64,000 nucleotides of DNA from Clostridia bacterium (GCA_029007295.1 JAQXHN010000018.1:39006-103005), one strand, 5' to 3'. Shown: positions 1 to 64,000, numbered from the stretch's first letter. Numbers and translations: made by a program. The notes: generated by a model not told the origin, from the letters alone.

Positions 1-541
1 CACCTTGAGCATGCTGACAAAGGTCTGGGAATCCTTTAAAGGAGCGACTGCCTGCGACATCGACGTCATGCCGAACATCAAAACGGCAAAGCCGAGCATT
101 ATGCCGCCGATATGTACCTTTTTCTGAGTCTTTGAAAACATATAAAAAACGATGCCGACAAGAGCTATAACGGCGGAAATTGTACCTACCGAAAGAAGTT
201 CGCCCAAAGCCGAGCTTTTTACGCTCGAAATAGACAAAATCCATGCGGTTGCCGTTGTACCTATGTTGGCACCCATAATAACACCTATTGCCTGTGAAAG
301 CTTCATCATACCGGAGTTAACAAAGCCGATAACCATTACGCTCGTTGCGGAGGACGACTGAATGACGGCAGTGACCACCGCTCCCAACAGGACGCCCAGC
401 AGTCTGTTTGCCGTTAATTTTTCCAGAACGGTTTCAAGCTTCGAGCCCGCAACCTTTTTAAGACTATCTCCCATCAGCGACATGCCGTATAAAAACAAGG
501 CAAGTCCGCCGAGCAGAGAAACAGCGTTAGCAATACTCATA
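1..541 (-). CDS. Na/Pi cotransporter family protein (NptA-like), 5' part; gene runs off the window start
   Basis: Reverse-complement translation from ATG (complement of 539-541) gives MSIANAVSLLGGLALFLYGMSLMGDSLKKVAGSKLETVLEKLTANRLLGVLLGAVVTAVIQSSSATSVMVIGFVNSG..., typical N-terminus of Na+/phosphate symporter family proteins. Not in the ORF track because there is no stop inside the window. Confidence 0.7.
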
Positions 542-721
542 TTTTTTATTCCTTTCACCTGCTTGCAACTCTGTTGCAATAATCAATTCTGACCTTTCCT
601 GACTGATTGCTATTTTACCACACAGTTTTGAAAAATACAATACCGTTTTGATTTTTTTACTTTATTTTACAGCGTGAACAATTTGACAGACAAAGCTCTA
701 TAAAAGAATTGTATGAATTAT

Positions 722-751
722 ACTAAAAACGGTGCCGTTGCCGGCACCGTT
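722..751 (-). terminator. Rho-independent terminator downstream of the FolT-like gene (minus strand)
   Basis: Perfect 10-bp stem aacggtgccg/cggcaccgtt (728-737/742-751) with loop ttgc. On the minus strand it is followed by a U-run (complement of tactaaaaa). Confidence 0.6.
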
Positions 752-787
752 TTGCTTAATCCGAATATATCATTATGCTTCGTTTGC

Positions 788-2164
788 TTATCCTTCTTCG
801 TTTGCGGGTTCGAATACCGTATTTTCCTGCCTTAGCACCGTATTATACAGTGCGTTAAACAAAATCCATACAATATATGCCTGAACGCAACGAACGCACA
901 GCTCCTCGATAACGGCCGGTATCATCAAAACCAGCGTTGATTTTTGCGCCCAGTCGAAGACTATGTATTTTAAAATAAACACGTTCGGAACGGCGGAAGC
1001 AAGACCTCCCGCAATCAAAGCGAATAAGATGCCGGAGCCGGAAATAAACTTTTTCGGCTTCTTTTTCGCAATCAAAACGGATACGGCAAGCAACGCAAGT
1101 CCGCCAAATGCAAAAATTTCAAGTCCTATCGTCAAGAAATTCGCATATTCGGCAACCGTCGATTTGTATCCGGATTGCAGCTTGAAGCGGGTGTTTTTAT
1201 ACAGTCCGCTCTGTAATTCCGTGTTTGTGATATTAATGTAGCCGTCCTGAACATTCTCATCAAGGACATATTTTATATTGTGAGCCTGTGCGTAAGAAAT
1301 AACCTTTTCATTTGAAGTATGGATTGTAACCCTGCCCTCGATTCCCTCAAACGCAGTATCGGAAAAGCCGTAATCGGTGTAGGTTGAAGGGACGTAGACG
1401 TCGGTTAGATTTTTACAGTCGGAAAACAAATTATCGCCGATTTTCGTGATTTTTAACCGGTACTTTTCAAAAAGCTCTTCCTTTGAGGCCTCACCCTGCT
1501 TAAATTCCTGCGAGGCATTTTTGTTTCCCGTTTCGGTAATCGCATAGGCGGGCAAGGTAATGCTTTTGACATCCTCGTCAATCGAAACCAGCGTATACGA
1601 GTCAAACGAATACTGCGAAAGCTCAAGCAGCTTATCTGTAAGGCAGGAGTATTCTCCCCCCTCACAAAGCATCTTATCCGGAACCTCAAAATCTCTTGCT
1701 ATAAATCCCCTTGTTATGCCGTCGCCGGTTATACTGATGTGTGTTGCAACACCGTAAGCGCCTACGCCGAGAAGAAGCACGGCGACGATTATTCTCGTTA
1801 CATTCTTTTTCAGTATATAGCCGTATTTTACTATAAACCAATACGCCAGCCCCTTAACACAGCCTCCGAAAAACGCAGTCAAAGTCAAAAGAGGCTGGTA
1901 TCCCCCTTGCGGATTTACAAGGAAGGACAAAAAATCGCAAAGCGCAGAGGAGGCTCCTCCCCACAGCGGTCCTAACAAAAGTGCGGGAAAAGCCGTGAAT
2001 ATACCGGCAAGACCTACCTTCAGTCCGCCGCCGAACAGCGGAATCGTAACGGGTAAAATCGACTTGACAACGACTGCCATTGCGGTCATTATCGCAGTAA
2101 GTACGATTTTAAAAACAGGGGCTTTGCCGCATAAAAGAAACGGCGACTTTTCGGAATTTTGCAT
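788..2164 (-). CDS. FolT-like ECF-transporter S-component membrane protein with large inserted extracytoplasmic BspA-type leucine-rich-repeat region
   Basis: Start at MQNSEKSP, with RBS GGGAGG 8 nt upstream. N-terminal ~120 aa (KIVLTAIMTAMAVVVKSILP...LGPLWGGASSALCDFLSF) resembles ECF S components of the folate family. The middle ~200 aa carry LRR-like repeats (KIGDNLFSDCKNLTDVYVP...AFEGIEGRVTIHT). Three further TM helices lie at the C-terminus. A THF riboswitch sits upstream. Confidence 0.5.
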   Translation of the reverse strand: MQNSEKSPFLLCGKAPVFKIVLTAIMTAMAVVVKSILPVTIPLFGGGLKVGLAGIFTAFPALLLGPLWGGASSALCDFLSFLVNPQGGYQPLLTLTAFFGGCVKGLAYWFIVKYGYILKKNVTRIIVAVLLLGVGAYGVATHISITGDGITRGFIARDFEVPDKMLCEGGEYSCLTDKLLELSQYSFDSYTLVSIDEDVKSITLPAYAITETGNKNASQEFKQGEASKEELFEKYRLKITKIGDNLFSDCKNLTDVYVPSTYTDYGFSDTAFEGIEGRVTIHTSNEKVISYAQAHNIKYVLDENVQDGYINITNTELQSGLYKNTRFKLQSGYKSTVAEYANFLTIGLEIFAFGGLALLAVSVLIAKKKPKKFISGSGILFALIAGGLASAVPNVFILKYIVFDWAQKSTLVLMIPAVIEELCVRCVQAYIVWILFNALYNTVLRQENTVFEPANEEG

Positions 2165-2226
2165 AAAAAAACCTCCCACAGCAATAATTTTCGTTATTAC
2201 ATAGGGATTAATGCTCCGATATGTAA

Positions 2227-2323
2227 CAGCGGGATGCGACGCCGAGACCGCAACAAGCTTGTTTTCGCCCGACGGACAACTCCCCGTTCCGTCGATACTT
2301 TACGCCCCGGCATCTACTCTGTG
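2227..2323 (-). promoter_or_regulatory. THF (tetrahydrofolate) riboswitch, folT motif, in the 5' leader of the FolT-like gene
   Basis: Minus-strand RNA reads CAGAGUAGAUGCCGGGGCGUAAAGUAUCGACGGAACGGGGAGUUGUCCGUCGGGCGAAAACAAGCUUGUUGCGGUCUCGGCGUCGCAUCCCGCUG. It shares the conserved AGAGUAGAUG....GCGUnAAGU 5' block and the GCAUCCGCU 3' block of the Eubacterium siraeum THF aptamer as recalled. Length is ~97 nt. A UCCC...GGGAGG pairing could sequester the RBS. Confidence 0.7.
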
Positions 2324-2389
2324 AATGCTTTTATTCTATCACATTATTTTGCCGAATGCAACAGAAATAAACAAATATTTTACGATTTT

Positions 2390-2421
2390 TTGACAAACTG
2401 AGGATTGTTTTGTGGTATAAT
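2390..2421 (+). promoter_or_regulatory. Sigma-A-type promoter upstream of the UDG gene
   Basis: TTGACA at 2390-2395 and an extended -10 TGtgGTATAAT ending at 2421. Spacer is slightly long (about 20 nt). Confidence 0.35.
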
Positions 2422-2467
2422 ACAATATATTTTGATTATGCCATACTAAAATTTTCGGGAGGATAAA

Positions 2468-3025
2468 ATGACCTGGCAGGAGCTTGAAAACGAATGCATA
2501 ACGTGCAGAAAATGCGAGCTTTGCAAAACGAGAACCAATACCGTTTTCGGCGCCGGAAACAAAAACGCCGACCTTATGTTCGTCGGCGAAGCGCCCGGCG
2601 AAAACGAGGATCTTACGGGCATTCCGTTTGTAGGAAGAGCAGGAAAGCTCTTTGATAAATATCTTGAAGCCGTCGGCATACGGCGAGACAGCGTATATAT
2701 TGCAAACATGCTTAAATGCCGTCCGCCGAAAAACCGCGATCCCCTGCCCTCCGAGCAGGATATGTGCATTGAATATTTAAGAAATCAGGTTAGGCTTATC
2801 TCGCCGAAGCTGATAGTCTGCCTCGGAAGAATCTCGGCAATACGCCTTATCGACCCGCATTTTATGATCACAAGGCAACACGGAATTTGGTACAAAAAGG
2901 GTAGCTTTGAGATGTGCGCCGTATATCATCCGTCTCTATTGCTTCGCGACCCGCGCAAAAAGGAGGACATGCTCACGGACATGAAGGTCGTCAAGGCCAA
3001 GCTTGACGCCCTGAGCGTAAATTGA
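2468..3025 (+). CDS. Uracil-DNA glycosylase, family 4 (4Fe-4S type)
   Basis: N-terminal Cys cluster (CITCRKCELC) and family-4 motif GEAPGENEDLTGIPFVGRAGKLFD. About 185 aa. Confidence 0.85.
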   Translation: MTWQELENECITCRKCELCKTRTNTVFGAGNKNADLMFVGEAPGENEDLTGIPFVGRAGKLFDKYLEAVGIRRDSVYIANMLKCRPPKNRDPLPSEQDMCIEYLRNQVRLISPKLIVCLGRISAIRLIDPHFMITRQHGIWYKKGSFEMCAVYHPSLLLRDPRKKEDMLTDMKVVKAKLDALSVN

Positions 3026-3972
3026 TTATGAAGGTAGATATCTGGGTTCTTATTTCCACGACGCTCACCATGCTGATTCTGATATGCGTCGGTTATTTCA
3101 GCGCAAAAAAGGGACTGCTTGATGAAAAATTTTCAAAAAAGCTCTCTTCACTGATAGTATACATCTGCCAGCCGGCTCTTTTGGTCGGTTCGCTTATGAA
3201 CGTGGGGTACTCGAAGGAAATGCTCGTTAAGGGCGGTATGATCGTTCTTCTGTCGGCAGGTGTTCACCTTATGAATGTGCTTGTCGCTCTCGGCTTTTCC
3301 GCCCCGATAAAGGATATCAACGAGCGCACGGTTATTTCATATTCGGTAACCTTTTCCAACTGCGCTTTCTTCGGCTTTCCCGTTTTAAAATCGGTTTTCG
3401 GAGACGAGGGCGTTTTCTGGGGCTCGTTTTACTGCATTGTCTTCAACATTCTCGTTTGGACGTGGGGTATGTTTACCTTGTCGAGAGCAAACAAGGAAAT
3501 AAAAATGAATCCGAGGAAAATGTTTGTAAACTTCGGTACTGTCCCCTGCGCTATAGGCATTGTGCTTTACATAACGCAAATGTCCGAAAAAATCCCCAAG
3601 CCGATTACGCTGTCGCTCGATTATCTGTCGGGCTTGTGTACGCCTATTTCCATGCTTATTATCGGTGCTTTACTTGCAAGGCTTCCTTTAAAAAAGGTAT
3701 TCTTTTCGCCTAAGTCGTATTATCTTTGCCTTGTAAAGCTCGTTATATTGCCGGCGATTGTTGCGATTGTGCTTGCGCTTGCCGGTCTTTCAAAGGATTT
3801 GGTTTGCTTCGGCGCATTGATGGCAGGCTTTCCCGTTGCGGCTACCTCGTCGGCGTTCTCTGAGAAGTATTCGATAGCGCCGGAATTTTCCTCGGTGTGC
3901 GTAGGTCTTTCAACGATTCTGTCTGTTGCGACCGTTCCGATTATAGTGACCGCCATAGACAAATTGGTTTAA
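3022..3972 (+). CDS. AEC family (auxin efflux carrier / malate permease-like) membrane transporter
   Basis: Polytopic 316-aa membrane protein. ATGA overlap with the UDG stop. N-terminal MIMKVDIWVLISTTLTMLILICVGYF and two-fold repeat organisation are typical of Mem_trans proteins. Confidence 0.6.
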   Translation: MIMKVDIWVLISTTLTMLILICVGYFSAKKGLLDEKFSKKLSSLIVYICQPALLVGSLMNVGYSKEMLVKGGMIVLLSAGVHLMNVLVALGFSAPIKDINERTVISYSVTFSNCAFFGFPVLKSVFGDEGVFWGSFYCIVFNILVWTWGMFTLSRANKEIKMNPRKMFVNFGTVPCAIGIVLYITQMSEKIPKPITLSLDYLSGLCTPISMLIIGALLARLPLKKVFFSPKSYYLCLVKLVILPAIVAIVLALAGLSKDLVCFGALMAGFPVAATSSAFSEKYSIAPEFSSVCVGLSTILSVATVPIIVTAIDKLV

Positions 3973-3987
3973 TATTTGAACGAAAGA

Positions 3988-4039
3988 AAATACTGCGCTC
4001 CAGTGCGATTGCACGGGAGCGCAGTATTGTTTTTTATTT
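3988..4039. terminator. Bidirectional rho-independent terminator between convergent genes
   Basis: 13-bp stem aatactgcgctcc/ggagcgcagtatt (3989-4001/4016-4028). T-run gttttttattt on the plus side and A-run gaaagaaaa on the other side. Confidence 0.7.
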
Positions 4040-4052
4040 ACATCGATTTAGC

Positions 4053-5795
4053 TTAAAAGTTAAAGGCCTGTTCCGAGGATTCCACAGCTGCAAGACCACT
4101 GGATTGGGAACCGATAAGATCCTCAACCGGAACTCCCGCATCCTCGAAAGCTTCAATCAAAGCCTCGACATCAATTATATTTTGAATGCCGTCTAAGTCA
4201 TCTTCATCTTCAATTCTATATACATTACTGCTATTCGGCATTTTAATATTTGCTTCATCACCGGTTTTTTCAAATGAAACAGCAATGAACGACATACCCG
4301 ATACGGAAAAGTCGAGCTTAATTGCGCCGTCCGTAAATATAACGGCAATATCGAGCTGACCGAGCATCTGCGGGACCTCCCCGCCTAAAGAGTCCGCCGA
4401 CAGCTTGACTGTTCCTCTCGGCGCACCGTCCTCAAAGCCAAAGTCTTCGGTTTCAAAGCTAAATACACTTTCGCCGTAACTTTGAAGTTCAAAATCACCG
4501 GTATATTTATCTTTTTTGCATGTTCCTGTGCCGATAACGGAAACGGTGTTATCGCCGATATACGCTTCAAAGCCGAACTTTCCGTCGTCCTCTGTCACCG
4601 CGTAGCTGAAGATTTCTTCTCCGCCCACAACAATGCGTTCGCCGACAATATCATCATCGTCAAGATAGCTGTAATATTCAATTTCCGGAATACTGCTTAT
4701 TACTTCTTCGTTCTTCAGCTCATCAATGGCTGAATCTATTTCCTGTATTAATTCGGAATATTCAACGCCGCCAAAGCACATCAAAAGGGGTTCAACAATG
4801 TTTTTAATATCCTTATCGTTCTTTACCGTTTCAAGGATTTTTAACAGAATCTCGGCACTTTGCTTCGAGTCGAGCTTAACCGCCATTTCGGTTAATTTCT
4901 GTTCAACCCCGTTAACATTAAGCGAAATGTCCTGAGAAACAGGCTCAAAGGAATCTAAAATAATATCAACATATCTTTCGATTATCTTTTCGATGTCAAT
5001 GTCCTCGGGAAGAGCCTCCTGAAGCATTGATAAGTTTTCAAGCGCATCTTGGTACGAAAGGTCGCCCGAATAATTATCCATTACAGACGAAAGATTCATA
5101 TATATGGGTCGATCCAAAATCTCAGGGACATCCATGATAATAGCATTATCGTTCTGATTATACGCTATTGCGACCGACACTATGTCGGTGGAATTTAACA
5201 CCAACGTGCCTGCAAGCTTTACAACGCCTTCTTCGTCGTCATCGATATCAAGTCCAAGCTTGAATTCTATGTCGTCTAACCAGTCGATATCCTCTTTGGA
5301 ACCGAAACCAAACTGAGAAAGAAGAGCCTTGCCCTGTTCGGCAATATCAAGCTTTACGGAATATTCGCCTTCAATCAATTTTTTCGGGTTAATTTCGTTG
5401 ATTACTTCGGCGTTTGCAATGATACCGGATTCTTTTTCCGCATTCTTAAATTCCTGCTTTTCGGAAATAAACATATCCTTAAATACCGTGAAGTACAGGA
5501 TTGCCGCAACACCGAGAATTAAAACGGGAATTGCAATCGCAAGGAAAATTTTAAGCCCCTTCTTCTTTTTCTTTATCGGCTCCGGTGTAGGTACGGAATT
5601 AAAATACATTTGATTCTGTACAGGATCGACCTGCGGAGCTTCGTTAACGGGCTGTGTATAAGCGGTTCCCGTGTTTACGGCATTGTTGGTTGCCGTATTA
5701 ACCGTTTGTGTCTGCGAAGCGAGCTGAGCTTCGCCGCAATACGGGCAGAATTTTGTTCCCTCGGAAATTTCTTTTCCGCATTTATTGCAAAACAT
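4053..5795 (-). CDS. Zinc-ribbon membrane protein with large acidic extracytoplasmic domain (hypothetical)
   Basis: N-terminal MFCNKCGKEISEGTKFCPYCGE zinc ribbon and a Q/T/N-rich linker. KKKKKGLKIFLAIAIPVLILGVAAILYF is a TM helix. It is followed by ~480 aa of D/E-rich domain with no recognisable motif. Confidence 0.5.
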   Translation of the reverse strand: MFCNKCGKEISEGTKFCPYCGEAQLASQTQTVNTATNNAVNTGTAYTQPVNEAPQVDPVQNQMYFNSVPTPEPIKKKKKGLKIFLAIAIPVLILGVAAILYFTVFKDMFISEKQEFKNAEKESGIIANAEVINEINPKKLIEGEYSVKLDIAEQGKALLSQFGFGSKEDIDWLDDIEFKLGLDIDDDEEGVVKLAGTLVLNSTDIVSVAIAYNQNDNAIIMDVPEILDRPIYMNLSSVMDNYSGDLSYQDALENLSMLQEALPEDIDIEKIIERYVDIILDSFEPVSQDISLNVNGVEQKLTEMAVKLDSKQSAEILLKILETVKNDKDIKNIVEPLLMCFGGVEYSELIQEIDSAIDELKNEEVISSIPEIEYYSYLDDDDIVGERIVVGGEEIFSYAVTEDDGKFGFEAYIGDNTVSVIGTGTCKKDKYTGDFELQSYGESVFSFETEDFGFEDGAPRGTVKLSADSLGGEVPQMLGQLDIAVIFTDGAIKLDFSVSGMSFIAVSFEKTGDEANIKMPNSSNVYRIEDEDDLDGIQNIIDVEALIEAFEDAGVPVEDLIGSQSSGLAAVESSEQAFNF

Positions 5796-5925
5796 GGCAT
5801 ACCTTCCTTAATTGTTATTTTGTATAACAATATAATATAGCAGAATTCAATTTATGTCAAGTAAAAGTTTAAAAAATCCACATAATAACATATTTTCCGA
5901 CGCCGAGAATAAATTACTATTGACT

Positions 5926-5957
5926 TTTTGTCGAAAAAGTTGTATACTTTTTTCGAC
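5926..5957. promoter_or_regulatory. Perfect palindromic operator-like site overlapping a putative promoter of the DUF6088 gene
   Basis: ttgtcgaaaaag-ttgtatac-ctttttcgacaa: 12-bp perfect inverted repeat with an 8-bp spacer, ending 7 nt before the ATG at 5965. Flanked by -35-like ttgact and -10-like tatact. Confidence 0.5.
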
Positions 5958-5964
5958 AAAAATT

Positions 5965-6594
5965 ATGTCAAAAGGAAGTGTCGATTTGAAGCACGGTATT
6001 AGAAAGAAAATCGTTGAAAGAATTTCTTCTCTCGACGACGGATGCGTATTCGTTGTCGGCGATTTTTCCGATATCGCCGAAAGCAAAACAGCCTCTAAAA
6101 CGCTGGCAAGGCTCTGCGAGGAAAAATCAATAGAAAAGCTGATGAGGGGCGTTTACCGTAAAAGCACAGTTGAAAAAGTGGAGCCGGACACCATTGCAAA
6201 AGCGCTTGCAAGGGAAAATGCATGGAAAAGCATTCCCTGCGGCAAAACGGCGCTCCATCTTTCGGGACTTACGAAGGAAAAGCCGAGCATTTGGACTTAT
6301 GTAAGCGACGGAACCTACAGAACCTATTCCGTTATGGGCTATAATATTTCATTTTCGCACACCACGGTCAGAGGCTTTAATATGATGTCCGAAAAAACCG
6401 CGATGATTGTGGAAATTCTCCGCGCCTACGGTGAAAACGCCATACCGTATTCCAAGCTTAAGAGTTTATTTTCATATCTGAAGCCAAGCGAGATAGCCGA
6501 AATTCTCTCGGAAACAAAAAACTGTCCTAAATGGATTTACCTGGCAATAAAAAAACTGTTTATGCACCAAAATACTGTAGAGGAACAAATATGA
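5965..6594 (+). CDS. DUF6088 / AbiEi-like winged-helix protein (putative DNA-binding regulator or type IV antitoxin-like)
   Basis: MSKGSVDLKHGIRKKIVERISSLDDGCVFVVGDFSDIAESKTASKTLARLCEEKSIEKLMRGVYRK matches the DUF6088/AbiEi_4 N-terminal pattern (VF..DF.D......A.SRL...G.L.R..RGVY). The stop overlaps the fakA start (ATGA). The upstream part of the listed ORF (5854-5964) was judged non-coding. Confidence 0.5.
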   Translation: MSKGSVDLKHGIRKKIVERISSLDDGCVFVVGDFSDIAESKTASKTLARLCEEKSIEKLMRGVYRKSTVEKVEPDTIAKALARENAWKSIPCGKTALHLSGLTKEKPSIWTYVSDGTYRTYSVMGYNISFSHTTVRGFNMMSEKTAMIVEILRAYGENAIPYSKLKSLFSYLKPSEIAEILSETKNCPKWIYLAIKKLFMHQNTVEEQI

Positions 6595-8246
6595 ACGATA
6601 CACAGATATTAAACGGCACGATGTATATGAACATGATAAGAGGCGGTGCCGCAAACCTTAATAAAAACAGAGTTGCGGTAAACGAGCTCAATGTTTTTCC
6701 CGTTCCCGACGGCGATACGGGCGACAACATGTTCATGACCATAAATTCAGGCGCCGTTAATTTGGAAAACGAAGACGCCCCGATAGGGGAAATTTCAAGT
6801 GAGATAGCGCACCGTATGCTGTTGGGTGCGCGAGGAAATTCAGGGGTAATTCTTTCAAGGATTTTTGCGGGAATCGCAAACGGCCTTGCAGGCTGCAGCG
6901 ACGCCGATATTCCCACCCTTGCCCATGCGCTCGAATGCGGCACGGACGAAGCTTATAAATCGGTCTCCTCTCCTGTTGAGGGCACTATTTTAACGGTTTG
7001 CCGCGAAAGCGTGCAATATGCCAATTCCAAGCTTAAGGACACTCCCACTCTGAAAAAATATTTTGAAAATCTGTTTACCGAAGCGCAGAACTCTCTTGAG
7101 AGAACTCCGAGCCTGCTGGAGGAGCTTGCACAGGCAGGAGTTGTAGACAGCGGCGGCGCCGGATTTCTCTTTATTGTTGACGGAATGAAAAATGCGCTGA
7201 ACAATGAAATAATTCCCGACGGTGAAGCAAGCTCCTCGGATCAGCCGAAGAATATCGATTTCTCCCTGTTCACCGAGGACAGCGAATGCACCTACGGCTA
7301 CTGTACCGAGCTTTTACTCCGTTTGCAGAGCGCAAAGGTCGATGTCAAAAGCTTTGACGAAAATATCATCGGCGATTTCCTGAACAAGGTCGGCGACTCG
7401 GTGGTTTTGGTTCGCAGCGGCTCCATTGTGAAGATTCACGTTCATACCAAGGCTCCCGGCGACATACTTAACGAATGTCAGAAATACGGTGAGTTTCTCA
7501 CCGTAAAAACGGAAAATATGCAGCTCCAGCATAACGGTGCCGCAAAGCCTAAAAATATTACTCTTAAAACCGAAAATATACGAAAAAGCTTTGCAAGCGT
7601 CGTCTGCTGTAACGGAAAAGGAATGATGGATCTGTTCTCCTCGCTCGGCGCCGATTATATTGTTGACGGCGGCCAGAGCATGAATCCGTCGACAGAGGAT
7701 TTCCTTTGCGCCTTTGACAAGGTCAACGCAGATAAAATATTCGTTTTTCCGAATAATAAAAACATCATCTTGGCGGCAAAGCAGGCGGGCTCCATGTACG
7801 AAAAATCCGAAGTATACATCGTAAACACAAAAACAGTGGGAGAGGGCTACGCCGCATTTTCAATGCTCGATACCTCTTCCGGAGACGCTACGGCAATAAC
7901 CGAGGAATTAAACGAGATCGCAAGCAACGTTACCACCGGTATGGTTTGCCGCTCTACAAAATCCGCACGCATAGACGGAATCGACATAGTTAAGGGTGAT
8001 TATATCGGAATTGCAAACGGAAGCATCGTAACGAGCACCGCCGATTGCTCCGACACCGTTAAAGCTCTTTGCGAAAAGGTAAAGGCGTTTGAAAGCGATG
8101 TTTTAATTGTTCTTTGCGGGGAGGATTCTAAATCCGACGAGGCCGATGCGCTATGTGCCCATTTGCAAAAGAAATATCCCAAAACCGAAATAATTATGTT
8201 AAAGGCAGACCAGCCTGTATATGATTATATATTGATTTTTGAATGA
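6591..8246 (+). CDS. fakA: DAK2-domain fatty acid kinase catalytic subunit (FakA / YloV family)
   Basis: MNDTQILNGTMYMNMIRGGAANLNKNRVAVNELNVFPVPDGDTGDNMFMT...GARGNSGVILS matches the FakA/YloV N-terminal Dak2 domain. About 551 aa. Followed by a DegV gene. Confidence 0.8.
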   Translation: MNDTQILNGTMYMNMIRGGAANLNKNRVAVNELNVFPVPDGDTGDNMFMTINSGAVNLENEDAPIGEISSEIAHRMLLGARGNSGVILSRIFAGIANGLAGCSDADIPTLAHALECGTDEAYKSVSSPVEGTILTVCRESVQYANSKLKDTPTLKKYFENLFTEAQNSLERTPSLLEELAQAGVVDSGGAGFLFIVDGMKNALNNEIIPDGEASSSDQPKNIDFSLFTEDSECTYGYCTELLLRLQSAKVDVKSFDENIIGDFLNKVGDSVVLVRSGSIVKIHVHTKAPGDILNECQKYGEFLTVKTENMQLQHNGAAKPKNITLKTENIRKSFASVVCCNGKGMMDLFSSLGADYIVDGGQSMNPSTEDFLCAFDKVNADKIFVFPNNKNIILAAKQAGSMYEKSEVYIVNTKTVGEGYAAFSMLDTSSGDATAITEELNEIASNVTTGMVCRSTKSARIDGIDIVKGDYIGIANGSIVTSTADCSDTVKALCEKVKAFESDVLIVLCGEDSKSDEADALCAHLQKKYPKTEIIMLKADQPVYDYILIFE

Positions 8247-8255
8247 GGTGATAAT

Positions 8256-9125
8256 ATGTTACAGTTATTTTCGGACACAGACCTTGATTTAACTCCTGAA
8301 AAGGCAAGGGAATACGGCTATAAGCTAATCAGCATGCCGTTCAGCATCGACGGTGAAACGACCTATCCCTACGCCGATTGCGATACCTTTGACATGCACG
8401 CATTTTACGAAAAGCTGAGAAACGGAGTCGTTCCTAACACCAGCGCCATTTCGGAAGAAAGCTACCGCAATTATTTTGAACCGTGCTTTGCAAACGGCGA
8501 CGATATCCTTTACGTGCATTTTTCACGCAAAATGTCGGCAACTTTTGAAAACATGGACAGAGCCGTTAAAAGCTTGAAGGAGAAGTATCCCGAAAGAAAA
8601 TTCTATACCGTTGACACCAAGGGTATTACAATTATCGGTTATATTATCGCCCTTTGTATCGGCGATATGGTCAAGCAGGGAAAGGGAATTGACGAGATCC
8701 TCGAATGGTCCGAAACCGAAATTGATAAATACGCCGTTTACTTCTTCTCCGACGATTTAAAATTCTTCCACCACAGCGGGCGTGTAAGCGGTCTTGCCGC
8801 CACGATGGGTACGATGCTCGGCGTACGCCCCATTATTTATATGAGCTCCGAGGGAAAAATGGAAAGCATCGGTAAGGAAAGGGGAAGACAGCGGGCTATT
8901 AACCGACTGATTCATGCAGTTGAGGAAATAGGCGATGACGTTGCAAATCACAGAGTCGTTATCGGAAATACGGACAACCGTGAGATTGCACAGCAGATTG
9001 CCGACGCTCTGTATGAAAAATACGGCAAAAACACCGACATAACAATAATCGACGTTAACCCCACCGCCGGCAGTCACTGCGGTCCCGACTCCATCGGCAT
9101 TGCATTCCACTCAAAACACAGGTAA
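8256..9125 (+). CDS. fakB: DegV family fatty-acid-binding protein (FakB-like)
   Basis: 289 aa with the DegV fold signature (LISMPFSIDGETTYPY...HCGPDSIGIAFH). Lies immediately downstream of fakA. Confidence 0.8.
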   Translation: MLQLFSDTDLDLTPEKAREYGYKLISMPFSIDGETTYPYADCDTFDMHAFYEKLRNGVVPNTSAISEESYRNYFEPCFANGDDILYVHFSRKMSATFENMDRAVKSLKEKYPERKFYTVDTKGITIIGYIIALCIGDMVKQGKGIDEILEWSETEIDKYAVYFFSDDLKFFHHSGRVSGLAATMGTMLGVRPIIYMSSEGKMESIGKERGRQRAINRLIHAVEEIGDDVANHRVVIGNTDNREIAQQIADALYEKYGKNTDITIIDVNPTAGSHCGPDSIGIAFHSKHR

Positions 9126-9135
9126 AAAGAGAATT

Positions 9136-10269
9136 ATGATTGAAATAAGAGAAGCGACGACAAAAAAAGAGCAGAAGAATTTTTTGAATTTTCCGCTTGA
9201 AATGTATAAAAACAATCCCTGCTTCGTACCGCCCCTTTATTCGAGCGAAAAGAAAATTTTCGGAAAAAGCTACTCATACTATGATACCTGCGAGGCGGTA
9301 TATTACAACGCATACAGGGACGGCGTCATGGCAGGCAGAATCTCGGGAATTTTACAGCATACTTCAAATAAAATCAGAAATCAAAAGCGAGTCCGCTTTA
9401 CCCGCTTCGACTGCATTGACGACGTTGATACGGCTCGGGCGCTCTTCGGAGCAGTCGAAAAATGGGCGCTTTCAAAAGGCATGGACACGATTTGCGGTCC
9501 CTTGGGCTTTTCCGACCTTGAAAGAGAAGGGCTGTTAATCGAAGGCTTTGACGAGCTTTCCACCTTCGAGGAGCAGTATAATGCCGAATATTACGGCAGA
9601 CTAATCGAAGAGTGCGGTTATAATAAAGAGGTGGATTGGATTGAGAGTAAGATTTACCCGCCTAAGGATACCGAATCGCTCGATAAAATGAAAGACTATA
9701 TAATGAAGAGGTATTCTCTTCGCTTCGGAGAGGCAAAAAACATAAACGAATTTATCAAAAAATACAAAAACGACTTTTTCCGTCTGCTGGACGAAGGCTA
9801 TGCCGACATTTACGGGTCTGTTCCTTTTACCGAGTCCATGAAAAAAGAAATAATATCAAATTTCAAGCTCGTTTGCGATACGGAGCATGTTGCCGTTATT
9901 CTCGACAAGGATAACCGTGCGGTATGTATGGGCTTTTGCATTCCGTCAATTTCCCGCGCGGTACAGAAATCAAAAGGGCATTTAACTCCCTGCGCCATAG
10001 TCAAAATTTTAAAATCCGTCCGCCGGCCGGAAATAATCGACCTCGGCCTGATTGCCGTAGACAAGGAATATCTTAACCGAGGAATCAGTATAATTTTTTG
10101 TGCGGAAATTGCAAGAATGCTTAAGAAGCCGTACACAAAATACGCCGAAACCAATCTGAATTTAGAGGACAATCACTCAATACGTAATATGTGGAAGCGC
10201 TTTGAGCAAATCGAACATAAGAAGCGACGCAGTTATGTAAAATATATAGGGGAGAACGTAAATGCGTAA
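9136..10269 (+). CDS. GNAT-fold acyltransferase-like protein of unknown specificity
   Basis: MIEIREATTKKEQKNFLNFPLEMYKNNPCFVPPLYSSEKK... This N-terminal motif recurs in proteins usually annotated as GNAT family N-acetyltransferase. RBS aaagagaa is present. The 3' end overlaps plsX by 8 nt. Confidence 0.4.
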   Translation: MIEIREATTKKEQKNFLNFPLEMYKNNPCFVPPLYSSEKKIFGKSYSYYDTCEAVYYNAYRDGVMAGRISGILQHTSNKIRNQKRVRFTRFDCIDDVDTARALFGAVEKWALSKGMDTICGPLGFSDLEREGLLIEGFDELSTFEEQYNAEYYGRLIEECGYNKEVDWIESKIYPPKDTESLDKMKDYIMKRYSLRFGEAKNINEFIKKYKNDFFRLLDEGYADIYGSVPFTESMKKEIISNFKLVCDTEHVAVILDKDNRAVCMGFCIPSISRAVQKSKGHLTPCAIVKILKSVRRPEIIDLGLIAVDKEYLNRGISIIFCAEIARMLKKPYTKYAETNLNLEDNHSIRNMWKRFEQIEHKKRRSYVKYIGENVNA

Positions 10270-11296
10270 AATTGTAATTGACTGCGCAGGCGGCGACAAT
10301 TCGCCCAACGCACCGATAGAGGGAGCGCTTTCCGCTCTGGAAAAGTTTCCGGATTTGTACGTAATACTGTGCGGAAAGGAAGAGGAAATATCAAGTATTC
10401 TGAGTGAAAAAGCTTATGACGGCGGCAGAGTTGAAATATTAAACGCAAGCGACGTCATCACCTGCCACGATAAGCCTACGGACGCTGTCAGATTAAAGAA
10501 GGACAGCTCTATGATGAGGTCTCTCAAGCTTTTGCGCGAGGATGACGGAATATTCGGTATGGTCTCCACCGGGTCAACGGGAGCCCTTGTTTGCGGCGCA
10601 ACCCTGAGAATCGGCAGAATTAAAGGCGTTATCCGTCCGGCCTTCTGCCCGATACTTCCGACAATGGACGGCGGTATCGTAGGCATATGCGACACCGGCG
10701 CAAATATTGACATCACACCGGAGCATTTGAGACAGTTTGCGGTAATGGGCAGTCTTTACCTACGCTGTGCCTTCGGCGTGGAAAGCCCCAACGTCGGACT
10801 TTTGAATATAGGAACGGAGGCCGAAAAGGGCGATGCCCTAAGAAAGGAAGCCTACCCGCTGCTTTCGGAAACAGAGGAAATTCGCTTCGGCGGAAATATG
10901 GAAGCAAGAGAGCTTCTCGAGGGTAAATTCGACCTTGTTTGCTGTGACGGATTTTCCGGGAACGTTCTGATTAAAGCTACCGAGGGAGCTTGTCTTGAAA
11001 TGCTGAAAAAGCTGAAAAAGGATATTTTTTCCAGTTGGAAAAACAAGCTCGGCGCATTTATTATGAGAAAAATGTTCGCCGAAACAAAGGAATTTATGAA
11101 TTACCAAAATTACGGCGGCAGTGTTCTTCTCGGCACCTCAAAGGTAATAGTAAAGGGACACGGCTCCAGCGACGCACGCGCCGTTTGCGCCTGTATTTCT
11201 CAGGCATACCGTATGGAGAGTGCAAGCTACGTCGAATGCGTCGAAGACGCACTTTTGAAAATCGAACAAAGAAACAGGGAGAAAGAAAATGTATAA
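10262..11296 (+). CDS. plsX: Phosphate acyltransferase PlsX
   Basis: MRKIVIDCAGGDNSPNAPIEGAL...MVSTGSTGALV is canonical PlsX. 344 aa. Confidence 0.9.
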   Translation: MRKIVIDCAGGDNSPNAPIEGALSALEKFPDLYVILCGKEEEISSILSEKAYDGGRVEILNASDVITCHDKPTDAVRLKKDSSMMRSLKLLREDDGIFGMVSTGSTGALVCGATLRIGRIKGVIRPAFCPILPTMDGGIVGICDTGANIDITPEHLRQFAVMGSLYLRCAFGVESPNVGLLNIGTEAEKGDALRKEAYPLLSETEEIRFGGNMEARELLEGKFDLVCCDGFSGNVLIKATEGACLEMLKKLKKDIFSSWKNKLGAFIMRKMFAETKEFMNYQNYGGSVLLGTSKVIVKGHGSSDARAVCACISQAYRMESASYVECVEDALLKIEQRNREKENV

Positions 11297-11513
11297 CGAA
11301 CTGAAAAAGGCACTCGCAAAGCAGCTTCGCATAGACGAGTCGGCAATCGTGCCGGAATCGAAAATAATCGACGATTTGGGAGCCGACTCGCTGGATGTCT
11401 TGCAGCTTTTAATGACGATAGAAGAGGAATACGGCATAACCATTCCGGACGAAGCGCTGGCGGAATTCAAGACGGTTTCGGATATTTCCGAATACCTTGA
11501 TTCAAGACGCTGA
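11289..11513 (+). CDS. acpP: Acyl carrier protein
   Basis: 74 aa with the LGADSLDVLQLLMTIEEEYGITIPDE phosphopantetheine-attachment motif (DSL). Confidence 0.85.
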   Translation: MYNELKKALAKQLRIDESAIVPESKIIDDLGADSLDVLQLLMTIEEEYGITIPDEALAEFKTVSDISEYLDSRR

Positions 11514-11560
11514 TTCTCTCGGCGCTTTAACCCTTGCGGTATGTCGATAAGGCTTTAATC

Positions 11561-12256
11561 ATGCAGATTAAACTTAATCCGCGGCTTAAAAAAATTGCCG
11601 AGAATATACCTGTAAATTCCGATGTTATAGACGTAGGCTCCGACCATGCTCATCTTCCGATTTATCTTATTCAAAACGGGATTTGCAAAAACGTCCTTGC
11701 GTCGGATTTGCGCTCCGGTCCCTGCGAAAAAGCAAGAGAGAATATCGCTCTTTACGGTTTGTCCGACAGAATAAAGGTGGTTCAGACAAACGGGCTTGAA
11801 AAGCTCGGGGACTATCCGTGCTCCTGCATTGTAATAGCAGGCATGGGCGCACAAATAATGACGCAGATTTTAAAGGGAAGCAATATCCCTAAAAACGAGA
11901 ATATTACTCTCATTCTGCAACCGCAAAAATACCAGGAACGCCTTCGCAAATATCTTTCGGACGAAGGCTTTCTTATTGACTCGGAGCTGCTTGTCCGCGA
12001 CGGCCGTTTATACACGGTTATCGCAGCCCATTATACGGGAAAGCCTTACAGGCTTAGCGAAGCCGAGCTTTATCTCGGCAAAAAATCCGCCCGAAAATCT
12101 GCAGATTTGTTTCCTTTTCTTGCAAAAAATCTGACAGATAAATTGAAGAGAATTATTAAAACCAAAGAAAACGCTTTTGACGAGGAGAGACTGCTGGCTT
12201 TGATCGAAGCCGATATAAACGGAGAGAAAAAATATGAAAAAAAGCGAATTATATAA
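11561..12256 (+). CDS. trmK: tRNA (adenine22-N1)-methyltransferase TrmK
   Basis: MQIKLNPRLKKIAENIPVNSDVIDVGSDHAHLPIYL and the rest are typical of TrmK/YqfN. Followed by a Nif3 gene, as in the conserved yqfN-yqfO pair. Confidence 0.75.
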   Translation: MQIKLNPRLKKIAENIPVNSDVIDVGSDHAHLPIYLIQNGICKNVLASDLRSGPCEKARENIALYGLSDRIKVVQTNGLEKLGDYPCSCIVIAGMGAQIMTQILKGSNIPKNENITLILQPQKYQERLRKYLSDEGFLIDSELLVRDGRLYTVIAAHYTGKPYRLSEAELYLGKKSARKSADLFPFLAKNLTDKLKRIIKTKENAFDEERLLALIEADINGEKKYEKKRII

Positions 12257-12968
12257 AATCCTTTCGGAAAGAATTCCCTCCTCTCTTTCGGAGGAATGGG
12301 ACAATGACGGAGCGATGATTATTCCGCACGATACATGCGTCAACCGAATACTTTTGTCTCTTGACGCTACGACGCAGGCTGTTTCAAAAGCCATAGACGA
12401 AAAATTTGATTTGATAATAACGCATCACCCTCTGATTTTCCGTCCCGTAAGCTCCATTGTAAACGGTAAATACATTTCACTTATAGAAAACGACATTGCC
12501 GTTTTCTCCTTTCACACCCGATTTGACACGGTATCGGGCGGCGTTAACGACGCTTTGGCTTCGATTCTGGGACTTGTAAAAATTGAAAGCCGTTCCATTA
12601 TGCGTATAGGCGAGCTTGAAAAAGAAATGCCGACAGATTCCTTTGCGCAATTTGTTAAAGCTAAGCTTAACTGTCCCTGCCTCAACTATGTTAAGCGCCG
12701 TGACACCGTAAAAAAAGTAGTTCTTGTCGGCGGTGACGGCAAGGATTTTTCAACCGAAGCCGAGAATGTGGGAGCGGACACCTATATCACGGGTAATATG
12801 AGCTACAATACTATGATCGACGCCTCAGAGGGCAAGCTTAACGTCATTGAGGCGGGCCACTACAATACCGAATTTCCGTCAATGTACGCCATGAAGGATA
12901 TTCTTCTTTCCGTTAATTCGGAATTTGAAATTGAAATTTTTGACAATAATCCGATTGTGACAATTTGA
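12234..12968 (+). CDS. Nif3-like dinuclear metal centre protein (YqfO/GTP cyclohydrolase 1 type 2 homolog)
   Basis: 244 aa with HHPLIF and dispersed His/Glu metal ligands. Conserved partner of trmK. Confidence 0.75.
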   Translation: MKKSELYKILSERIPSSLSEEWDNDGAMIIPHDTCVNRILLSLDATTQAVSKAIDEKFDLIITHHPLIFRPVSSIVNGKYISLIENDIAVFSFHTRFDTVSGGVNDALASILGLVKIESRSIMRIGELEKEMPTDSFAQFVKAKLNCPCLNYVKRRDTVKKVVLVGGDGKDFSTEAENVGADTYITGNMSYNTMIDASEGKLNVIEAGHYNTEFPSMYAMKDILLSVNSEFEIEIFDNNPIVTI

Positions 12969-13029
12969 ATTTACAAAATTCTGTTTACAAAGCACAGGAT
13001 TTAAGGTATAATAACTTTGTATATATGAG

Positions 13030-14166
13030 ATGATAACAGATGAAAGGTTAAACAACGTGATTATTCAGTTAGAGGAAGCAAAGCGCACCCTGCAGGAGCT
13101 CAACAAGGCTGTTATCGAGCTTGGCAGCGCACTCCGTATTGACGAAATAAAAAAAGAAATGACAGAGCTGGAGGAAAAAACCTCTGCGCCGGATTTTTGG
13201 TCGGATTCCGATAATTCCGGAAAGGTTTTGTCAAGAATAAAGAGCATAAAGGGCAGAATTTCCCGTTACGAATCGTTAAAAAGCCGAGTTGAGGACGTAG
13301 AGGTCCTTTGCGAAATGGGAATTGAGGAAAACGACGAATCTGTTGTGGATGAAGTGCTTTCCGAAATTAAGGCTCTGACCGAGGAGGAAGGCAAGCAGAA
13401 AATAGAGGTCCTTCTTTCGGGCGACTACGACAGGAACAACGCCATTCTTTCATTTCACCCCGGCGCAGGCGGCACCGAGGCTCAGGACTGGGCCTTGATG
13501 CTTTACCGGATGTATACCCGCTGGGGCGAAAAGCACGGTTACACCGTAAAGCTGGTTGACTGGCTCGACGGCGAAGAGGCAGGCTTGAAGAGCGCTACCG
13601 TTATGATTCAGGGAGAGAATGCATACGGTTACTTAAAAAGCGAATCGGGCGTTCATCGCCTCGTTCGAGTATCTCCCTTTGACGCCTCGGGAAGAAGACA
13701 TACCTCCTTTGCGTCAGTCGAGGTCATGCCCGAATTTGAGGACGACGGAAAAATAGAAATACGGGATGAGGATCTTGAGATAACCGCTCACCGTTCAAGC
13801 GGCGCAGGCGGTCAGCATATCAATAAGACGGACTCCGCCATTCGCATAGTGCATATTCCCACGGGAATTGTTGTAGGCTGTCAGACAGAGAGAAGCCAGC
13901 TTCAAAATAAAGAAACAGCCATGAAGATGCTGAAATCCAAGCTTATCGAAATAAAGGAAAGAGAAAAGCTTGATAAAATCGAGGATATTCAGGGCGTAAA
14001 GACGAATATCGAATGGGGCGCACAGATACGTTCCTATGTGTTTATGCCCTATACTCTCGTTAAGGACACCAGAACAGGCTATGAGGACGGTAACATTTCC
14101 GCCGTAATGGACGGCGACCTCGACGGCTTTATCAACGCTTATTTGAAGATGAACGCAGGAAAGTAG
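13030..14166 (+). CDS. prfB: Peptide chain release factor 2 (contiguous ORF, no programmed frameshift)
   Basis: GAGGTEAQDW, SPF, and the GGQ motif SGAGGQHINKTDSAIRIVHIPTGIV are present. The ORF is continuous from its ATG. Confidence 0.9.
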   Translation: MITDERLNNVIIQLEEAKRTLQELNKAVIELGSALRIDEIKKEMTELEEKTSAPDFWSDSDNSGKVLSRIKSIKGRISRYESLKSRVEDVEVLCEMGIEENDESVVDEVLSEIKALTEEEGKQKIEVLLSGDYDRNNAILSFHPGAGGTEAQDWALMLYRMYTRWGEKHGYTVKLVDWLDGEEAGLKSATVMIQGENAYGYLKSESGVHRLVRVSPFDASGRRHTSFASVEVMPEFEDDGKIEIRDEDLEITAHRSSGAGGQHINKTDSAIRIVHIPTGIVVGCQTERSQLQNKETAMKMLKSKLIEIKEREKLDKIEDIQGVKTNIEWGAQIRSYVFMPYTLVKDTRTGYEDGNISAVMDGDLDGFINAYLKMNAGK

Positions 14167-14270
14167 CCTCAAAGCAAAACGGTATGCGTCTTATGAATCG
14201 GGCGGAATGTCTCGGATATTTAATTTTCGAATTTTTTTAAAAAATAAAATACGGTAAAGGAAGCAAAATT

Positions 14271-14564
14271 ATGTTAAAGAAAACAAGATTTTTCGTAGGA
14301 ATCGCATTTATGGTACAAAGCTTTTCGTGCATTGTTGTTTTCATCACGCTTTTGGTAAAGAAAAAAAGCCTTTGGAAGACATTTCTTGCAATCGGCCTTG
14401 CAGGAGGCGCCGCCGGCGCTTACCTTACAATCGGCGCATTAAAACACGACAGAAAGTTTAAAAAAGTATTGGAGGCGGTTGACGATTTGTGCGACTTCGA
14501 CGATGACGGGGAAATCCCGGAGGTTCCCGTTGACGATACTGCGAGCGAGGCGGAGTTCGAGTAA
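14271..14564 (+). CDS. Small membrane protein (hypothetical)
   Basis: 97 aa with two hydrophobic helices and an acidic C-terminal tail. RBS aaggaag is present. Confidence 0.35.
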   Translation: MLKKTRFFVGIAFMVQSFSCIVVFITLLVKKKSLWKTFLAIGLAGGAAGAYLTIGALKHDRKFKKVLEAVDDLCDFDDDGEIPEVPVDDTASEAEFE

Positions 14565-14566
14565 AA

Positions 14567-15274
14567 ATGGGAAGCATAATCGCCATCGGAGGAGGCGAGT
14601 TTACACGCCGTGAAATCGACAGGCTTGACTTAAGAACAAAAGAGCTTACCGGCAAGGAGCATCCGACGATGCTTTATATTCCCACGGCGTCCTGCGACGG
14701 GGAAATCGACCTTTACGACGAATATTACAGGGAGCTTGGCTTTAAGCTTGAAAAGCTGCTTCTTATTCGGGATAATCCCGATGAAAAAACCATCCGTGAG
14801 GCGGTTTTCTCGGCAGACTGTATTTTTGCAGGCGGCGGAGACGCTATACTTTTGATGAAGGAATGGAAGAAGCACTCTCTCGATTCCGTTATTCGGGAAG
14901 CCTTCCGTACAACGGATATTGTCCTTTCCGGCATCAGCGCAGGCTCGATTTGTTGGTTCTCTCTCGGTCACACCGACTCCCTCTCTTATTATCGTAAGGA
15001 TTGGGATTATTTAAAAATGGAAGGAATCGGGCTGATTCCCGCATTTCATTCTCCTCATTTTTGCCGCGAAAGGGCGGACAGCTTGGAAAAATTCATGCGC
15101 CATGAGACTCTGACCGGCGTCGGCCTTGACAACGGCTGCGCCCTCGAATTTTCAGACGGCAGCTATAAAATCATAACGAGCATGGATACCGCACGGGCGC
15201 ATATATACCGTAGCAATGCGGACAACACATACTCTGTAGAAATATTAAAAGACGCAGATACGCTTATTCTTTAA
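14567..15274 (+). CDS. Peptidase S51 family (dipeptidase E-like, type-1 glutamine amidotransferase-like fold)
   Basis: MGSIIAIGGGEF...FAGGGDA...LSGISAGSICWF matches the PepE/cyanophycinase-like Ser-His-Glu family. Confidence 0.7.
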   Translation: MGSIIAIGGGEFTRREIDRLDLRTKELTGKEHPTMLYIPTASCDGEIDLYDEYYRELGFKLEKLLLIRDNPDEKTIREAVFSADCIFAGGGDAILLMKEWKKHSLDSVIREAFRTTDIVLSGISAGSICWFSLGHTDSLSYYRKDWDYLKMEGIGLIPAFHSPHFCRERADSLEKFMRHETLTGVGLDNGCALEFSDGSYKIITSMDTARAHIYRSNADNTYSVEILKDADTLIL

Positions 15275-15317
15275 ACGGATTCATAAGCAAGCTTATTCCT
15301 TATCGGATAACGGAAAA

Positions 15318-15356
15318 GGAGCAAGGCTGACATGGCCTTGCTCCCATTTTTTTATT
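15318..15356 (+). terminator. Rho-independent terminator after the S51 peptidase gene
   Basis: Stem ggagcaaggc/gccttgctcc followed by cattttttta. Confidence 0.65.
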
Positions 15357-15454
15357 TTATTTTCCGTAGCCTTGCAGAAAAAGCTATTCGTCGGTTTTAC
15401 GACTTTAAAAAACCTATTTTATAACGGTTATTCGGCGTCTAAGTCTGACGCTGC

Positions 15455-17476
15455 TTATTCCGATTCAGCCGGTGCTTCCTCGGTCTCTGCCTCAACCTCT
15501 GCTACTTCCTCTTCCTCTTCCGGCTCTGTTAAAGCCTTTACGGAGAGAGAGATGCGTTTGTTCTCTTCGTCAATGTCAACAATCTTGGCGTCAAGAACCT
15601 GACCTAAAGCAAGAACCTCGCCGGGATTTGCAATCTTCTTCTCGTTGGTGATTTGAGAAATATGGATAAGTCCGTCAACGCCGGGAACGATTTCCGCAAA
15701 TGCGCCGAAGGGCATAAGGGAAACTACCTTAACGCTTGCAACAGAACCAACCTGGTATTTGTTTGTGAATATCACCCAGGGATTTGTCGCTTCGGTCTTA
15801 TATCCGAGGGAAATACGCTTCTTTTCGCGGTCAAAATCCTTAACGAATACTTCGAGAACCTCGCCGACGGAAACCACGTCCGAAGGCTGTTTGATTCTCT
15901 GCCATGAAAGCTCTGTTGTATGTACCATACCGTCAACGGGTCCGAGATCAACGAAAGCTCCGAAGGAGGTAAGAGACTTAACCTTACCCGTAAACTTCTT
16001 TCCGACTTCCATTTCGTCCCAGAATTTGTTTTCGACAGCCTTTCTCTCCTCGCGCTCAATTACACGAATTGAACCTGCGATACGGTGGCGTGCTTCGTCA
16101 ACGTCGGTAATCTTGATTTTCTTTGTCTGACCGACAAGGGAGGAAAAGTCAACGCCTCTGGGAAGGCCCGTCTGTGAAGCGGGGATAAATACACGTACGC
16201 CGTGAATATTCATGACCACGCCGCCCTTGTTGCTTTCGGTAATTTTACCCTCGAGAACAGCGTCGGCTTCCTTAGCGTCGGCAACCTTTTTCCAGTTAGC
16301 GTTGGCTTCAATCTGTCTTCTGGAAAGCGTTGCAACACCGTCAACGTCGCTGACACGTACAGCCTTTGCGGTGATTTCATCACCGGGCTTGTATACGTCG
16401 GTAAGCTTAAGCGAAGGATCGACCAAATCGCTTGCCGGCAAAATACCCGTAACTTTTGCACCGATGTCAACCTTGACCTCGTTTGCGTCAACGGATAAAA
16501 TCGTTCCCGTAACCATGTCTCCTGTATTTAAAGTTTTGAATGAAGATTCAAGAAGTTGTTCGAAGTCTTCGACTTCATTTGTTTTGTTGAGTTTATCGCT
16601 CATAATGGTTTTAACCTCCTCGATTATATTGCCGGGAGTAGACGCTCCTGCGGCAATTCCTACTTTTGTAGGTTTTATGATAGGAAGCACGGCCGGTATG
16701 TCGGCGGCGCTCTCAATGAACAAGGTGTCAGTCAAAATTGATTTTGCAATCGTATACAGCTTGTTTGTGTTCGAGCTGTTTCTTCCGCCGACGATAAGCA
16801 TCAAATCGACTCTTTTTGCTAAAGAGGCTACCTCTTCCTGGCGTTTTTCCGTAACACTACATATTGTATCAAAAATAAGTGAATTTGTACAGACCTTTTT
16901 AATAAAATTTTGACTTTTTTTCCATTCGGTTAAATTTTGCGTTGTCTGAGAAACAAGAATCAGTGGTTTGTCTGCTATTTCGGTCAATTTTAATTCACAA
17001 ATGTCCCCAAAAACAATGTTTTCACCTTTTGCATAGGAGCGAATGCCCTCTACCTCCGGGTGCTTTTCGTCACCGAAAATAAGAGTTAAATTGTTTTCCT
17101 GCGAATGCTCGTTGACAAGGTTGTGTATTTTTTTTACGAGAGGACAGGTGCAGTCAACCGTTTTAAAATACCTGTTCCGTTTTGACAGCTCCTGAAGACG
17201 CTCGCTAAGGCGTTTGGGAATGCCGTGAGCGCGAATGACCACCGCACAGGGATTGTTTTCGTCAGTACTTTGGAAAATTCCGTCAATTTCGGCTTCGGAA
17301 ATAACGCCGACGCCGTCCCTTTCAAGCTCGGCAACGACCCCGTCGTTGTGAATAAGCTTTCCCAAGGTGTATATCGAGTATTCTCCCTTTTCCGAAAGCG
17401 TCTTTACCGTTTCGTAAGCTCTTTTTACACCGAAGCAAAAGCCCGCAAGCGACGCAACTTCTATTTTCGGCTTCAT
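15455..17476 (-). CDS. ispH: Bifunctional 4-hydroxy-3-methylbut-2-enyl diphosphate reductase / ribosomal protein S1 domain protein
   Basis: N-terminal IspH/LytB region (ASLAGFCFGVKRA...HNDGVV...). The C-terminal half has four S1 RNA-binding repeats and an acidic tail. 673 aa. This is a common Clostridial fusion. Confidence 0.85.
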   Translation of the reverse strand: MKPKIEVASLAGFCFGVKRAYETVKTLSEKGEYSIYTLGKLIHNDGVVAELERDGVGVISEAEIDGIFQSTDENNPCAVVIRAHGIPKRLSERLQELSKRNRYFKTVDCTCPLVKKIHNLVNEHSQENNLTLIFGDEKHPEVEGIRSYAKGENIVFGDICELKLTEIADKPLILVSQTTQNLTEWKKSQNFIKKVCTNSLIFDTICSVTEKRQEEVASLAKRVDLMLIVGGRNSSNTNKLYTIAKSILTDTLFIESAADIPAVLPIIKPTKVGIAAGASTPGNIIEEVKTIMSDKLNKTNEVEDFEQLLESSFKTLNTGDMVTGTILSVDANEVKVDIGAKVTGILPASDLVDPSLKLTDVYKPGDEITAKAVRVSDVDGVATLSRRQIEANANWKKVADAKEADAVLEGKITESNKGGVVMNIHGVRVFIPASQTGLPRGVDFSSLVGQTKKIKITDVDEARHRIAGSIRVIEREERKAVENKFWDEMEVGKKFTGKVKSLTSFGAFVDLGPVDGMVHTTELSWQRIKQPSDVVSVGEVLEVFVKDFDREKKRISLGYKTEATNPWVIFTNKYQVGSVASVKVVSLMPFGAFAEIVPGVDGLIHISQITNEKKIANPGEVLALGQVLDAKIVDIDEENKRISLSVKALTEPEEEEEVAEVEAETEEAPAESE

Positions 17477-18090
17477 TTAATTGTATCTCCGTCGGGTATC
17501 AGCATTTCCGTAATTCTGTCAAATATGATATGCGACGCATTTTCGTACTCGCTTTTCGTGCCCTTTTCAAATCCGAGCTCGTCTCTGTAAATCGGCTTGC
17601 CCAAGGTAACAAAGGTTTTTCGGAAGGGAAGTATCTTCATTTTCTTCGTTTGAATACAGATGGGAAGAATGGGAACGTCTTTTCTGTAGACTATCATCGC
17701 AATGCCCGCTTTGACCTCGGTTTGTCTCGGATCTACACCCCTTCGTCTTGTGCCCTGCGGATAAAGCCCTACGCACTTACCCTCGTCAAGTAATTGTATT
17801 GTTTTTTTGATTGCCGAAACATCGGCAGCTCCGCGTTTTACGGGAAAAGCCCCGAGGGCCGTAATCAGCTGCTTTAAAACGGGGATTTTAAAAAGCTCCG
17901 CCTTTGCAAAAAAATGCACCTTTCGCTTCAGACAGGCCGCCGTTATCAAAACGTCGTTGTTTGACAGATGATTAGGACAGGCAAGATATGCCCCGTCCTT
18001 CGGTTCGTTCTCGCTTCCGCTCAATTTTACTCTGAAAAAAAATTTAAAAAAAGGCGAAAGCGGTTTGTATAAAAAGGAATATAAGCTCAT
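17473..18090 (-). CDS. plsC: 1-acyl-sn-glycerol-3-phosphate acyltransferase
   Basis: HX4D motif (NHLSNNDVL) and the PlsC-type FPQGTRRRG block. 205 aa. Confidence 0.8.
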   Translation of the reverse strand: MSLYSFLYKPLSPFFKFFFRVKLSGSENEPKDGAYLACPNHLSNNDVLITAACLKRKVHFFAKAELFKIPVLKQLITALGAFPVKRGAADVSAIKKTIQLLDEGKCVGLYPQGTRRRGVDPRQTEVKAGIAMIVYRKDVPILPICIQTKKMKILPFRKTFVTLGKPIYRDELGFEKGTKSEYENASHIIFDRITEMLIPDGDTIK

Positions 18091-18779
18091 TAAAACTCTC
18101 CGACCTTGCTTTTTATGATTTCAAGCGCTTTTTCAAGCATTTCTTCCTTGTTATACTCCGAATTGTCAAAGAAGACGCTGTCTTCGGCAGGCACGGCGGG
18201 CGCAACATCCCTCTCTCTGTCTCGTTTATCTCGCTCCGTCATGTCTTTAAGTACCGCTTCGTAGGTGGTTTCGATTCCTTTTTCGGTTAATTCCTTAAAT
18301 CGGCGAGCCGCTCTTCCTTCGTTTGTGGCCGTTAAAAAAATCTTGACGTCGGCGTTCGGCAGGATAACGGTCCCTATATCTCTTCCGTCCATTACCACGC
18401 TTTTTGTTTTGGCAATATCCCTTTGCAAATTCAAAAGAAACTCTCGAACCTCGGGAATAGCAGAAACCTTAGAGGCATTGGAGGATATTTCCGGAGTGCG
18501 GATTTTTTCCATTACATCCTCGCCGTTCAAAACAAGTCGCTGCTTGCCGTCCTCGGTGTATTCCAGAGACAGTGTGATTTTTTCAAGCGCCGGAACGACC
18601 TTATCCTTTTTGCCGGTATCTATACCGTTTTGCACCATGTAAAGAGCTATTGAACGGTACATCGCCCCTGTGTCAACATAGATAATGCGCAATTTTTCCG
18701 CAACCATTTTGGCAAGCGTGCTCTTGCCTGCGCCTGAGGGTCCGTCTATTGCTATATTTATAATTCTATCCATAATCAA
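18090..18779 (-). CDS. cmk: (d)CMP kinase
   Basis: IAIDGPSGAGKSTLAKMVAEKL...DTGAMYR is a canonical cytidylate kinase N-terminus. Confidence 0.85.
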   Translation of the reverse strand: MIMDRIINIAIDGPSGAGKSTLAKMVAEKLRIIYVDTGAMYRSIALYMVQNGIDTGKKDKVVPALEKITLSLEYTEDGKQRLVLNGEDVMEKIRTPEISSNASKVSAIPEVREFLLNLQRDIAKTKSVVMDGRDIGTVILPNADVKIFLTATNEGRAARRFKELTEKGIETTYEAVLKDMTERDKRDRERDVAPAVPAEDSVFFDNSEYNKEEMLEKALEIIKSKVGEF

Positions 18780-19966
18780 TCCTTCCTTCCTGCTATTGCC
18801 GCAGCGGCGCTTGCCGCCGTGGAAAATGCGATTTGCAGGTTAAAGCCTCCCGTGTAGGCGTCAACGTCAATCACTTCGCCTGCAAAGTAAAGCCCCGACA
18901 CGAGCTTGCTTTCCATTGTTTTCGGATTTATTTCCTTTACCGATACCCCGCCAGAAGTGATAATTGCCTCTGAAATGGGGCGAAAGCCGGATATTTCGAC
19001 TTCAAATGATTTTAAGGTCCGCAAAACGGCTCTTCGCTGTTCCTTGGTTATCGAATTTACCTTCTGCGTTCCGTCCAAATCGCACTTTTCCACAAATGAA
19101 GGAATCAGCTTTCTCGGAAGCAGATCCGAAAATGCGTTCTGTATATCCTTATTTTTATATTTTGCGAAATCGGAAAGAACTCTTGCGTCCAGAGTTTTTT
19201 CATCAAGGGCGGGCTTCAGGTCTATTTTAACCGTGTATCTTGCATTCTCCATTTCACGCATTCTCGAGGAGGCGGTCAGCATCAAGGGTCCCGACAGCCC
19301 GAAATGGGTGAAGAGCAGCTCCCCTGTTTCGGAATAGATCGCTTTGCTTCTTTTATTATCGAAAACCGTCGCTCTTACATTGCGAAGAGACAGGCCCTGA
19401 CAGCTTTTACAGCATTTATCGTTTGACGTCAGGGGAACAAGCGACGGCTTTATTTCCGTTACGGTATGCCCCGCCTTTCTCGCCATTTCGTAGCCGTCTC
19501 CGGTTGAGCCCGTCAGCGGATAGGAAGCGCCTCCGCAGGCAATAACCGCATTGTCCGCACGGTGTACCCCCTTATTTGTTTTAACGCCTACAACCTTGTC
19601 GTTCTCGATGAGTATCTCCAGCGCGGTTTCGTTCAGGAAACAGCGTCCCATGTAGCTTTTCAGGGCGTCCACTATATCGTATGCGCTGTCGGATACGGGG
19701 AATACTCTTTGTCCGCGTTCAACCTTTAACGGTACTCCCAGCCCCTCGAAGAGTTTTTTTACGCTTTGGTTGTCAAATGAGTAAAAGGAGCTGTACATAA
19801 AGCTTGAATTTACGGGAATATTTTGAAAAAACTCCTCGGCGTCGCAGTCATTCGTCAGATTGCATCTGCCCTTGCCGGTGATTGCAAGCTTTCTGCCCGG
19901 CTTTTCGTTTTTTTCAATTACGGTTACATTCTCAGAGCGGCTTCGGAGCATTCCCGCACAGAGCAT
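18776..19966 (-). CDS. HI0933-like NAD(P)/FAD-dependent flavoprotein (aminoacetone-oxidase family); start codon uncertain
   Basis: GKGRCNLTN and the rest are typical of the family. The dinucleotide-binding motif KTIIIGAGAAGMLCAG is encoded in frame upstream of the first ATG, with no ATG/GTG/TTG before an in-frame stop. Confidence 0.7.
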   Translation of the reverse strand: MLCAGMLRSRSENVTVIEKNEKPGRKLAITGKGRCNLTNDCDAEEFFQNIPVNSSFMYSSFYSFDNQSVKKLFEGLGVPLKVERGQRVFPVSDSAYDIVDALKSYMGRCFLNETALEILIENDKVVGVKTNKGVHRADNAVIACGGASYPLTGSTGDGYEMARKAGHTVTEIKPSLVPLTSNDKCCKSCQGLSLRNVRATVFDNKRSKAIYSETGELLFTHFGLSGPLMLTASSRMREMENARYTVKIDLKPALDEKTLDARVLSDFAKYKNKDIQNAFSDLLPRKLIPSFVEKCDLDGTQKVNSITKEQRRAVLRTLKSFEVEISGFRPISEAIITSGGVSVKEINPKTMESKLVSGLYFAGEVIDVDAYTGGFNLQIAFSTAASAAAAIAGRKD

Positions 19967-20039
19967 TCCCGCCGCACCGGCGCCGATAATTATTGTTTTC
20001 GTTTGCCGTCACCGTCCTTTTTGTTTTTTCTCGAAAGCG

Positions 20040-20762
20040 TCATCTTCCGAAGGACTTAACGAAGTTATGATATATTTCCCGTCCCTCGTCTGTCAGCTCA
20101 CAGTGACCGAGTCCTTTAAATTCATAATAATCCATATCTCTGCCGAGCGCCTTCATTTTTCCGACAAATACATCGGAATGCTTATCCTTATGAACGGCGC
20201 CGTCCTTGTCTGCGTGGAAAACGGCGTACTTAATATCGGGCATTGAATCAACAAGATGCACGGGGGAGCGAAGCTTTATCGCCTCCTCATACGGCATATC
20301 AAAATGTGCGTAGGAGGAATATACTGTTCTTGCAACATCGGGGCGCTCGGTGAAATGGTAAAGCAAATCGCATACAGGCGAAAGCGCAGCCACCGCAACA
20401 GGGGTTCTCTTTGCGTATCTTGCATAAACGAGCGCTCCCTGCCCTCCCATTGAATATCCGCTCGAAACAATCGGAATATCACCGTCAAGTCCAAAACGCT
20501 CGATTACCGCGTCAATGACCTCGTCGACATATTTCACCGACGAATCGTTCATCCAGCACCAAGGTCCGTAGTAGGGAAGAATGTAGAGCGCTTCCTGCTC
20601 AGCTAAAATTCGGGCAAGCGGCCACTGGTCGGTGAGCATATCGAGTCCGCCGCCGAGCCCGTGAAATTCAACTACCAAAGACTTTGGCTTTGCGCCCTTT
20701 AAGAGCTCCTCGTTTGTGTGCGCAAAAAGCTCTATATTATCCTTATTTATGGGAGATTGCAT
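20040..20762 (-). CDS. Alpha/beta-hydrolase (esterase/peptidase-like)
   Basis: Start at MQSPINKD, with RBS AAAGGAAAAGG. Nucleophile-elbow GYSMGG and a C-terminal His. 240 aa. Confidence 0.6.
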   Translation of the reverse strand: MQSPINKDNIELFAHTNEELLKGAKPKSLVVEFHGLGGGLDMLTDQWPLARILAEQEALYILPYYGPWCWMNDSSVKYVDEVIDAVIERFGLDGDIPIVSSGYSMGGQGALVYARYAKRTPVAVAALSPVCDLLYHFTERPDVARTVYSSYAHFDMPYEEAIKLRSPVHLVDSMPDIKYAVFHADKDGAVHKDKHSDVFVGKMKALGRDMDYYEFKGLGHCELTDEGREIYHNFVKSFGR

Positions 20763-20797
20763 AACGGTACCTTTTCCTTTAATTTTTTCAACTTTAG

Positions 20798-21001
20798 TTA
20801 ATTTTGCTTTTGAACGCTCTTGTATTCGTCGTAAAATTTGTAGTAAGGGCAGTCGGTAAAAATACCGAATGCCCTTTTTTCCGCTTCGTCTTCGTCGAGA
20901 GCCTGAGTGCATATCTGCTCGTCCAGGGTCTGGTCATAATCGAAATACATACAGCTCTCGCAGTTTGTCTGCGGAGCCCTTTTGTTTTTGTTAACCGACA
21001 T
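20798..21001 (-). CDS. Small Cys-containing protein (DUF6472-like, putative zinc-binding)
   Basis: MSVNKNKRAPQTNCESCMYFDYDQTLDEQICTQALDEDEAEKRAFGIFTDCPYYKFYDEYK. It has CxxC...C...C spacing, lies between the SLH gene and the hydrolase gene, and is co-oriented with both. Confidence 0.4.
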   Translation of the reverse strand: MSVNKNKRAPQTNCESCMYFDYDQTLDEQICTQALDEDEAEKRAFGIFTDCPYYKFYDEYKSVQKQN

Positions 21002-23342
21002 TTTTCCATGTTTCCGGAGAAGCATTTTCCGGTGCGGAAATTTCCCCGTCGCCCTGGCTTATGATAATACCGTACTTTGAAATAAGATAAAGAAGCTTAC
21101 GGTTGTCGGAAACATAAGCGCTCTTTTGTTCCTCGGTGCCGTTTTCATACAATTTTCCGTATGACGCGCACTGTCTCAGATAAAGCCACGAAGCATAGCT
21201 TTCCTCAACTCTGCAATACAATTCGGAATTTCCCTGCGTCTGCGCAAATGCGCCCTCCCAAAGGGCGTCTATTTCCGGCGTCCGTTCATAAACCTGTTCA
21301 TAGTTATAGAAGGCTCCGGGCGGCGCATTAAAATTATAGTGCTTATCGTTTGTCAGCTCTTCGATAATTTCGAGATACTGTCTTAAGTAAAGCTTTTCAT
21401 CGCCGTAATAGCTGCGGATAAATCCGTTCATAAGGTCAAAGTACTCTTCCTCGGATATATTCGGGTTCTTCATAAGCTGACAGTAGAGATAACCGCGAAG
21501 TCTTTCAAATTCTCCGGTGGATTTGCTGTGTCCGTTAATAAAGATACCGGTTGTATGGTTGTCGTAGAACAGTTTAATATTCTGACGCAGTGAATGGAAG
21601 GACGGAAGCGGAACCATAGCGTAAGAGAAGTCCGCAACATAATCCCAGATAAACATTTCGCTGCAAATATTACCCCAGGAGGTGATTTGCTCGTAAATCT
21701 GCGAATTCATTTTACAGGAGGTGTCCGAATAATCGTGTGAACCGCAAGCCGCATTTGTGCAGTAGTATAATATTATATTCTTGCAGGGCTTTGTAACTTT
21801 CGGAGCCTTTGTGCAGTAATTATATGCTATGGTAATCAGCTTTTTATCCTTGTATCCCGCATTTTCAAGAGCCTCGGATACTCTGTTGCAAAGGCGTATT
21901 ACGGTTGCCGCCCTGGTTCCGTCCTCACGGTATGCAGCCATACAGTTTTCGCACTGACAGTATGAGGTTGAGTCGTTAATTGATAGCCAGATTGCGTCCG
22001 CTTCGGGTGATTCGTTGAAATATTCAATAGTTTTTTCGATGAAAATCCGAATATTCGATTCGCTTGTCATGCAGGGCATCTGCTGTGCGGGACCGTACTC
22101 GCTTCCTATCCAAAGTCCCTGAGAGTGGATGGCGGACAGAATACTGTAATATCCGTTATTTAACAAACAGGAATTCCATGTGCCTATGCTCCACGTTTCA
22201 CGGGACAGGAAAGCGGGCCCGTCTGTGTATTCAAATCCGTCCTCAAGCGCAATCTCGGCCTCCGGTTTGCAGATAATGCAGGAATCCTGATAGAAATCGA
22301 AGCCGAGGTACTTTTCCGCAAAGTAATATACGGAATAAAAAGTTCCGTATCTGCTTTGTCTGTCCTTTGCTCCGGCAAAGAACAGCTTGTTGCCCGACAC
22401 CTTAACCGTAAAGGAAATATCGGAATTCTCGCACAGAGCGGCTCTGTCTATTTCACCGCTTTCACGGTTTGTCTCGCCGATGAGAATTTCATATTCGGTT
22501 TCCGGCTCGGAGTCGTCTACGATGGGAAGATTATTGCCCGTCGCACGGAAAATGAATTCGCAAAGGCGCGCCGCCGCATTGTATTCCTTCGCCTTATTCG
22601 AAGCGGAATACACTATTGTATATTCAGAGATGTCGTTGCCGTTAACAGTGAGCTTCGCCTCCCCCTCTCGTACATATACCGGGAAGTCAAAGCTGCAGAA
22701 ATTTTTCATTATTACGGCTACCGCCGCTCTCGTCGCTCCTGTTTTGGGCGAAATGAGCATTGAGCCGTACTCACCCTTGATACCGGAGATAAAGCCGCAT
22801 TTTACCGCCCATTTTACGGCGGACAGCGCCCATGAGGAAACGGTATCGGCGTCGGCAAAATTGTCCAGGCTGTAATTTTCGCCGTAGGTCGTGTCATATC
22901 CCTTGTATTTGGCATAGGTCTTTAACATTGCAACCATTTCCTGCCTTGTAATCGCCTTTTCCGGCGCAAATCTGCCGTCTCCGACGCCGCCTACTATGCC
23001 GTTTTGATACGCCCATTCAACGGCGCAGAAATACCACTTACCCTTTTCAACGTCGGAAAAGGAGGATACGGTATATTTTGTCCCGTCGATTTCTTCCATT
23101 GACGCCAACACCGTAACAAGCATCGCCCTTGTCATTGCGTTGTTGGGAGAGAAATGCGTTTTGCTTGTTCCGGCAAACAATTTGTTATCCTTTACGTAAT
23201 ATACCGCATCGTAATACCATGAGCCCTCGGGCACATCAATAAACCTTTCGGTATTCGATTGGGCAAATGCGCCGAACGGTATTGATGCCGAGAGCATTAT
23301 TGCCGCAAGCGCAAGCGTTAAAAAGCGTACGGTTCTCTTCAT
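20991..23342 (-). CDS. S-layer-homology (3x SLH) domain protein with C-terminal DUF4838-like glycoside-hydrolase-like domain
   Basis: Signal peptide, then three SLH repeats (FIDVPEGSWYYDAVYY..., FSDVEKGKWYFCAVEWAYQNGIV..., FADADTVSSWALSAVKWAVKCGFI...), followed by ~550 aa of DUF4838-like sequence. Confidence 0.7.
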   Translation of the reverse strand: MKRTVRFLTLALAAIMLSASIPFGAFAQSNTERFIDVPEGSWYYDAVYYVKDNKLFAGTSKTHFSPNNAMTRAMLVTVLASMEEIDGTKYTVSSFSDVEKGKWYFCAVEWAYQNGIVGGVGDGRFAPEKAITRQEMVAMLKTYAKYKGYDTTYGENYSLDNFADADTVSSWALSAVKWAVKCGFISGIKGEYGSMLISPKTGATRAAVAVIMKNFCSFDFPVYVREGEAKLTVNGNDISEYTIVYSASNKAKEYNAAARLCEFIFRATGNNLPIVDDSEPETEYEILIGETNRESGEIDRAALCENSDISFTVKVSGNKLFFAGAKDRQSRYGTFYSVYYFAEKYLGFDFYQDSCIICKPEAEIALEDGFEYTDGPAFLSRETWSIGTWNSCLLNNGYYSILSAIHSQGLWIGSEYGPAQQMPCMTSESNIRIFIEKTIEYFNESPEADAIWLSINDSTSYCQCENCMAAYREDGTRAATVIRLCNRVSEALENAGYKDKKLITIAYNYCTKAPKVTKPCKNIILYYCTNAACGSHDYSDTSCKMNSQIYEQITSWGNICSEMFIWDYVADFSYAMVPLPSFHSLRQNIKLFYDNHTTGIFINGHSKSTGEFERLRGYLYCQLMKNPNISEEEYFDLMNGFIRSYYGDEKLYLRQYLEIIEELTNDKHYNFNAPPGAFYNYEQVYERTPEIDALWEGAFAQTQGNSELYCRVEESYASWLYLRQCASYGKLYENGTEEQKSAYVSDNRKLLYLISKYGIIISQGDGEISAPENASPETWKNVG

Positions 23343-23405
23343 TGTTTTTTCCTTTTCGATAAGATAACAGTTAATTCATATGCAAGACGGATTTATGAAT
23401 ACCTT

Positions 23406-25064
23406 TTACTCAAGTACGACGCCGCTGTCCCACAGGGGATATATGCTTACAGGCACATTGAATACGCTCAATGTAACATGGATATTTCCGCCGTCTGTAA
23501 ATCCGCCGTTGCCCGCGGTTGCGATTTGCTGTCTTGTGGTAACGACATCGCCGATGTTTACCTTAATATCTCCGAGGTGGCAGTAGGTGCTCATCAAGCC
23601 GAAACCGTGGTCTATAACCACCGTTTTACCTGAAAGCGTCTGCTCTCCGACATAGGTTACAATGCCGGAGTTTACCGCATAAACAGGATCGCCTATGCTT
23701 GTCCTGTAGTCGACGCCGTTGTGACGGTAGGTTATTCCCTGCGATGTTACCGAACGGAATATCGCATATCCCGTACGCACAACTCCGTCATTGCCGGAAG
23801 AGCCGGTTGCGTCCATAAATTTGCCGTCAAAGTATTTGGTTTCCGTCCTTGTCGCATAAACCGCGGCCATGTTGCTGTTGAATTCGTTTATTGTAGCCTC
23901 GGTTCTTGTCCTGTTCGCAATTTCGGCGGATATATCGGTTGACCTTGACGCAAAGGTCTTTTCGGATACGATAAGCACAAGCGTTGCGTCTACCCCGTCG
24001 GAGCTTACCGAAAACGTGTAATTGGGCGAGTAATCAAGTTCATATGAAACAGGTATAAAAGCTCTGTAGCACGAGCCGTCACGGAAGAATACCGGCGTAT
24101 AGTTTATACTCGGCTCCGAGGAGAATTTAATGGTGGAAGCGTCCTGTACGTTTTTGATAGTGAGCACGGTAAACTCTCCCGGATTGATTGCCTTCTGCGA
24201 AAGCAGAAATTCCGGTGCGTCGGTAAAGCGAGCCGTAAAATTATAGGTTGCCGTTCCGTAGGAATTGGTTTTTTCCTCATTCTCATGCCACTGAGCCGAT
24301 ACGCTTACCGTTATATCGGTATTCGGCTGAATAACCGCCATTCCGATATCTTCGTACATGCCGGAGAATATGTCGCTGCCGTCCGCACCCTTTATCGCAA
24401 CGGAAACAAAATCCGGCTGATAGGAAAAGCTCAGCTTCACGCTCTCCGATATCGTGTGGGAGGCCTTGTCGGCTCCGAGCGAGCCTTTTTTGTATTCGGA
24501 GAGACCGTCTCCCACGGTATGGTACACCCAGTCAACGGTATCAAAGGGTATAATATCGCCGTTTGCAAGCGTCATTACCGGCGGATTTGCGCCGTCAAAC
24601 AAGGACATCGCCCATTCCGTTTTGAAAAATGCGAGGACATAATCCTGAGGGAGCAAATAACAGTTTTCCTTGTCGTCAAGATAATAGCATCCGGCGGCAT
24701 CGTTAGTAAAGTAGTAACGGTAGGAAAATTCCGTCTGATATTTTTTAAAAACTGCTTTGTAGTAACGCGTTCCCCGAAGCGGCTCCGGAAGCTCCGATTC
24801 AGGCGCAGAGTTTTCGTTCATTTCAAGGAAGAACGCAATCATATTTGATGAAATGCTGTTGTAATCAAGCGCAGTATCGGTTCTTTCAAACAGAAACTCC
24901 GCCCCGTTAACGTCAACTAATTTCATTTCGCTGACATTATCGGTTGAGATAGGCTTGTTCTTTTCGATATTGTAGCTGACAACGGCGGCAACCGTCGGAA
25001 TAAAAAGCAACAGGGCGAGAAGCACCGCAAGGGCTTTGCGTGTACCGGCATTGCTTGTTTTCAT
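23406..25064 (-). CDS. M23 family metallopeptidase (LytM-like) with N-terminal membrane anchor
   Basis: C-terminal YRHNGVDYRTSIGDPVYAVNSGIVTYVG...KTVVIDHGFGLMSTYCHL matches the HxxxD...HxH M23 motifs. N-terminal TM helix. Confidence 0.75.
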   Translation of the reverse strand: MKTSNAGTRKALAVLLALLLFIPTVAAVVSYNIEKNKPISTDNVSEMKLVDVNGAEFLFERTDTALDYNSISSNMIAFFLEMNENSAPESELPEPLRGTRYYKAVFKKYQTEFSYRYYFTNDAAGCYYLDDKENCYLLPQDYVLAFFKTEWAMSLFDGANPPVMTLANGDIIPFDTVDWVYHTVGDGLSEYKKGSLGADKASHTISESVKLSFSYQPDFVSVAIKGADGSDIFSGMYEDIGMAVIQPNTDITVSVSAQWHENEEKTNSYGTATYNFTARFTDAPEFLLSQKAINPGEFTVLTIKNVQDASTIKFSSEPSINYTPVFFRDGSCYRAFIPVSYELDYSPNYTFSVSSDGVDATLVLIVSEKTFASRSTDISAEIANRTRTEATINEFNSNMAAVYATRTETKYFDGKFMDATGSSGNDGVVRTGYAIFRSVTSQGITYRHNGVDYRTSIGDPVYAVNSGIVTYVGEQTLSGKTVVIDHGFGLMSTYCHLGDIKVNIGDVVTTRQQIATAGNGGFTDGGNIHVTLSVFNVPVSIYPLWDSGVVLE

Positions 25065-25283
25065 AATTATTTTTTCGGTAAAAGACAGGTTTACCGAGTC
25101 CTTTCGTTTTAATTTAATTTTATAAATACGCTTACATTATACTATTAAATCGTCTTTCGGTCAAGAGATTTGCCGCATATTTTATCTTTCCTGATTTTAC
25201 TTATCGCCAAGCTGTTGACTTTATGTTAATGATGTGTTATATTTTATTAGGAATACAATACAATTAGGACGGTATGTTTTGAT

Positions 25284-26705
25284 ATGAAGATTAAAACAAA
25301 ACAGTACTTTAATCTCTTGTTCCAAAGAGTCAGCAAGTTTCTTCATTTCATCATTTGCATCGGAGTATTCGTCCTCTTCGGCTATCTTTTTTACACAGAT
25401 ATTTTTACCGATGCAACGGCACGTACGTTTATCTGGAACGCTGTTCTTTACGGTGCCGTTTTACTTATTCTATTTAGAACCTACAATGCGTATTACGTGG
25501 GATTTTCAAGAATAGGCGATCTTATCTTTTCTCAGTTTCTGTCACAGCTTTTGTCGCTTTGCTTAGTTTATGCGGCGAACTGCCTGTATGTTCTTGAGCT
25601 GTTCAATCCCCTTATGCTGCTTGTTCTTCTTGCTGTTCAGCTTGTTTTTGATATTATTTGGTGCTTTTTTGCCAATATTATCTATTTTAGAACTCACAAA
25701 AGCCTTAAGACCTGTGTGATTTACGGAAAGGCTTCCGATTTAGACAGGGTCAGCGGAATATTATCAAATTCAAAAAAATTTACCGTATGCGGCAAAATCA
25801 AGGCGTCCGAAACGGACATTGCTTCTCTTACCGAAAAGCTCGGCGAATACCTTTGCATTGTCGTATGCGGAGTCGAAGCTTCTTTGCAGGACGACATTGC
25901 CGAGTACTGCGTCCGGGAGGGCAAGATCGGATATTTTGCGCCTCATATCGGAGACATTATCATGGCCGGCTCCCCTCATGTACGGGCGTTTGACGTTCCC
26001 GTGCTTTCCGTTAGCAGAAGGACGCCGAAAATAGAATATCTTATTTTAAAGCGAATTTTAGACATTGTCGCTTCAGCTGTCGGAATTATTATTTTAAGCC
26101 CGTTTATGCTTGTTGTTTCCGTCGCCATTAAGCTTTACGACGGCGGACCCGTTCTCTATAAGCAGACTCGCCTTACCCGAGACGGGGAAACCTTCAGAAT
26201 ATGCAAATTCAGAAGCATGCGAACCGATGCGGAAAAGGACGGCGTCGCCCGTCTTGCCACCGAAAACGACGACAGAATTACACCCGTCGGAAAAATCCTT
26301 CGCAAGCTTCGTCTTGACGAGCTCCCCCAGCTTTTTAATATTTTAGGCGGCTCGATGACTATTGTGGGGCCTCGTCCCGAGCGACCCGAGATTGCGGAAC
26401 AATACTACAAGGAGCTGCCCGAATTCAAGCTTCGTCTTCAGGTTAAAGCGGGTCTTACCGGATACGCTCAGGTTTACGGCAAATACAATACCGAGCCTTA
26501 CGACAAATTGCAAATGGATTTAATGTACATAAACAATATGTCCTTCGTTCAGGATTTAAAGCTGATTCTCGCCACCATACGGGTTATTTTTATGAAGGAC
26601 AGCACAAGCGGTGTGGAAAAAAATCAGGTTACGGCAATAAAAGCTCGCACCTCGGCAGAGCCCGAAAAGGCCGCAGAAAAAGAAAAAGAATTACTCAATA
26701 TTTAA
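25284..26705 (+). CDS. Polyprenyl-phosphate hexose-1-phosphate transferase (bacterial sugar transferase / WbaP family)
   Basis: C-terminal KRILDIVASAVGIIILSPFMLVVSVAIKLYDGGPVLYKQTRLTRDGETFRICKFRSM...DELPQLFNILGGSMTIVGPRP is the canonical Bac_transf domain. Four N-terminal TM helices. Confidence 0.85.
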   Translation: MKIKTKQYFNLLFQRVSKFLHFIICIGVFVLFGYLFYTDIFTDATARTFIWNAVLYGAVLLILFRTYNAYYVGFSRIGDLIFSQFLSQLLSLCLVYAANCLYVLELFNPLMLLVLLAVQLVFDIIWCFFANIIYFRTHKSLKTCVIYGKASDLDRVSGILSNSKKFTVCGKIKASETDIASLTEKLGEYLCIVVCGVEASLQDDIAEYCVREGKIGYFAPHIGDIIMAGSPHVRAFDVPVLSVSRRTPKIEYLILKRILDIVASAVGIIILSPFMLVVSVAIKLYDGGPVLYKQTRLTRDGETFRICKFRSMRTDAEKDGVARLATENDDRITPVGKILRKLRLDELPQLFNILGGSMTIVGPRPERPEIAEQYYKELPEFKLRLQVKAGLTGYAQVYGKYNTEPYDKLQMDLMYINNMSFVQDLKLILATIRVIFMKDSTSGVEKNQVTAIKARTSAEPEKAAEKEKELLNI

Positions 26706-26718
26706 GGCAGAATAAAAA

Positions 26719-27489
26719 ATGGACGCTCTTGTTTCAGTAATAACTCCGTCATACAATTCGGAAAAATATATCGGAAAAACGATAGAGTCTGTCATTTCAC
26801 AAACCTACTCTAACTGGGAAATGATTATCTGTGACGACTGTTCAAAGGACAGAACGGAAGCCATAGTGAAAAGCTATAAGGACGACAGAATAAAATTCAT
26901 AAGGAACGAAAAAAATTCAGGTGCGGCGTATTCGAGAAATAACGCAATAAGAGCAGCCAAGGGTAAATATATCGCATTTGTCGATTCCGACGATTTATGG
27001 CTGCCGGATAAGCTCGAAAAGCAAATTAACTTCATGCAAGAAAACGATATCGCCTTTTCCTACACGTACTATGACCAAATTAACGAATACGGAAGCCCTC
27101 TCGGCGTAAGAATTACGGGTCCTAAGAAAATTTCATACAGAAAGATGCTTCGTTGCAACTGGGTGGGAACTCTTACCGCCGTATACGACGCGGAAAAGGT
27201 CGGTCTTATTCAGTGCGTTCCGATTAAGAAGAGAAACGATGTCCCTCTTTGGCTTTGCGTGCTGCACAAAACGGATTATTGCAGATTGCTTGCGGAGCCG
27301 CTGTCCCTTTACAGAGTTGTCAACAATTCCTCAAGCCATTCCTCGAAGCTCGGTATGATCAAATATCATTACAAAGTATTCCGCGTCTGCGAAAGGTTTA
27401 ACCCCGTTTCTTCCTTCTTCAAAACCTTAATAAACCTGCCGACCGTCGTATACAAGAAAAAGCGTTACCGTGAAAATATACGGCTATAA
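26719..27489 (+). CDS. Family 2 glycosyltransferase
   Basis: VSVITPSYNSEKYIGKTIESVISQTY...DDCSKD...VDSDD (DxD) is a GT2 GT-A fold. Confidence 0.8.
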   Translation: MDALVSVITPSYNSEKYIGKTIESVISQTYSNWEMIICDDCSKDRTEAIVKSYKDDRIKFIRNEKNSGAAYSRNNAIRAAKGKYIAFVDSDDLWLPDKLEKQINFMQENDIAFSYTYYDQINEYGSPLGVRITGPKKISYRKMLRCNWVGTLTAVYDAEKVGLIQCVPIKKRNDVPLWLCVLHKTDYCRLLAEPLSLYRVVNNSSSHSSKLGMIKYHYKVFRVCERFNPVSSFFKTLINLPTVVYKKKRYRENIRL

Positions 27490-27981
27490 TTCAGCCGTTG
27501 AATAAAGAATTTCTCCGTTTTTGATTTCAAGTATGCCGTAGGTTGCAAATCGGGCGCCTATACCGCCTACGGTGCCCGGATTAAAGACGTAGAACGGTTT
27601 TTCGAATGCAGTTACATATTTTTCATAAGGCGTGTGGGTGTGCCCGAAAAACGCAATATCGATTTGATTCTCGGCGCAGAAGTATTCGAGAGTGTCGGGA
27701 GAGCTTTTGACAGAATGCCTGTGTCCGTGGCAAAGGTAAATTCGTTTTCCCCCGATATCGAGCGTGCAGGATTCGACCGCATTGCCCGACATTAAGGAAA
27801 ACACGTCGCAGTTCCCCTTTACCGCCGCACAGCAAATCCCGGGAAACGCCTCCTTCACCCTCTCAAAATCAAGAAGACCGTCGCCGAGAAAAAAGCAATA
27901 TTCGGCGTCGGGATGCATTCCGAGCGCCTTTTCCATATTACGGTATTTACCGTGGCTGTCGGAAAAAACAATTATCTTCAT
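27484..27981 (-). CDS. YfcE-family metallophosphoesterase
   Basis: MKIIVFSDSHGK...FLGDG...GHTH metal-ligand motifs. 165 aa. Confidence 0.75.
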   Translation of the reverse strand: MKIIVFSDSHGKYRNMEKALGMHPDAEYCFFLGDGLLDFERVKEAFPGICCAAVKGNCDVFSLMSGNAVESCTLDIGGKRIYLCHGHRHSVKSSPDTLEYFCAENQIDIAFFGHTHTPYEKYVTAFEKPFYVFNPGTVGGIGARFATYGILEIKNGEILYSTAEL

Positions 27982-28057
27982 AATAATCCTTTCAAATTAA
28001 CAAATTTGCTAAAAACTCATATAATTTAGTGAGAGCCAAAGAAAGAGAGGCTGATAA

Positions 28058-28318
28058 ATGGAGATAAATCAAGATTTGCTAGGAAAGATATCGTCGTTAA
28101 ACGATGACGAGCTTGCAAACGCCGTGAAAACAGTAGGTCAGATGCTCGGAGTAAATCCGAACACGGCAAAAAAATTTTCAAGCAATCCTAAAGCAATAAG
28201 AAAAAAGCTGAACGAAATTTCCGAAAAAGACATAGAGAAAATAAAAAAATCTGTGGGTGAAAATGAAATAGCGAATATTATTTCCGCACTCGGTTTGTCG
28301 GATAAGGGCGGTGAATAA
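28058..28318 (+). CDS. Small hydrophilic protein (hypothetical)
   Basis: 86 aa. RBS agagagg. First of three consecutive co-oriented small ORFs with tight spacing and overlaps. Confidence 0.35.
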   Translation: MEINQDLLGKISSLNDDELANAVKTVGQMLGVNPNTAKKFSSNPKAIRKKLNEISEKDIEKIKKSVGENEIANIISALGLSDKGGE

Positions 28319-28643
28319 TACGGAACAGGGCGATTTTTCCTCAATTCTCACTTCCCTTATGTCGAATCCGGAAATGCTGTCAAAAATTAAAGACGCTGTA
28401 TCCGGACTTGATTTGGGCATGAACAAAACAGATAAAGCGCACGAAAAAGACAGACCTATCGAAACAACGGCAAACGAATGTCCGTGCGATAACAAAGGCC
28501 GCTCCGACAACGCTTCAAAAAACAGAAGAAGACTGATTGAAGCGTTAGAACCGTACTTATCAAAAGAAAGATTTGAAAGCGCAAAGCGTCTTTTGCTTAT
28601 TTGCGATTTTATCGATGCGGGCGAATGCCTGAAGGGTAGGTAA
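28311..28643 (+). CDS. Small protein (hypothetical)
   Basis: 110 aa. Its N-terminus is similar to the preceding ORF (ISSLNDDELANAV vs ILTSLMSNPEMLSKIKDAVS). Contains CPCD and CDFIDAGEC. Confidence 0.35.
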   Translation: MNNTEQGDFSSILTSLMSNPEMLSKIKDAVSGLDLGMNKTDKAHEKDRPIETTANECPCDNKGRSDNASKNRRRLIEALEPYLSKERFESAKRLLLICDFIDAGECLKGR

Positions 28644-28646
28644 TAT

Positions 28647-28895
28647 ATGTATACCGGACAGTATAACACCTCAAAAAGCTTCATTCCTCCGTCCTACAGA
28701 GGAAATGCATTCACAAGCGTTCCCGATTACCGCAAATACGACAAGGAAGCCGAATGCAATAAAACGATTTTAACCGACAAGTTCGGCAAACAGGAGCTTT
28801 TGCTCTGCACTCTGATTGTGATACTCGCAGAATCCGGCGCAGATGAGCTTACCGTTATCATGCTTTGCATAATTTTCGCAGTCGGTCTAAAATAA
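28647..28895 (+). CDS. Small protein with C-terminal hydrophobic helix (hypothetical)
   Basis: 82 aa. A 3-nt gap from the preceding ORF. C-terminal LLLCTLIVILAESGADELTVIMLCIIFAVGL. Confidence 0.3.
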   Translation: MYTGQYNTSKSFIPPSYRGNAFTSVPDYRKYDKEAECNKTILTDKFGKQELLLCTLIVILAESGADELTVIMLCIIFAVGLK

Positions 28896-29031
28896 ATTAT
28901 ACATCGGCGGAGCGTTATTGTCAACAAGCCTTGTATTAGCCCGAATATTCGACTTCGGAGCGAAAAATGCGTTCGCGCCGGCGAAAGCAAAAAAAGACTG
29001 TTGTGTTAAAAAAATAGAGACTGCCGAAGTA

Positions 29032-29065
29032 CGGCGGGCCAAAACGCCCGCCGTTTCGCTTATTT
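29032..29065 (+). terminator. Rho-independent terminator after the small-ORF triad
   Basis: Stem cggcgggc/gcccgccg followed by tttcgcttattt. Confidence 0.55.
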
Positions 29066-29116
29066 ACCCGGCTGTTTGGCTGACAGGAAAATAATTATAA
29101 TTTTTTCAATATTTTA

Positions 29117-29145
29117 TTTACATTTGCAAGTTGTTGTGGTATAAT
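29117..29145 (+). promoter_or_regulatory. Sigma-A promoter of the CBM9-like gene
   Basis: TTTACA (29117-29122), 17-nt spacer, extended -10 TGgTATAAT (29137-29145). RBS AAGGAGA follows before the ATG at 29187. Confidence 0.55.
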
Positions 29146-29186
29146 ATTCCGAGTAACAACCAATCTTATTTTAAGGAGATAGAAAA

Positions 29187-30155
29187 ATGAAAAAGGTGCT
29201 TTCATTTGTTTTGCTTTCTTTGATAATTTCATCCTGCTTTGCGCTCTGTTCTTTTGCGGAACAAAAGCACTCAAATCTTCCCAAGGCAACCGAGGCTCCG
29301 GTTCTCGACGGAAGAATCGGCGACGGAGAATGGGACGAAGCGCTGACCGTTAATATGAACAAGGAAGACGATTCACTCTTTGTTGCGGCAGGTACGAAGG
29401 ATACCTTTAACGGCGCACAGGTTAAATTCCTTTGGAACGAAAAAGGAATCTACTTCATGGCAGACGTCAAGGATAACACGGCTCCCATGACTCCTCCCCA
29501 AAGCGATACGGGAAACTATAACAGCGGAGACGGCGTTCAGTTTAATATTTACACAAAGGCCGATTCCGTAGGGCAGGACGCAGGAACGCTTCTGTTCTTC
29601 TCCTATAATCCCAAAACGGCAGAAGGAAAAGCCTGTGTGGGCGAACACTTTGTCTACGGCAACGGCGTTCAGGGCGGAGCTGTTGAAGGAGCCGTTATTG
29701 AAGCCGACGTCAAGGATGACGGCTACGTAATTGAAGGTCTTATTCCCGCACAAGCCTTTGCGAAGGTTTATCCTCCGCTTGCGTTGAATGCCGGAATTAA
29801 AATTTATATGAATACCGTAATAATGGAAATGGACGATAAGGGCAATCAAAGCTTAATCGCAGACAACGAGTGGTTCGATGCGTCAAAAGCAACCGAGTAT
29901 GTTCTGTCTGCCGCTCCGAAGGCAGATACCGAAAAAGCCGCCGATACAGAAGAAGCAGGGGCAAACAAGGAAGTAAAGGATACAACCGAACAGGATACAA
30001 AGGGCTCAGACTCCGTCGCCCAGGAAACAAAGGATGCGGCTTCCGGAAAAACAGAAAAAGCTTCTTCAAACATATTGATTTACATTCTTATCGCATTTGC
30101 GGTTGTTATTGCCGCAGCTGCAGGCGTTGTTGTTGCAAAGAAGAAAAGCAAATAA
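29187..30155 (+). CDS. Secreted CBM9-like / DOMON-like carbohydrate-binding protein with C-terminal TM anchor
   Basis: Signal peptide. APVLDGRIGDGEWDEALTV...AQVKFLWNEKGIYFMADVKDNT resembles the CBM family 9-like fold. Followed by an E/K/T-rich linker and C-terminal ILIYILIAFAVVIAAAAGVVVAKKKSK. Confidence 0.55.
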   Translation: MKKVLSFVLLSLIISSCFALCSFAEQKHSNLPKATEAPVLDGRIGDGEWDEALTVNMNKEDDSLFVAAGTKDTFNGAQVKFLWNEKGIYFMADVKDNTAPMTPPQSDTGNYNSGDGVQFNIYTKADSVGQDAGTLLFFSYNPKTAEGKACVGEHFVYGNGVQGGAVEGAVIEADVKDDGYVIEGLIPAQAFAKVYPPLALNAGIKIYMNTVIMEMDDKGNQSLIADNEWFDASKATEYVLSAAPKADTEKAADTEEAGANKEVKDTTEQDTKGSDSVAQETKDAASGKTEKASSNILIYILIAFAVVIAAAAGVVVAKKKSK

Positions 30156-30186
30156 ACCGAGTTGAATACTTCAATTTAACCGAATC

Positions 30187-30236
30187 AGTGTTATTATAAC
30201 GAAACGCTCGTTTCGTCATAATAACACTTTTTTTGG
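30187..30236 (+). terminator. Strong rho-independent terminator
   Basis: 19-bp stem gtgttattataacgaaacg/cgtttcgtcataataacac (one mismatch) followed by ttttttt. Confidence 0.8.
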
Positions 30237-30335
30237 GGAAGAATGCATTTGAAAGCGCATTGCAAAAAAAATCAGCACATCAAAACAAAAATGCAAAAAC
30301 CGCACAACAAAATTTAAAAAAACGGAATAAAATCA

Positions 30336-30364
30336 TTGACAACAGAGTAAAATTGTGATATAAT
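30336..30364 (+). promoter_or_regulatory. Sigma-A promoter for the tRNA-Leu/tRNA-fMet unit
   Basis: TTGACA (30336-30341), 17-nt spacer, extended -10 TGaTATAAT (30356-30364). The tRNA starts 14 nt downstream. Confidence 0.65.
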
Positions 30365-30377
30365 GTTACAACAGTTC

Positions 30378-30466
30378 GCCGGAGTGGCGGAATTGGCAGA
30401 CGCCCGGGACTTAAAATCCCGTGGGATTAGTTTCCCGTACCGGTTCAAGCCCGGTCTCCGGCACCA
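30378..30466 (+). tRNA. tRNA-Leu (anticodon TAA)
   Basis: GCCGGAGTGGCGGAATTGGCAGACGCCCGGGACTTAAAATCCCGTGGGATTAGTTTCCCGTACCGGTTCAAGCCCGGTCTCCGGCACCA. Long variable arm, anticodon loop CTTAAAA, encoded CCA. Confidence 0.9.
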
Positions 30467-30615
30467 ATCCCAAACTATATGTCGTCGGCAAGCGATAATT
30501 TATGCTGTAGCTGTTCAGTCAGCTCAGCAGGAATTATTTTATGTGATTTTAAAGCTGATATATAATATTAATAAGCAGAGTATTCATTTTGCTTGCTTTC
30601 GTTCAAATTAAATAT

Positions 30616-30690
<75 letters not shown>

Positions 30691-30696
30691 AAAACT

Positions 30697-30738
30697 TCCG
30701 CAAGCCTTTGCTTTTAAGGGTTTGCGGTTTGTTTTTTT
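30697..30738 (+). terminator. Rho-independent terminator after the tRNAs
   Basis: ccgcaagcctttgcttttaagggtttgcgg hairpin followed by tttgttttttt. Confidence 0.6.
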
Positions 30739-30845
30739 AAAAATCTCCGTTTTCGGAGTGACAAACCAAAAAAATTTAATAAAATATTCCTGACAAGGCT
30801 TTTGCGTATCTGCCGCACGCCCTGCTCTTTTTTCAGACTCGGATC

Positions 30846-31142
30846 ACAACAGCTTATGAAAATACTTACTCCGCTTATTCCTTCACCGCAAAGAAGACCG
30901 ACGCCGACGGAAATTCTCTTGCAGGCGCAACCTTCTCTTTGACCGGAACAGGCAATTCCGATAATACGAACAATACGACCTCTTCGACAAAGCCCAACAA
31001 GCCTACCGAATTTAAGTCCCCTCAGACAGGAGACAGCAGTATGATGGCTTTATGGATTGCATTGCTGTTTGTTTCGGGAGCAGGCATAACCGTTGTCACA
31101 ATTTACAAGTTAAGAAAAAGCATTCTTCAAAATAATGCGTGA
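30846..31142 (+). pseudogene. 3' remnant of a sortase-anchored (SPQTG) Cna-B/pilin-like surface protein gene
   Basis: The in-frame read from an upstream stop gives ...ITTAYENTYSAYSFTAKKTDADGNSLAGATFSLTGTGNSDNTNNTTSSTKPNKPTEFKSPQTGDSSMMALWIALLFVSGAGITVVTIYKLRKS*. It has a Cna-B-like GATFSL block, a sorting motif, hydrophobic segment and basic tail, but no N-terminal gene body, start, signal peptide or promoter. Confidence 0.55.
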
Positions 31143-31294
31143 TTTATTTTATTTTTAAGGCGTAAAAGATAATCATGCTTCGGACTGTCTCTGTTAAGAA
31201 AACAACATCGTCCTATCGAAAGCATGTCTGATTTTCAAAAAAACACGGTACCGAAAGGCGCTTTGCCTTTTAGATATATCTAAGGAGAATCAAT

Positions 31295-32707
31295 ATGGGT
31301 CTTATTAAAGCAGGAATCGGTGCGCTCGGCGGAACCCTTGCCGATCAGTGGAAAGAATTTTTCTACTGCGAAGCCATGGATAAAGAGGTTATGGTAACCA
31401 AGGGTCAAAAGCGAGTTAGCGGCCGGTCCTCCAACACAAAAGGAAATGATAATATTATTTCCAACGGTTCAGGCATTGCGGTAGCAGACGGGCAGTGCAT
31501 GATCATCGTAGAGCAGGGCAAGATTGTAGAAGTGTGCGCCGAGCCGGGCGAATTCACCTACGACACCTCTACCGAGCCGAGTATTTTTTCCGGCAGTCTC
31601 GGCAAGGGAATTATCTCTACCTTTAAAACCGTCGGCAAGCGTTTTACATACGGCGGCGACACCGGAAAGGATCAGCGAGTATATTATTTCAACACAAAGG
31701 AGCTTATCGACAATAAATTCGGTACTCCGAATCCTATTCCCTTCCGCGTGGTGGATTCAAAAATCGGTTTGGACGCAGATGTGTCTATACGCTGTTCGGG
31801 CGTGTACTCATATAAGATTGCCGATCCGCTGCTGTTCTACACAAATGTGTGCGGAAATGTGGAGCGGGAATACACCCGCGACGAGTTGGACAGTCAGCTG
31901 AAGACTGAATTTATAAGCGCCCTTCAGCCTGCTTTCGGAAAGCTGTCCGATATGGAGCTTCGTCCGAATCAAATCGTATCCCACACCTCGGAGCTTGAGG
32001 ACGCCATGAACCAGGCTCTTTCCGCAAAATGGGGCGAGTTGAGAGGCTTAAAGGTCGTCAGCATTGCTCTGGGCTCTGTTACCCTGCCGGAAGAGGACGC
32101 CGAAATGATCAAGCAGCTTCAGCGTACTGCTGTTATGCGTGATCCTACCATGGCAGGCGCAACTCTTGTGGGAGCGCAGGCAGACGCTATGAGAGCGGCC
32201 GCTTCAAACGAATCGGGCGCAATGACCGGCTTTATGGGAATGGGCATGGCCATGAACGCAGGCGGAGCCATGAACGCCCAGAACCTGTTTGCAATGGGTC
32301 AGCAACATCAACAGCAACAGGCGGAGCCACCGAAGTACGCTAACGACATGGAACGCTGGAAATGCTCCTGCGGTGCTGAAGCCAGCGGAAAATTCTGCCC
32401 TGAGTGCGGCGCAAAGAAGCCGGAACCGACGCTTTCCGGCGCATGGAAATGTAAGTGCGGAGCCACGGCGACCGGAAAGTTCTGTCCGGAATGCGGTTCC
32501 CCTAAGATGGCGGATACGGACAGTTGGAGCTGTTCCTGCGGTGCACAGAACAAGGGCAAGTTCTGTCAGAACTGCGGTTCAAAAAAGCCTGCGGGCGTAC
32601 CGCAATACCGCTGTGACAAATGTGGTTGGGAGCCGGAAAAGGGCTCGACTCCTCCTAAATTCTGTCCTGAATGCGGCGACCCTTTTGATGACGGCGACAT
32701 TGTCTGA
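31295..32707 (+). CDS. SPFH/band-7 domain protein (COG4260-type, YdjI-like) with four C-terminal zinc ribbons
   Basis: MGLIKAGIGALGGTLADQWKEFFYCEA... is the characteristic N-terminus of COG4260 SPFH proteins ('virion core protein-like'). The C-terminus has 3x W(K/S)C(S/K)CGAxxxGKFC(P/Q)(E/N)CG plus YRCDKCGW...FCPECG. RBS AAGGAGA. Confidence 0.7.
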   Translation: MGLIKAGIGALGGTLADQWKEFFYCEAMDKEVMVTKGQKRVSGRSSNTKGNDNIISNGSGIAVADGQCMIIVEQGKIVEVCAEPGEFTYDTSTEPSIFSGSLGKGIISTFKTVGKRFTYGGDTGKDQRVYYFNTKELIDNKFGTPNPIPFRVVDSKIGLDADVSIRCSGVYSYKIADPLLFYTNVCGNVEREYTRDELDSQLKTEFISALQPAFGKLSDMELRPNQIVSHTSELEDAMNQALSAKWGELRGLKVVSIALGSVTLPEEDAEMIKQLQRTAVMRDPTMAGATLVGAQADAMRAAASNESGAMTGFMGMGMAMNAGGAMNAQNLFAMGQQHQQQQAEPPKYANDMERWKCSCGAEASGKFCPECGAKKPEPTLSGAWKCKCGATATGKFCPECGSPKMADTDSWSCSCGAQNKGKFCQNCGSKKPAGVPQYRCDKCGWEPEKGSTPPKFCPECGDPFDDGDIV

Positions 32708-32763
32708 AACAGTTGCCTCTTAAGTTCATTCCGGCTTTTTCAAGAAAGGAGCATCTGTTGACA

Positions 32764-33243
32764 ATGAAAAAAGTAATGTTGATTGTTTTATCCCTGATAT
32801 TCGTTTTATCTTTTGCCGCCTGCGGCGAAACCGGCGGAACACAGGATAAAGCAGATACATCAAATAAGACAAAAGCCGTAACGGGGGAGGTTATCAAGGC
32901 AGAGCTTCCTTCGGGTTGGTGCCTTGTTACCAGTACAGAAATGACCGGAACCTCCGGTGCGGATTTTATTTGCCATTCGGAGAAATACGAGTTTGGGGAC
33001 GCCTATCTTCAAGTTATACCGGACAGCAGAAATGTTGAGACGATCAAAGAAATACTCGTCTCCACCGACCCGTACGGCGAATATTACGGTCAGGTCGAGC
33101 TGGCAAACGGCACATGGTACACCGCCGAAAATGCGGCAACAGCCTTTATCGGCGAAGAAACTCTGATAGTTAAGGGCTATGAAATTGACTTTGGCTCAGA
33201 AGAGGTGCTTTCCATTTTGGGAAGCCTCCAATTGGCGGAGTAA
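32764..33243 (+). CDS. Lipoprotein (hypothetical)
   Basis: MKKVMLIVLSLIFVLSFAACGE has a lipobox Cys. 159 aa. Confidence 0.5.
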   Translation: MKKVMLIVLSLIFVLSFAACGETGGTQDKADTSNKTKAVTGEVIKAELPSGWCLVTSTEMTGTSGADFICHSEKYEFGDAYLQVIPDSRNVETIKEILVSTDPYGEYYGQVELANGTWYTAENAATAFIGEETLIVKGYEIDFGSEEVLSILGSLQLAE

Positions 33244-33298
33244 AACACATTCGCATTTTTAACAAATACTTTTATTCACATAAGAAAGGAAAACAACT

Positions 33299-33640
33299 AT
33301 GAAAAAGATTCTTTCAGCAATTTTATGCTTTGTTATGATTTTCTCCTTTGCGGCATGCGGAGGAAGCAAGGACGCACTTGAGGGTACATGGACTCAGCAG
33401 CACGACGATTACGGCACCGTAACGTGGGAATTTGACGGAAGCGGAAAGTGCACGCTGGACACAGACTTTTTAGATAAGGCTCCGGGAACCTACACGATCA
33501 ACGACGAGTCCAAGGTTACCATTAAGCTTGACGTATGGGATGATGAAAAGGTATACGAATACACAGTTTCCGACGGCAATCTTAAGCTTACTGCGACCGA
33601 CGAGCTGTCTCCCAGCTACGAGGAGCTGACAAAGAAATAA
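33299..33640 (+). CDS. Lipocalin-like lipoprotein (hypothetical), paralogous signal peptide to the preceding gene
   Basis: MKKILSAILCFVMIFSFAACGG lipobox. LEGTWTQQ...GTYTINDESKVTIK is typical of a small lipocalin-like domain. RBS aaggaaa. Confidence 0.5.
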   Translation: MKKILSAILCFVMIFSFAACGGSKDALEGTWTQQHDDYGTVTWEFDGSGKCTLDTDFLDKAPGTYTINDESKVTIKLDVWDDEKVYEYTVSDGNLKLTATDELSPSYEELTKK

Positions 33641-33934
33641 TAATCGTTATTTAAAAAGCCGGACACGGAATTTGAATTGCTTTCTTAGGCAATTCACGTG
33701 TTAAACGTAAAAGCCCTGCGGACAGCAGACCAGAATGAGTTTTCCTCATATCCGGCAAATTCCGCAGGTCTTTTGTGTATCATTTGTATATTTGGAGAAA
33801 AAGAATAATTTTTTAACCCGTAAACAACGGCAAGCCTTTGTGCGTTATGCCGTGAATTTTTACGAAATACGAAAACGGGTATAAGAATTTTTCAGCCTTG
33901 CCGAAAAAACCGATAAACATAAGGAGACAATGTA

Positions 33935-35020
33935 ATGGCAGTATTGCAAGAATATAAATGTCCGTGCTGCGGCGGCGCCATTGCCTTTGACAGCGCAATA
34001 CAAAAAATGAAATGTCCGTATTGCGATACGGAATTCGAGATGGAAACTCTCAAAAACTATGACAGCGAGCTTAAAAACGACCTAAAGGAGGATATGCGCT
34101 GGGAAAGTGCGGCAGGTGCCGATTGGCGGGAAGGAGAAGCGGAGGGCCTGCGTTCCTATGTCTGCAAATCCTGCGGCGGAGAAATTGTAGGCGACGAAAA
34201 TACGGCTGCCGCCTCCTGCCCTTTTTGCGGAAATCCCGTGGTGATGATGGGACAGTTCTCCGGTGCTTTAAAGCCCGATTATGTGATTCCCTTCAAGCTG
34301 GATAAAAAGGCGGCGAAGGAAGCGCTGATAAAACATTATTCAGGCAAGAGACTTCTTCCGAAGGTATTTAAGGACGAGAACCATATTGACGAGGTTAAGG
34401 GTATATACGTCCCGTTCTGGATTTTTGACGCAGACGCAGAAGCCAATATCCGATATAAAGCGACACGTGTGCGTGCGTGGAGCGACAGCACCTACAATTA
34501 TACCGAAACCAGCTTTTTCTCGGTTTTCAGAGGAGGAAATATCGCTTTTGAGCATGTGCCCGTAGACGGCTCCGAAAAAATGCCGGACGACCTCATGGAA
34601 TCCATCGAGCCTTTTGATTTCTCGGAAGCTGTGGACTTTCAGACCGCATATCTTGCGGGCTATTTTGCGGACAAATACGATGTTGACGCCGAACAGAGCA
34701 TTATCCGAGCAAACGAAAGAATCAAAACGAGCACGGCAAACGCTTTTGCAAATACTGTACAGGGCTATGCTTCGGTTACCCCGGAAACGACCGGCATTCG
34801 CCTTATTAACGGGCAAACAAAATATGCGCTTTATCCTGTATGGCTTCTTAACACAACGTGGAACGGTAAAAAATACACCTTTGCCATGAACGGTCAGACC
34901 GGAAAGCTGGCGGGAGATCTGCCGCTTGACAAATCGGCATACAAAAAATGGTTATTCGGATTAACCGGCATTGCAAGCGCCGTTGCATTTGCGGCTTGCT
35001 ATCTGTTTTGGCTTCTGTAA
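33935..35020 (+). CDS. Double zinc-ribbon membrane protein (YdjG-like, hypothetical)
   Basis: Two CxxC pairs (KCPCCGG...CPYCDT and CKSCGG...CPFCGN), a ~250-aa central domain, and a C-terminal TM helix WLFGLTGIASAVAFAACYLFWLL. RBS AAGGAGA. Confidence 0.45.
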   Translation: MAVLQEYKCPCCGGAIAFDSAIQKMKCPYCDTEFEMETLKNYDSELKNDLKEDMRWESAAGADWREGEAEGLRSYVCKSCGGEIVGDENTAAASCPFCGNPVVMMGQFSGALKPDYVIPFKLDKKAAKEALIKHYSGKRLLPKVFKDENHIDEVKGIYVPFWIFDADAEANIRYKATRVRAWSDSTYNYTETSFFSVFRGGNIAFEHVPVDGSEKMPDDLMESIEPFDFSEAVDFQTAYLAGYFADKYDVDAEQSIIRANERIKTSTANAFANTVQGYASVTPETTGIRLINGQTKYALYPVWLLNTTWNGKKYTFAMNGQTGKLAGDLPLDKSAYKKWLFGLTGIASAVAFAACYLFWLL

Positions 35021-35034
35021 GGGAGGTGCGGACG

Positions 35035-35835
35035 ATGAAATTGATGAAAAAATTATTTTCGGTATTGTTTGCGCTGCTGCTTTGCACGATAGCCTTTATC
35101 CCTTCGTTTGCGGAAAGCGATTTGTCGCGCATAGCCGATTATGCAGATTTGCTGACTGAAAGCGAGGAAAGCACTCTTCTTTCCAAGCTGGACGAAATCA
35201 GCATAAGACAAGAGGCGGATATTGTTGTGGTAACAACATATTCCTTGGACGGAAAAACGCCCATGGAATACGCCGACGATTTTTATGATTACAACGGCTA
35301 CGGCTTCGGAGAAAACCGGGACGGCGTGCTGCTGCTTATCAGCATGGAAGACAGCGATTGGTGGATATCCACCTGCGGTTACGGTATTACAGCCGTAACG
35401 GACGCAGGAATCGAATATATCTCGGATAAATTCCTGTCAGACCTGAGCGACGGCGAATATGCAAAGGCTTTTTCAACTTATGCAGAGCTGTGTGACGAAT
35501 TTTTCACCCAGGCAAAAACCGGCAAGCCGTACGATGTCGGCAATATGCCAAAAGAGCCGTTTAAATTTGTGTCGCGCATAGCGGGCTCGTTGGTTTTCGG
35601 TTTTGCCGTGGCGTTATTTGTGACCGGTAGTATGAAACGCCGGCTGCAAAGCGTGCGCTTTCAGTCTTATGCAAACAGCTATGTAAAGGAAAACAGCATG
35701 AATGTAACGGAAAGCCGCGATTTGTTCCTCTACTCCCAGGTTACCCGCCATGAGAAGCCAAAGCAAACAAGCGGCTCCGATACGCACACTTCTTCTTCCG
35801 GCTCCACGCATGGCGGAGGCGGCGGAAAATTTTGA
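35035..35835 (+). CDS. TPM-domain protein (YgcG/YdjH-like) with signal peptide, TM helix and Gly-rich tail
   Basis: Start MKLMKKLFSVLFALLLCTIAFIPSFAES. TPM signature DYADLLTESEESTLLSKLDEISIRQEADIVVVTTYSL...NRDGVLLLISMEDSDWWISTCGYGI. TM FVSRIAGSLVFGFAVALFV. Ends ...GSTHGGGGGKF. Confidence 0.65.
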   Translation: MKLMKKLFSVLFALLLCTIAFIPSFAESDLSRIADYADLLTESEESTLLSKLDEISIRQEADIVVVTTYSLDGKTPMEYADDFYDYNGYGFGENRDGVLLLISMEDSDWWISTCGYGITAVTDAGIEYISDKFLSDLSDGEYAKAFSTYAELCDEFFTQAKTGKPYDVGNMPKEPFKFVSRIAGSLVFGFAVALFVTGSMKRRLQSVRFQSYANSYVKENSMNVTESRDLFLYSQVTRHEKPKQTSGSDTHTSSSGSTHGGGGGKF

Positions 35836-36212
35836 TTTGCCTGATTAAGAGAAGAAACTTAATATGAGTGAAATACAAAAAACAATAGCATATATTATCA
35901 GTACATAATAACAAAATCAAGTGTAACGGCGGGCTTTTCAGCCCGCCGTTACTGCCGTTATCCGAATAGGCTGTATTTCCTACCGAACAAGGCGACAAAA
36001 CAAATTATCATAATCAAGCGGTGTTTTTCTCAGTCCGGCTCAAATGCAAACCTTGTCCGCAATTCAACCCGTTCTCCTTGTCGGGACCCTCCTTCGTAAA
36101 GCTTGCATTTTTTTACCGCGGGAATAACAATTAACATATTATCACTTGAGATATTGCACCAAATAATGTATAATAAATTATTATCAGCAAATTTGTATTA
36201 CCGGAGGCTTAC

Positions 36213-38561
36213 TTGACATATACCGAGGCAAAAAACGCTTGCTTTGACAAGCTTTATTCATTTTTAAACAATGAGCAGAGAAAAGCGGTTCAAACCGTAT
36301 CTGGACCGCTTCTTATTCTGGCGGGCGCCGGAAGCGGCAAAACCACCGTTTTAGTCAACAGAATAGCAAATATAATACGATTCGGTACTTTATCCGAGAC
36401 AACAGACGGCTCCGAAGAGGAAGCCTACGAGCTTGAAAAGCTGCTCGAATTGCCGGAAAACGAGCTTGCTTCGGCTCTTGAAAAGCACGCAAAGGAGCCG
36501 TGCCCTGCTTGGGCTGTTATGTGTATAACCTTTACTAACAAGGCGGCAAGTGAAATGAAGGAACGCCTTGCGAAGGTTATCGGCTCTGCAAGCGAAGAAA
36601 TATGGGCGGGCACCTTCCACAATATATGTATGCGCATTCTTCGCCGATTTAATGTAAACGCCCGTCTTGCAAAAGGCTTTACAATCTACGATACCGACGA
36701 CACAAAAAGGCTTATCACCGCAATCCTGCGTGATTTAAATATCGACGAGCATATACTCAATGCAAAAAGCGCTATGAATAAAATCAGCAGAGCAAAGGAA
36801 TCGCTTTTAACTCCCGAGGAATATATCCGCATAAACACTGCCGATATGCGTTCAAAATATGTAGGCAGAGTATACGCAGAGTATCAGAAGAGACTGTGCG
36901 ACGCAGACGCCGTTGACTTTGACGACATTATTATGAAAACGGTTAATCTTCTTCGAGACGACGAAGAGGTACGTAATTTCTGCCAAAGACGCTTTAAATA
37001 CGTGTGTGTTGACGAATTTCAGGACACAAATAAGGCTCAGTTTGAGCTGACGGCGCTCATTTCCGGCAAATACAGGAATTTGATGGCAGTCGGCGACGAC
37101 GACCAGAGCATCTACCGTTTCAGAGGCGCAACTGTTGAGAATATTCTTACCTTTGACTCTTCTTTCCCCGACGCTAAGATTATTAAATTGGAGCGAAATT
37201 ACCGTTCGACAAAGGTCATTCTCGACGCTGCAAACGCCGTAATAGCTAACAACAGCAAACGTAAGGGTAAAAACCTCTGGACGGACAGAGAGGATGACGA
37301 AAAAATAACTGTAAAGCAGGCTTCCAATCAAAATGAAGAGGCAAAATTTATCGTTAATACTATTTTAAAGGGTACCGAATACAACGGAAGAAAATTTTCC
37401 GATTATGCAATTCTGTACAGAATAAACGCAATGTCAAGCTCGCTTGAAAGCGTTTTTGCAAAAAGCGGTATTCCTTATCGGATTTTAGGCGGAACACGCT
37501 TTTATGAGCGAAAGGAGATCAAGGATGTTATTGCATATCTGTGTGTTATTGCAAACAAAGCCGACGATCTGCGTCTGAAGAGAATAATAAATGAGCCGAA
37601 AAGAAAAATCGGTGCAACCACCATCGAAGCGATTGAACAGCTCGCTCGCATGGAAGCGGTTCCCATGTTCGATATTATGTCAAGATGCTCCCGATACACC
37701 GCCCTCGCACGCTCGTGCTCAAAGCAGTTGGATTTCGTGAGAGTAATAGCTTCGCTGACGGAAAAGGCAAAGACCTGTTCCGTTTCGAGCTTGATTGAGG
37801 CGGTGCTTGAGGAGACGGGATACATGGCAATGCTCGAAGCCGCCGGAATTACCGAAATTGACAGAGTTGAAAACGTTAAAGAATTGGTTTCCAACGCCGT
37901 TGCCTACGAGGAAAGCTCCGACGAACCCTCCTTGATCGGCTTTTTGGAGGAGGTTGCGCTGATTTCCGATGTGGACAATTACGACGCCGACAGCGACGCA
38001 GTTGTTATGATGACAATTCACTCCGCAAAGGGCTTGGAATTCCCTTATGTTTTTCTCCCCGGTATGGAGGAAGGCATGTTTCCGTCAATTCAGTCGTTTA
38101 CAGACCCAAACGAGCTTGAGGAGGAACGCCGCCTTGCTTACGTTGCTATTACGAGAGCAAGAAACAAGCTATGCTGTACCTATGCCCGTGAACGTCTGAT
38201 TTACGGAAAGACGCAATACAACCGCTTGTCAAGATTTATCGAGGAAATGCCCGACGCTCTGCTTGACAAACAGCTTTTGAATACGGAAACGAGAAGCTAT
38301 GCTTCCCCCACACAGCAGTTCAGAAAAAGCGCAATAGAATCCTTCAGGCAGAACACCAAATCGAGCGTTTCAAAGCCAAAAGCTGTGCCGATTCCCACGG
38401 AAATATTTAATTCCGGCGAAATTGTTTCTCATCCTACCTTCGGCGACGGTACGGTGCTTTCCGTTAAGAAAATGGGGGCTGATTTGCTTTACGAAATCGC
38501 ATTTGACACTGTAGGAACAAAAAAAATGATGGGCTCTTACGCAAAGCTTACAAAAAAATAA
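36213..38561 (+). CDS. pcrA: ATP-dependent DNA helicase PcrA/UvrD family
   Basis: Walker A LILAGAGSGKTTVL, DEFQDTN, and YRS helicase motifs. 782 aa. Apparent TTG start. Confidence 0.85.
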   Translation: MTYTEAKNACFDKLYSFLNNEQRKAVQTVSGPLLILAGAGSGKTTVLVNRIANIIRFGTLSETTDGSEEEAYELEKLLELPENELASALEKHAKEPCPAWAVMCITFTNKAASEMKERLAKVIGSASEEIWAGTFHNICMRILRRFNVNARLAKGFTIYDTDDTKRLITAILRDLNIDEHILNAKSAMNKISRAKESLLTPEEYIRINTADMRSKYVGRVYAEYQKRLCDADAVDFDDIIMKTVNLLRDDEEVRNFCQRRFKYVCVDEFQDTNKAQFELTALISGKYRNLMAVGDDDQSIYRFRGATVENILTFDSSFPDAKIIKLERNYRSTKVILDAANAVIANNSKRKGKNLWTDREDDEKITVKQASNQNEEAKFIVNTILKGTEYNGRKFSDYAILYRINAMSSSLESVFAKSGIPYRILGGTRFYERKEIKDVIAYLCVIANKADDLRLKRIINEPKRKIGATTIEAIEQLARMEAVPMFDIMSRCSRYTALARSCSKQLDFVRVIASLTEKAKTCSVSSLIEAVLEETGYMAMLEAAGITEIDRVENVKELVSNAVAYEESSDEPSLIGFLEEVALISDVDNYDADSDAVVMMTIHSAKGLEFPYVFLPGMEEGMFPSIQSFTDPNELEEERRLAYVAITRARNKLCCTYARERLIYGKTQYNRLSRFIEEMPDALLDKQLLNTETRSYASPTQQFRKSAIESFRQNTKSSVSKPKAVPIPTEIFNSGEIVSHPTFGDGTVLSVKKMGADLLYEIAFDTVGTKKMMGSYAKLTKK

Positions 38562-38783
38562 CTCGGGCAGGCGAGCGCCTGCAGGCAACTCGGTCGGGAA
38601 GCCCCGACGGGCAACTCGTTGCTTGTTCAGTCGTAATTGTTCGACAAGGCTCGATGAGTGGGGGTTTGCCGGACTTTATCGACTTGATAAAAACGTAACA
38701 GTCAGCAAAAAGCTGTAGGTTTGCCCTATGATTGTATACACTCCCCTTGAAAAAAGCAAAAAGCATAATTCAGAAACTGAAAA

Positions 38784-38816
38784 AGGACTTGCTCTCATAA
38801 AGACTGCAAGTCCTTT
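38784..38816 (-). terminator. Rho-independent terminator of the glycoside-hydrolase-like gene
   Basis: Stem aaaggacttgc/gcaagtccttt with a T-run on the minus-strand side. Confidence 0.5.
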
Positions 38817-38832
38817 CAATTTCTAAATATTA

Positions 38833-40308
38833 TCAGTTAAATTTGATTGCATATAGAGAAGCGTCGCTCATTTCAACCTTGAGTGTTACTGTTTTTCCTG
38901 CAAAATCGGCAACACATCCGTCGTCAAAGCCGACGATTCTGTCAATTTTGTCACCGAACACCTGGCTTGAATGAATTGCAGAGCCGTCCTGCGCTTCCAA
39001 AGTAAACTTCATATATCCCAGTGCAGAGGTTTCAAAATTAATTTCAAGCTCACTGCCTTCGAATACGAAGGGCTTTGTTACGAGATATTGCGGTTCGAGA
39101 GTTGCGCGACGGCAAGCAAACCCGTCCATGCGGAGCGAATAACGGTATAGCACCGTCTGACAGCCCTCGACGTCTTCTTTGCAGTAAAGCGACAGATACG
39201 GGTCGGAGCCTTCAATTTCACCGGGAGTTTCAACAAAGCCTACGCAAGGATAGCAGTCACCGTAAACCCAGTTACGCATATGCTCCGGACCCGGTGTAAA
39301 TATTGCCTCGTTGGAACGAGTCCAATGTTCTGCGTCGCGGCTGGACATAAATATTGCGTCGGTAATTGATTGTCCTCTGCCTCTGCTTCTTCTTTCTTCA
39401 GGCACAGGGAGCTTATCAAACGAATCGTTCCACTCCTCTCTTGCAACATATCTGGTGGGGGTTCCTACATAGATATGCGGCGCACGGTAATAGGGCGTAA
39501 TTGCGTTTGCATAGAGCTGATAATCGTATGAATCGTCGAACCTGATCATCTTAGGATGGGACCAGTGGATATAATCCTCGCTTTCGCTGATTCTTATATC
39601 TCGAATCGCATCCGGAACATCGGGGTCCGGCGGAAACATATCGTCGCCTACATGGAAACCGCGGACAAAAGCAATATATTTTCCCTTGTTTTCGTCATAA
39701 TAAATTGTATTGAGGGAGTCAAAATAACAGCCCATTTCCTTGGAATCCATAATCTTGGCTTCAAGCCACGGCTTGTCCTTGAATTCCTCTCTCGGTTTGG
39801 GATGCCAGTTAAAATTCAACCCGTCTTCGCTCGTATAGCTGTACAGTCCCGTTCCCCATTCGCCGTAAACTGCTTTATACCGCTCATTTTCCGGACAGTC
39901 GGGGTTCTTGTCCTCGAAAACAAACATATTATCGTAGTAATCGAACTCGTTGGAAATGATGTTGTTTTTCTTTGAGCCTTTACAGTTTGTGAGCTCCATA
40001 TCGGGACTCGTCCAATGGATGCCGTCCTTGCTCTCAATCACGCAAATATGGTTAAGACCGCACCATGTTCCGTCCGGCTTCGGTCCGTAATGAACTGCCT
40101 TATAAAACATACGGTATGTTCCGTCGGGCATACGCAAAACGTTGTGGTAAACGTTAATTCTGTCCTCCCAAGCTCTGTCGTGAATAAAAGCTCTCTCACG
40201 CTTTACGGGCTTGCAATACACTTTCGGAGCGGTAGTCTTTTCGGTATCTACAAGATAGTCGTCGACAAAAAGCTCTCTTCTGTTTCCAATGTTTATCATG
40301 TTTATCAT
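38833..40308 (-). CDS. Putative glycoside hydrolase (beta-propeller GH43/GH32-clan-like) with C-terminal beta-sandwich
   Basis: N-terminal RRELFVDDYLVD motif seen in uncharacterised glycosyl hydrolases. Asp/Glu-rich propeller blades. No signal peptide. Family assignment is tentative. Confidence 0.4.
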   Translation of the reverse strand: MINMINIGNRRELFVDDYLVDTEKTTAPKVYCKPVKRERAFIHDRAWEDRINVYHNVLRMPDGTYRMFYKAVHYGPKPDGTWCGLNHICVIESKDGIHWTSPDMELTNCKGSKKNNIISNEFDYYDNMFVFEDKNPDCPENERYKAVYGEWGTGLYSYTSEDGLNFNWHPKPREEFKDKPWLEAKIMDSKEMGCYFDSLNTIYYDENKGKYIAFVRGFHVGDDMFPPDPDVPDAIRDIRISESEDYIHWSHPKMIRFDDSYDYQLYANAITPYYRAPHIYVGTPTRYVAREEWNDSFDKLPVPEERRSRGRGQSITDAIFMSSRDAEHWTRSNEAIFTPGPEHMRNWVYGDCYPCVGFVETPGEIEGSDPYLSLYCKEDVEGCQTVLYRYSLRMDGFACRRATLEPQYLVTKPFVFEGSELEINFETSALGYMKFTLEAQDGSAIHSSQVFGDKIDRIVGFDDGCVADFAGKTVTLKVEMSDASLYAIKFN

Positions 40309-40378
40309 ATCCTTCTTTTGTTTTTTGCAGAAAATCGAAGCGCAGTATTAATTCTGAATTTTTACGCTTCCCTTAAGT

Positions 40379-41329
40379 TTATTTCAGTGTGCCGTTTTTG
40401 TGCATTTCGGTAATTTTGTCCGCTTCTTCAAGAGATACTGCGCCGGCTGTTGCTCCTATTCTGCGAATGCACGCATTGGAGGCGGCGCTGCCGAGATGAG
40501 CGCTGTCCGATACGCTTCTTCCCATCACTATACCGGAAATAAAGCCGCTCATAAATGAGTCGCCGGCGCCTGTTGTGTCGGCAATACTGTCGCAGCGGTA
40601 GGCGGGAAGGTACTCTCCCTCAATATAAGCGCCGTCCTTGCCGAGCTTGACGCCTGCGATTTTAACTCCTCTTTCGTGGAGAAATGCGGTAATTTTTTCA
40701 GGCTCCGTTTCGCCGGCAAGCTCCCTTGCCTCGTATCCCGAAGGAATGAATATGTCGGTATACTTAAGGGCCTTTTCCAGCTTCGGCATCCAAATGCCGT
40801 CCTTCGGCCATGTGGTGTCCATTGCCGTTATAGTGCCAAACGATTTTGCTCTCCTGAAAAGATCTGCAAGAGGCTCTCCTTCAAGCCCCTTCAAGGACAT
40901 CATACTCGCAACATAAAGGACGGATGAATTTTTCAGCATATCGTCCGTAACCGTTGACCCGTCAAAGGCGTCGTTCGCCTCGCCGTAATAAGCAAAGTGA
41001 CGGTTGCCGTCGGGTCTGCGGATAACAACCGATACAGCGGTCTTGTAATCTTCGGATACATAAACAGCGTCGGTATTCACGCCGTTTTTTTCCGCCTGCT
41101 CCTTTAGAAATCTGCCGGGTGCATCGTTTCCGATGCATCCTCCGAGACAAACGGACATACCGAGCTTGGACGCAACGGTTGCGGCATTTAAGGCGTCGCC
41201 TCCCGTTGCATAATCAATACTTTCCAATCTTATCTGATCCTGAGTAAAAATACTCTCGTCAACGGGGCCTATGTGTATGTCATACACCATCAGTCCCGCA
41301 CACAAAATATCAAATTTTCTTTTTCCCAT
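40379..41329 (-). CDS. PfkB-family carbohydrate kinase
   Basis: ILCAGLMVYDI...GGDALNAA...GAGDSFMSGF are ribokinase-superfamily motifs. Confidence 0.8.
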   Translation of the reverse strand: MGKRKFDILCAGLMVYDIHIGPVDESIFTQDQIRLESIDYATGGDALNAATVASKLGMSVCLGGCIGNDAPGRFLKEQAEKNGVNTDAVYVSEDYKTAVSVVIRRPDGNRHFAYYGEANDAFDGSTVTDDMLKNSSVLYVASMMSLKGLEGEPLADLFRRAKSFGTITAMDTTWPKDGIWMPKLEKALKYTDIFIPSGYEARELAGETEPEKITAFLHERGVKIAGVKLGKDGAYIEGEYLPAYRCDSIADTTGAGDSFMSGFISGIVMGRSVSDSAHLGSAASNACIRRIGATAGAVSLEEADKITEMHKNGTLK

Positions 41330-41332
41330 TTT

Positions 41333-42670
41333 TCAGTCCAAATTAAAGAATTTGCGGTCTATATCAAGTACATTCTTAACGGTGTACATCGCTCTGTCAT
41401 AGTCGTACTGACCGTTTTCAATCTTCTCGGCAAGCACATGAGCATACTGACGCTTAATCATTATCAGCTTGGCATAGCACCATTCCATTGTATATGCATC
41501 GGAGAAAAATCCAACCTGACTGTTAGTCGGGAGCATATCGAGACGCTCGGAAATAATCTGTCTTATATAGGTCGGGAAGAAATTGTGCCACCAGAAGCCG
41601 TCAAGCGTGAGGTTAGGAAGCTCGCGGCAAAGAGTACACCAAGCCTGGTCGGAATGAAGCGAAGCCAAGTGAATCTCAAACTTCAAATCGGAATAACGGG
41701 AGATAATCTTTGCAAGCTCAAAAATTGTTTCGGGTCTCATATATGAGCCTGTTTCAAAGGGAAGCGGTTCTGCACCGAGAGAATACTGAATTATAATCTC
41801 CTTTCCCGTTTCCTTCTTAATCTTGGACATTCTCTTTAAGAATTCCTCGTTTATGAAGTTAGCATATACGTCCCGTTCCCACTGACCGGCGTGCTCGCGG
41901 TTTGCAAGAGCCTTAATCATATCCTCTTCGGTAACCTCGTGATAGTTGTTGTCGGTTGAAAAATGAGAAGCGTTGGAGTAAACCTGATCGAACGGAATAC
42001 GGTCCACATAGTGCGTAATTGCCGCATATACGTCGTCGATAGTCTTGATCTTCTTCTTGAAATTGAGGTCTTCCTTTGTAGCGGTAACCGGAAGCGGAGG
42101 TCCCGGAATCTCCTCGTTCCATGCGTGCTCAAGCTCCAAAAGCGCCGCATCGTTAATTCCCCACTGCGAGCGGCAGAAGAACGCCCACTCGAGCGAATAC
42201 ATAAGCATATCGTCGGCCTGATGATTCTTTGCTCTCCAAAGCTCGGTTGAAGATTTCTGAATGCGTGCCTTTTCCGCTATCGCCTTTGCTCTTTCGTGAG
42301 TGCAGCCCTTTGACTTGATAAGCTCGTGGCAACGGCGCCAGTTTGTTTCGTCGAGCTCCTCCTCCCATCCGAATAGATCCTTGAGAATAATTCTTACTCC
42401 CCAGTAGCAGCTGGTGCCTCTTATATACTTAACATAGGGAATAGCTCTCTCCAAGCGGTAGACTGCTTCCTCTTCCGTCGGTTCTTCGGACAGTCTCGCT
42501 CCGTCCGGACAGCCTGCAGCGTAAAGCTCCGAAATTACCATGTGGTATAAAAGAATATCGTGAAGCCCCCTTGCGCATAGATGGTCTGCGTCAAGGTGGG
42601 TATGGATATCCACAACCGGAATTTGCAGAATGTCTTGATAAAGCTTTTCAACAAGCTCTTTGTTTGCCAT
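41333..42670 (-). CDS. Glucuronate-isomerase-family (UxaC-like) protein, divergent
   Basis: N-terminal IPVVDIHTHLD metal site. C-terminal GFWWHNFFP...FFSDAYTMEW aligns with the GTAWWFND...MLTDSRSF blocks of UxaC as recalled. Confidence 0.45.
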   Translation of the reverse strand: MANKELVEKLYQDILQIPVVDIHTHLDADHLCARGLHDILLYHMVISELYAAGCPDGARLSEEPTEEEAVYRLERAIPYVKYIRGTSCYWGVRIILKDLFGWEEELDETNWRRCHELIKSKGCTHERAKAIAEKARIQKSSTELWRAKNHQADDMLMYSLEWAFFCRSQWGINDAALLELEHAWNEEIPGPPLPVTATKEDLNFKKKIKTIDDVYAAITHYVDRIPFDQVYSNASHFSTDNNYHEVTEEDMIKALANREHAGQWERDVYANFINEEFLKRMSKIKKETGKEIIIQYSLGAEPLPFETGSYMRPETIFELAKIISRYSDLKFEIHLASLHSDQAWCTLCRELPNLTLDGFWWHNFFPTYIRQIISERLDMLPTNSQVGFFSDAYTMEWCYAKLIMIKRQYAHVLAEKIENGQYDYDRAMYTVKNVLDIDRKFFNLD

Positions 42671-42781
42671 TGGAATTTCCTCCGTTGATATAGGTCTTAT
42701 GGAATTCTCATCCCCGAGTAATTATATCAAAGCCGATAACCGTTGTCAACGGCTTGCAGTAATATTATACGGCATTCATGC

Positions 42782-43990
42782 TTACTTTTTGACATAGAAA
42801 AGTTCGAGAATAATTTCGTAAAGCGACTGCTCGTCAATGTAAAACTGCGCATATTTTACGCCTGCTTCGTTTTCTTCTGTCGAGGTAAGCGTCCCTGGTA
42901 CGGAATAAAAACGGATTCCGTTAAGACCGGAAATAAAATTCGTCACAAGATAGGTTAAATCCGACGCCGATATATTGGTAATCATCAGCCCTCTTTCATC
43001 AAGACGGCTGTAAACATTCAAAGGCACGCTTAAATCATTTTTTGTCATGGCAATCATTTTTTCGGAAAAAGCGTTGATAAAATATTTTTGTTTTTCCATT
43101 CTGACAGAGTTTGCTTCAAGCACCGCATGAGTTCTCGAGCGGACGTATTCGAGAGCGTTCTTGGACGTAAGCTCAATCATATTTCCGGTTTTGGTAAGCA
43201 TGTCGCTGTTGTATTCCGGCACGCTGACGCCTCCTACCGAATCGCACAGAACGGGAATGGCGTCCATATCAATAGCGACATAGGATTGAATGGGAATATT
43301 GAACAGGGTTCTTGCAACGCATGACAAAGTAAGCAGACAGCTCCCCTTTTCCCCGTCGCCGTATGCGAACGATCGACAGATAAAGTCCTTTTCCTGTCCG
43401 ATGAACGTACCGTTCCTTGAGTATTTATCCACATATGTTACGGTATCTCTTGAAATCGGCAGAACCGACGCTGTCTGTAATTCGGTATTCAGTATTACAA
43501 GATAGAGAGCGTCCGCCTGTCCGTTTGAGCCGATATATTCCGACTTATCGCTGTGGTCGTTATCAATTCCCATAACAAGAATATTTACTATATCGTCATT
43601 GTAAACGTACTGTTGTTCATTGTACTTAACCTCGGAACCGTCATCCTTGATTATTTCAACGTTTTCCGGAGCGATAATGTTTTTTTTCGTGTTTCGGTAA
43701 TGCGATTTTCCTTTAAAATATAAAAAGGCGAAGCTTCCCGCAAGCAATAACAAAACAGAAAGGAAAACACAGAGAACGGCAAGCAGTATCTTTCTTGCTT
43801 TTCTCGGCTTTCTTATTTTTTTGTTTGTTTCCGGTTTTGCTCTGCTTTCGGCAAGTGACACGTCAGCGCCTGTTGTCACTGAATCGCCGTTTGTTTTCTT
43901 ATCCTCTGCTTTTGCTTGCGCCTTCGGTTTTAACAATTCTTCGCTTTTATCGTTTTCACTGCCGCTTGAGTTGTTTTCGTTTATCCTCAT
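42782..43990 (-). CDS. LCP family (LytR-CpsA-Psr) cell-wall polymer ligase
   Basis: Basic N-terminal tail and a TM helix. LCP core NILVMGIDNDHSDKSEYIGSNGQADALYLVILN...ISRDT. The preferred start is the ATG with AAGGAG 8 nt upstream. Confidence 0.75.
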   Translation of the reverse strand: MRINENNSSGSENDKSEELLKPKAQAKAEDKKTNGDSVTTGADVSLAESRAKPETNKKIRKPRKARKILLAVLCVFLSVLLLLAGSFAFLYFKGKSHYRNTKKNIIAPENVEIIKDDGSEVKYNEQQYVYNDDIVNILVMGIDNDHSDKSEYIGSNGQADALYLVILNTELQTASVLPISRDTVTYVDKYSRNGTFIGQEKDFICRSFAYGDGEKGSCLLTLSCVARTLFNIPIQSYVAIDMDAIPVLCDSVGGVSVPEYNSDMLTKTGNMIELTSKNALEYVRSRTHAVLEANSVRMEKQKYFINAFSEKMIAMTKNDLSVPLNVYSRLDERGLMITNISASDLTYLVTNFISGLNGIRFYSVPGTLTSTEENEAGVKYAQFYIDEQSLYEIILELFYVKK

Positions 43991-44069
43991 TTCGAACACT
44001 CCTTTTCCTATAAATAATAGCTCTGTCCTTTAATCAGACAGAGCTATCAGCCGTTATTTTTATATCGGA

Positions 44070-44732
44070 TTATTCGTTTTCAAATTTTTTGAATGCGAAT
44101 GCAGCTCCGCAAAGCGAGACAAGCGCAACACATACAAAGCCCGCAACCTCGTAACCGGTCTGAGGCGATTGATTTCCTTTGCCGTCGCCGTTCCAATAAG
44201 CGGTACCGTGAACATCCGTCGTTGCCTTAATTACAACCTCCTCGCTTGTAAGAGAACCGGAAATAATGGTGTATTCACCCGTTATCGTCCACTTAACAAA
44301 CTTATATCCGCTGTTTGTCTTTGCGGAAAATCTGAAGGTTGCGTCTGCTTCGGTGTAAACGGAGGCGGTACCTCCCTTTGTCGCTTCTTCAACAGTGGCG
44401 TGGATACCGGAATCTGTATCGAAAACCGCATGGACTTCAACGCCCTTTCCCGCCTTAATTACAATGTAAGGCTCGGTAAGAGATCCTTTAATAATGGTAT
44501 ATTCACCGATAATGTAAAACTTAACAAACTGATGACCTTCGTCAACATCAGCCTTAATCTTGTAAACTCCGTCTTCCTCATCATATTCGAAGGTTGCATC
44601 TCCTCCCGGGGTGTCAACAACAACAGTAATTCCCTGGGGATTTCCGGGGCTTTCAAAGCTGTCTGCAAATACGCTCATACCGAGTGTGCAAAGCATTAAC
44701 ACTACGATTACAAGTGATAATAATCTCTTCAT
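44070..44732 (-). CDS. Sortase-anchored surface protein with internal tandem domain duplication (SPQTG sorting signal)
   Basis: Signal peptide. Two ~75-aa repeats (HQFVKFYIIGEYTIIKGSLTEPYIVIKA / YKFVKWTITGEYTIISGSLTSEEVVIKA). C-terminal SPQTG + hydrophobic segment + KKFENE. Confidence 0.6.
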   Translation of the reverse strand: MKRLLSLVIVVLMLCTLGMSVFADSFESPGNPQGITVVVDTPGGDATFEYDEEDGVYKIKADVDEGHQFVKFYIIGEYTIIKGSLTEPYIVIKAGKGVEVHAVFDTDSGIHATVEEATKGGTASVYTEADATFRFSAKTNSGYKFVKWTITGEYTIISGSLTSEEVVIKATTDVHGTAYWNGDGKGNQSPQTGYEVAGFVCVALVSLCGAAFAFKKFENE

Positions 44733-44993
44733 TGATATCTCTCCTTCAAAAATGTTTCAAAAAAAATGCGTTTAGTTTCTATAGGTAAATGTATTATACC
44801 GCCCCTTATTTAATTTGTCAATACATTTCATAAAAATTAAAATTAGTTCACAAATTATTAATAAACCCGTTTGCGCTTTTTATCGGGTCTTCCAAAGGGA
44901 AGCTTGCCCGTCACCTCTCCTTTTTTCGTAAGGGAATTGCCCGTGTATTATTCTCGTTATTCTATTGCCCGGGCCGACGGTTCTCTTACAAAA

Positions 44994-45611
44994 TCAGCTT
45001 CTCTGCGAAAAGCCGGCGCTTTCTGCGTCAAGCAGTATCGCTCTGACCGGCGCACCGTCGCCTCCTGTCAGATTAAGCGGAGCGGCGCAGAGGAAATAGA
45101 CTCCGTCTGCAATCCCGCCGAGCCGCACGCCCTCCAGCAGCACAATATTTGCCGAGAGCAACTCGAGATGAACCGCCTTCGGTGATTCCTGCGGTCCTAC
45201 TGTCTGCGATTCGTTGCCGATTAAATCAATGCCGGCGGCGGAAAACACCCTTGCCGCCTCCGGCGTCACGGTAGCCTTTCCTTTAATCAATATACGCTTT
45301 TCAGCGCCGGGATACGCCTTTTTTGCCCTTTCAAGCATTTCTCTTGCCGCCTTTGCCGTAACATTTCCGCATGCCGTTTCAACATAACACGGTCCGACAA
45401 ATTTTTCCGGATTTATTTTATCTACCCCGTTTCCGTCATTTATAAAATGATACGGCGCATCAATGTGAGTTCCGTTGTGCGCACACATCGAAAAGTACGA
45501 CAGATTACATACATCGCCGTTTTTTATCGACGAAATAATTCTTTTTTCCGGCTTCGGGTCACCCGGATAGGCCTCACATTCGTACAGAGGCTGAGTAATA
45601 TCGTAAATCAT
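44994..45611 (-). CDS. Cyclase family protein (kynurenine formamidase-like)
   Basis: HNGTHIDAPYHF metal motif. Start at MIYDITQPL. Confidence 0.7.
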   Translation of the reverse strand: MIYDITQPLYECEAYPGDPKPEKRIISSIKNGDVCNLSYFSMCAHNGTHIDAPYHFINDGNGVDKINPEKFVGPCYVETACGNVTAKAAREMLERAKKAYPGAEKRILIKGKATVTPEAARVFSAAGIDLIGNESQTVGPQESPKAVHLELLSANIVLLEGVRLGGIADGVYFLCAAPLNLTGGDGAPVRAILLDAESAGFSQRS

Positions 45612-45713
45612 GTTTTCTCCGTTTACGGTTAAAATAAGCGTTATAAACAAGCGCTCCGGCGCAGCTTAAAATGCAAGGAGTCAAATTCTCGAGCCGGAAA
45701 TCCGCAGCAAAAA

Positions 45714-46445
45714 TCACATTTTTGCAATTCGCTTTTTTATTCCCGAAATATCACGAAGCATTCGAAACGTATCTCTGACAAGATGCACCTTTGACGTGCT
45801 TTCGGAATGGTTGATGATCTTCACCGCCTGCTCCGTAATTTTGTATCCGAAATGCTCCGATATCATCAGCGCCTCCAAATCAAACGCAAATCCGTTTATC
45901 CTGCAAAGAGAAAATACTCTTCTCGCCTTTTCTCCGACAAAGCATTTTATACCGCACTGAGAATCGGAGTGGCAAAAGCCCGCCGCCGCACAAATCAGCT
46001 TAATGTATGTTTTTGACGCAATTTTTCTAAGGAGCGTATAGCCCTCGTAACCGTCCTCGGATATGTTTCTTGAGCCGATTACGGCGTCAGCGCCGCTTTG
46101 CATAAGCTTCTTTGCCATAACCCCGATAATTTCGGTGCCGTACGCAAGGTCGCAGTCCGTGTAAAAGACTATGTCGCCCGAGGACGCAAGAATCCCCTCT
46201 CTCACGGCGCTTCCCTTGCCCCTGTTATCATCATAGGAAACAAGGCGTAGATTTTGACAGCGGGGCAAAAGACTCTCGATTATCTCCTTTGTCCTGTCGG
46301 TGCTTCCGTCGTTTGAAACGATAACCTCAAAGTCCGAGCCGAACATTTTTCCCATTTCCGACAGGAGTAAGGCTATCCTTTCGGCGCAGGAGGCTTCTTC
46401 GTTGTACATAGGAATTATTACGGATACTGTTTTTTTGTCACTCAT
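45714..46445 (-). CDS. Family 2 glycosyltransferase (polyprenyl-phosphate glycosyltransferase-like)
   Basis: VSVIIPMYNEE...VSNDGSTD...YTDCD resembles DPM1/GtrB-like GT2. Overlaps the sortase gene end by 8 nt. Confidence 0.7.
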   Translation of the reverse strand: MSDKKTVSVIIPMYNEEASCAERIALLLSEMGKMFGSDFEVIVSNDGSTDRTKEIIESLLPRCQNLRLVSYDDNRGKGSAVREGILASSGDIVFYTDCDLAYGTEIIGVMAKKLMQSGADAVIGSRNISEDGYEGYTLLRKIASKTYIKLICAAAGFCHSDSQCGIKCFVGEKARRVFSLCRINGFAFDLEALMISEHFGYKITEQAVKIINHSESTSKVHLVRDTFRMLRDISGIKKRIAKM

Positions 46446-47382
46446 TGTACGCCTCCGTCAATAAAGCATGCACCGTGTACCTGTCGGTTTGACGGGCGTT
46501 TGTGCAGGTTGACAGCGTTACTATTCTTGAATTTTCGTCAAACGCTATACCGTCTCGGAAGTACATCGAATTTGCCTGCATTTCCTTTGCAAACTCTACA
46601 AATTCCGAATGATCTGCAAAATAAGTCTGTATATACTTATACCGATAGTCGGTCTTATAAACCGAGAACACCCGGTATGTGTAAACGCCCTGCATGGTGT
46701 AAATATAGATGTACTCGTTTTCCCGAAAGAAGCTCTCGTCAAGATAATCAATGAGCTCGGAAAACATCATGCCGTTTTGCATGTTGTGACCGTAAATTAC
46801 GGTATTGTGGTTGCCGTTGAAGTCACGGTCGCAATTGTAATCCACGAAAATCGAACCGGCGGCAAGGTATCCGCCCTTGTATTCGTGGTTGAGATAGTAG
46901 GAGTTGTCCGTCGACTGAAGAAGCGGATAATTAATATGCTTCGTGCCCGGTATGATGATCCATCCGCACACATCCGGATTAATTTTCTGCAGCTCCTCGA
47001 GCCTTTTTTTCATTCGCAGAAAAATCCGATTGTAGGAGGAGGAATCCCCTTGATATCCCGAGCCGAATTTCGGTGTCGGCGAATCGCCGTTATCGGCGGC
47101 AAGAAGCTTCTCGTTATCCTCAAAATCGGAAATCAGTCCGTTATAGAAATCCTCCGATTTTTTATACTGTATCAGCTTTGAAGCAATGGAATAAGCGCTC
47201 CAAATAAATATGCAGCTGAAAATGACAAGAAGTATCCTGCTTATTATATTTCTGCGCTTTTTCATTGCGATCTCCCTTTTATCGGGAGGCAGCTTTTCCT
47301 CGATATCGTCCTTTGTTATATGCTTGAGCGAATAACCGAACGATTCGGGAATATTTGATTTTTCATTCGTATTCTTTTTCAT
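46438..47382 (-). CDS. srtB: Class B sortase with extended N-terminal cytoplasmic/TM region
   Basis: VCGWIIIPGTKHINYPLLQSTDNSYYLNH...NTVIYGHNM...VTLSTCT (TLxTC) are class B sortase motifs. TM helix ILLVIFSCIFIWSAYSIA. Confidence 0.8.
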   Translation of the reverse strand: MKKNTNEKSNIPESFGYSLKHITKDDIEEKLPPDKREIAMKKRRNIISRILLVIFSCIFIWSAYSIASKLIQYKKSEDFYNGLISDFEDNEKLLAADNGDSPTPKFGSGYQGDSSSYNRIFLRMKKRLEELQKINPDVCGWIIIPGTKHINYPLLQSTDNSYYLNHEYKGGYLAAGSIFVDYNCDRDFNGNHNTVIYGHNMQNGMMFSELIDYLDESFFRENEYIYIYTMQGVYTYRVFSVYKTDYRYKYIQTYFADHSEFVEFAKEMQANSMYFRDGIAFDENSRIVTLSTCTNARQTDRYTVHALLTEAYNE

Positions 47383-47454
47383 CGGGTTATTCCTTTATAA
47401 CATCGGGTATAGCAAACACCCTCCCTCACAGGGGCAAACGTACAATACCGAAGC

Positions 47455-49104
47455 TTAATCAACTCGGACGATTGATTCGTCCCACATTGAAGGAGCCTTG
47501 TAGCCGAGCAGGTTAACCGCTGTTGCGGCAACGTCGGACAAGCCGAATTTTCCCTCGTCCTTTTTAACGGTGTACTTATCGTTTGTAAAGTTATCGTAGA
47601 TTATGCAGGGAACCGGATTTAATGTATGGCTTGTCTTTGCCTTGTACCTGCCGTCCTTTGTAAGCTTGGGTGCCTTGGTTTTTTTATCGTATTCGCACAT
47701 CTCGTCCGCATTTCCGTGGTCGGCTGTGATGATTGCCGCCCCGTGAACCTCGTCGATAACGGACAGCAGTCTTGCAAGCTGTAAATCGAGCGCCTCTACG
47801 GAGATTACGGTAGCCTGCATAGAGCCTGTGTGTCCGACCATATCGCCGTTGGGATAATTGCAGCGAATGTACTTATACTCGCCGCTCCTTAATGCCTCGA
47901 TGAGCTTATCTGTGATTTCGGCGCACTTCATCCACGGACGCTGTTCAAACGGAACAACGTCGCTCGGTATCTCGATATATGTTTCAAGCTCCTCGTTGAA
48001 TTTGCCGCTCTTATTTCCGTTCCAGAAGTATGTAACATGACCGTACTTCTGCGTCTCGGAGACAGCAAGCTGTTTAATTCCGGTATCGGCCAAGTATTCG
48101 CCCATCGTATTTGTTATTTCCGGAGGATTTACAAGATAGCGCGAGGGTATGTGCAAATCGCCGTCATATTCGAGCATACCGGCGTAAACCACCTTAGGAA
48201 ATTTCTTTCTCTCAAATTTGCCGAGATTCTCCTCCTCGAACGCTCTTGAAATTTCAATAGCTCTGTCGCCTCGGAAATTGTAGAATATCACGCTGTCTTT
48301 GTCGTTGACAGCTCCTATCGCCTTGCCGTCCTCGGCAATAACGAAGGGGTCAAGATCCTGGTCGATTGCCCCCGTTTCGGCACGAAGCGTGTTAATCGCT
48401 TCCTCGGCCGAGGAGAAAAATCTTCCTTCGCCCTCAACATGAGTTTTCCAGCCGAGAGCCACCATTTCCCAGTTGGCCTCGTATCTGTCCATGGTAATCT
48501 TCATTCTGCCGCCGCCCGAAGCAATCGCAACGTCAAAATCATCGGCTCGAAGAGTATCAAGAAACGCTTCGAACGGAAGAACGTAATCAAGTGCGGAGGT
48601 TTCGCCGACATCTCTGCCGTCAAGAAGAATGTGGATGCGCACACGCTTAACGCCGTCTCGCTTTGCCGCCGTAAGCATTGCTTTCAAATGGTCGATGTGT
48701 GAATGAACATTTCCGTCGGAGAAGAGTCCGAGGAAATGCATAACCGTGCCGTTCTCCTTTACGTTGGAGACAAGAGCTTTCCATGTGTCGGACAGGAACA
48801 TCTTGCCGGATTCAATGGAATTGGAAACAAGCTTTGCGCCCTGTGCGAAAACCTGTCCCGAGCCGAGCGCATTATGTCCCACCTCGGAGTTGCCCATATC
48901 GTCGTCTCCGGGAAGACCTACCGCAGTGCCGTGCGCCTTAAGCGCTACGGTGGGGTATTTTTCAATCAGCATATCCAGAGTGGGAGTTTTTGCACTCTTA
49001 ACCGCATTGCCCTCCTCGACGGGATTGATGCCTATACCGTCCATTACGACGGTTACAACGGGTCCTTCGACGCCTTTAAAATTGTTCAGTTTCTCAAGCT
49101 TCAT
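47455..49104 (-). CDS. gpmI: 2,3-bisphosphoglycerate-independent phosphoglycerate mutase
   Basis: VVTVVMDGIGI, GNSEVGHNALGSGQ, and the C-terminal ADHGN metal-binding blocks. 549 aa. Confidence 0.8.
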   Translation of the reverse strand: MKLEKLNNFKGVEGPVVTVVMDGIGINPVEEGNAVKSAKTPTLDMLIEKYPTVALKAHGTAVGLPGDDDMGNSEVGHNALGSGQVFAQGAKLVSNSIESGKMFLSDTWKALVSNVKENGTVMHFLGLFSDGNVHSHIDHLKAMLTAAKRDGVKRVRIHILLDGRDVGETSALDYVLPFEAFLDTLRADDFDVAIASGGGRMKITMDRYEANWEMVALGWKTHVEGEGRFFSSAEEAINTLRAETGAIDQDLDPFVIAEDGKAIGAVNDKDSVIFYNFRGDRAIEISRAFEEENLGKFERKKFPKVVYAGMLEYDGDLHIPSRYLVNPPEITNTMGEYLADTGIKQLAVSETQKYGHVTYFWNGNKSGKFNEELETYIEIPSDVVPFEQRPWMKCAEITDKLIEALRSGEYKYIRCNYPNGDMVGHTGSMQATVISVEALDLQLARLLSVIDEVHGAAIITADHGNADEMCEYDKKTKAPKLTKDGRYKAKTSHTLNPVPCIIYDNFTNDKYTVKKDEGKFGLSDVAATAVNLLGYKAPSMWDESIVRVD

Positions 49105-49335
49105 TTTATCTTCTGCCTTTCAGTTTGTTTATTTCGGGAGACGGACACCGCCGAGGCTCCGTCAAAGCGAAGGAGGCGTGCGGCGGCTTTCCCGCCTGTT
49201 TTCCTCTGTGCCGATAATCGGCATGCATTTTTTCACCAACGGCCGAACGCTTTTCCTTTGCCGGTCGACCTTATCATATTGTAATACAAAAATGTTAATA
49301 TTGTCAACATAAAATAAAAACATATAAAGAATAAA

Positions 49336-49364
49336 TTGACATACAAAACTATTTGGTGTATAAT
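49336..49364 (+). promoter_or_regulatory. Sigma-A promoter of the yicC-remA-gmk-rpoZ-priA unit
   Basis: TTGACA (49336-49341), 17-nt spacer, extended -10 TGtgTATAAT (49355-49364). Confidence 0.6.
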
Positions 49365-49399
49365 ATTATGGATTATAGGTATCGAAAAGGGCGTATAAT

Positions 49400-50287
49400 A
49401 TGGTAAACAGTATGACCGCATACGGCAGAGCCGTCATGCAAAAAGAGACAAAAATAATTACCGTCGAAATAAAAAGCGTAAATAACCGTTATTTCGACTG
49501 CTCCGTAAAGCTTCCGAGAATTTATTCCTCCCTCGAAGAGAAGGTGCGTTCCTATGTGCAGTCAAACGGCATATCAAGAGGAAAGATTGATATTTACGTG
49601 TCGGTAAATATCCTCTCCGGCGCAGGCGAAACGGTTATGCTCGACGAAGCCTACGCCGAAAGCTACATAAAGGCGCTGCGCGAATTATCCGAGAAATTTG
49701 ATTTGCCGCTTGACATCTCGGTAATGAGAGTCGCTTCCAACCGCGACATTTTTTTAACCGTTGCGGACAAGGACGACCCGGAAAAGGATTGGGAGGAGCT
49801 GTCGCCTGTTTTAGCCGAAGCGCTCGCTTCTTATAAGGAGATGAGAGCAAGAGAGGGCGAGAGGCTCATCCGGGACATTGCGGAAAAGAAAAAAACCGTT
49901 ATGGAGCTGGCGGATAAGGTTGCGCATTTAGCAAACGGCGCCGTGGCAAAATACCGAGAAAAGCTTGAAGCAAAGCTGCGCTCGGTGCTTGCCGACATGG
50001 TTGTAACGCCCGACGAAGCCAGAATCATGACAGAGTGCGCAATCTATGCGGACAAGGTCGCCGTTGACGAGGAATTGGTAAGACTTCAAAGCCACTTTAA
50101 GGCGTTTGACGACATACTCGAATCAAACGAGCCGGTCGGCAGAAAAATAGATTTCCTTTTGCAGGAGATGAACAGAGAGGTCAACACTACGGGCTCCAAA
50201 TGCAACGATGCGGAAATAGCCCATATTGTTGTTGATATGAAGGCGGAGCTTGAAAAAATCCGCGAGCAAATTCAAAATATAGAATAG
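49400..50287 (+). CDS. yicC: YicC/YloC family endoribonuclease
   Basis: MVNSMTAYGR N-terminus and the C-terminal DUF1732 region. Conserved position upstream of remA-gmk. Confidence 0.8.
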   Translation: MVNSMTAYGRAVMQKETKIITVEIKSVNNRYFDCSVKLPRIYSSLEEKVRSYVQSNGISRGKIDIYVSVNILSGAGETVMLDEAYAESYIKALRELSEKFDLPLDISVMRVASNRDIFLTVADKDDPEKDWEELSPVLAEALASYKEMRAREGERLIRDIAEKKKTVMELADKVAHLANGAVAKYREKLEAKLRSVLADMVVTPDEARIMTECAIYADKVAVDEELVRLQSHFKAFDDILESNEPVGRKIDFLLQEMNREVNTTGSKCNDAEIAHIVVDMKAELEKIREQIQNIE

Positions 50288-50309
50288 CGGATTCGGATTA
50301 CGGAATAAT

Positions 50310-50564
50310 ATGAAATTTATCAATGCAGGCTTCGGCAATTATATTTCCGAAGAAAGAATAGTAACCGTGGCGACGCCGGAGGCCGCGCCCATTAAGCGAA
50401 TTATTCAGGACGCAAAGGCCAACTCAAGAGCAATAGACATAACCGGCGGAAGAAAAACAAAGTCGGTGATAATAACCGACAGCGATCATGTCATATTCAG
50501 CGCATTGACGCCTGATATGCTGCTCGGCATAAGACAGGCGCCCAAGGAGAGCGACAATGAATAA
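50310..50564 (+). CDS. remA: RemA/DUF370 family biofilm regulator
   Basis: MKFINAGFGNYISEERIVTVATPEAAPIKRIIQDAK matches RemA/YlzA. Confidence 0.8.
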   Translation: MKFINAGFGNYISEERIVTVATPEAAPIKRIIQDAKANSRAIDITGGRKTKSVIITDSDHVIFSALTPDMLLGIRQAPKESDNE

Positions 50565-51171
50565 AAGAGGAATACTGTGCGTTTTGTCCGGTCCTGCCGG
50601 CTCCGGAAAAGGCACTGTGGTACAGAATGTATTTAAGATGAGCGACGATTTTGCATATTCCGTTTCGGCAACTACAAGAGCGCCGAGAGCGCTCGAAGAG
50701 AACGGAGTGCATTATCACTTTATTACAAGGGAAAAATTCCAAGAGCTTATCCGGGATAACAAGATTTTGGAATATACCGAGTACTGCGGTAATTATTACG
50801 GTACGCTGAGGAGCGAGGTCGAAAATAAACTTGCAAACGGCAAGAATGTTATTCTTGAAATCGAAGTTGAGGGGGCAATGAATGTCCGAAGGGCATTCCC
50901 CGACGCAGTTCTGACAATGCTGCTGCCTCCCGACTACAAAACGCTTGAAGCAAGGCTTCGCAACAGAGGCACGAACACCGAGCAGGACATAAACAACCGC
51001 ATGAAGCGTTGTCTTCAGGAGCTTGAATACTTCGACAAATACGATTACTTTATCGAGAACGCCTCCGATGTAACCCAGGCGGCAAGAGAATTTATCGCAA
51101 TAGTGAAAAGCGAGCAGCACAGAACCAAGCGCAATACCGATTTCCCCGAGATTTTTAAATCCAACAAATAA
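50557..51171 (+). CDS. gmk: Guanylate kinase
   Basis: GILCVLSGPAGSGKGTV and SATTR motifs. Confidence 0.9.
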   Translation: MNKRGILCVLSGPAGSGKGTVVQNVFKMSDDFAYSVSATTRAPRALEENGVHYHFITREKFQELIRDNKILEYTEYCGNYYGTLRSEVENKLANGKNVILEIEVEGAMNVRRAFPDAVLTMLLPPDYKTLEARLRNRGTNTEQDINNRMKRCLQELEYFDKYDYFIENASDVTQAAREFIAIVKSEQHRTKRNTDFPEIFKSNK

Positions 51172-51196
51172 TTAACCGAAAGGCAAGGCAATTACA

Positions 51197-51532
51197 ATGA
51201 AGGTTTATTTTGATTATACTACATTAGGCGGAGAAGGCTTAAACAAGTACAAAAGAGTCTGCGCTACGGCAAAGTCGGCGAGGATGGTAACCGACGAATA
51301 TGTATCGCAGCGAGAAAACGCCGAAAAGCTTATTGCAAACAAGGAAACAGACCGTTCTCTCTCCTCTCTTATCAAAAAGGAGGTTCGCGACGAAAAGGCG
51401 GTTATTACCGCAATAGACCGCATTCGCTCGGGCGAATACCGCATTCTTTCGGAGGAAGAGGTCTCAGAGCGCACCGAAGCAAAGGCGAACACAACGGCTC
51501 AGGAGAGCTCAGAGAATACCTCAGCCGACTGA
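51197..51532 (+). CDS. rpoZ: DNA-directed RNA polymerase subunit omega with C-terminal extension
   Basis: Conserved position after gmk. LNKYKRVCATAKSARMV resembles the omega core (KYELVVAAAKRARQI-type). 111 aa with an acidic tail. Confidence 0.55.
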   Translation: MKVYFDYTTLGGEGLNKYKRVCATAKSARMVTDEYVSQRENAEKLIANKETDRSLSSLIKKEVRDEKAVITAIDRIRSGEYRILSEEEVSERTEAKANTTAQESSENTSAD

Positions 51533-51548
51533 TAAGCCGACCGATTAT

Positions 51549-53801
51549 ATGCAAAAAGATTTGGTAGCACGGGTTTTCATCCTTGATGTTCCTTACCGAA
51601 TTGACAAGCTATATGAGTATTCAATCCCGACTGACCTGTGCGATAAAATTCGCACAGGCGTTTTTGCAACAGTCAATTTCGGCAAAGGAAAGAGGCAAAG
51701 CCTGTGCCTTGTTTACGAGATTCTCGGCGAAAGCGATTACGACAGGTCTAAGCTAAAGCCTATAACGAAGCTTGAAACCGAAATCACCCCGCTGACGCAC
51801 GAACAGATAAAGCTGTGCCTTTTTATCAGCGAGCAAACCTTCTGCACCTTCGGGACGGCGCTAAAAGCGGTGGTGCCTTCGGCGGATTTTAAGCGAACCA
51901 ATATTAAATATACCGTAACCTACACCTTAACCCAAAGCGGCTTTGAAGCGTTATCCGACGGCTCCCTTGACAAAAGCCCCGCCAAATTCGTATTGCTTGA
52001 GCGTATAGCCGACAAGCCGAATATCGACAGGAACGCTTTGCTTGAGGAAAGCAAATCAAATTCTCAAAAGCTAAAAAGCCTTTTGCGGCTCGGCTACATT
52101 AAAGAGAGCAAAACGGAAAGCTATCGGGCGCCCTTCGAGGATTATGCGGGGGAAAAGCCGACAAATGTTCTGACCGAAGCGCAAAACCGTGCTTTTTGCG
52201 AATTAAAATCCCTGTACGAATCAAAGGAGCCGAGGGCGGCTCTATTGCACGGCGTTACGGGAAGCGGTAAAACAAGAGTAATTAAGGCCATGTGCGACGA
52301 GGTTTTGGCTTCGGGCAGACAGGTAATAATTTTAGTACCGGAAATTGCCCTGACTCCGCAAGCAATTTCCCTTTTCGCCTCCTTTTACCGAGGCAGTGTC
52401 GCCGTATTGCATTCATCGCTGTCAGCGGGTGAACGCTACGACGCTTTTCGCCGTATGAGGGAGGGAAAGGTAAACATCTGCATAGGTACTCGCTCGGCGG
52501 TGTTTGCCCCGTTTGAAAATATCGGTATGATTGTTATTGACGAGGAGCAGGAGCACACCTATAAGTCGGACTCCGACCCGAAGTACCATACCGTGGATAT
52601 AGCAAGATTTCGATGCGCGTACCACAATTCCCTTATGCTTTTGGCGTCGGCTACCCCCTCGCTTGCAAGCTATTACAAGGCAAAAGCGGGAAAATATACC
52701 TTGGTCAAGCTGACCGAGAGATACAATAACGCTCCCCTGCCGGACGCTCAAATATGCGATATGAGAGGCGAAATATCAAAGGGCGATACGAGAGCCGTCG
52801 GGAAAGAGCTGTATTTTGAAATCAAAAAAGCGTTAGACGACGGAAAGCAGGCGATTGTTTTTGTTAACCGCAGAGGATATAACAATTACCTGACCTGCAC
52901 CAAATGCGGCGCAACAATGATGTGCCCGCATTGCAGCGTATCACTGACAAATCATACGGTAAACGGCAGAAACGAGCTTCGCTGTCATTACTGCGGCTAC
53001 CGAGCCTATTCGCCGAGCGTGTGCCCGGAATGCAAAAGCGAGCATTTAAGGTACGTCGGCTTCGGCACACAGCATGTGGAGCAGGAGCTGTCGGAGCTTT
53101 TCCCCGACGCCGTTATTGTCCGTATGGACGCAGACACAACAAAAACCAAATTTTCCTACGAGAAAATTCTGTCGTCCTTCAAAAATCATTCCGCAGATAT
53201 TTTAATCGGCACGCAGATGGTGACCAAGGGACACGATTTTCCGGATGTAACTCTTTGCGGAGTTTTGCTCGCCGATATGACGCTGTATGTTGACGATTAC
53301 AGAGCCAACGAGCGCACCTTTTCACTGTTGACGCAGGTTATCGGCAGAGCCGGCAGGGGGGACTTCCCCGGAAAAGCGGTTATTCAGACATACAATCCCG
53401 ATCACCCCGTTTTAACGCTGGCGGCAGAGCAGAATTACGAGGCGTTTTACGAAAATGAAATTGCGCTTCGCAGGGCGCTGACCTTTCCGCCGGTTTGCGA
53501 TATTTTTCTTATTACCTTATCCGGCAAAAACGAGCCCTCGCTCCTTGAGGCGTCGAACGGCTTCCGAGCCCTGCTTTTGAGAGAGATAAAGCAAAACGAC
53601 GGGGTGGAATTAATTGTGTTCGGCCCTTTTGAGGCGCCGATTTACAAGCTAAGCGAGACCTTTCGTATGCGATTTGTCTGCAAGGGCAAATCCAATACGA
53701 AAACGAGAGCCCTTTTTCGCACGGTTATGGAATACTTTGCCAAGGAGAAATTCACCGACACCGTCGGCATTTCCATTGACGTCAACCCGAGCAGCTTATA
53801 A
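51549..53801 (+). CDS. priA: Primosomal protein N' (replication restart helicase PriA)
   Basis: Walker A GVTGSGKT, DEEQ/DEEH box, and the Cys-rich zinc-binding region CTKCGATMMCPHC...CHYCGY...CPEC. Confidence 0.85.
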   Translation: MQKDLVARVFILDVPYRIDKLYEYSIPTDLCDKIRTGVFATVNFGKGKRQSLCLVYEILGESDYDRSKLKPITKLETEITPLTHEQIKLCLFISEQTFCTFGTALKAVVPSADFKRTNIKYTVTYTLTQSGFEALSDGSLDKSPAKFVLLERIADKPNIDRNALLEESKSNSQKLKSLLRLGYIKESKTESYRAPFEDYAGEKPTNVLTEAQNRAFCELKSLYESKEPRAALLHGVTGSGKTRVIKAMCDEVLASGRQVIILVPEIALTPQAISLFASFYRGSVAVLHSSLSAGERYDAFRRMREGKVNICIGTRSAVFAPFENIGMIVIDEEQEHTYKSDSDPKYHTVDIARFRCAYHNSLMLLASATPSLASYYKAKAGKYTLVKLTERYNNAPLPDAQICDMRGEISKGDTRAVGKELYFEIKKALDDGKQAIVFVNRRGYNNYLTCTKCGATMMCPHCSVSLTNHTVNGRNELRCHYCGYRAYSPSVCPECKSEHLRYVGFGTQHVEQELSELFPDAVIVRMDADTTKTKFSYEKILSSFKNHSADILIGTQMVTKGHDFPDVTLCGVLLADMTLYVDDYRANERTFSLLTQVIGRAGRGDFPGKAVIQTYNPDHPVLTLAAEQNYEAFYENEIALRRALTFPPVCDIFLITLSGKNEPSLLEASNGFRALLLREIKQNDGVELIVFGPFEAPIYKLSETFRMRFVCKGKSNTKTRALFRTVMEYFAKEKFTDTVGISIDVNPSSL

Positions 53802-53932
53802 AGCAAGCGCCGATGCGCTCGTTTTTACCTGCTAAGCTCGACTTAAACGGCATACCTACCCCGGGCATACTGCGCTCTAAACCGCAGTATCGCATTAACA
53901 AGAGTAATTATATTGACAAAAGGAACACAAAT

Positions 53933-54814
53933 ATGGACTCATCAATCATAAAAATTTCCGATATTCAAAAAGAGGATAAGGTACATATCTCCTGCGAGCT
54001 GTTCCCCCCGAAAACAGGCGACAAAATACCGAATGTTGCCTCAGTCGTAAAAGAGGTAGCCGCCTTGAAGCCCTCATATATGAGCGTGACCTACGGCGCA
54101 ACGGGCGGTACCTCCGATTTCACCGTTGATATCGCAAGGGAAATTTGCAAAAACGGCATCCCCGCCCTCGCCCACCTGACCTGCTATTCCTCTACCAAGG
54201 AAAAGGTAAGGGGCGTTGTAAATCAATTAAAGGAAGCGGGTATTTCAAACATACTCTGTCTTCGGGGCGATATTCCAAATAATCCCGACTTCATCCCCCC
54301 CTGCGAATACAGACACGCAAGCGAGCTTATATCTGACGTTAAAGCCATGGGTGATTTTTGCATCGGCGCCGCCTGCTACCCGGAGGGTCATCCCGAAGCC
54401 GACACCATAACCGATGATATCGAGCATTTGTATGAAAAGGTGCGCTCGGGGTGCGATTTTCTCACGACGCAGATGTTTTTTGACAACAATATTTATTATA
54501 ATTTCCTTTTCAAGCTGTTAAAAAGGGGAATTGACATTCCGGTCGTTGCGGGTATTATGCCCGTAACAAACAAGGCCTCTCTTTCGAGAATCATTTCCCT
54601 CTCGGGAAACCTTGTGCCGCCCCGCTTTAAAGCTATAGTCGACCGCTTCGGAGATTCTCCCCTCGCTATGAAGCAGGCGGGAATAGCTTATGCCACCGAA
54701 CAGATAATCGACCTTATCGCAAACGGAGTGAACAATATTCACATTTACACCATGAACAAGCCGGACGTAGCGGGCGCGATAATATCCAACCTGTCACATA
54801 TTTTTGTAAAATGA
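53933..54814 (+). CDS. metF: Methylenetetrahydrofolate reductase
   Basis: ISCELFPPKT...SVTYGATGG matches the MetF N-terminal motifs. Start at MDSSII. Confidence 0.8.
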   Translation: MDSSIIKISDIQKEDKVHISCELFPPKTGDKIPNVASVVKEVAALKPSYMSVTYGATGGTSDFTVDIAREICKNGIPALAHLTCYSSTKEKVRGVVNQLKEAGISNILCLRGDIPNNPDFIPPCEYRHASELISDVKAMGDFCIGAACYPEGHPEADTITDDIEHLYEKVRSGCDFLTTQMFFDNNIYYNFLFKLLKRGIDIPVVAGIMPVTNKASLSRIISLSGNLVPPRFKAIVDRFGDSPLAMKQAGIAYATEQIIDLIANGVNNIHIYTMNKPDVAGAIISNLSHIFVK

Positions 54815-55416
54815 CAGAAAAAGAGCTGAAAGAAATAAAATACTACCTCGGTTACGGCGCCAACGAGGCAGACGAGCGCACAAAAAGCGTAATCGAAAGC
54901 GTTTTCTCGGAGTATGAAAGCGCCGTATGCGAAAAGTATTTAACAAAAACCTTTGAATGCACGGTCTCGGACAAAAGCGTCGTACTGCTGTGCGACGGCA
55001 AAGCGGTATCGGAGTTTTATTCAAAAAAGCTCGCAAAGCACCTTTCGCTTTGCGACAAAGTTACGCTGATGGCGGCAACCGTAGGCGCCGCTTGCGACAG
55101 ACTTATGCTGCGGTACGAGCATACCGAGATTGCCAAGGCCGCCGTCTGTCAGGCGTGCGGAGCATATTTTATCGAGCGTCTTTGCGATTCGATTTGCGAC
55201 AGACTGAAAAAAGAGACCTCACGGGAATTAACCTTTCGCTTCAGCCCGGGTTACGGCGATTTAAAGCTTGAAACGCAAAGGGAGCTTTTCAATATTCTCG
55301 AATGCCGGAGAATCGGATTGACCCTGACCGACTCCTGTTTAACCGTGCCGACAAAAAGCGTTACCGCCTTTATCGGGCACAAAAAGCCGGGTATGAAACG
55401 CAATATTGAAAAGTGA
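54811..55416 (+). CDS. Stand-alone vitamin-B12-dependent methionine synthase activation-domain protein
   Basis: ~200 aa. SPGYGD motif typical of the MetH reactivation domain. ATGA-coupled to metF, a common Clostridial arrangement. Confidence 0.6.
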   Translation: MTEKELKEIKYYLGYGANEADERTKSVIESVFSEYESAVCEKYLTKTFECTVSDKSVVLLCDGKAVSEFYSKKLAKHLSLCDKVTLMAATVGAACDRLMLRYEHTEIAKAAVCQACGAYFIERLCDSICDRLKKETSRELTFRFSPGYGDLKLETQRELFNILECRRIGLTLTDSCLTVPTKSVTAFIGHKKPGMKRNIEK

Positions 55417-55427
55417 AAACCGAAAAA

Positions 55428-55460
55428 TAAAATCCCGAATGCATTGCATTCGGGATTTTT
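55428..55460. terminator. Bidirectional terminator between the metF operon and tRNA-Thr
   Basis: aaatcccgaatgc-att-gcattcgggattt hairpin flanked by an A-run and a T-run. Confidence 0.65.
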
Positions 55461-55535
55461 GGAGCTGGTAATCGGACTCGAACCGATGACCTGTTGATTA
55501 CGAATCAACTGCTCTACCAACTGAGCCATACCAGC
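55459..55535 (-). tRNA. tRNA-Thr (anticodon CGT)
   Basis: Reverse complement GCTGGTATGGCTCAGTTGGTAGAGCAGTTGATTCGTAATCAACAGGTCATCGGTTCGAGTCCGATTACCAGCTCCA. Anticodon loop TTCGTAA. Confidence 0.85.
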
Positions 55536-55654
55536 ATTAAAATTGTTAATCACGGCAATAATAATATCACACTTTTGTTAAAAAGTCAATAGTTAAACGA
55601 CTATATATGCGTATGAAAAATTAATAATTTAATTTTTGAAAAGTATTGCATTTT

Positions 55655-55859
55655 TTTATCGCATTTGATAGAATGATGGCGTACGGTGTTTTTTCGGGGT
55701 AATACCCCATTCCGGTCATTATTATTTGACATCAATATCGGATTGCAAGATTTGTTTATCACTCTTTCTTTTGGGAGTAAGCTCCCTTGGTTTGGGTGTT
55801 TTTTTCTTGTAGAGCTTTTTACCGTACTCATTTTATTTATTTAAGGAGAACAAAAAGCA
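55655..55859 (+). promoter_or_regulatory. potA promoter (TTGCAT-17-TAGAAT) plus ~180-nt structured leader with terminator-like hairpin
   Basis: ttgcatttttttatcgcatttgatagaat, then leader hairpins ggggtaatacccc and gggagtaagctccc followed by ttggtttgggtgttttttt. RBS aaggaga is ~70 nt further on. Confidence 0.35.
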
Positions 55860-56996
55860 ATGGCAAAAAACGAAAACAAAATCATCGAACTGAAAAACGT
55901 TACGATGCAATTCCCCGAGGACGAGCATCAGGTGCTCAAAGGGATCAATCTCGACATTTATGACAATGAATTTGTCACTCTGCTCGGGCCGTCCGGTTGC
56001 GGTAAAACAACCACACTTCGAATCATCGGCGGATTTTTAACTCCGGATACCGGCGATGTAATCTTCAACGGAAAGAAAATTAATGCGCAGCCCCCCCATT
56101 TAAGACCCTTCAATACCGTCTTTCAGCGATATGCGCTCTTTCCGCATCTAAACGTTTTTGAAAACATAGCCTTCGGCCTGCGTGTTGCAAAGGTGCCGAA
56201 GGAGGAGGCCAACAAACGGGTAAACGACATGCTCGATATTGTAGGTCTTCGGGGCAAGGAGCATCAGGATGTCAATGCTCTGTCCGGCGGTCAGCAGCAA
56301 AGGGTTGCCATCGCCAGGGCTTTAGTCAACCGCCCTAAGGTTCTGTTGCTTGACGAGCCTTTGGCGGCGCTGGATTTAAGACTTCGCAAGGATATGCAGA
56401 ACGAGCTGAAGTCGATTCAGGAATCGCTCGGTATCACTTTTATTTTTGTAACACACGATCAGGAGGAGGCGCTGTCTATGTCCGATACCGTAGTCGTTAT
56501 GGACAACGGTAATATTCAGCAGATAGGCACTCCCAAGGATATATACAACGAGCCGAAAAACGCTTTTGTTGCGGATTTTATAGGCGAGTCCAACATTATT
56601 AACGGCGTTATGGTGCGCGACAAGCTCGTACGCCTTGACTCAAGGGACTTTGTGTGCCTTGACTCCGGCTTTTCTCCTATGGAACCGGTTGATGTCGTTA
56701 TCCGTCCCGAGGATGTCGACATTGTTCCGCTTGAAAAGGGCATGCTTGAGGGAGAGGTTACATCCGTGACCTTTAAAGGCGTGCATTATGAAATCATTAT
56801 TGACGTTTGCGGATTTAAATGGATGATTCAGACAACAGATGAAAGCTTTGTCGGCGACAGAGTGGGTCTTGTTATCGAACCCGACGCCATACACGTTATG
56901 AAAAAATCCGAATACTCCGGCAAGTTCGGCGACTACTCCACCTTCAGCGATGAGATGGACGAGGTTCCTTTGGACGGCAAGGAGGCAGAAAATTGA
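55860..56996 (+). CDS. potA: Spermidine/putrescine ABC transporter ATP-binding protein
   Basis: Walker [25 protein letters not shown] signature, and a C-terminal TOBE-like domain. 378 aa. Confidence 0.85.
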
Positions 56997-57832
56997 AGAA
57001 ACACAGCTCAAAAACAACAGCGCTTTTAAACGCTCCGTATGCCCTGTGGTCTGCTGTTTTCATTATAGTACCTCTTTTCTTCGTAGCATACTACTCATTT
57101 TTCCGCGACGGAAGCTTCACGCTTGAATACATCGGTAAATTCACGGAAAAAAACAATCTTTCCGCCTTTTGGCTGTCTGTTGTTCTCTCCGTCCTTGCAA
57201 CGGTAATTTCCCTTGTTATCGCATATCCTTTTTCATATTTTCTTTCGAGACTGACTCCCTCGTCGCAGAAAATCCAGATGGTGCTTATCATGCTTCCCAT
57301 GTGGATGAATATGCTTGTGCGAACTTATTCGTGGTCAAACATTCTCGAAACAAACGGAATAGTAAATAAAATTCTCTCCCTTTTCGGAATTGCGCCGCTG
57401 ACTATGCTCGGCTCAAAGGGGGCGGTGGTTCTCGGTATGGTCTATAATTATCTTCCTTATATGATTCTTCCGATTTACACCGCAATGACAAAAATAGATA
57501 AACCGCTTTTAGACGCCGCCGACGACCTCGGCTGTACCCCGTGGGAAAAGCTGAAAAGAGTCATTATGCCTCTTTCCGTACCCGGCGTTATTTCGGGAAT
57601 CATAATGGTATTTGTCCCCTCGATTTCAACGTTCTACATTTCTCAGAGAATGTCGAACGGAAACATCGTACTGATCGGCGACGTCATAGAGACGCAGATA
57701 AAGGAATATTACGCAGACGGCGGATTAAACGTCGGTGCGGCGATGTCCTTTGTGCTGATGGTTATTATTCTTATCTGTACCTTTATAATGAACAAATTCT
57801 CCGACGAGGATAACGGAGGTATGGTGGTATGA
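56993..57832 (+). CDS. potB: Spermidine/putrescine ABC transporter permease
   Basis: Six TM helices with the EAA-like loop [22 protein letters not shown]. Follows potA. Confidence 0.8.
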
Positions 57833-59799
57833 AGAAAATTTCCAAGGCCGTATTCGCAGTCATTTATCTGTTCCTGTATGCGCCGCTTCTCGTAATGATT
57901 GTATTCTCCTTCAATTCCGGAAGGTCAACCTCTGTTTTCGAGGGAATTTCGGGAAGATGGTACACGACTCTGTTCTCGAACTCGAACCTGATGATATGCT
58001 TCAAAAACTCGCTGATTTTGGCTGTGGTTTCAGCGCTCATCGCAACCGCCTTCGGCACGCTCGCCGCCTTCGGAATTTACAAGCTCAGAAACAAATACGT
58101 TTCCGGCGCTATGTCCGCCGTTAACAGCATTCCGATGATGAATCCCGATATTGTTACCGGCGTTTCAATGATGCTCCTTTTCGTTTTTGCCGGCGGCATT
58201 CTTCACACAGTAAACAAGGTCGGCTTTATTACTCTTTTAATCGCTCACATTACGTTTAATATCCCTTACGTTATATTAAACGTGCTTCCGAAGCTGCGCT
58301 CAAGCGACCGCTCTCTATACGATGCGGCACGGGACCTCGGCTGCACGGGCTCCAAGGCGTTTTTCAAGGCAATAGTGCCCCAGATTATGCCGGGTATTCT
58401 GTCGGGTCTTTTAATGGCGTTCACACTGTCGTGTGACGATTTTGTTATCAGCTATTACACCTCCGGTCCGGATTTTGTTACACTGCCGGTTTATATTTAT
58501 TCGCTTGTTAAAAAGACAATTAAGCCGGACATTTATGCCCTGTATTCCATAGTCTTTGTCTTTATTCTGCTGTTACTCATTGTATACAATCTTTTACAGA
58601 CGGATTCAAAGGACAAAAAGGCTAAAAAGTCAAAGAGCTATACCGCAACAAAAATCACCGCAATTGTCCTGAGCCTTGTCATGGTTGCCGGAGTATCTCT
58701 CGGCGTAATATTCCGAAAAGAATCCGACAATACGCTCAGCAAGCTGAAGGGCGATTACTCCGTCGAGGCCAATCCCTTCCTTAAATATTCCAACATTACG
58801 CTGAATGTGTACAACTGGGGCGAATATATTTCCGACGGGGCGGACGGAACCCTTGACGTAATCGCCGCCTTTGAGGATTTGACGGGAATAAAAGTAAATT
58901 ATATGACATATGAGTCAAACGAGGTTATGTACTCAAAGATAAAGAGCGACTCGGTTTCATATGACGTTATCATTCCCTCCGACTATATGATAGAGCGTAT
59001 GAAAAATGAAAATATGCTCCGTGAAATAGATATGTCTAAGATTACGAATTACTCTAATATCGAAGACAGGTACAAGGGTCTTTACTACGACCCCGATGAA
59101 AAATACTGCGTTCCATACAACGTGGGTATGGTAGGCATTATCTACAATTCGTCAATAGTCGAGGGCGAGCCCGACTCGTGGGAGCTGATGTGGGACGAGC
59201 GCTACAAGGGCGAGATACTCAACTTCAACAATGCAAGAGACGGCATTGCAAGCGCACAGTTTGCCCTGGGTCTGGATATTAATTCCGAAAACAAGGCCGA
59301 TTGGGATAAGGCCGCCGATAAGCTTATCGAGCAGAAGTCCGTCCTGCAGGGCTATGTCATGGACGAGATATTCAATAAGATGGGTTCGGCAAACGCCGCA
59401 ATCGCTCCCTATTATGCGGGTGACTTTCTCACGATGTATGAAGCAAACAACGATTTGAAATTCTACTATCCGAAGGAAGGCACAAATATTTTCGTTGACG
59501 CAATTTGCATTCCCGAATGCTGTCAGAATTACGAAGCGGCATTACTCTTTATAAACTTTATGTTAGAGGAAGAGGTCGCCGTCGCCAATGCGGAATATAT
59601 CTGCTATGCCACACCGAATTCCGCCGCCCGTAACAATGCGGAGTATCAGGAGTATATGGCGGAGCTGCACGAGGATTGGGAATATATTTTGTACGGTGCT
59701 CTTGATTCCGACGATATTTTCACCGAATATTATCACGATTTGCCGATTGAAATCCGCTCCTATTACGAGACTCTTTGGAAAAAGGTCAAGTCGTTCTGA
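57829..59799 (+). CDS. Fused PotC permease / PotD-like polyamine-binding protein
   Basis: N-terminal ~260 aa is a PotC-type permease (EAA loop DAARDLGCTGSKAFFKAIVPQIMP). A Lys-rich linker and an extra TM (ITAIVLSLVMVAGVSLGVI) follow. The C-terminal ~370 aa is a PotD/PotF-type binding protein (NVYNWGEYI...VPYNVGMVGIIYN). Confidence 0.7.
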   Translation: MKKISKAVFAVIYLFLYAPLLVMIVFSFNSGRSTSVFEGISGRWYTTLFSNSNLMICFKNSLILAVVSALIATAFGTLAAFGIYKLRNKYVSGAMSAVNSIPMMNPDIVTGVSMMLLFVFAGGILHTVNKVGFITLLIAHITFNIPYVILNVLPKLRSSDRSLYDAARDLGCTGSKAFFKAIVPQIMPGILSGLLMAFTLSCDDFVISYYTSGPDFVTLPVYIYSLVKKTIKPDIYALYSIVFVFILLLLIVYNLLQTDSKDKKAKKSKSYTATKITAIVLSLVMVAGVSLGVIFRKESDNTLSKLKGDYSVEANPFLKYSNITLNVYNWGEYISDGADGTLDVIAAFEDLTGIKVNYMTYESNEVMYSKIKSDSVSYDVIIPSDYMIERMKNENMLREIDMSKITNYSNIEDRYKGLYYDPDEKYCVPYNVGMVGIIYNSSIVEGEPDSWELMWDERYKGEILNFNNARDGIASAQFALGLDINSENKADWDKAADKLIEQKSVLQGYVMDEIFNKMGSANAAIAPYYAGDFLTMYEANNDLKFYYPKEGTNIFVDAICIPECCQNYEAALLFINFMLEEEVAVANAEYICYATPNSAARNNAEYQEYMAELHEDWEYILYGALDSDDIFTEYYHDLPIEIRSYYETLWKKVKSF

Positions 59800-59834
59800 T
59801 ACGCCGAACATCAACCGAAAAGCATAACAGTAAT

Positions 59835-59878
59835 AAAGGCAGACTTGCGAAGGTCTTCGCAAGTCTGCCTTTATTTAT
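59835..59878. terminator. Bidirectional terminator between potCD and typA
   Basis: Perfect 18-bp inverted repeat aaaggcagacttgcgaag/cttcgcaagtctgccttt flanked by A- and T-runs. Confidence 0.8.
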
Positions 59879-59956
59879 GCCAAATTATATCGGTATATAT
59901 TCTGAATTATTTCGGGCACATGCTTTTATCCGTCAGGCGAACAAAACCGAATCCGT

Positions 59957-61780
59957 TTATTTTTTCCTGTTCTGCGCCTTCAAACGAAGCTCGGTATTGA
60001 GTATTGCCTTACGTAAACGGATTGTTTTGGGAGTAACCTCTATAAGCTCGTCTTCGGCAATATACTCTATTGACTCCTCCAAGCTGAACTTAATCGGGGT
60101 TACAAGACGCAAAGCCTCGTCCGCTCCGGCGCTCCTGATAGCCGTCAGATGCTTCTGTTTGCAGACATTGACCGCAATATCCCCCTGCTTCGGGTTCATG
60201 CCGACAATCATACCCTCGTAAACGGGGGTAGACGGACCGATAAACAGCGAACCTCTGTCCTGCGAATTGTAAAGGCCGTAGGAGGTTGTTTCTCCGGTTT
60301 CGGATGCAACAAGAGAACCCGTATAGCGAAGGGGAATTTCGCCCTGATACGGCTTATAGGAATCGAACACCGACGTGATAATTCCCTCGCCGTGAGTATC
60401 GGTCATAAAGGATGAACGGTAACCGAAAAAGAATCTTGACGGAATAAGATATTCAAGTCTCATTCTGTTGCCCTGCGGAATCATATTGAGAAGCTCGCCG
60501 TGTCTTGCGCCGAGCTTTTCCATAACTGCGCCGACATAATTTTCGGGGACGTCGCACACAACTCTCTCAACAGGCTCGCTCTTAACTCCGTCTATCTCCT
60601 TCATAAGAACTCTCGGAGAGCTTACGGAAAGCTCATAGCCCTCTCTTCTCATCGTTTCAATAAGAATGGAAAGGTGCATTTCTCCTCTGCCCGCCACCTT
60701 GAAGCAGTCGGAACTGTCGCCGTCCTCGACCCGAAGCGAAACATCCTTCAAAAGCTCCTTGTAGAGTCTCGCTCTTATCTGCCTTGACGTTACGAATTTG
60801 CCCTCCTTGCCCGCAAACGGACTGTCATTTACGGAAAAGGTCATTTCGAGCGTCGGCTCGCTGATTTTAACGAACGGAAGCGGAGTAACGTCAACCGGTG
60901 AGGTTACGGTGTCGCCGATTGTAATATCCGCAGCTCCCGAAAAGCATACGATGTCGCCGACCTTGGCGCTGTCGACCTGCTTTCTTGAAAGTCCGTCAAA
61001 CTGATATATGGAGACTATTCTTGTCTTTTTGGCGCCTGCGTCGGGATTATGGTAGTTAACGACAACAGCGTCCTGATTTACCTTGATTTCGCCCCGTTCT
61101 ATTCTGCCGATACCTATTCTGCCCACATACTCGTTATAGTCGATAGAGGAAACAAGCAGCTGTAAGGGAGCGTTTTCATCCCCCTCGGGCGCAGGAATGT
61201 AATCTATTATTGTTTCGAAAAGCGGAATAAGGTCCGTGCCCGCCTCATAAGGCGACAGAGAAGCCGTACCTGCTCTGCCCGAGCAAAAAAGCATCGGACA
61301 GTCAAGTGAGTTTCCGGTCTCGTCAAGCTCCATCAAAAGCTCAAGAACCTCGTTTTCCACCTCTTCGATTCTTGCGTCGGGACGGTCGATTTTATTGACG
61401 ACAACGATAACGGGATGGTTTAATTCGAGAGCCTTCTGTAATACGAATCTCGTCTGAGGCATCGGCCCTTCCGCCGCGTCAACCAGCAAAATAACACCGT
61501 TAACCATCTTGAGAATACGCTCAACCTCGCCGCCGAAATCGGCGTGTCCGGGAGTGTCTATAATATTGATTTTCTTATCCTTGTAGTGAACCGCCGTGTT
61601 CTTTGCAAGTATGGTGATTCCTCTTTCCTTTTCGAGAGCGTTGGAGTCCATAACTCTCTCTTCTGTCGCCTGATTTTCACGGTAAACGCCGCCTTGCTTG
61701 AGCATTTCGTCAACCAAAGTGGTTTTTCCGTGGTCAACATGGGCGATAATTGCAATATTTCTTAAGTCGTCTCTTTTCAA
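59957..61780 (-). CDS. typA: Translational GTPase TypA/BipA
   Basis: TTG start ([27 protein letters not shown]) with RBS AGGAG 7 nt upstream. G1-G4 GTPase motifs. ~607 aa. The longer ATG-initiated ORF was judged an artefact. Confidence 0.85.
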
Positions 61781-62038
61781 CTTTTTACTCCTGATAATCT
61801 TTATTTCACGTAAAAAACAACTTTTAGTATAATACAGATTTTCTCGGTTGTCAACCTGCATTACAGCTTACTTAAAAAATAATTTACCGTTTTCGGGGGA
61901 AATGTTTTTTAATATTGTTTGAACGTCGGTTATTTTCCGTTTTGAAGCCGAATACAAATGGGAACGGGAAGACGAATCCGCCCCCTTGTAAAATTAAAAA
62001 TCGAGGGGCGGTCAACAAATAAGAAAAGGACGAAAACC

Positions 62039-63142
62039 ATGACAAATCAAAACACGGCAAGAAAAAACGAAGCCCTTATTGCTCTTTACCGCTTTACCGT
62101 ATGCTCCCTTTCGCTGACGGTAATTCTGTGCACATTGGCGCTTCACCTGACAAATGCGCTCTCCTTCGACTCGTTTGCGGACAAGCTTTTATTTTCCGTA
62201 TCCAAGGAAGAAGGCAAGCAGGAAGAAGCAGATAATCTCGGCAAAGCGCACGGCGGCAATAATTTGCCGAAAAACGATAATATCGACAGCTCTTCCTCAA
62301 AAAGAGACGGGGAAGAAGAAAAAGCAGAAGGAGAAGAAGAGGAGAGCTTTGTCGACTATGACTACACGATAAAGAGCTCGGATATGGGCTGCTATGACGA
62401 TTATCTGACGCTACGCAACAACGAAACGGACTACGCTCCCGATACAAAGGCCCTGCTTGCTTTGCCGTATCCGAAGGAGCTGACCGGCAAAATAACAAAC
62501 GAGCCTCTGGTGCTCGTCATTCACACTCACGCAACCGAATGCTATACAAGCGAGGGAGCAGAGGGGATTTCCTCGGATACGGCGTTTCGCTCATCGGACA
62601 CCGAGCTTAATACCGTTAAGGTCGGAAGTGAATTTTGCAGGGTGCTTGAAGACAACGGAATAAGCTGTATTCACTGCACCAAGCTTCACGACGAGAACGA
62701 TTACAACGCCTCTTACGCCAATTCGCTTGAAAGCGTAAAATATTATCTTGAAAAATACCCGTCAATAAAATACATATTCGACATACACCGAGACGCCATT
62801 TTCCGCAACGAAACCGACGCAGTGAAGCCTCTTTGCAAAATTGACGGCAAGGATACCGCACAGATAATGCTGGTATGCGGAAGCAACGCAAAAGGGGCAG
62901 ACCACCCCGAATGGCAGGACAATCTCTCGGTCTGTCTCAAGCTTCAAAAGAAGCTTTGCGACGCCTATCCCCCGCTTATGCGAAAAATCGATTTAAGGGG
63001 GGCAAGCTTTAATCAGCAGTACAGCAAAGGCTTTATGCTCGTTGAGGTCGGCTCATGCGCAAACACGCTGTCCGAGGCATTGTCGGCGGTCAGGCTGTTC
63101 GCTTCCTGTACGGCGGAAATGATTAAAGAATATTCCAAATAG
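62039..63142 (+). CDS. spoIIP: Stage II sporulation protein P (SpoIIP family)
   Basis: Start at MTNQNTARKNEAL. TM anchor and an acidic linker. SpoIIP core LVLVIHTHATECY...IFDIHRDA...GFMLVEVGS. Confidence 0.75.
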   Translation: MTNQNTARKNEALIALYRFTVCSLSLTVILCTLALHLTNALSFDSFADKLLFSVSKEEGKQEEADNLGKAHGGNNLPKNDNIDSSSSKRDGEEEKAEGEEEESFVDYDYTIKSSDMGCYDDYLTLRNNETDYAPDTKALLALPYPKELTGKITNEPLVLVIHTHATECYTSEGAEGISSDTAFRSSDTELNTVKVGSEFCRVLEDNGISCIHCTKLHDENDYNASYANSLESVKYYLEKYPSIKYIFDIHRDAIFRNETDAVKPLCKIDGKDTAQIMLVCGSNAKGADHPEWQDNLSVCLKLQKKLCDAYPPLMRKIDLRGASFNQQYSKGFMLVEVGSCANTLSEALSAVRLFASCTAEMIKEYSK

Positions 63143-63353
63143 CTTTCACTGTTCGGAGTTGTTTGTGTCTGTCGGCAACAAATCAAACGCTTTATACATC
63201 AAAATATTCAAAAATTTGACGCAAAGCAAAGAAAATTCGGTAATTATCTTAAAAAAATAACATATTGTACATTTTAACCTTGTATTTTGTTTCTTACTAT
63301 AGTATAATAAATCATTATAAGAAGAGAAATGAAAGCTATGGGAGGAAACAACA

Positions 63354-64000
<647 letters not shown>

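Follow-up and report, generated by a model that had tools for sequence, protein, structure and literature searches.

A putative AbiEi-family autorepressor at the head of a fatty-acid kinase/PlsX operon in Clostridia

Why does a gene of a type normally paired with a toxin stand directly ahead of the genes for fatty-acid kinase, with a palindrome in its own promoter? The question is raised by a 64-kb stretch of DNA from a Clostridia bacterium (hereafter the window, meaning the whole stretch that was analysed). A preliminary description had noted a winged-helix (wHTH) gene coupled to fakA and fakB. It was taken there for a co-opted repressor of exogenous fatty-acid use, with a degenerate toxin-antitoxin relic as the alternative. 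We followed up this description by computational analysis of the gene, its promoter, its operon and its relatives.

The gene, its product and its operon

The features of the locus are collected in Table 1. The stop codon at 6594 is as first described, and the start probably lies further downstream than was thought. We consider TTG 5986 rather than ATG 5965 the most likely start, because AGGAAG lies 7 nt upstream of it, no Shine-Dalgarno sequence precedes ATG 5965 and the TTG is where every homologue starts. On these grounds ATG 5965 was set aside, and the database start at ATG 5854 (246 aa, P0001) was also rejected for TTG 5986. A terminator-like hairpin inside the 5' part of the coding sequence overlaps conserved codons and is therefore probably due to chance.

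Table 1. Coordinates of the features of the locus, counted from the first letter of the window
Feature	Position	Strand	Basis or remark
Divergent promoter-like site, TTGACA-17-TATTAT	5832-5860	-	11/12, strong
-35 hexamer, TTGACT	5920-5925	+	consensus scan, 10/12 matches at 17-nt spacing
Left operator arm, TTTTTGTCGAAAAA	5925-5938	.	perfect inverted repeat, inside promoter spacer
-10 hexamer, TATACT	5943-5948	+	consensus scan
Right operator arm, TTTTTCGACAAAAA	5949-5962	.	perfect inverted repeat
Shine-Dalgarno-like AGGAAG	5973-5978	+	7 nt 5' of TTG 5986, read from sequence
DUF6088/AbiEi-fold wHTH regulator, 202 aa, TTG start (most likely), TGA 6592-6594	5986-6594	+	Pfam, homologue alignment, AF2, Foldseek
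Terminator-like hairpin, 12 pairs then CGATTTTTCC	6032-6059	+	inside 5' part of the DUF6088 coding sequence
fakA, 551 aa	6591-8246	+	Pfam Dak2, FakA-like_M, FakA-like_C
fakB, DegV family, 289 aa	8256-9125	+	Pfam DegV, E 7e-56
GNAT-like gene, 377 aa	9136-10269	+	fixed operon member, syntenic in relatives; tag PUB34_02710
plsX	10262-11296	+	Pfam FA_synthesis, E 2e-92; 8-nt overlap with GNAT-like gene
acpP, 74 aa	11289-11513	+	read from sequence; 8-nt overlap with plsX

The product had been assigned to the DUF6088/AbiEi type, and this assignment held at the level of both profile and fold. Pfam identified it as DUF6088 (PF19570) over profile positions 1-167 of 172, with an E value of 6.3e-19 and 68.8 bits against a cut-off of 25. 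The AbiEi profiles of Pfam stayed below threshold (AbiEi_4, 15.9 vs 25; AbiEi_3_N, 14.3 vs 26), FhaA_N gave a sub-threshold Pfam match only, and the NCBIfam model TAA_AbiEi (NF047376) reached 18.5 bits against a cut-off of 150. An AlphaFold (AF2) model with eight input sequences had a pLDDT of 88.5 and a pTM of 0.80. When it was searched with Foldseek, the best PDB match was AbiEi of S. agalactiae (6y8q), matched over the full length with an E value of 5.5e-5 and a probability of 1.00; Rv2827c of M. tuberculosis (1zel, probability 1.00) came third. The TM-score was only 0.44, which is consistent with the variable domain orientation of AbiEi (PMC7319586). In the model, the wHTH is followed by one helix, then by four strands, the first two of which are separated by a short helix, and finally by six helices. 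If this short helix is left aside, the order matches that of the AbiEi C-terminal domain, which has one helix, four strands and six helices (PMC7319586). Profile searches found no relevant PDB sequence link to a solved AbiEi, 6y8q included. The product is thus an AbiEi-fold protein according to its structural model, and by sequence it belongs to DUF6088 and not to the curated AbiEi families.

The whole unit, DUF6088-fakA-fakB-GNAT-like-plsX-acpP, comprises six genes and spans 5986-11513. Its genes are separated by gaps of at most 10 nt or overlap by 4-8 nt, and they are probably transcribed as a single polycistronic mRNA. Consensus matching alone gave internal promoter-like sites at 7714-7741 in fakA (10/12) and weaker ones further on. 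The translational coupling to fakA was confirmed: the TGA of the regulator (6592-6594) overlaps the ATG of fakA (6591-6593), forming ATGA at 6591-6594. Neither Pfam nor NCBIfam gave a match to the protein encoded by the fourth gene. Its homologues in Clostridia number more than 6000; some of them are named N-acetyltransferase and a few carry PF00583. Its place between the fak genes and plsX suggests a candidate role in acyl transfer. Among relatives, a PP-binding gene occupies the acpP position in L001, L007, L094, L215 and L218. The gene does head fakA-fakB, as the reading of a regulator of exogenous fatty-acid use had assumed; the unit also has the GNAT-like gene, plsX and acpP, however. Since plsX and acpP are included, the gene is better read as a regulator over the acyl-phosphate/PlsX node of phospholipid synthesis and not of exogenous fatty-acid use alone.

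An inverted repeat within the promoter

The intergenic region that holds the promoter extends from 5796 to 5985. In a consensus scan of the + strand from 5700 to the fakA start, TTGACT-17-TATACT was the sole sigma-70-like site. The inverted repeat had been described as perfect, with 12-bp arms and an N8 spacer. A perfect repeat is present, but the inner pair g5939/t5948 of that version is non-complementary; the true arms are 14 nt long and 100% complementary, and their 10-nt spacer places them on both sides of the -10 box. The left arm fills the 17-nt promoter spacer and the right arm begins immediately 3' of the -10 box, where it would cover the expected transcription start.

Repeats of this kind, perfect over arms of 14 nt or more and with no more than 14 nt between them, are rare in the window. 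There are three distinct ones, as compared to a chance expectation of 0.1 per 64 kb (mean of first-order Markov simulations), and the other two, at ~55430 and ~59835, are located where genes end and resemble terminators. The full palindrome was found once in the window with three mismatches tolerated, and in 0 of 100 shuffles; further operator copies were absent from the 64 kb even at this tolerance. Single half-sites were about as frequent in the window as expected by chance (8 found, 4.8 expected) and gave no sign of more targets. Half-site matches elsewhere in the fak-clade loci, which have short flanks, were scattered singletons, and no added targets were indicated there either.

We also scanned metagenomes with the operator-like pattern TGTCGAAAAN{10,14}TTTTCGACA. 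The pattern was too unspecific and the scan was uninformative. The loci listed, at least 80 (L095-L174), were all long hairpins, most of them with a G+C-rich centre and terminator-like, and none of them had a DUF6088 gene beside the match. In metagenomes, TGTCGAAAA...TTTTCGACA recurs as the outer part of long hairpins, for example TGTCGAAAAAGTCCATCCGGACTTTTTCGACA, which was seen in at least six contigs. Such hairpins are probably terminators with no relation to DUF6088.

On the opposite strand, the strong divergent promoter-like site of Table 1 lies 60 nt from the -35 hexamer of the regulator. It faces a gene for a zinc-ribbon membrane protein (4053-5795, - strand), which is not kept beside the operon in relatives. 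Further away on that strand, a THF riboswitch (RF01831, 82 bits) at 2225-2323 precedes an ORF of 463 aa (788-2179).

Relatives beside fak genes and beside AbiEii

A scan that took one genome per species yielded 80 loci. They were classed by tblastn, using the window's own proteins and AbiEii from locus L003 as queries. In 17 of the 80 loci a fak gene comes next (fakA in 16, fakB in one); AbiEii comes next in about 50, and 13 have no classifiable neighbour. One contig, L016, ends at the gene. The usual order after a fak-linked regulator is fakA-fakB-GNAT-plsX, and L023 has no GNAT-like gene. The single fakB case is a Clostridiales MAG (L031, 6001-7533), in which DUF6088 is followed by fakB-GNAT-plsX with no fakA between. 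Metagenome contigs carry the same operon, often ending in acpP. All fak-linked examples are MAGs or metagenome contigs, and about 30 examined relatives precede fakA or fakB. The gene-operator pair that had been described upstream of fakA is thus conserved, in 17 further species-level genomes and several metagenome contigs. A 4-nt overlap between the regulator gene and fakA is shared by the window, L094, L215, L217 and L218. The genes upstream of the regulator vary from contig to contig, indicating that regulator and fak operon travel together; in L094, an rve-family integrase gene (2576-3541) lies directly upstream of the DUF6088-fakA operon.

Fak-linked proteins are 38-47% identical to the window protein and AbiEii-linked proteins 32-41%; these ranges overlap, so that identity alone cannot separate the two groups. 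In a neighbour-joining (NJ) tree of 84 proteins, a single bipartition set the fak-linked proteins together with that of L016 apart from the rest, with the support of all 200 bootstraps. The tree has no root; on grounds of parsimony, the fak clade would be derived from toxin-linked ancestors. All examined contigs of sufficient length (~30) have an intact regulator ORF. In eight close fak-linked pairs, dN/dS was 0.04-0.12, revealing purifying selection that includes the C-terminal domain. These values indicate that the gene is maintained and is not decaying.

No toxin partner had been seen next to the gene, and none was found by us: tblastn detected no AbiEii-like sequence in the 64-kb window, nor does an AbiEii gene follow the regulator in any examined fak-clade relative. 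The wHTH is equally variable in both clades (1.36 vs 1.39 bits per column). In contrast, the loop at residues 93-101 (counted from TTG) reads GLSTQ[VI]P and is near-invariant in toxin-linked proteins (0.31 bits), whereas in fak-linked proteins it is GL-x4-P (1.78 bits), the x4 stretch being free of conserved residues, with GLTKEKP in the window. The C-terminal-domain residues N91, K124, N128, E130 and K170, invariant in toxin-linked proteins, are also free to vary in the fak clade. Fak-clade proteins are 5-7 residues shorter in the wing/linker, and S37, W58, N78, T107 and Y148 are conserved specifically in them.

In AbiEi, loop residues D85/E86/I87 insert into the active site of AbiEii and are required for antitoxicity, and the equivalent in MenA3 is the alpha5-beta4 loop (bioRxiv 10.64898/2026.01.19.700257). 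The variable loop of the AF2 model lies after alpha5 and before the next strand. The GLSTQVP loop may therefore be the equivalent of AbiEi D85-I87; this equivalence is based on the order of secondary-structure elements, because the residues are not alignable to 6y8q by sequence. As judged from its sequence, the regulator lacks two hallmarks of a toxin-antitoxin module, namely a toxin next to it and the loop of an antitoxin.

Loss of the loop also predicted the neighbourhood of the gene. A profile of the fak clade retrieved 79 clusters (90% identity) without the toxin-type loop, which filled nearly all top ranks; clusters with this loop scored 221 bits and below. Four clusters from different subgroups were then picked solely for the missing loop. 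All four directly precede fakA, three of them with a 4-nt overlap, and all four promoters carry the half-site or a close variant. DUF6088 is a small family: when 1.84 billion cluster representatives were searched exhaustively, 925 relatives were found at E<=0.001 and 35 at E<=1e-30. The toxin-type loop is missing in 27 of these 35 closest representatives.

The search also revealed DUF6088 proteins of 329-359 aa without the GLSTQ loop (P0273, P0281, P0294, P0305, P0309, P0310, P0313, P0316, P0326 and P0340). Their C-terminal extension of about 130-150 aa had no Pfam match in the four that were scanned (P0281, P0305, P0309 and P0340). Three further proteins, P0280, P0283 and P0333, reach 432-523 aa. 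Together these long proteins may form a second lineage of the family that is independent of a toxin.

The promoters of the family have a common layout. In toxin-linked and fak-linked loci alike, the -35 is followed by a half-site, the -10 and the reverse complement of the half-site, and in toxin-linked DUF6088 loci the layout continues with the ribosome-binding site after the second half-site. The half-site varies by subclade, with both arms changing together, and tracks the sequence of the recognition helix. Helix TETIRRNLNRL goes with half-site TGTCCCGAATA, LPTIRKCLGRQ with TGTCACGAT, [AE]A[TA][VI]RK[AV]LSRL with GTCACAAA, KKTASVCLTRL with CGTTGAAAAA and, in the fak clade, KT[VA]SK.L.RL with TGTCGAAAA. 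Helix and half-site come closest to those of the fak clade in the toxin-linked subclade that lies nearest to it in the tree; the half-site there, CGTTGAAAAA, differs from the fak-clade core by one base.

Among fak-linked relatives, TTGAC of the -35 is conserved, and the core TGTCGAAAA is exact at the left-arm promoter position in 17 of 22 promoters. Eight loci share an identical 38-nt promoter/operator, with a coding dS of 0.35-1.9 among their measured pairs. The right arm is less uniform. It is comparable to that of the window in L011, L023, L044 and L218, takes the weaker form TTCTTGACA in eight further loci, and is weak or not evident in five (L016, L020, L021, L022 and L024). The two-site palindrome is therefore not universal in fak-linked promoters.

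Two loci have the operon without the regulator. In L093 (Eubacterium ruminantium type), neither the regulator gene nor the motif is present. L092 (GCA_963425865.1) has fakA-fakB-GNAT-plsX without a DUF6088 gene or a remnant of one, and its promoter (4320-4450) keeps TATTGACTTTTTGTCGAA, 18 nt identical to the -35 and left half-site of the window, with the right arm gone. The retained half-site could mean that the gene was lost recently, that a regulator acts in trans, or that the half-site has another role.

A proposed autorepressor and its rivals

We consider it probable that the gene encodes a domesticated AbiEi-family autorepressor of the fatty-acid kinase/PlsX operon, with DNA binding and repression as its putative activities. 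The co-opted AbiEi-like repressor proposed in the preliminary description thus gains support, still as a putative one, from synteny, the clade, dN/dS, the operator and the loss of the loop. The ancestor would have been the antitoxin of an AbiEi/AbiEii toxin-antitoxin module. Its gene, with its own promoter/operator, would have come to lie directly ahead of fakA-fakB-GNAT-plsX-acpP, and the toxin and the toxin-contacting loop would have been lost. Two protein molecules, as modelled on AbiEi, would bind the half-sites TGTCGAAAA and TTTTCGACA, which flank the -10 box and are 24 bp apart from centre to centre. Binding would span the -10 box and the transcription start and would occlude RNA polymerase. 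In this way the regulator would repress its own synthesis and, since it is the first cistron and translationally coupled to fakA, that of the whole six-gene operon. Such negative feedback could provide a homeostatic setting of the fatty-acid kinase/PlsX/ACP node. Because plsX and acpP are as a rule essential genes, it is implausible that the operon is fully repressed, and buffering of expression is more likely than an on/off switch. It is possible, but on present evidence doubtful, that the C-terminal domain is in addition a sensor of membrane-lipid supply and that the protein represents a toxin-antitoxin-derived class of fatty-acid-responsive repressors. The signal would then be acyl-phosphate, acyl-ACP, free fatty acid, or the occupancy of FakA/FakB.

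The closest characterized counterpart is AbiEi of S. agalactiae (6Y8Q; COG5340), which shares with the window protein the wHTH and C-terminal domain, the position as first gene of the operon and the inverted repeats inside its own promoter. It is a proven autorepressor and binds these repeats, which are 23 bp long, 3 bp apart and 26 bp from centre to centre, as compared to 24 bp here (PMC7319586). The window protein differs from it by sub-threshold sequence similarity, the absence of AbiEii/DUF1814 next to the gene, the loop that is not conserved, and the lipid genes downstream. Rv2827c (1ZEL) is also an AbiEi-family autorepressor, and its repeats straddle the sigma-factor site (PMC7319586). 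In contrast to the window protein, it is larger and toxin-paired, and it binds four repeats with negative cooperativity. AbiE systems are classed as type IV and have lately been proposed to be toxin-antitoxin systems of type VII. Also close are the toxin-linked DUF6088 proteins (PF19570 beside PF08843 AbiEii; for example L003, L025, L036 and L087). They are of the same family and length and have the same promoter/operator layout, but keep GLSTQ[VI]P, the longer wing/linker and an adjoining AbiEii gene.

The preliminary description had drawn a parallel to FapR. In Bacillus subtilis, FapR heads fapR-plsX-fabD-fabG, is autoregulated, combines an HTH with a hot-dog ligand-binding domain and responds to malonyl-CoA. 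The parallel stands as a positional analogy, an autoregulated repressor gene heading a plsX-containing operon (with autoregulation putative here), and not as homology: the Pfam scan of the window product gave no matches besides DUF6088 and sub-threshold AbiEi and FhaA_N, and hence none to FapR or to the MarR family of FabT. FabT, a MarR-family protein of streptococci and enterococci, uses acyl-ACP as co-repressor and controls the fab genes; it couples the supply of fatty acids for the membrane to the exogenous fatty acids that FakAB and PlsX process. It resembles the proposed regulator in being a local repressor at fatty-acid supply and differs in its fold and in acting on fab genes rather than on fakAB-plsX. 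A literature search found no published description of an AbiEi-like protein linked to fakA, DUF6088 in two survey papers only, and no description of the control of exogenous fatty-acid incorporation in gut or rumen Clostridia.

Among other explanations, we regard as improbable that the regulator acts by contact with FakA or another product of the operon, besides or instead of acting on transcription. Its C-terminal domain would then have been re-targeted from the toxin to FakA, an ATP-using kinase. AbiEi itself sets a precedent, as it binds its nucleotidyltransferase partner in a stable complex and triggers auto-phosphorylation of the latter. The 4-nt coupling in the window and in L094, L215, L217 and L218 favours a fixed stoichiometry, and the purifying selection on the C-terminal domain, the residues specific to the fak clade (S37, W58, N78, T107 and Y148) and the wing/linker deletion fit a new partner as well. 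However, the loop by which AbiEi makes contact would correspond to the region where the fak-clade proteins are least conserved, the L031 regulator stands directly before fakB with no adjoining fakA, and the retained wHTH and operator are more simply explained by DNA binding.

Two further explanations leave the fak genes out of the function. Orphan antitoxins are common, and the protein might still serve as an antitoxin, or act as an anti-defence decoy, towards an AbiEii-type toxin whose gene lies elsewhere in the genome or on an incoming element, with its place before fakA incidental. The 64 kb at hand, which are all that is covered of the genome, leave room for a toxin gene outside them. We nevertheless judge this very unlikely: AbiEii is absent from the window, the loop invariant in all toxin-linked relatives is lost, and throughout a deep clade the gene stays in fixed synteny with fakA, whereas the genes upstream vary. 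It is harder still to believe that the gene is a decaying toxin-antitoxin remnant which merely donates a promoter to the fak operon, the conserved spacer sequence serving as promoter context or as a site for some other, unrelated factor. The half-site sequence kept ahead of fakA without a regulator gene in L092 would agree with this. The relic hypothesis was nonetheless rejected on dN/dS; the values of 0.04-0.12, the single deep clade and the fixed synteny contradict it. The ORFs intact in ~30 examined contigs, wHTH conservation equal to that of the toxin-linked clade and the covariation of half-site and recognition helix across the family also speak against a remnant.

If the gene is a domesticated autorepressor, as we think probable, it would be a clear and datable case of toxin-antitoxin domestication, in which the repressor half and its operator were re-used for core metabolism. 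The co-option would have left its trace at the sequence level, in a toxin loop that decays and a DNA-binding domain and operator that persist. The covariation of helix and half-site across DUF6088 subclades offers a ready candidate for a specificity code. For fakAB-plsX-acpP, a candidate regulator can now be named in Clostridia that are abundant in gut and rumen, and if the sensor reading were true, it would fill the role of FapR or FabT in this uncultured clade.
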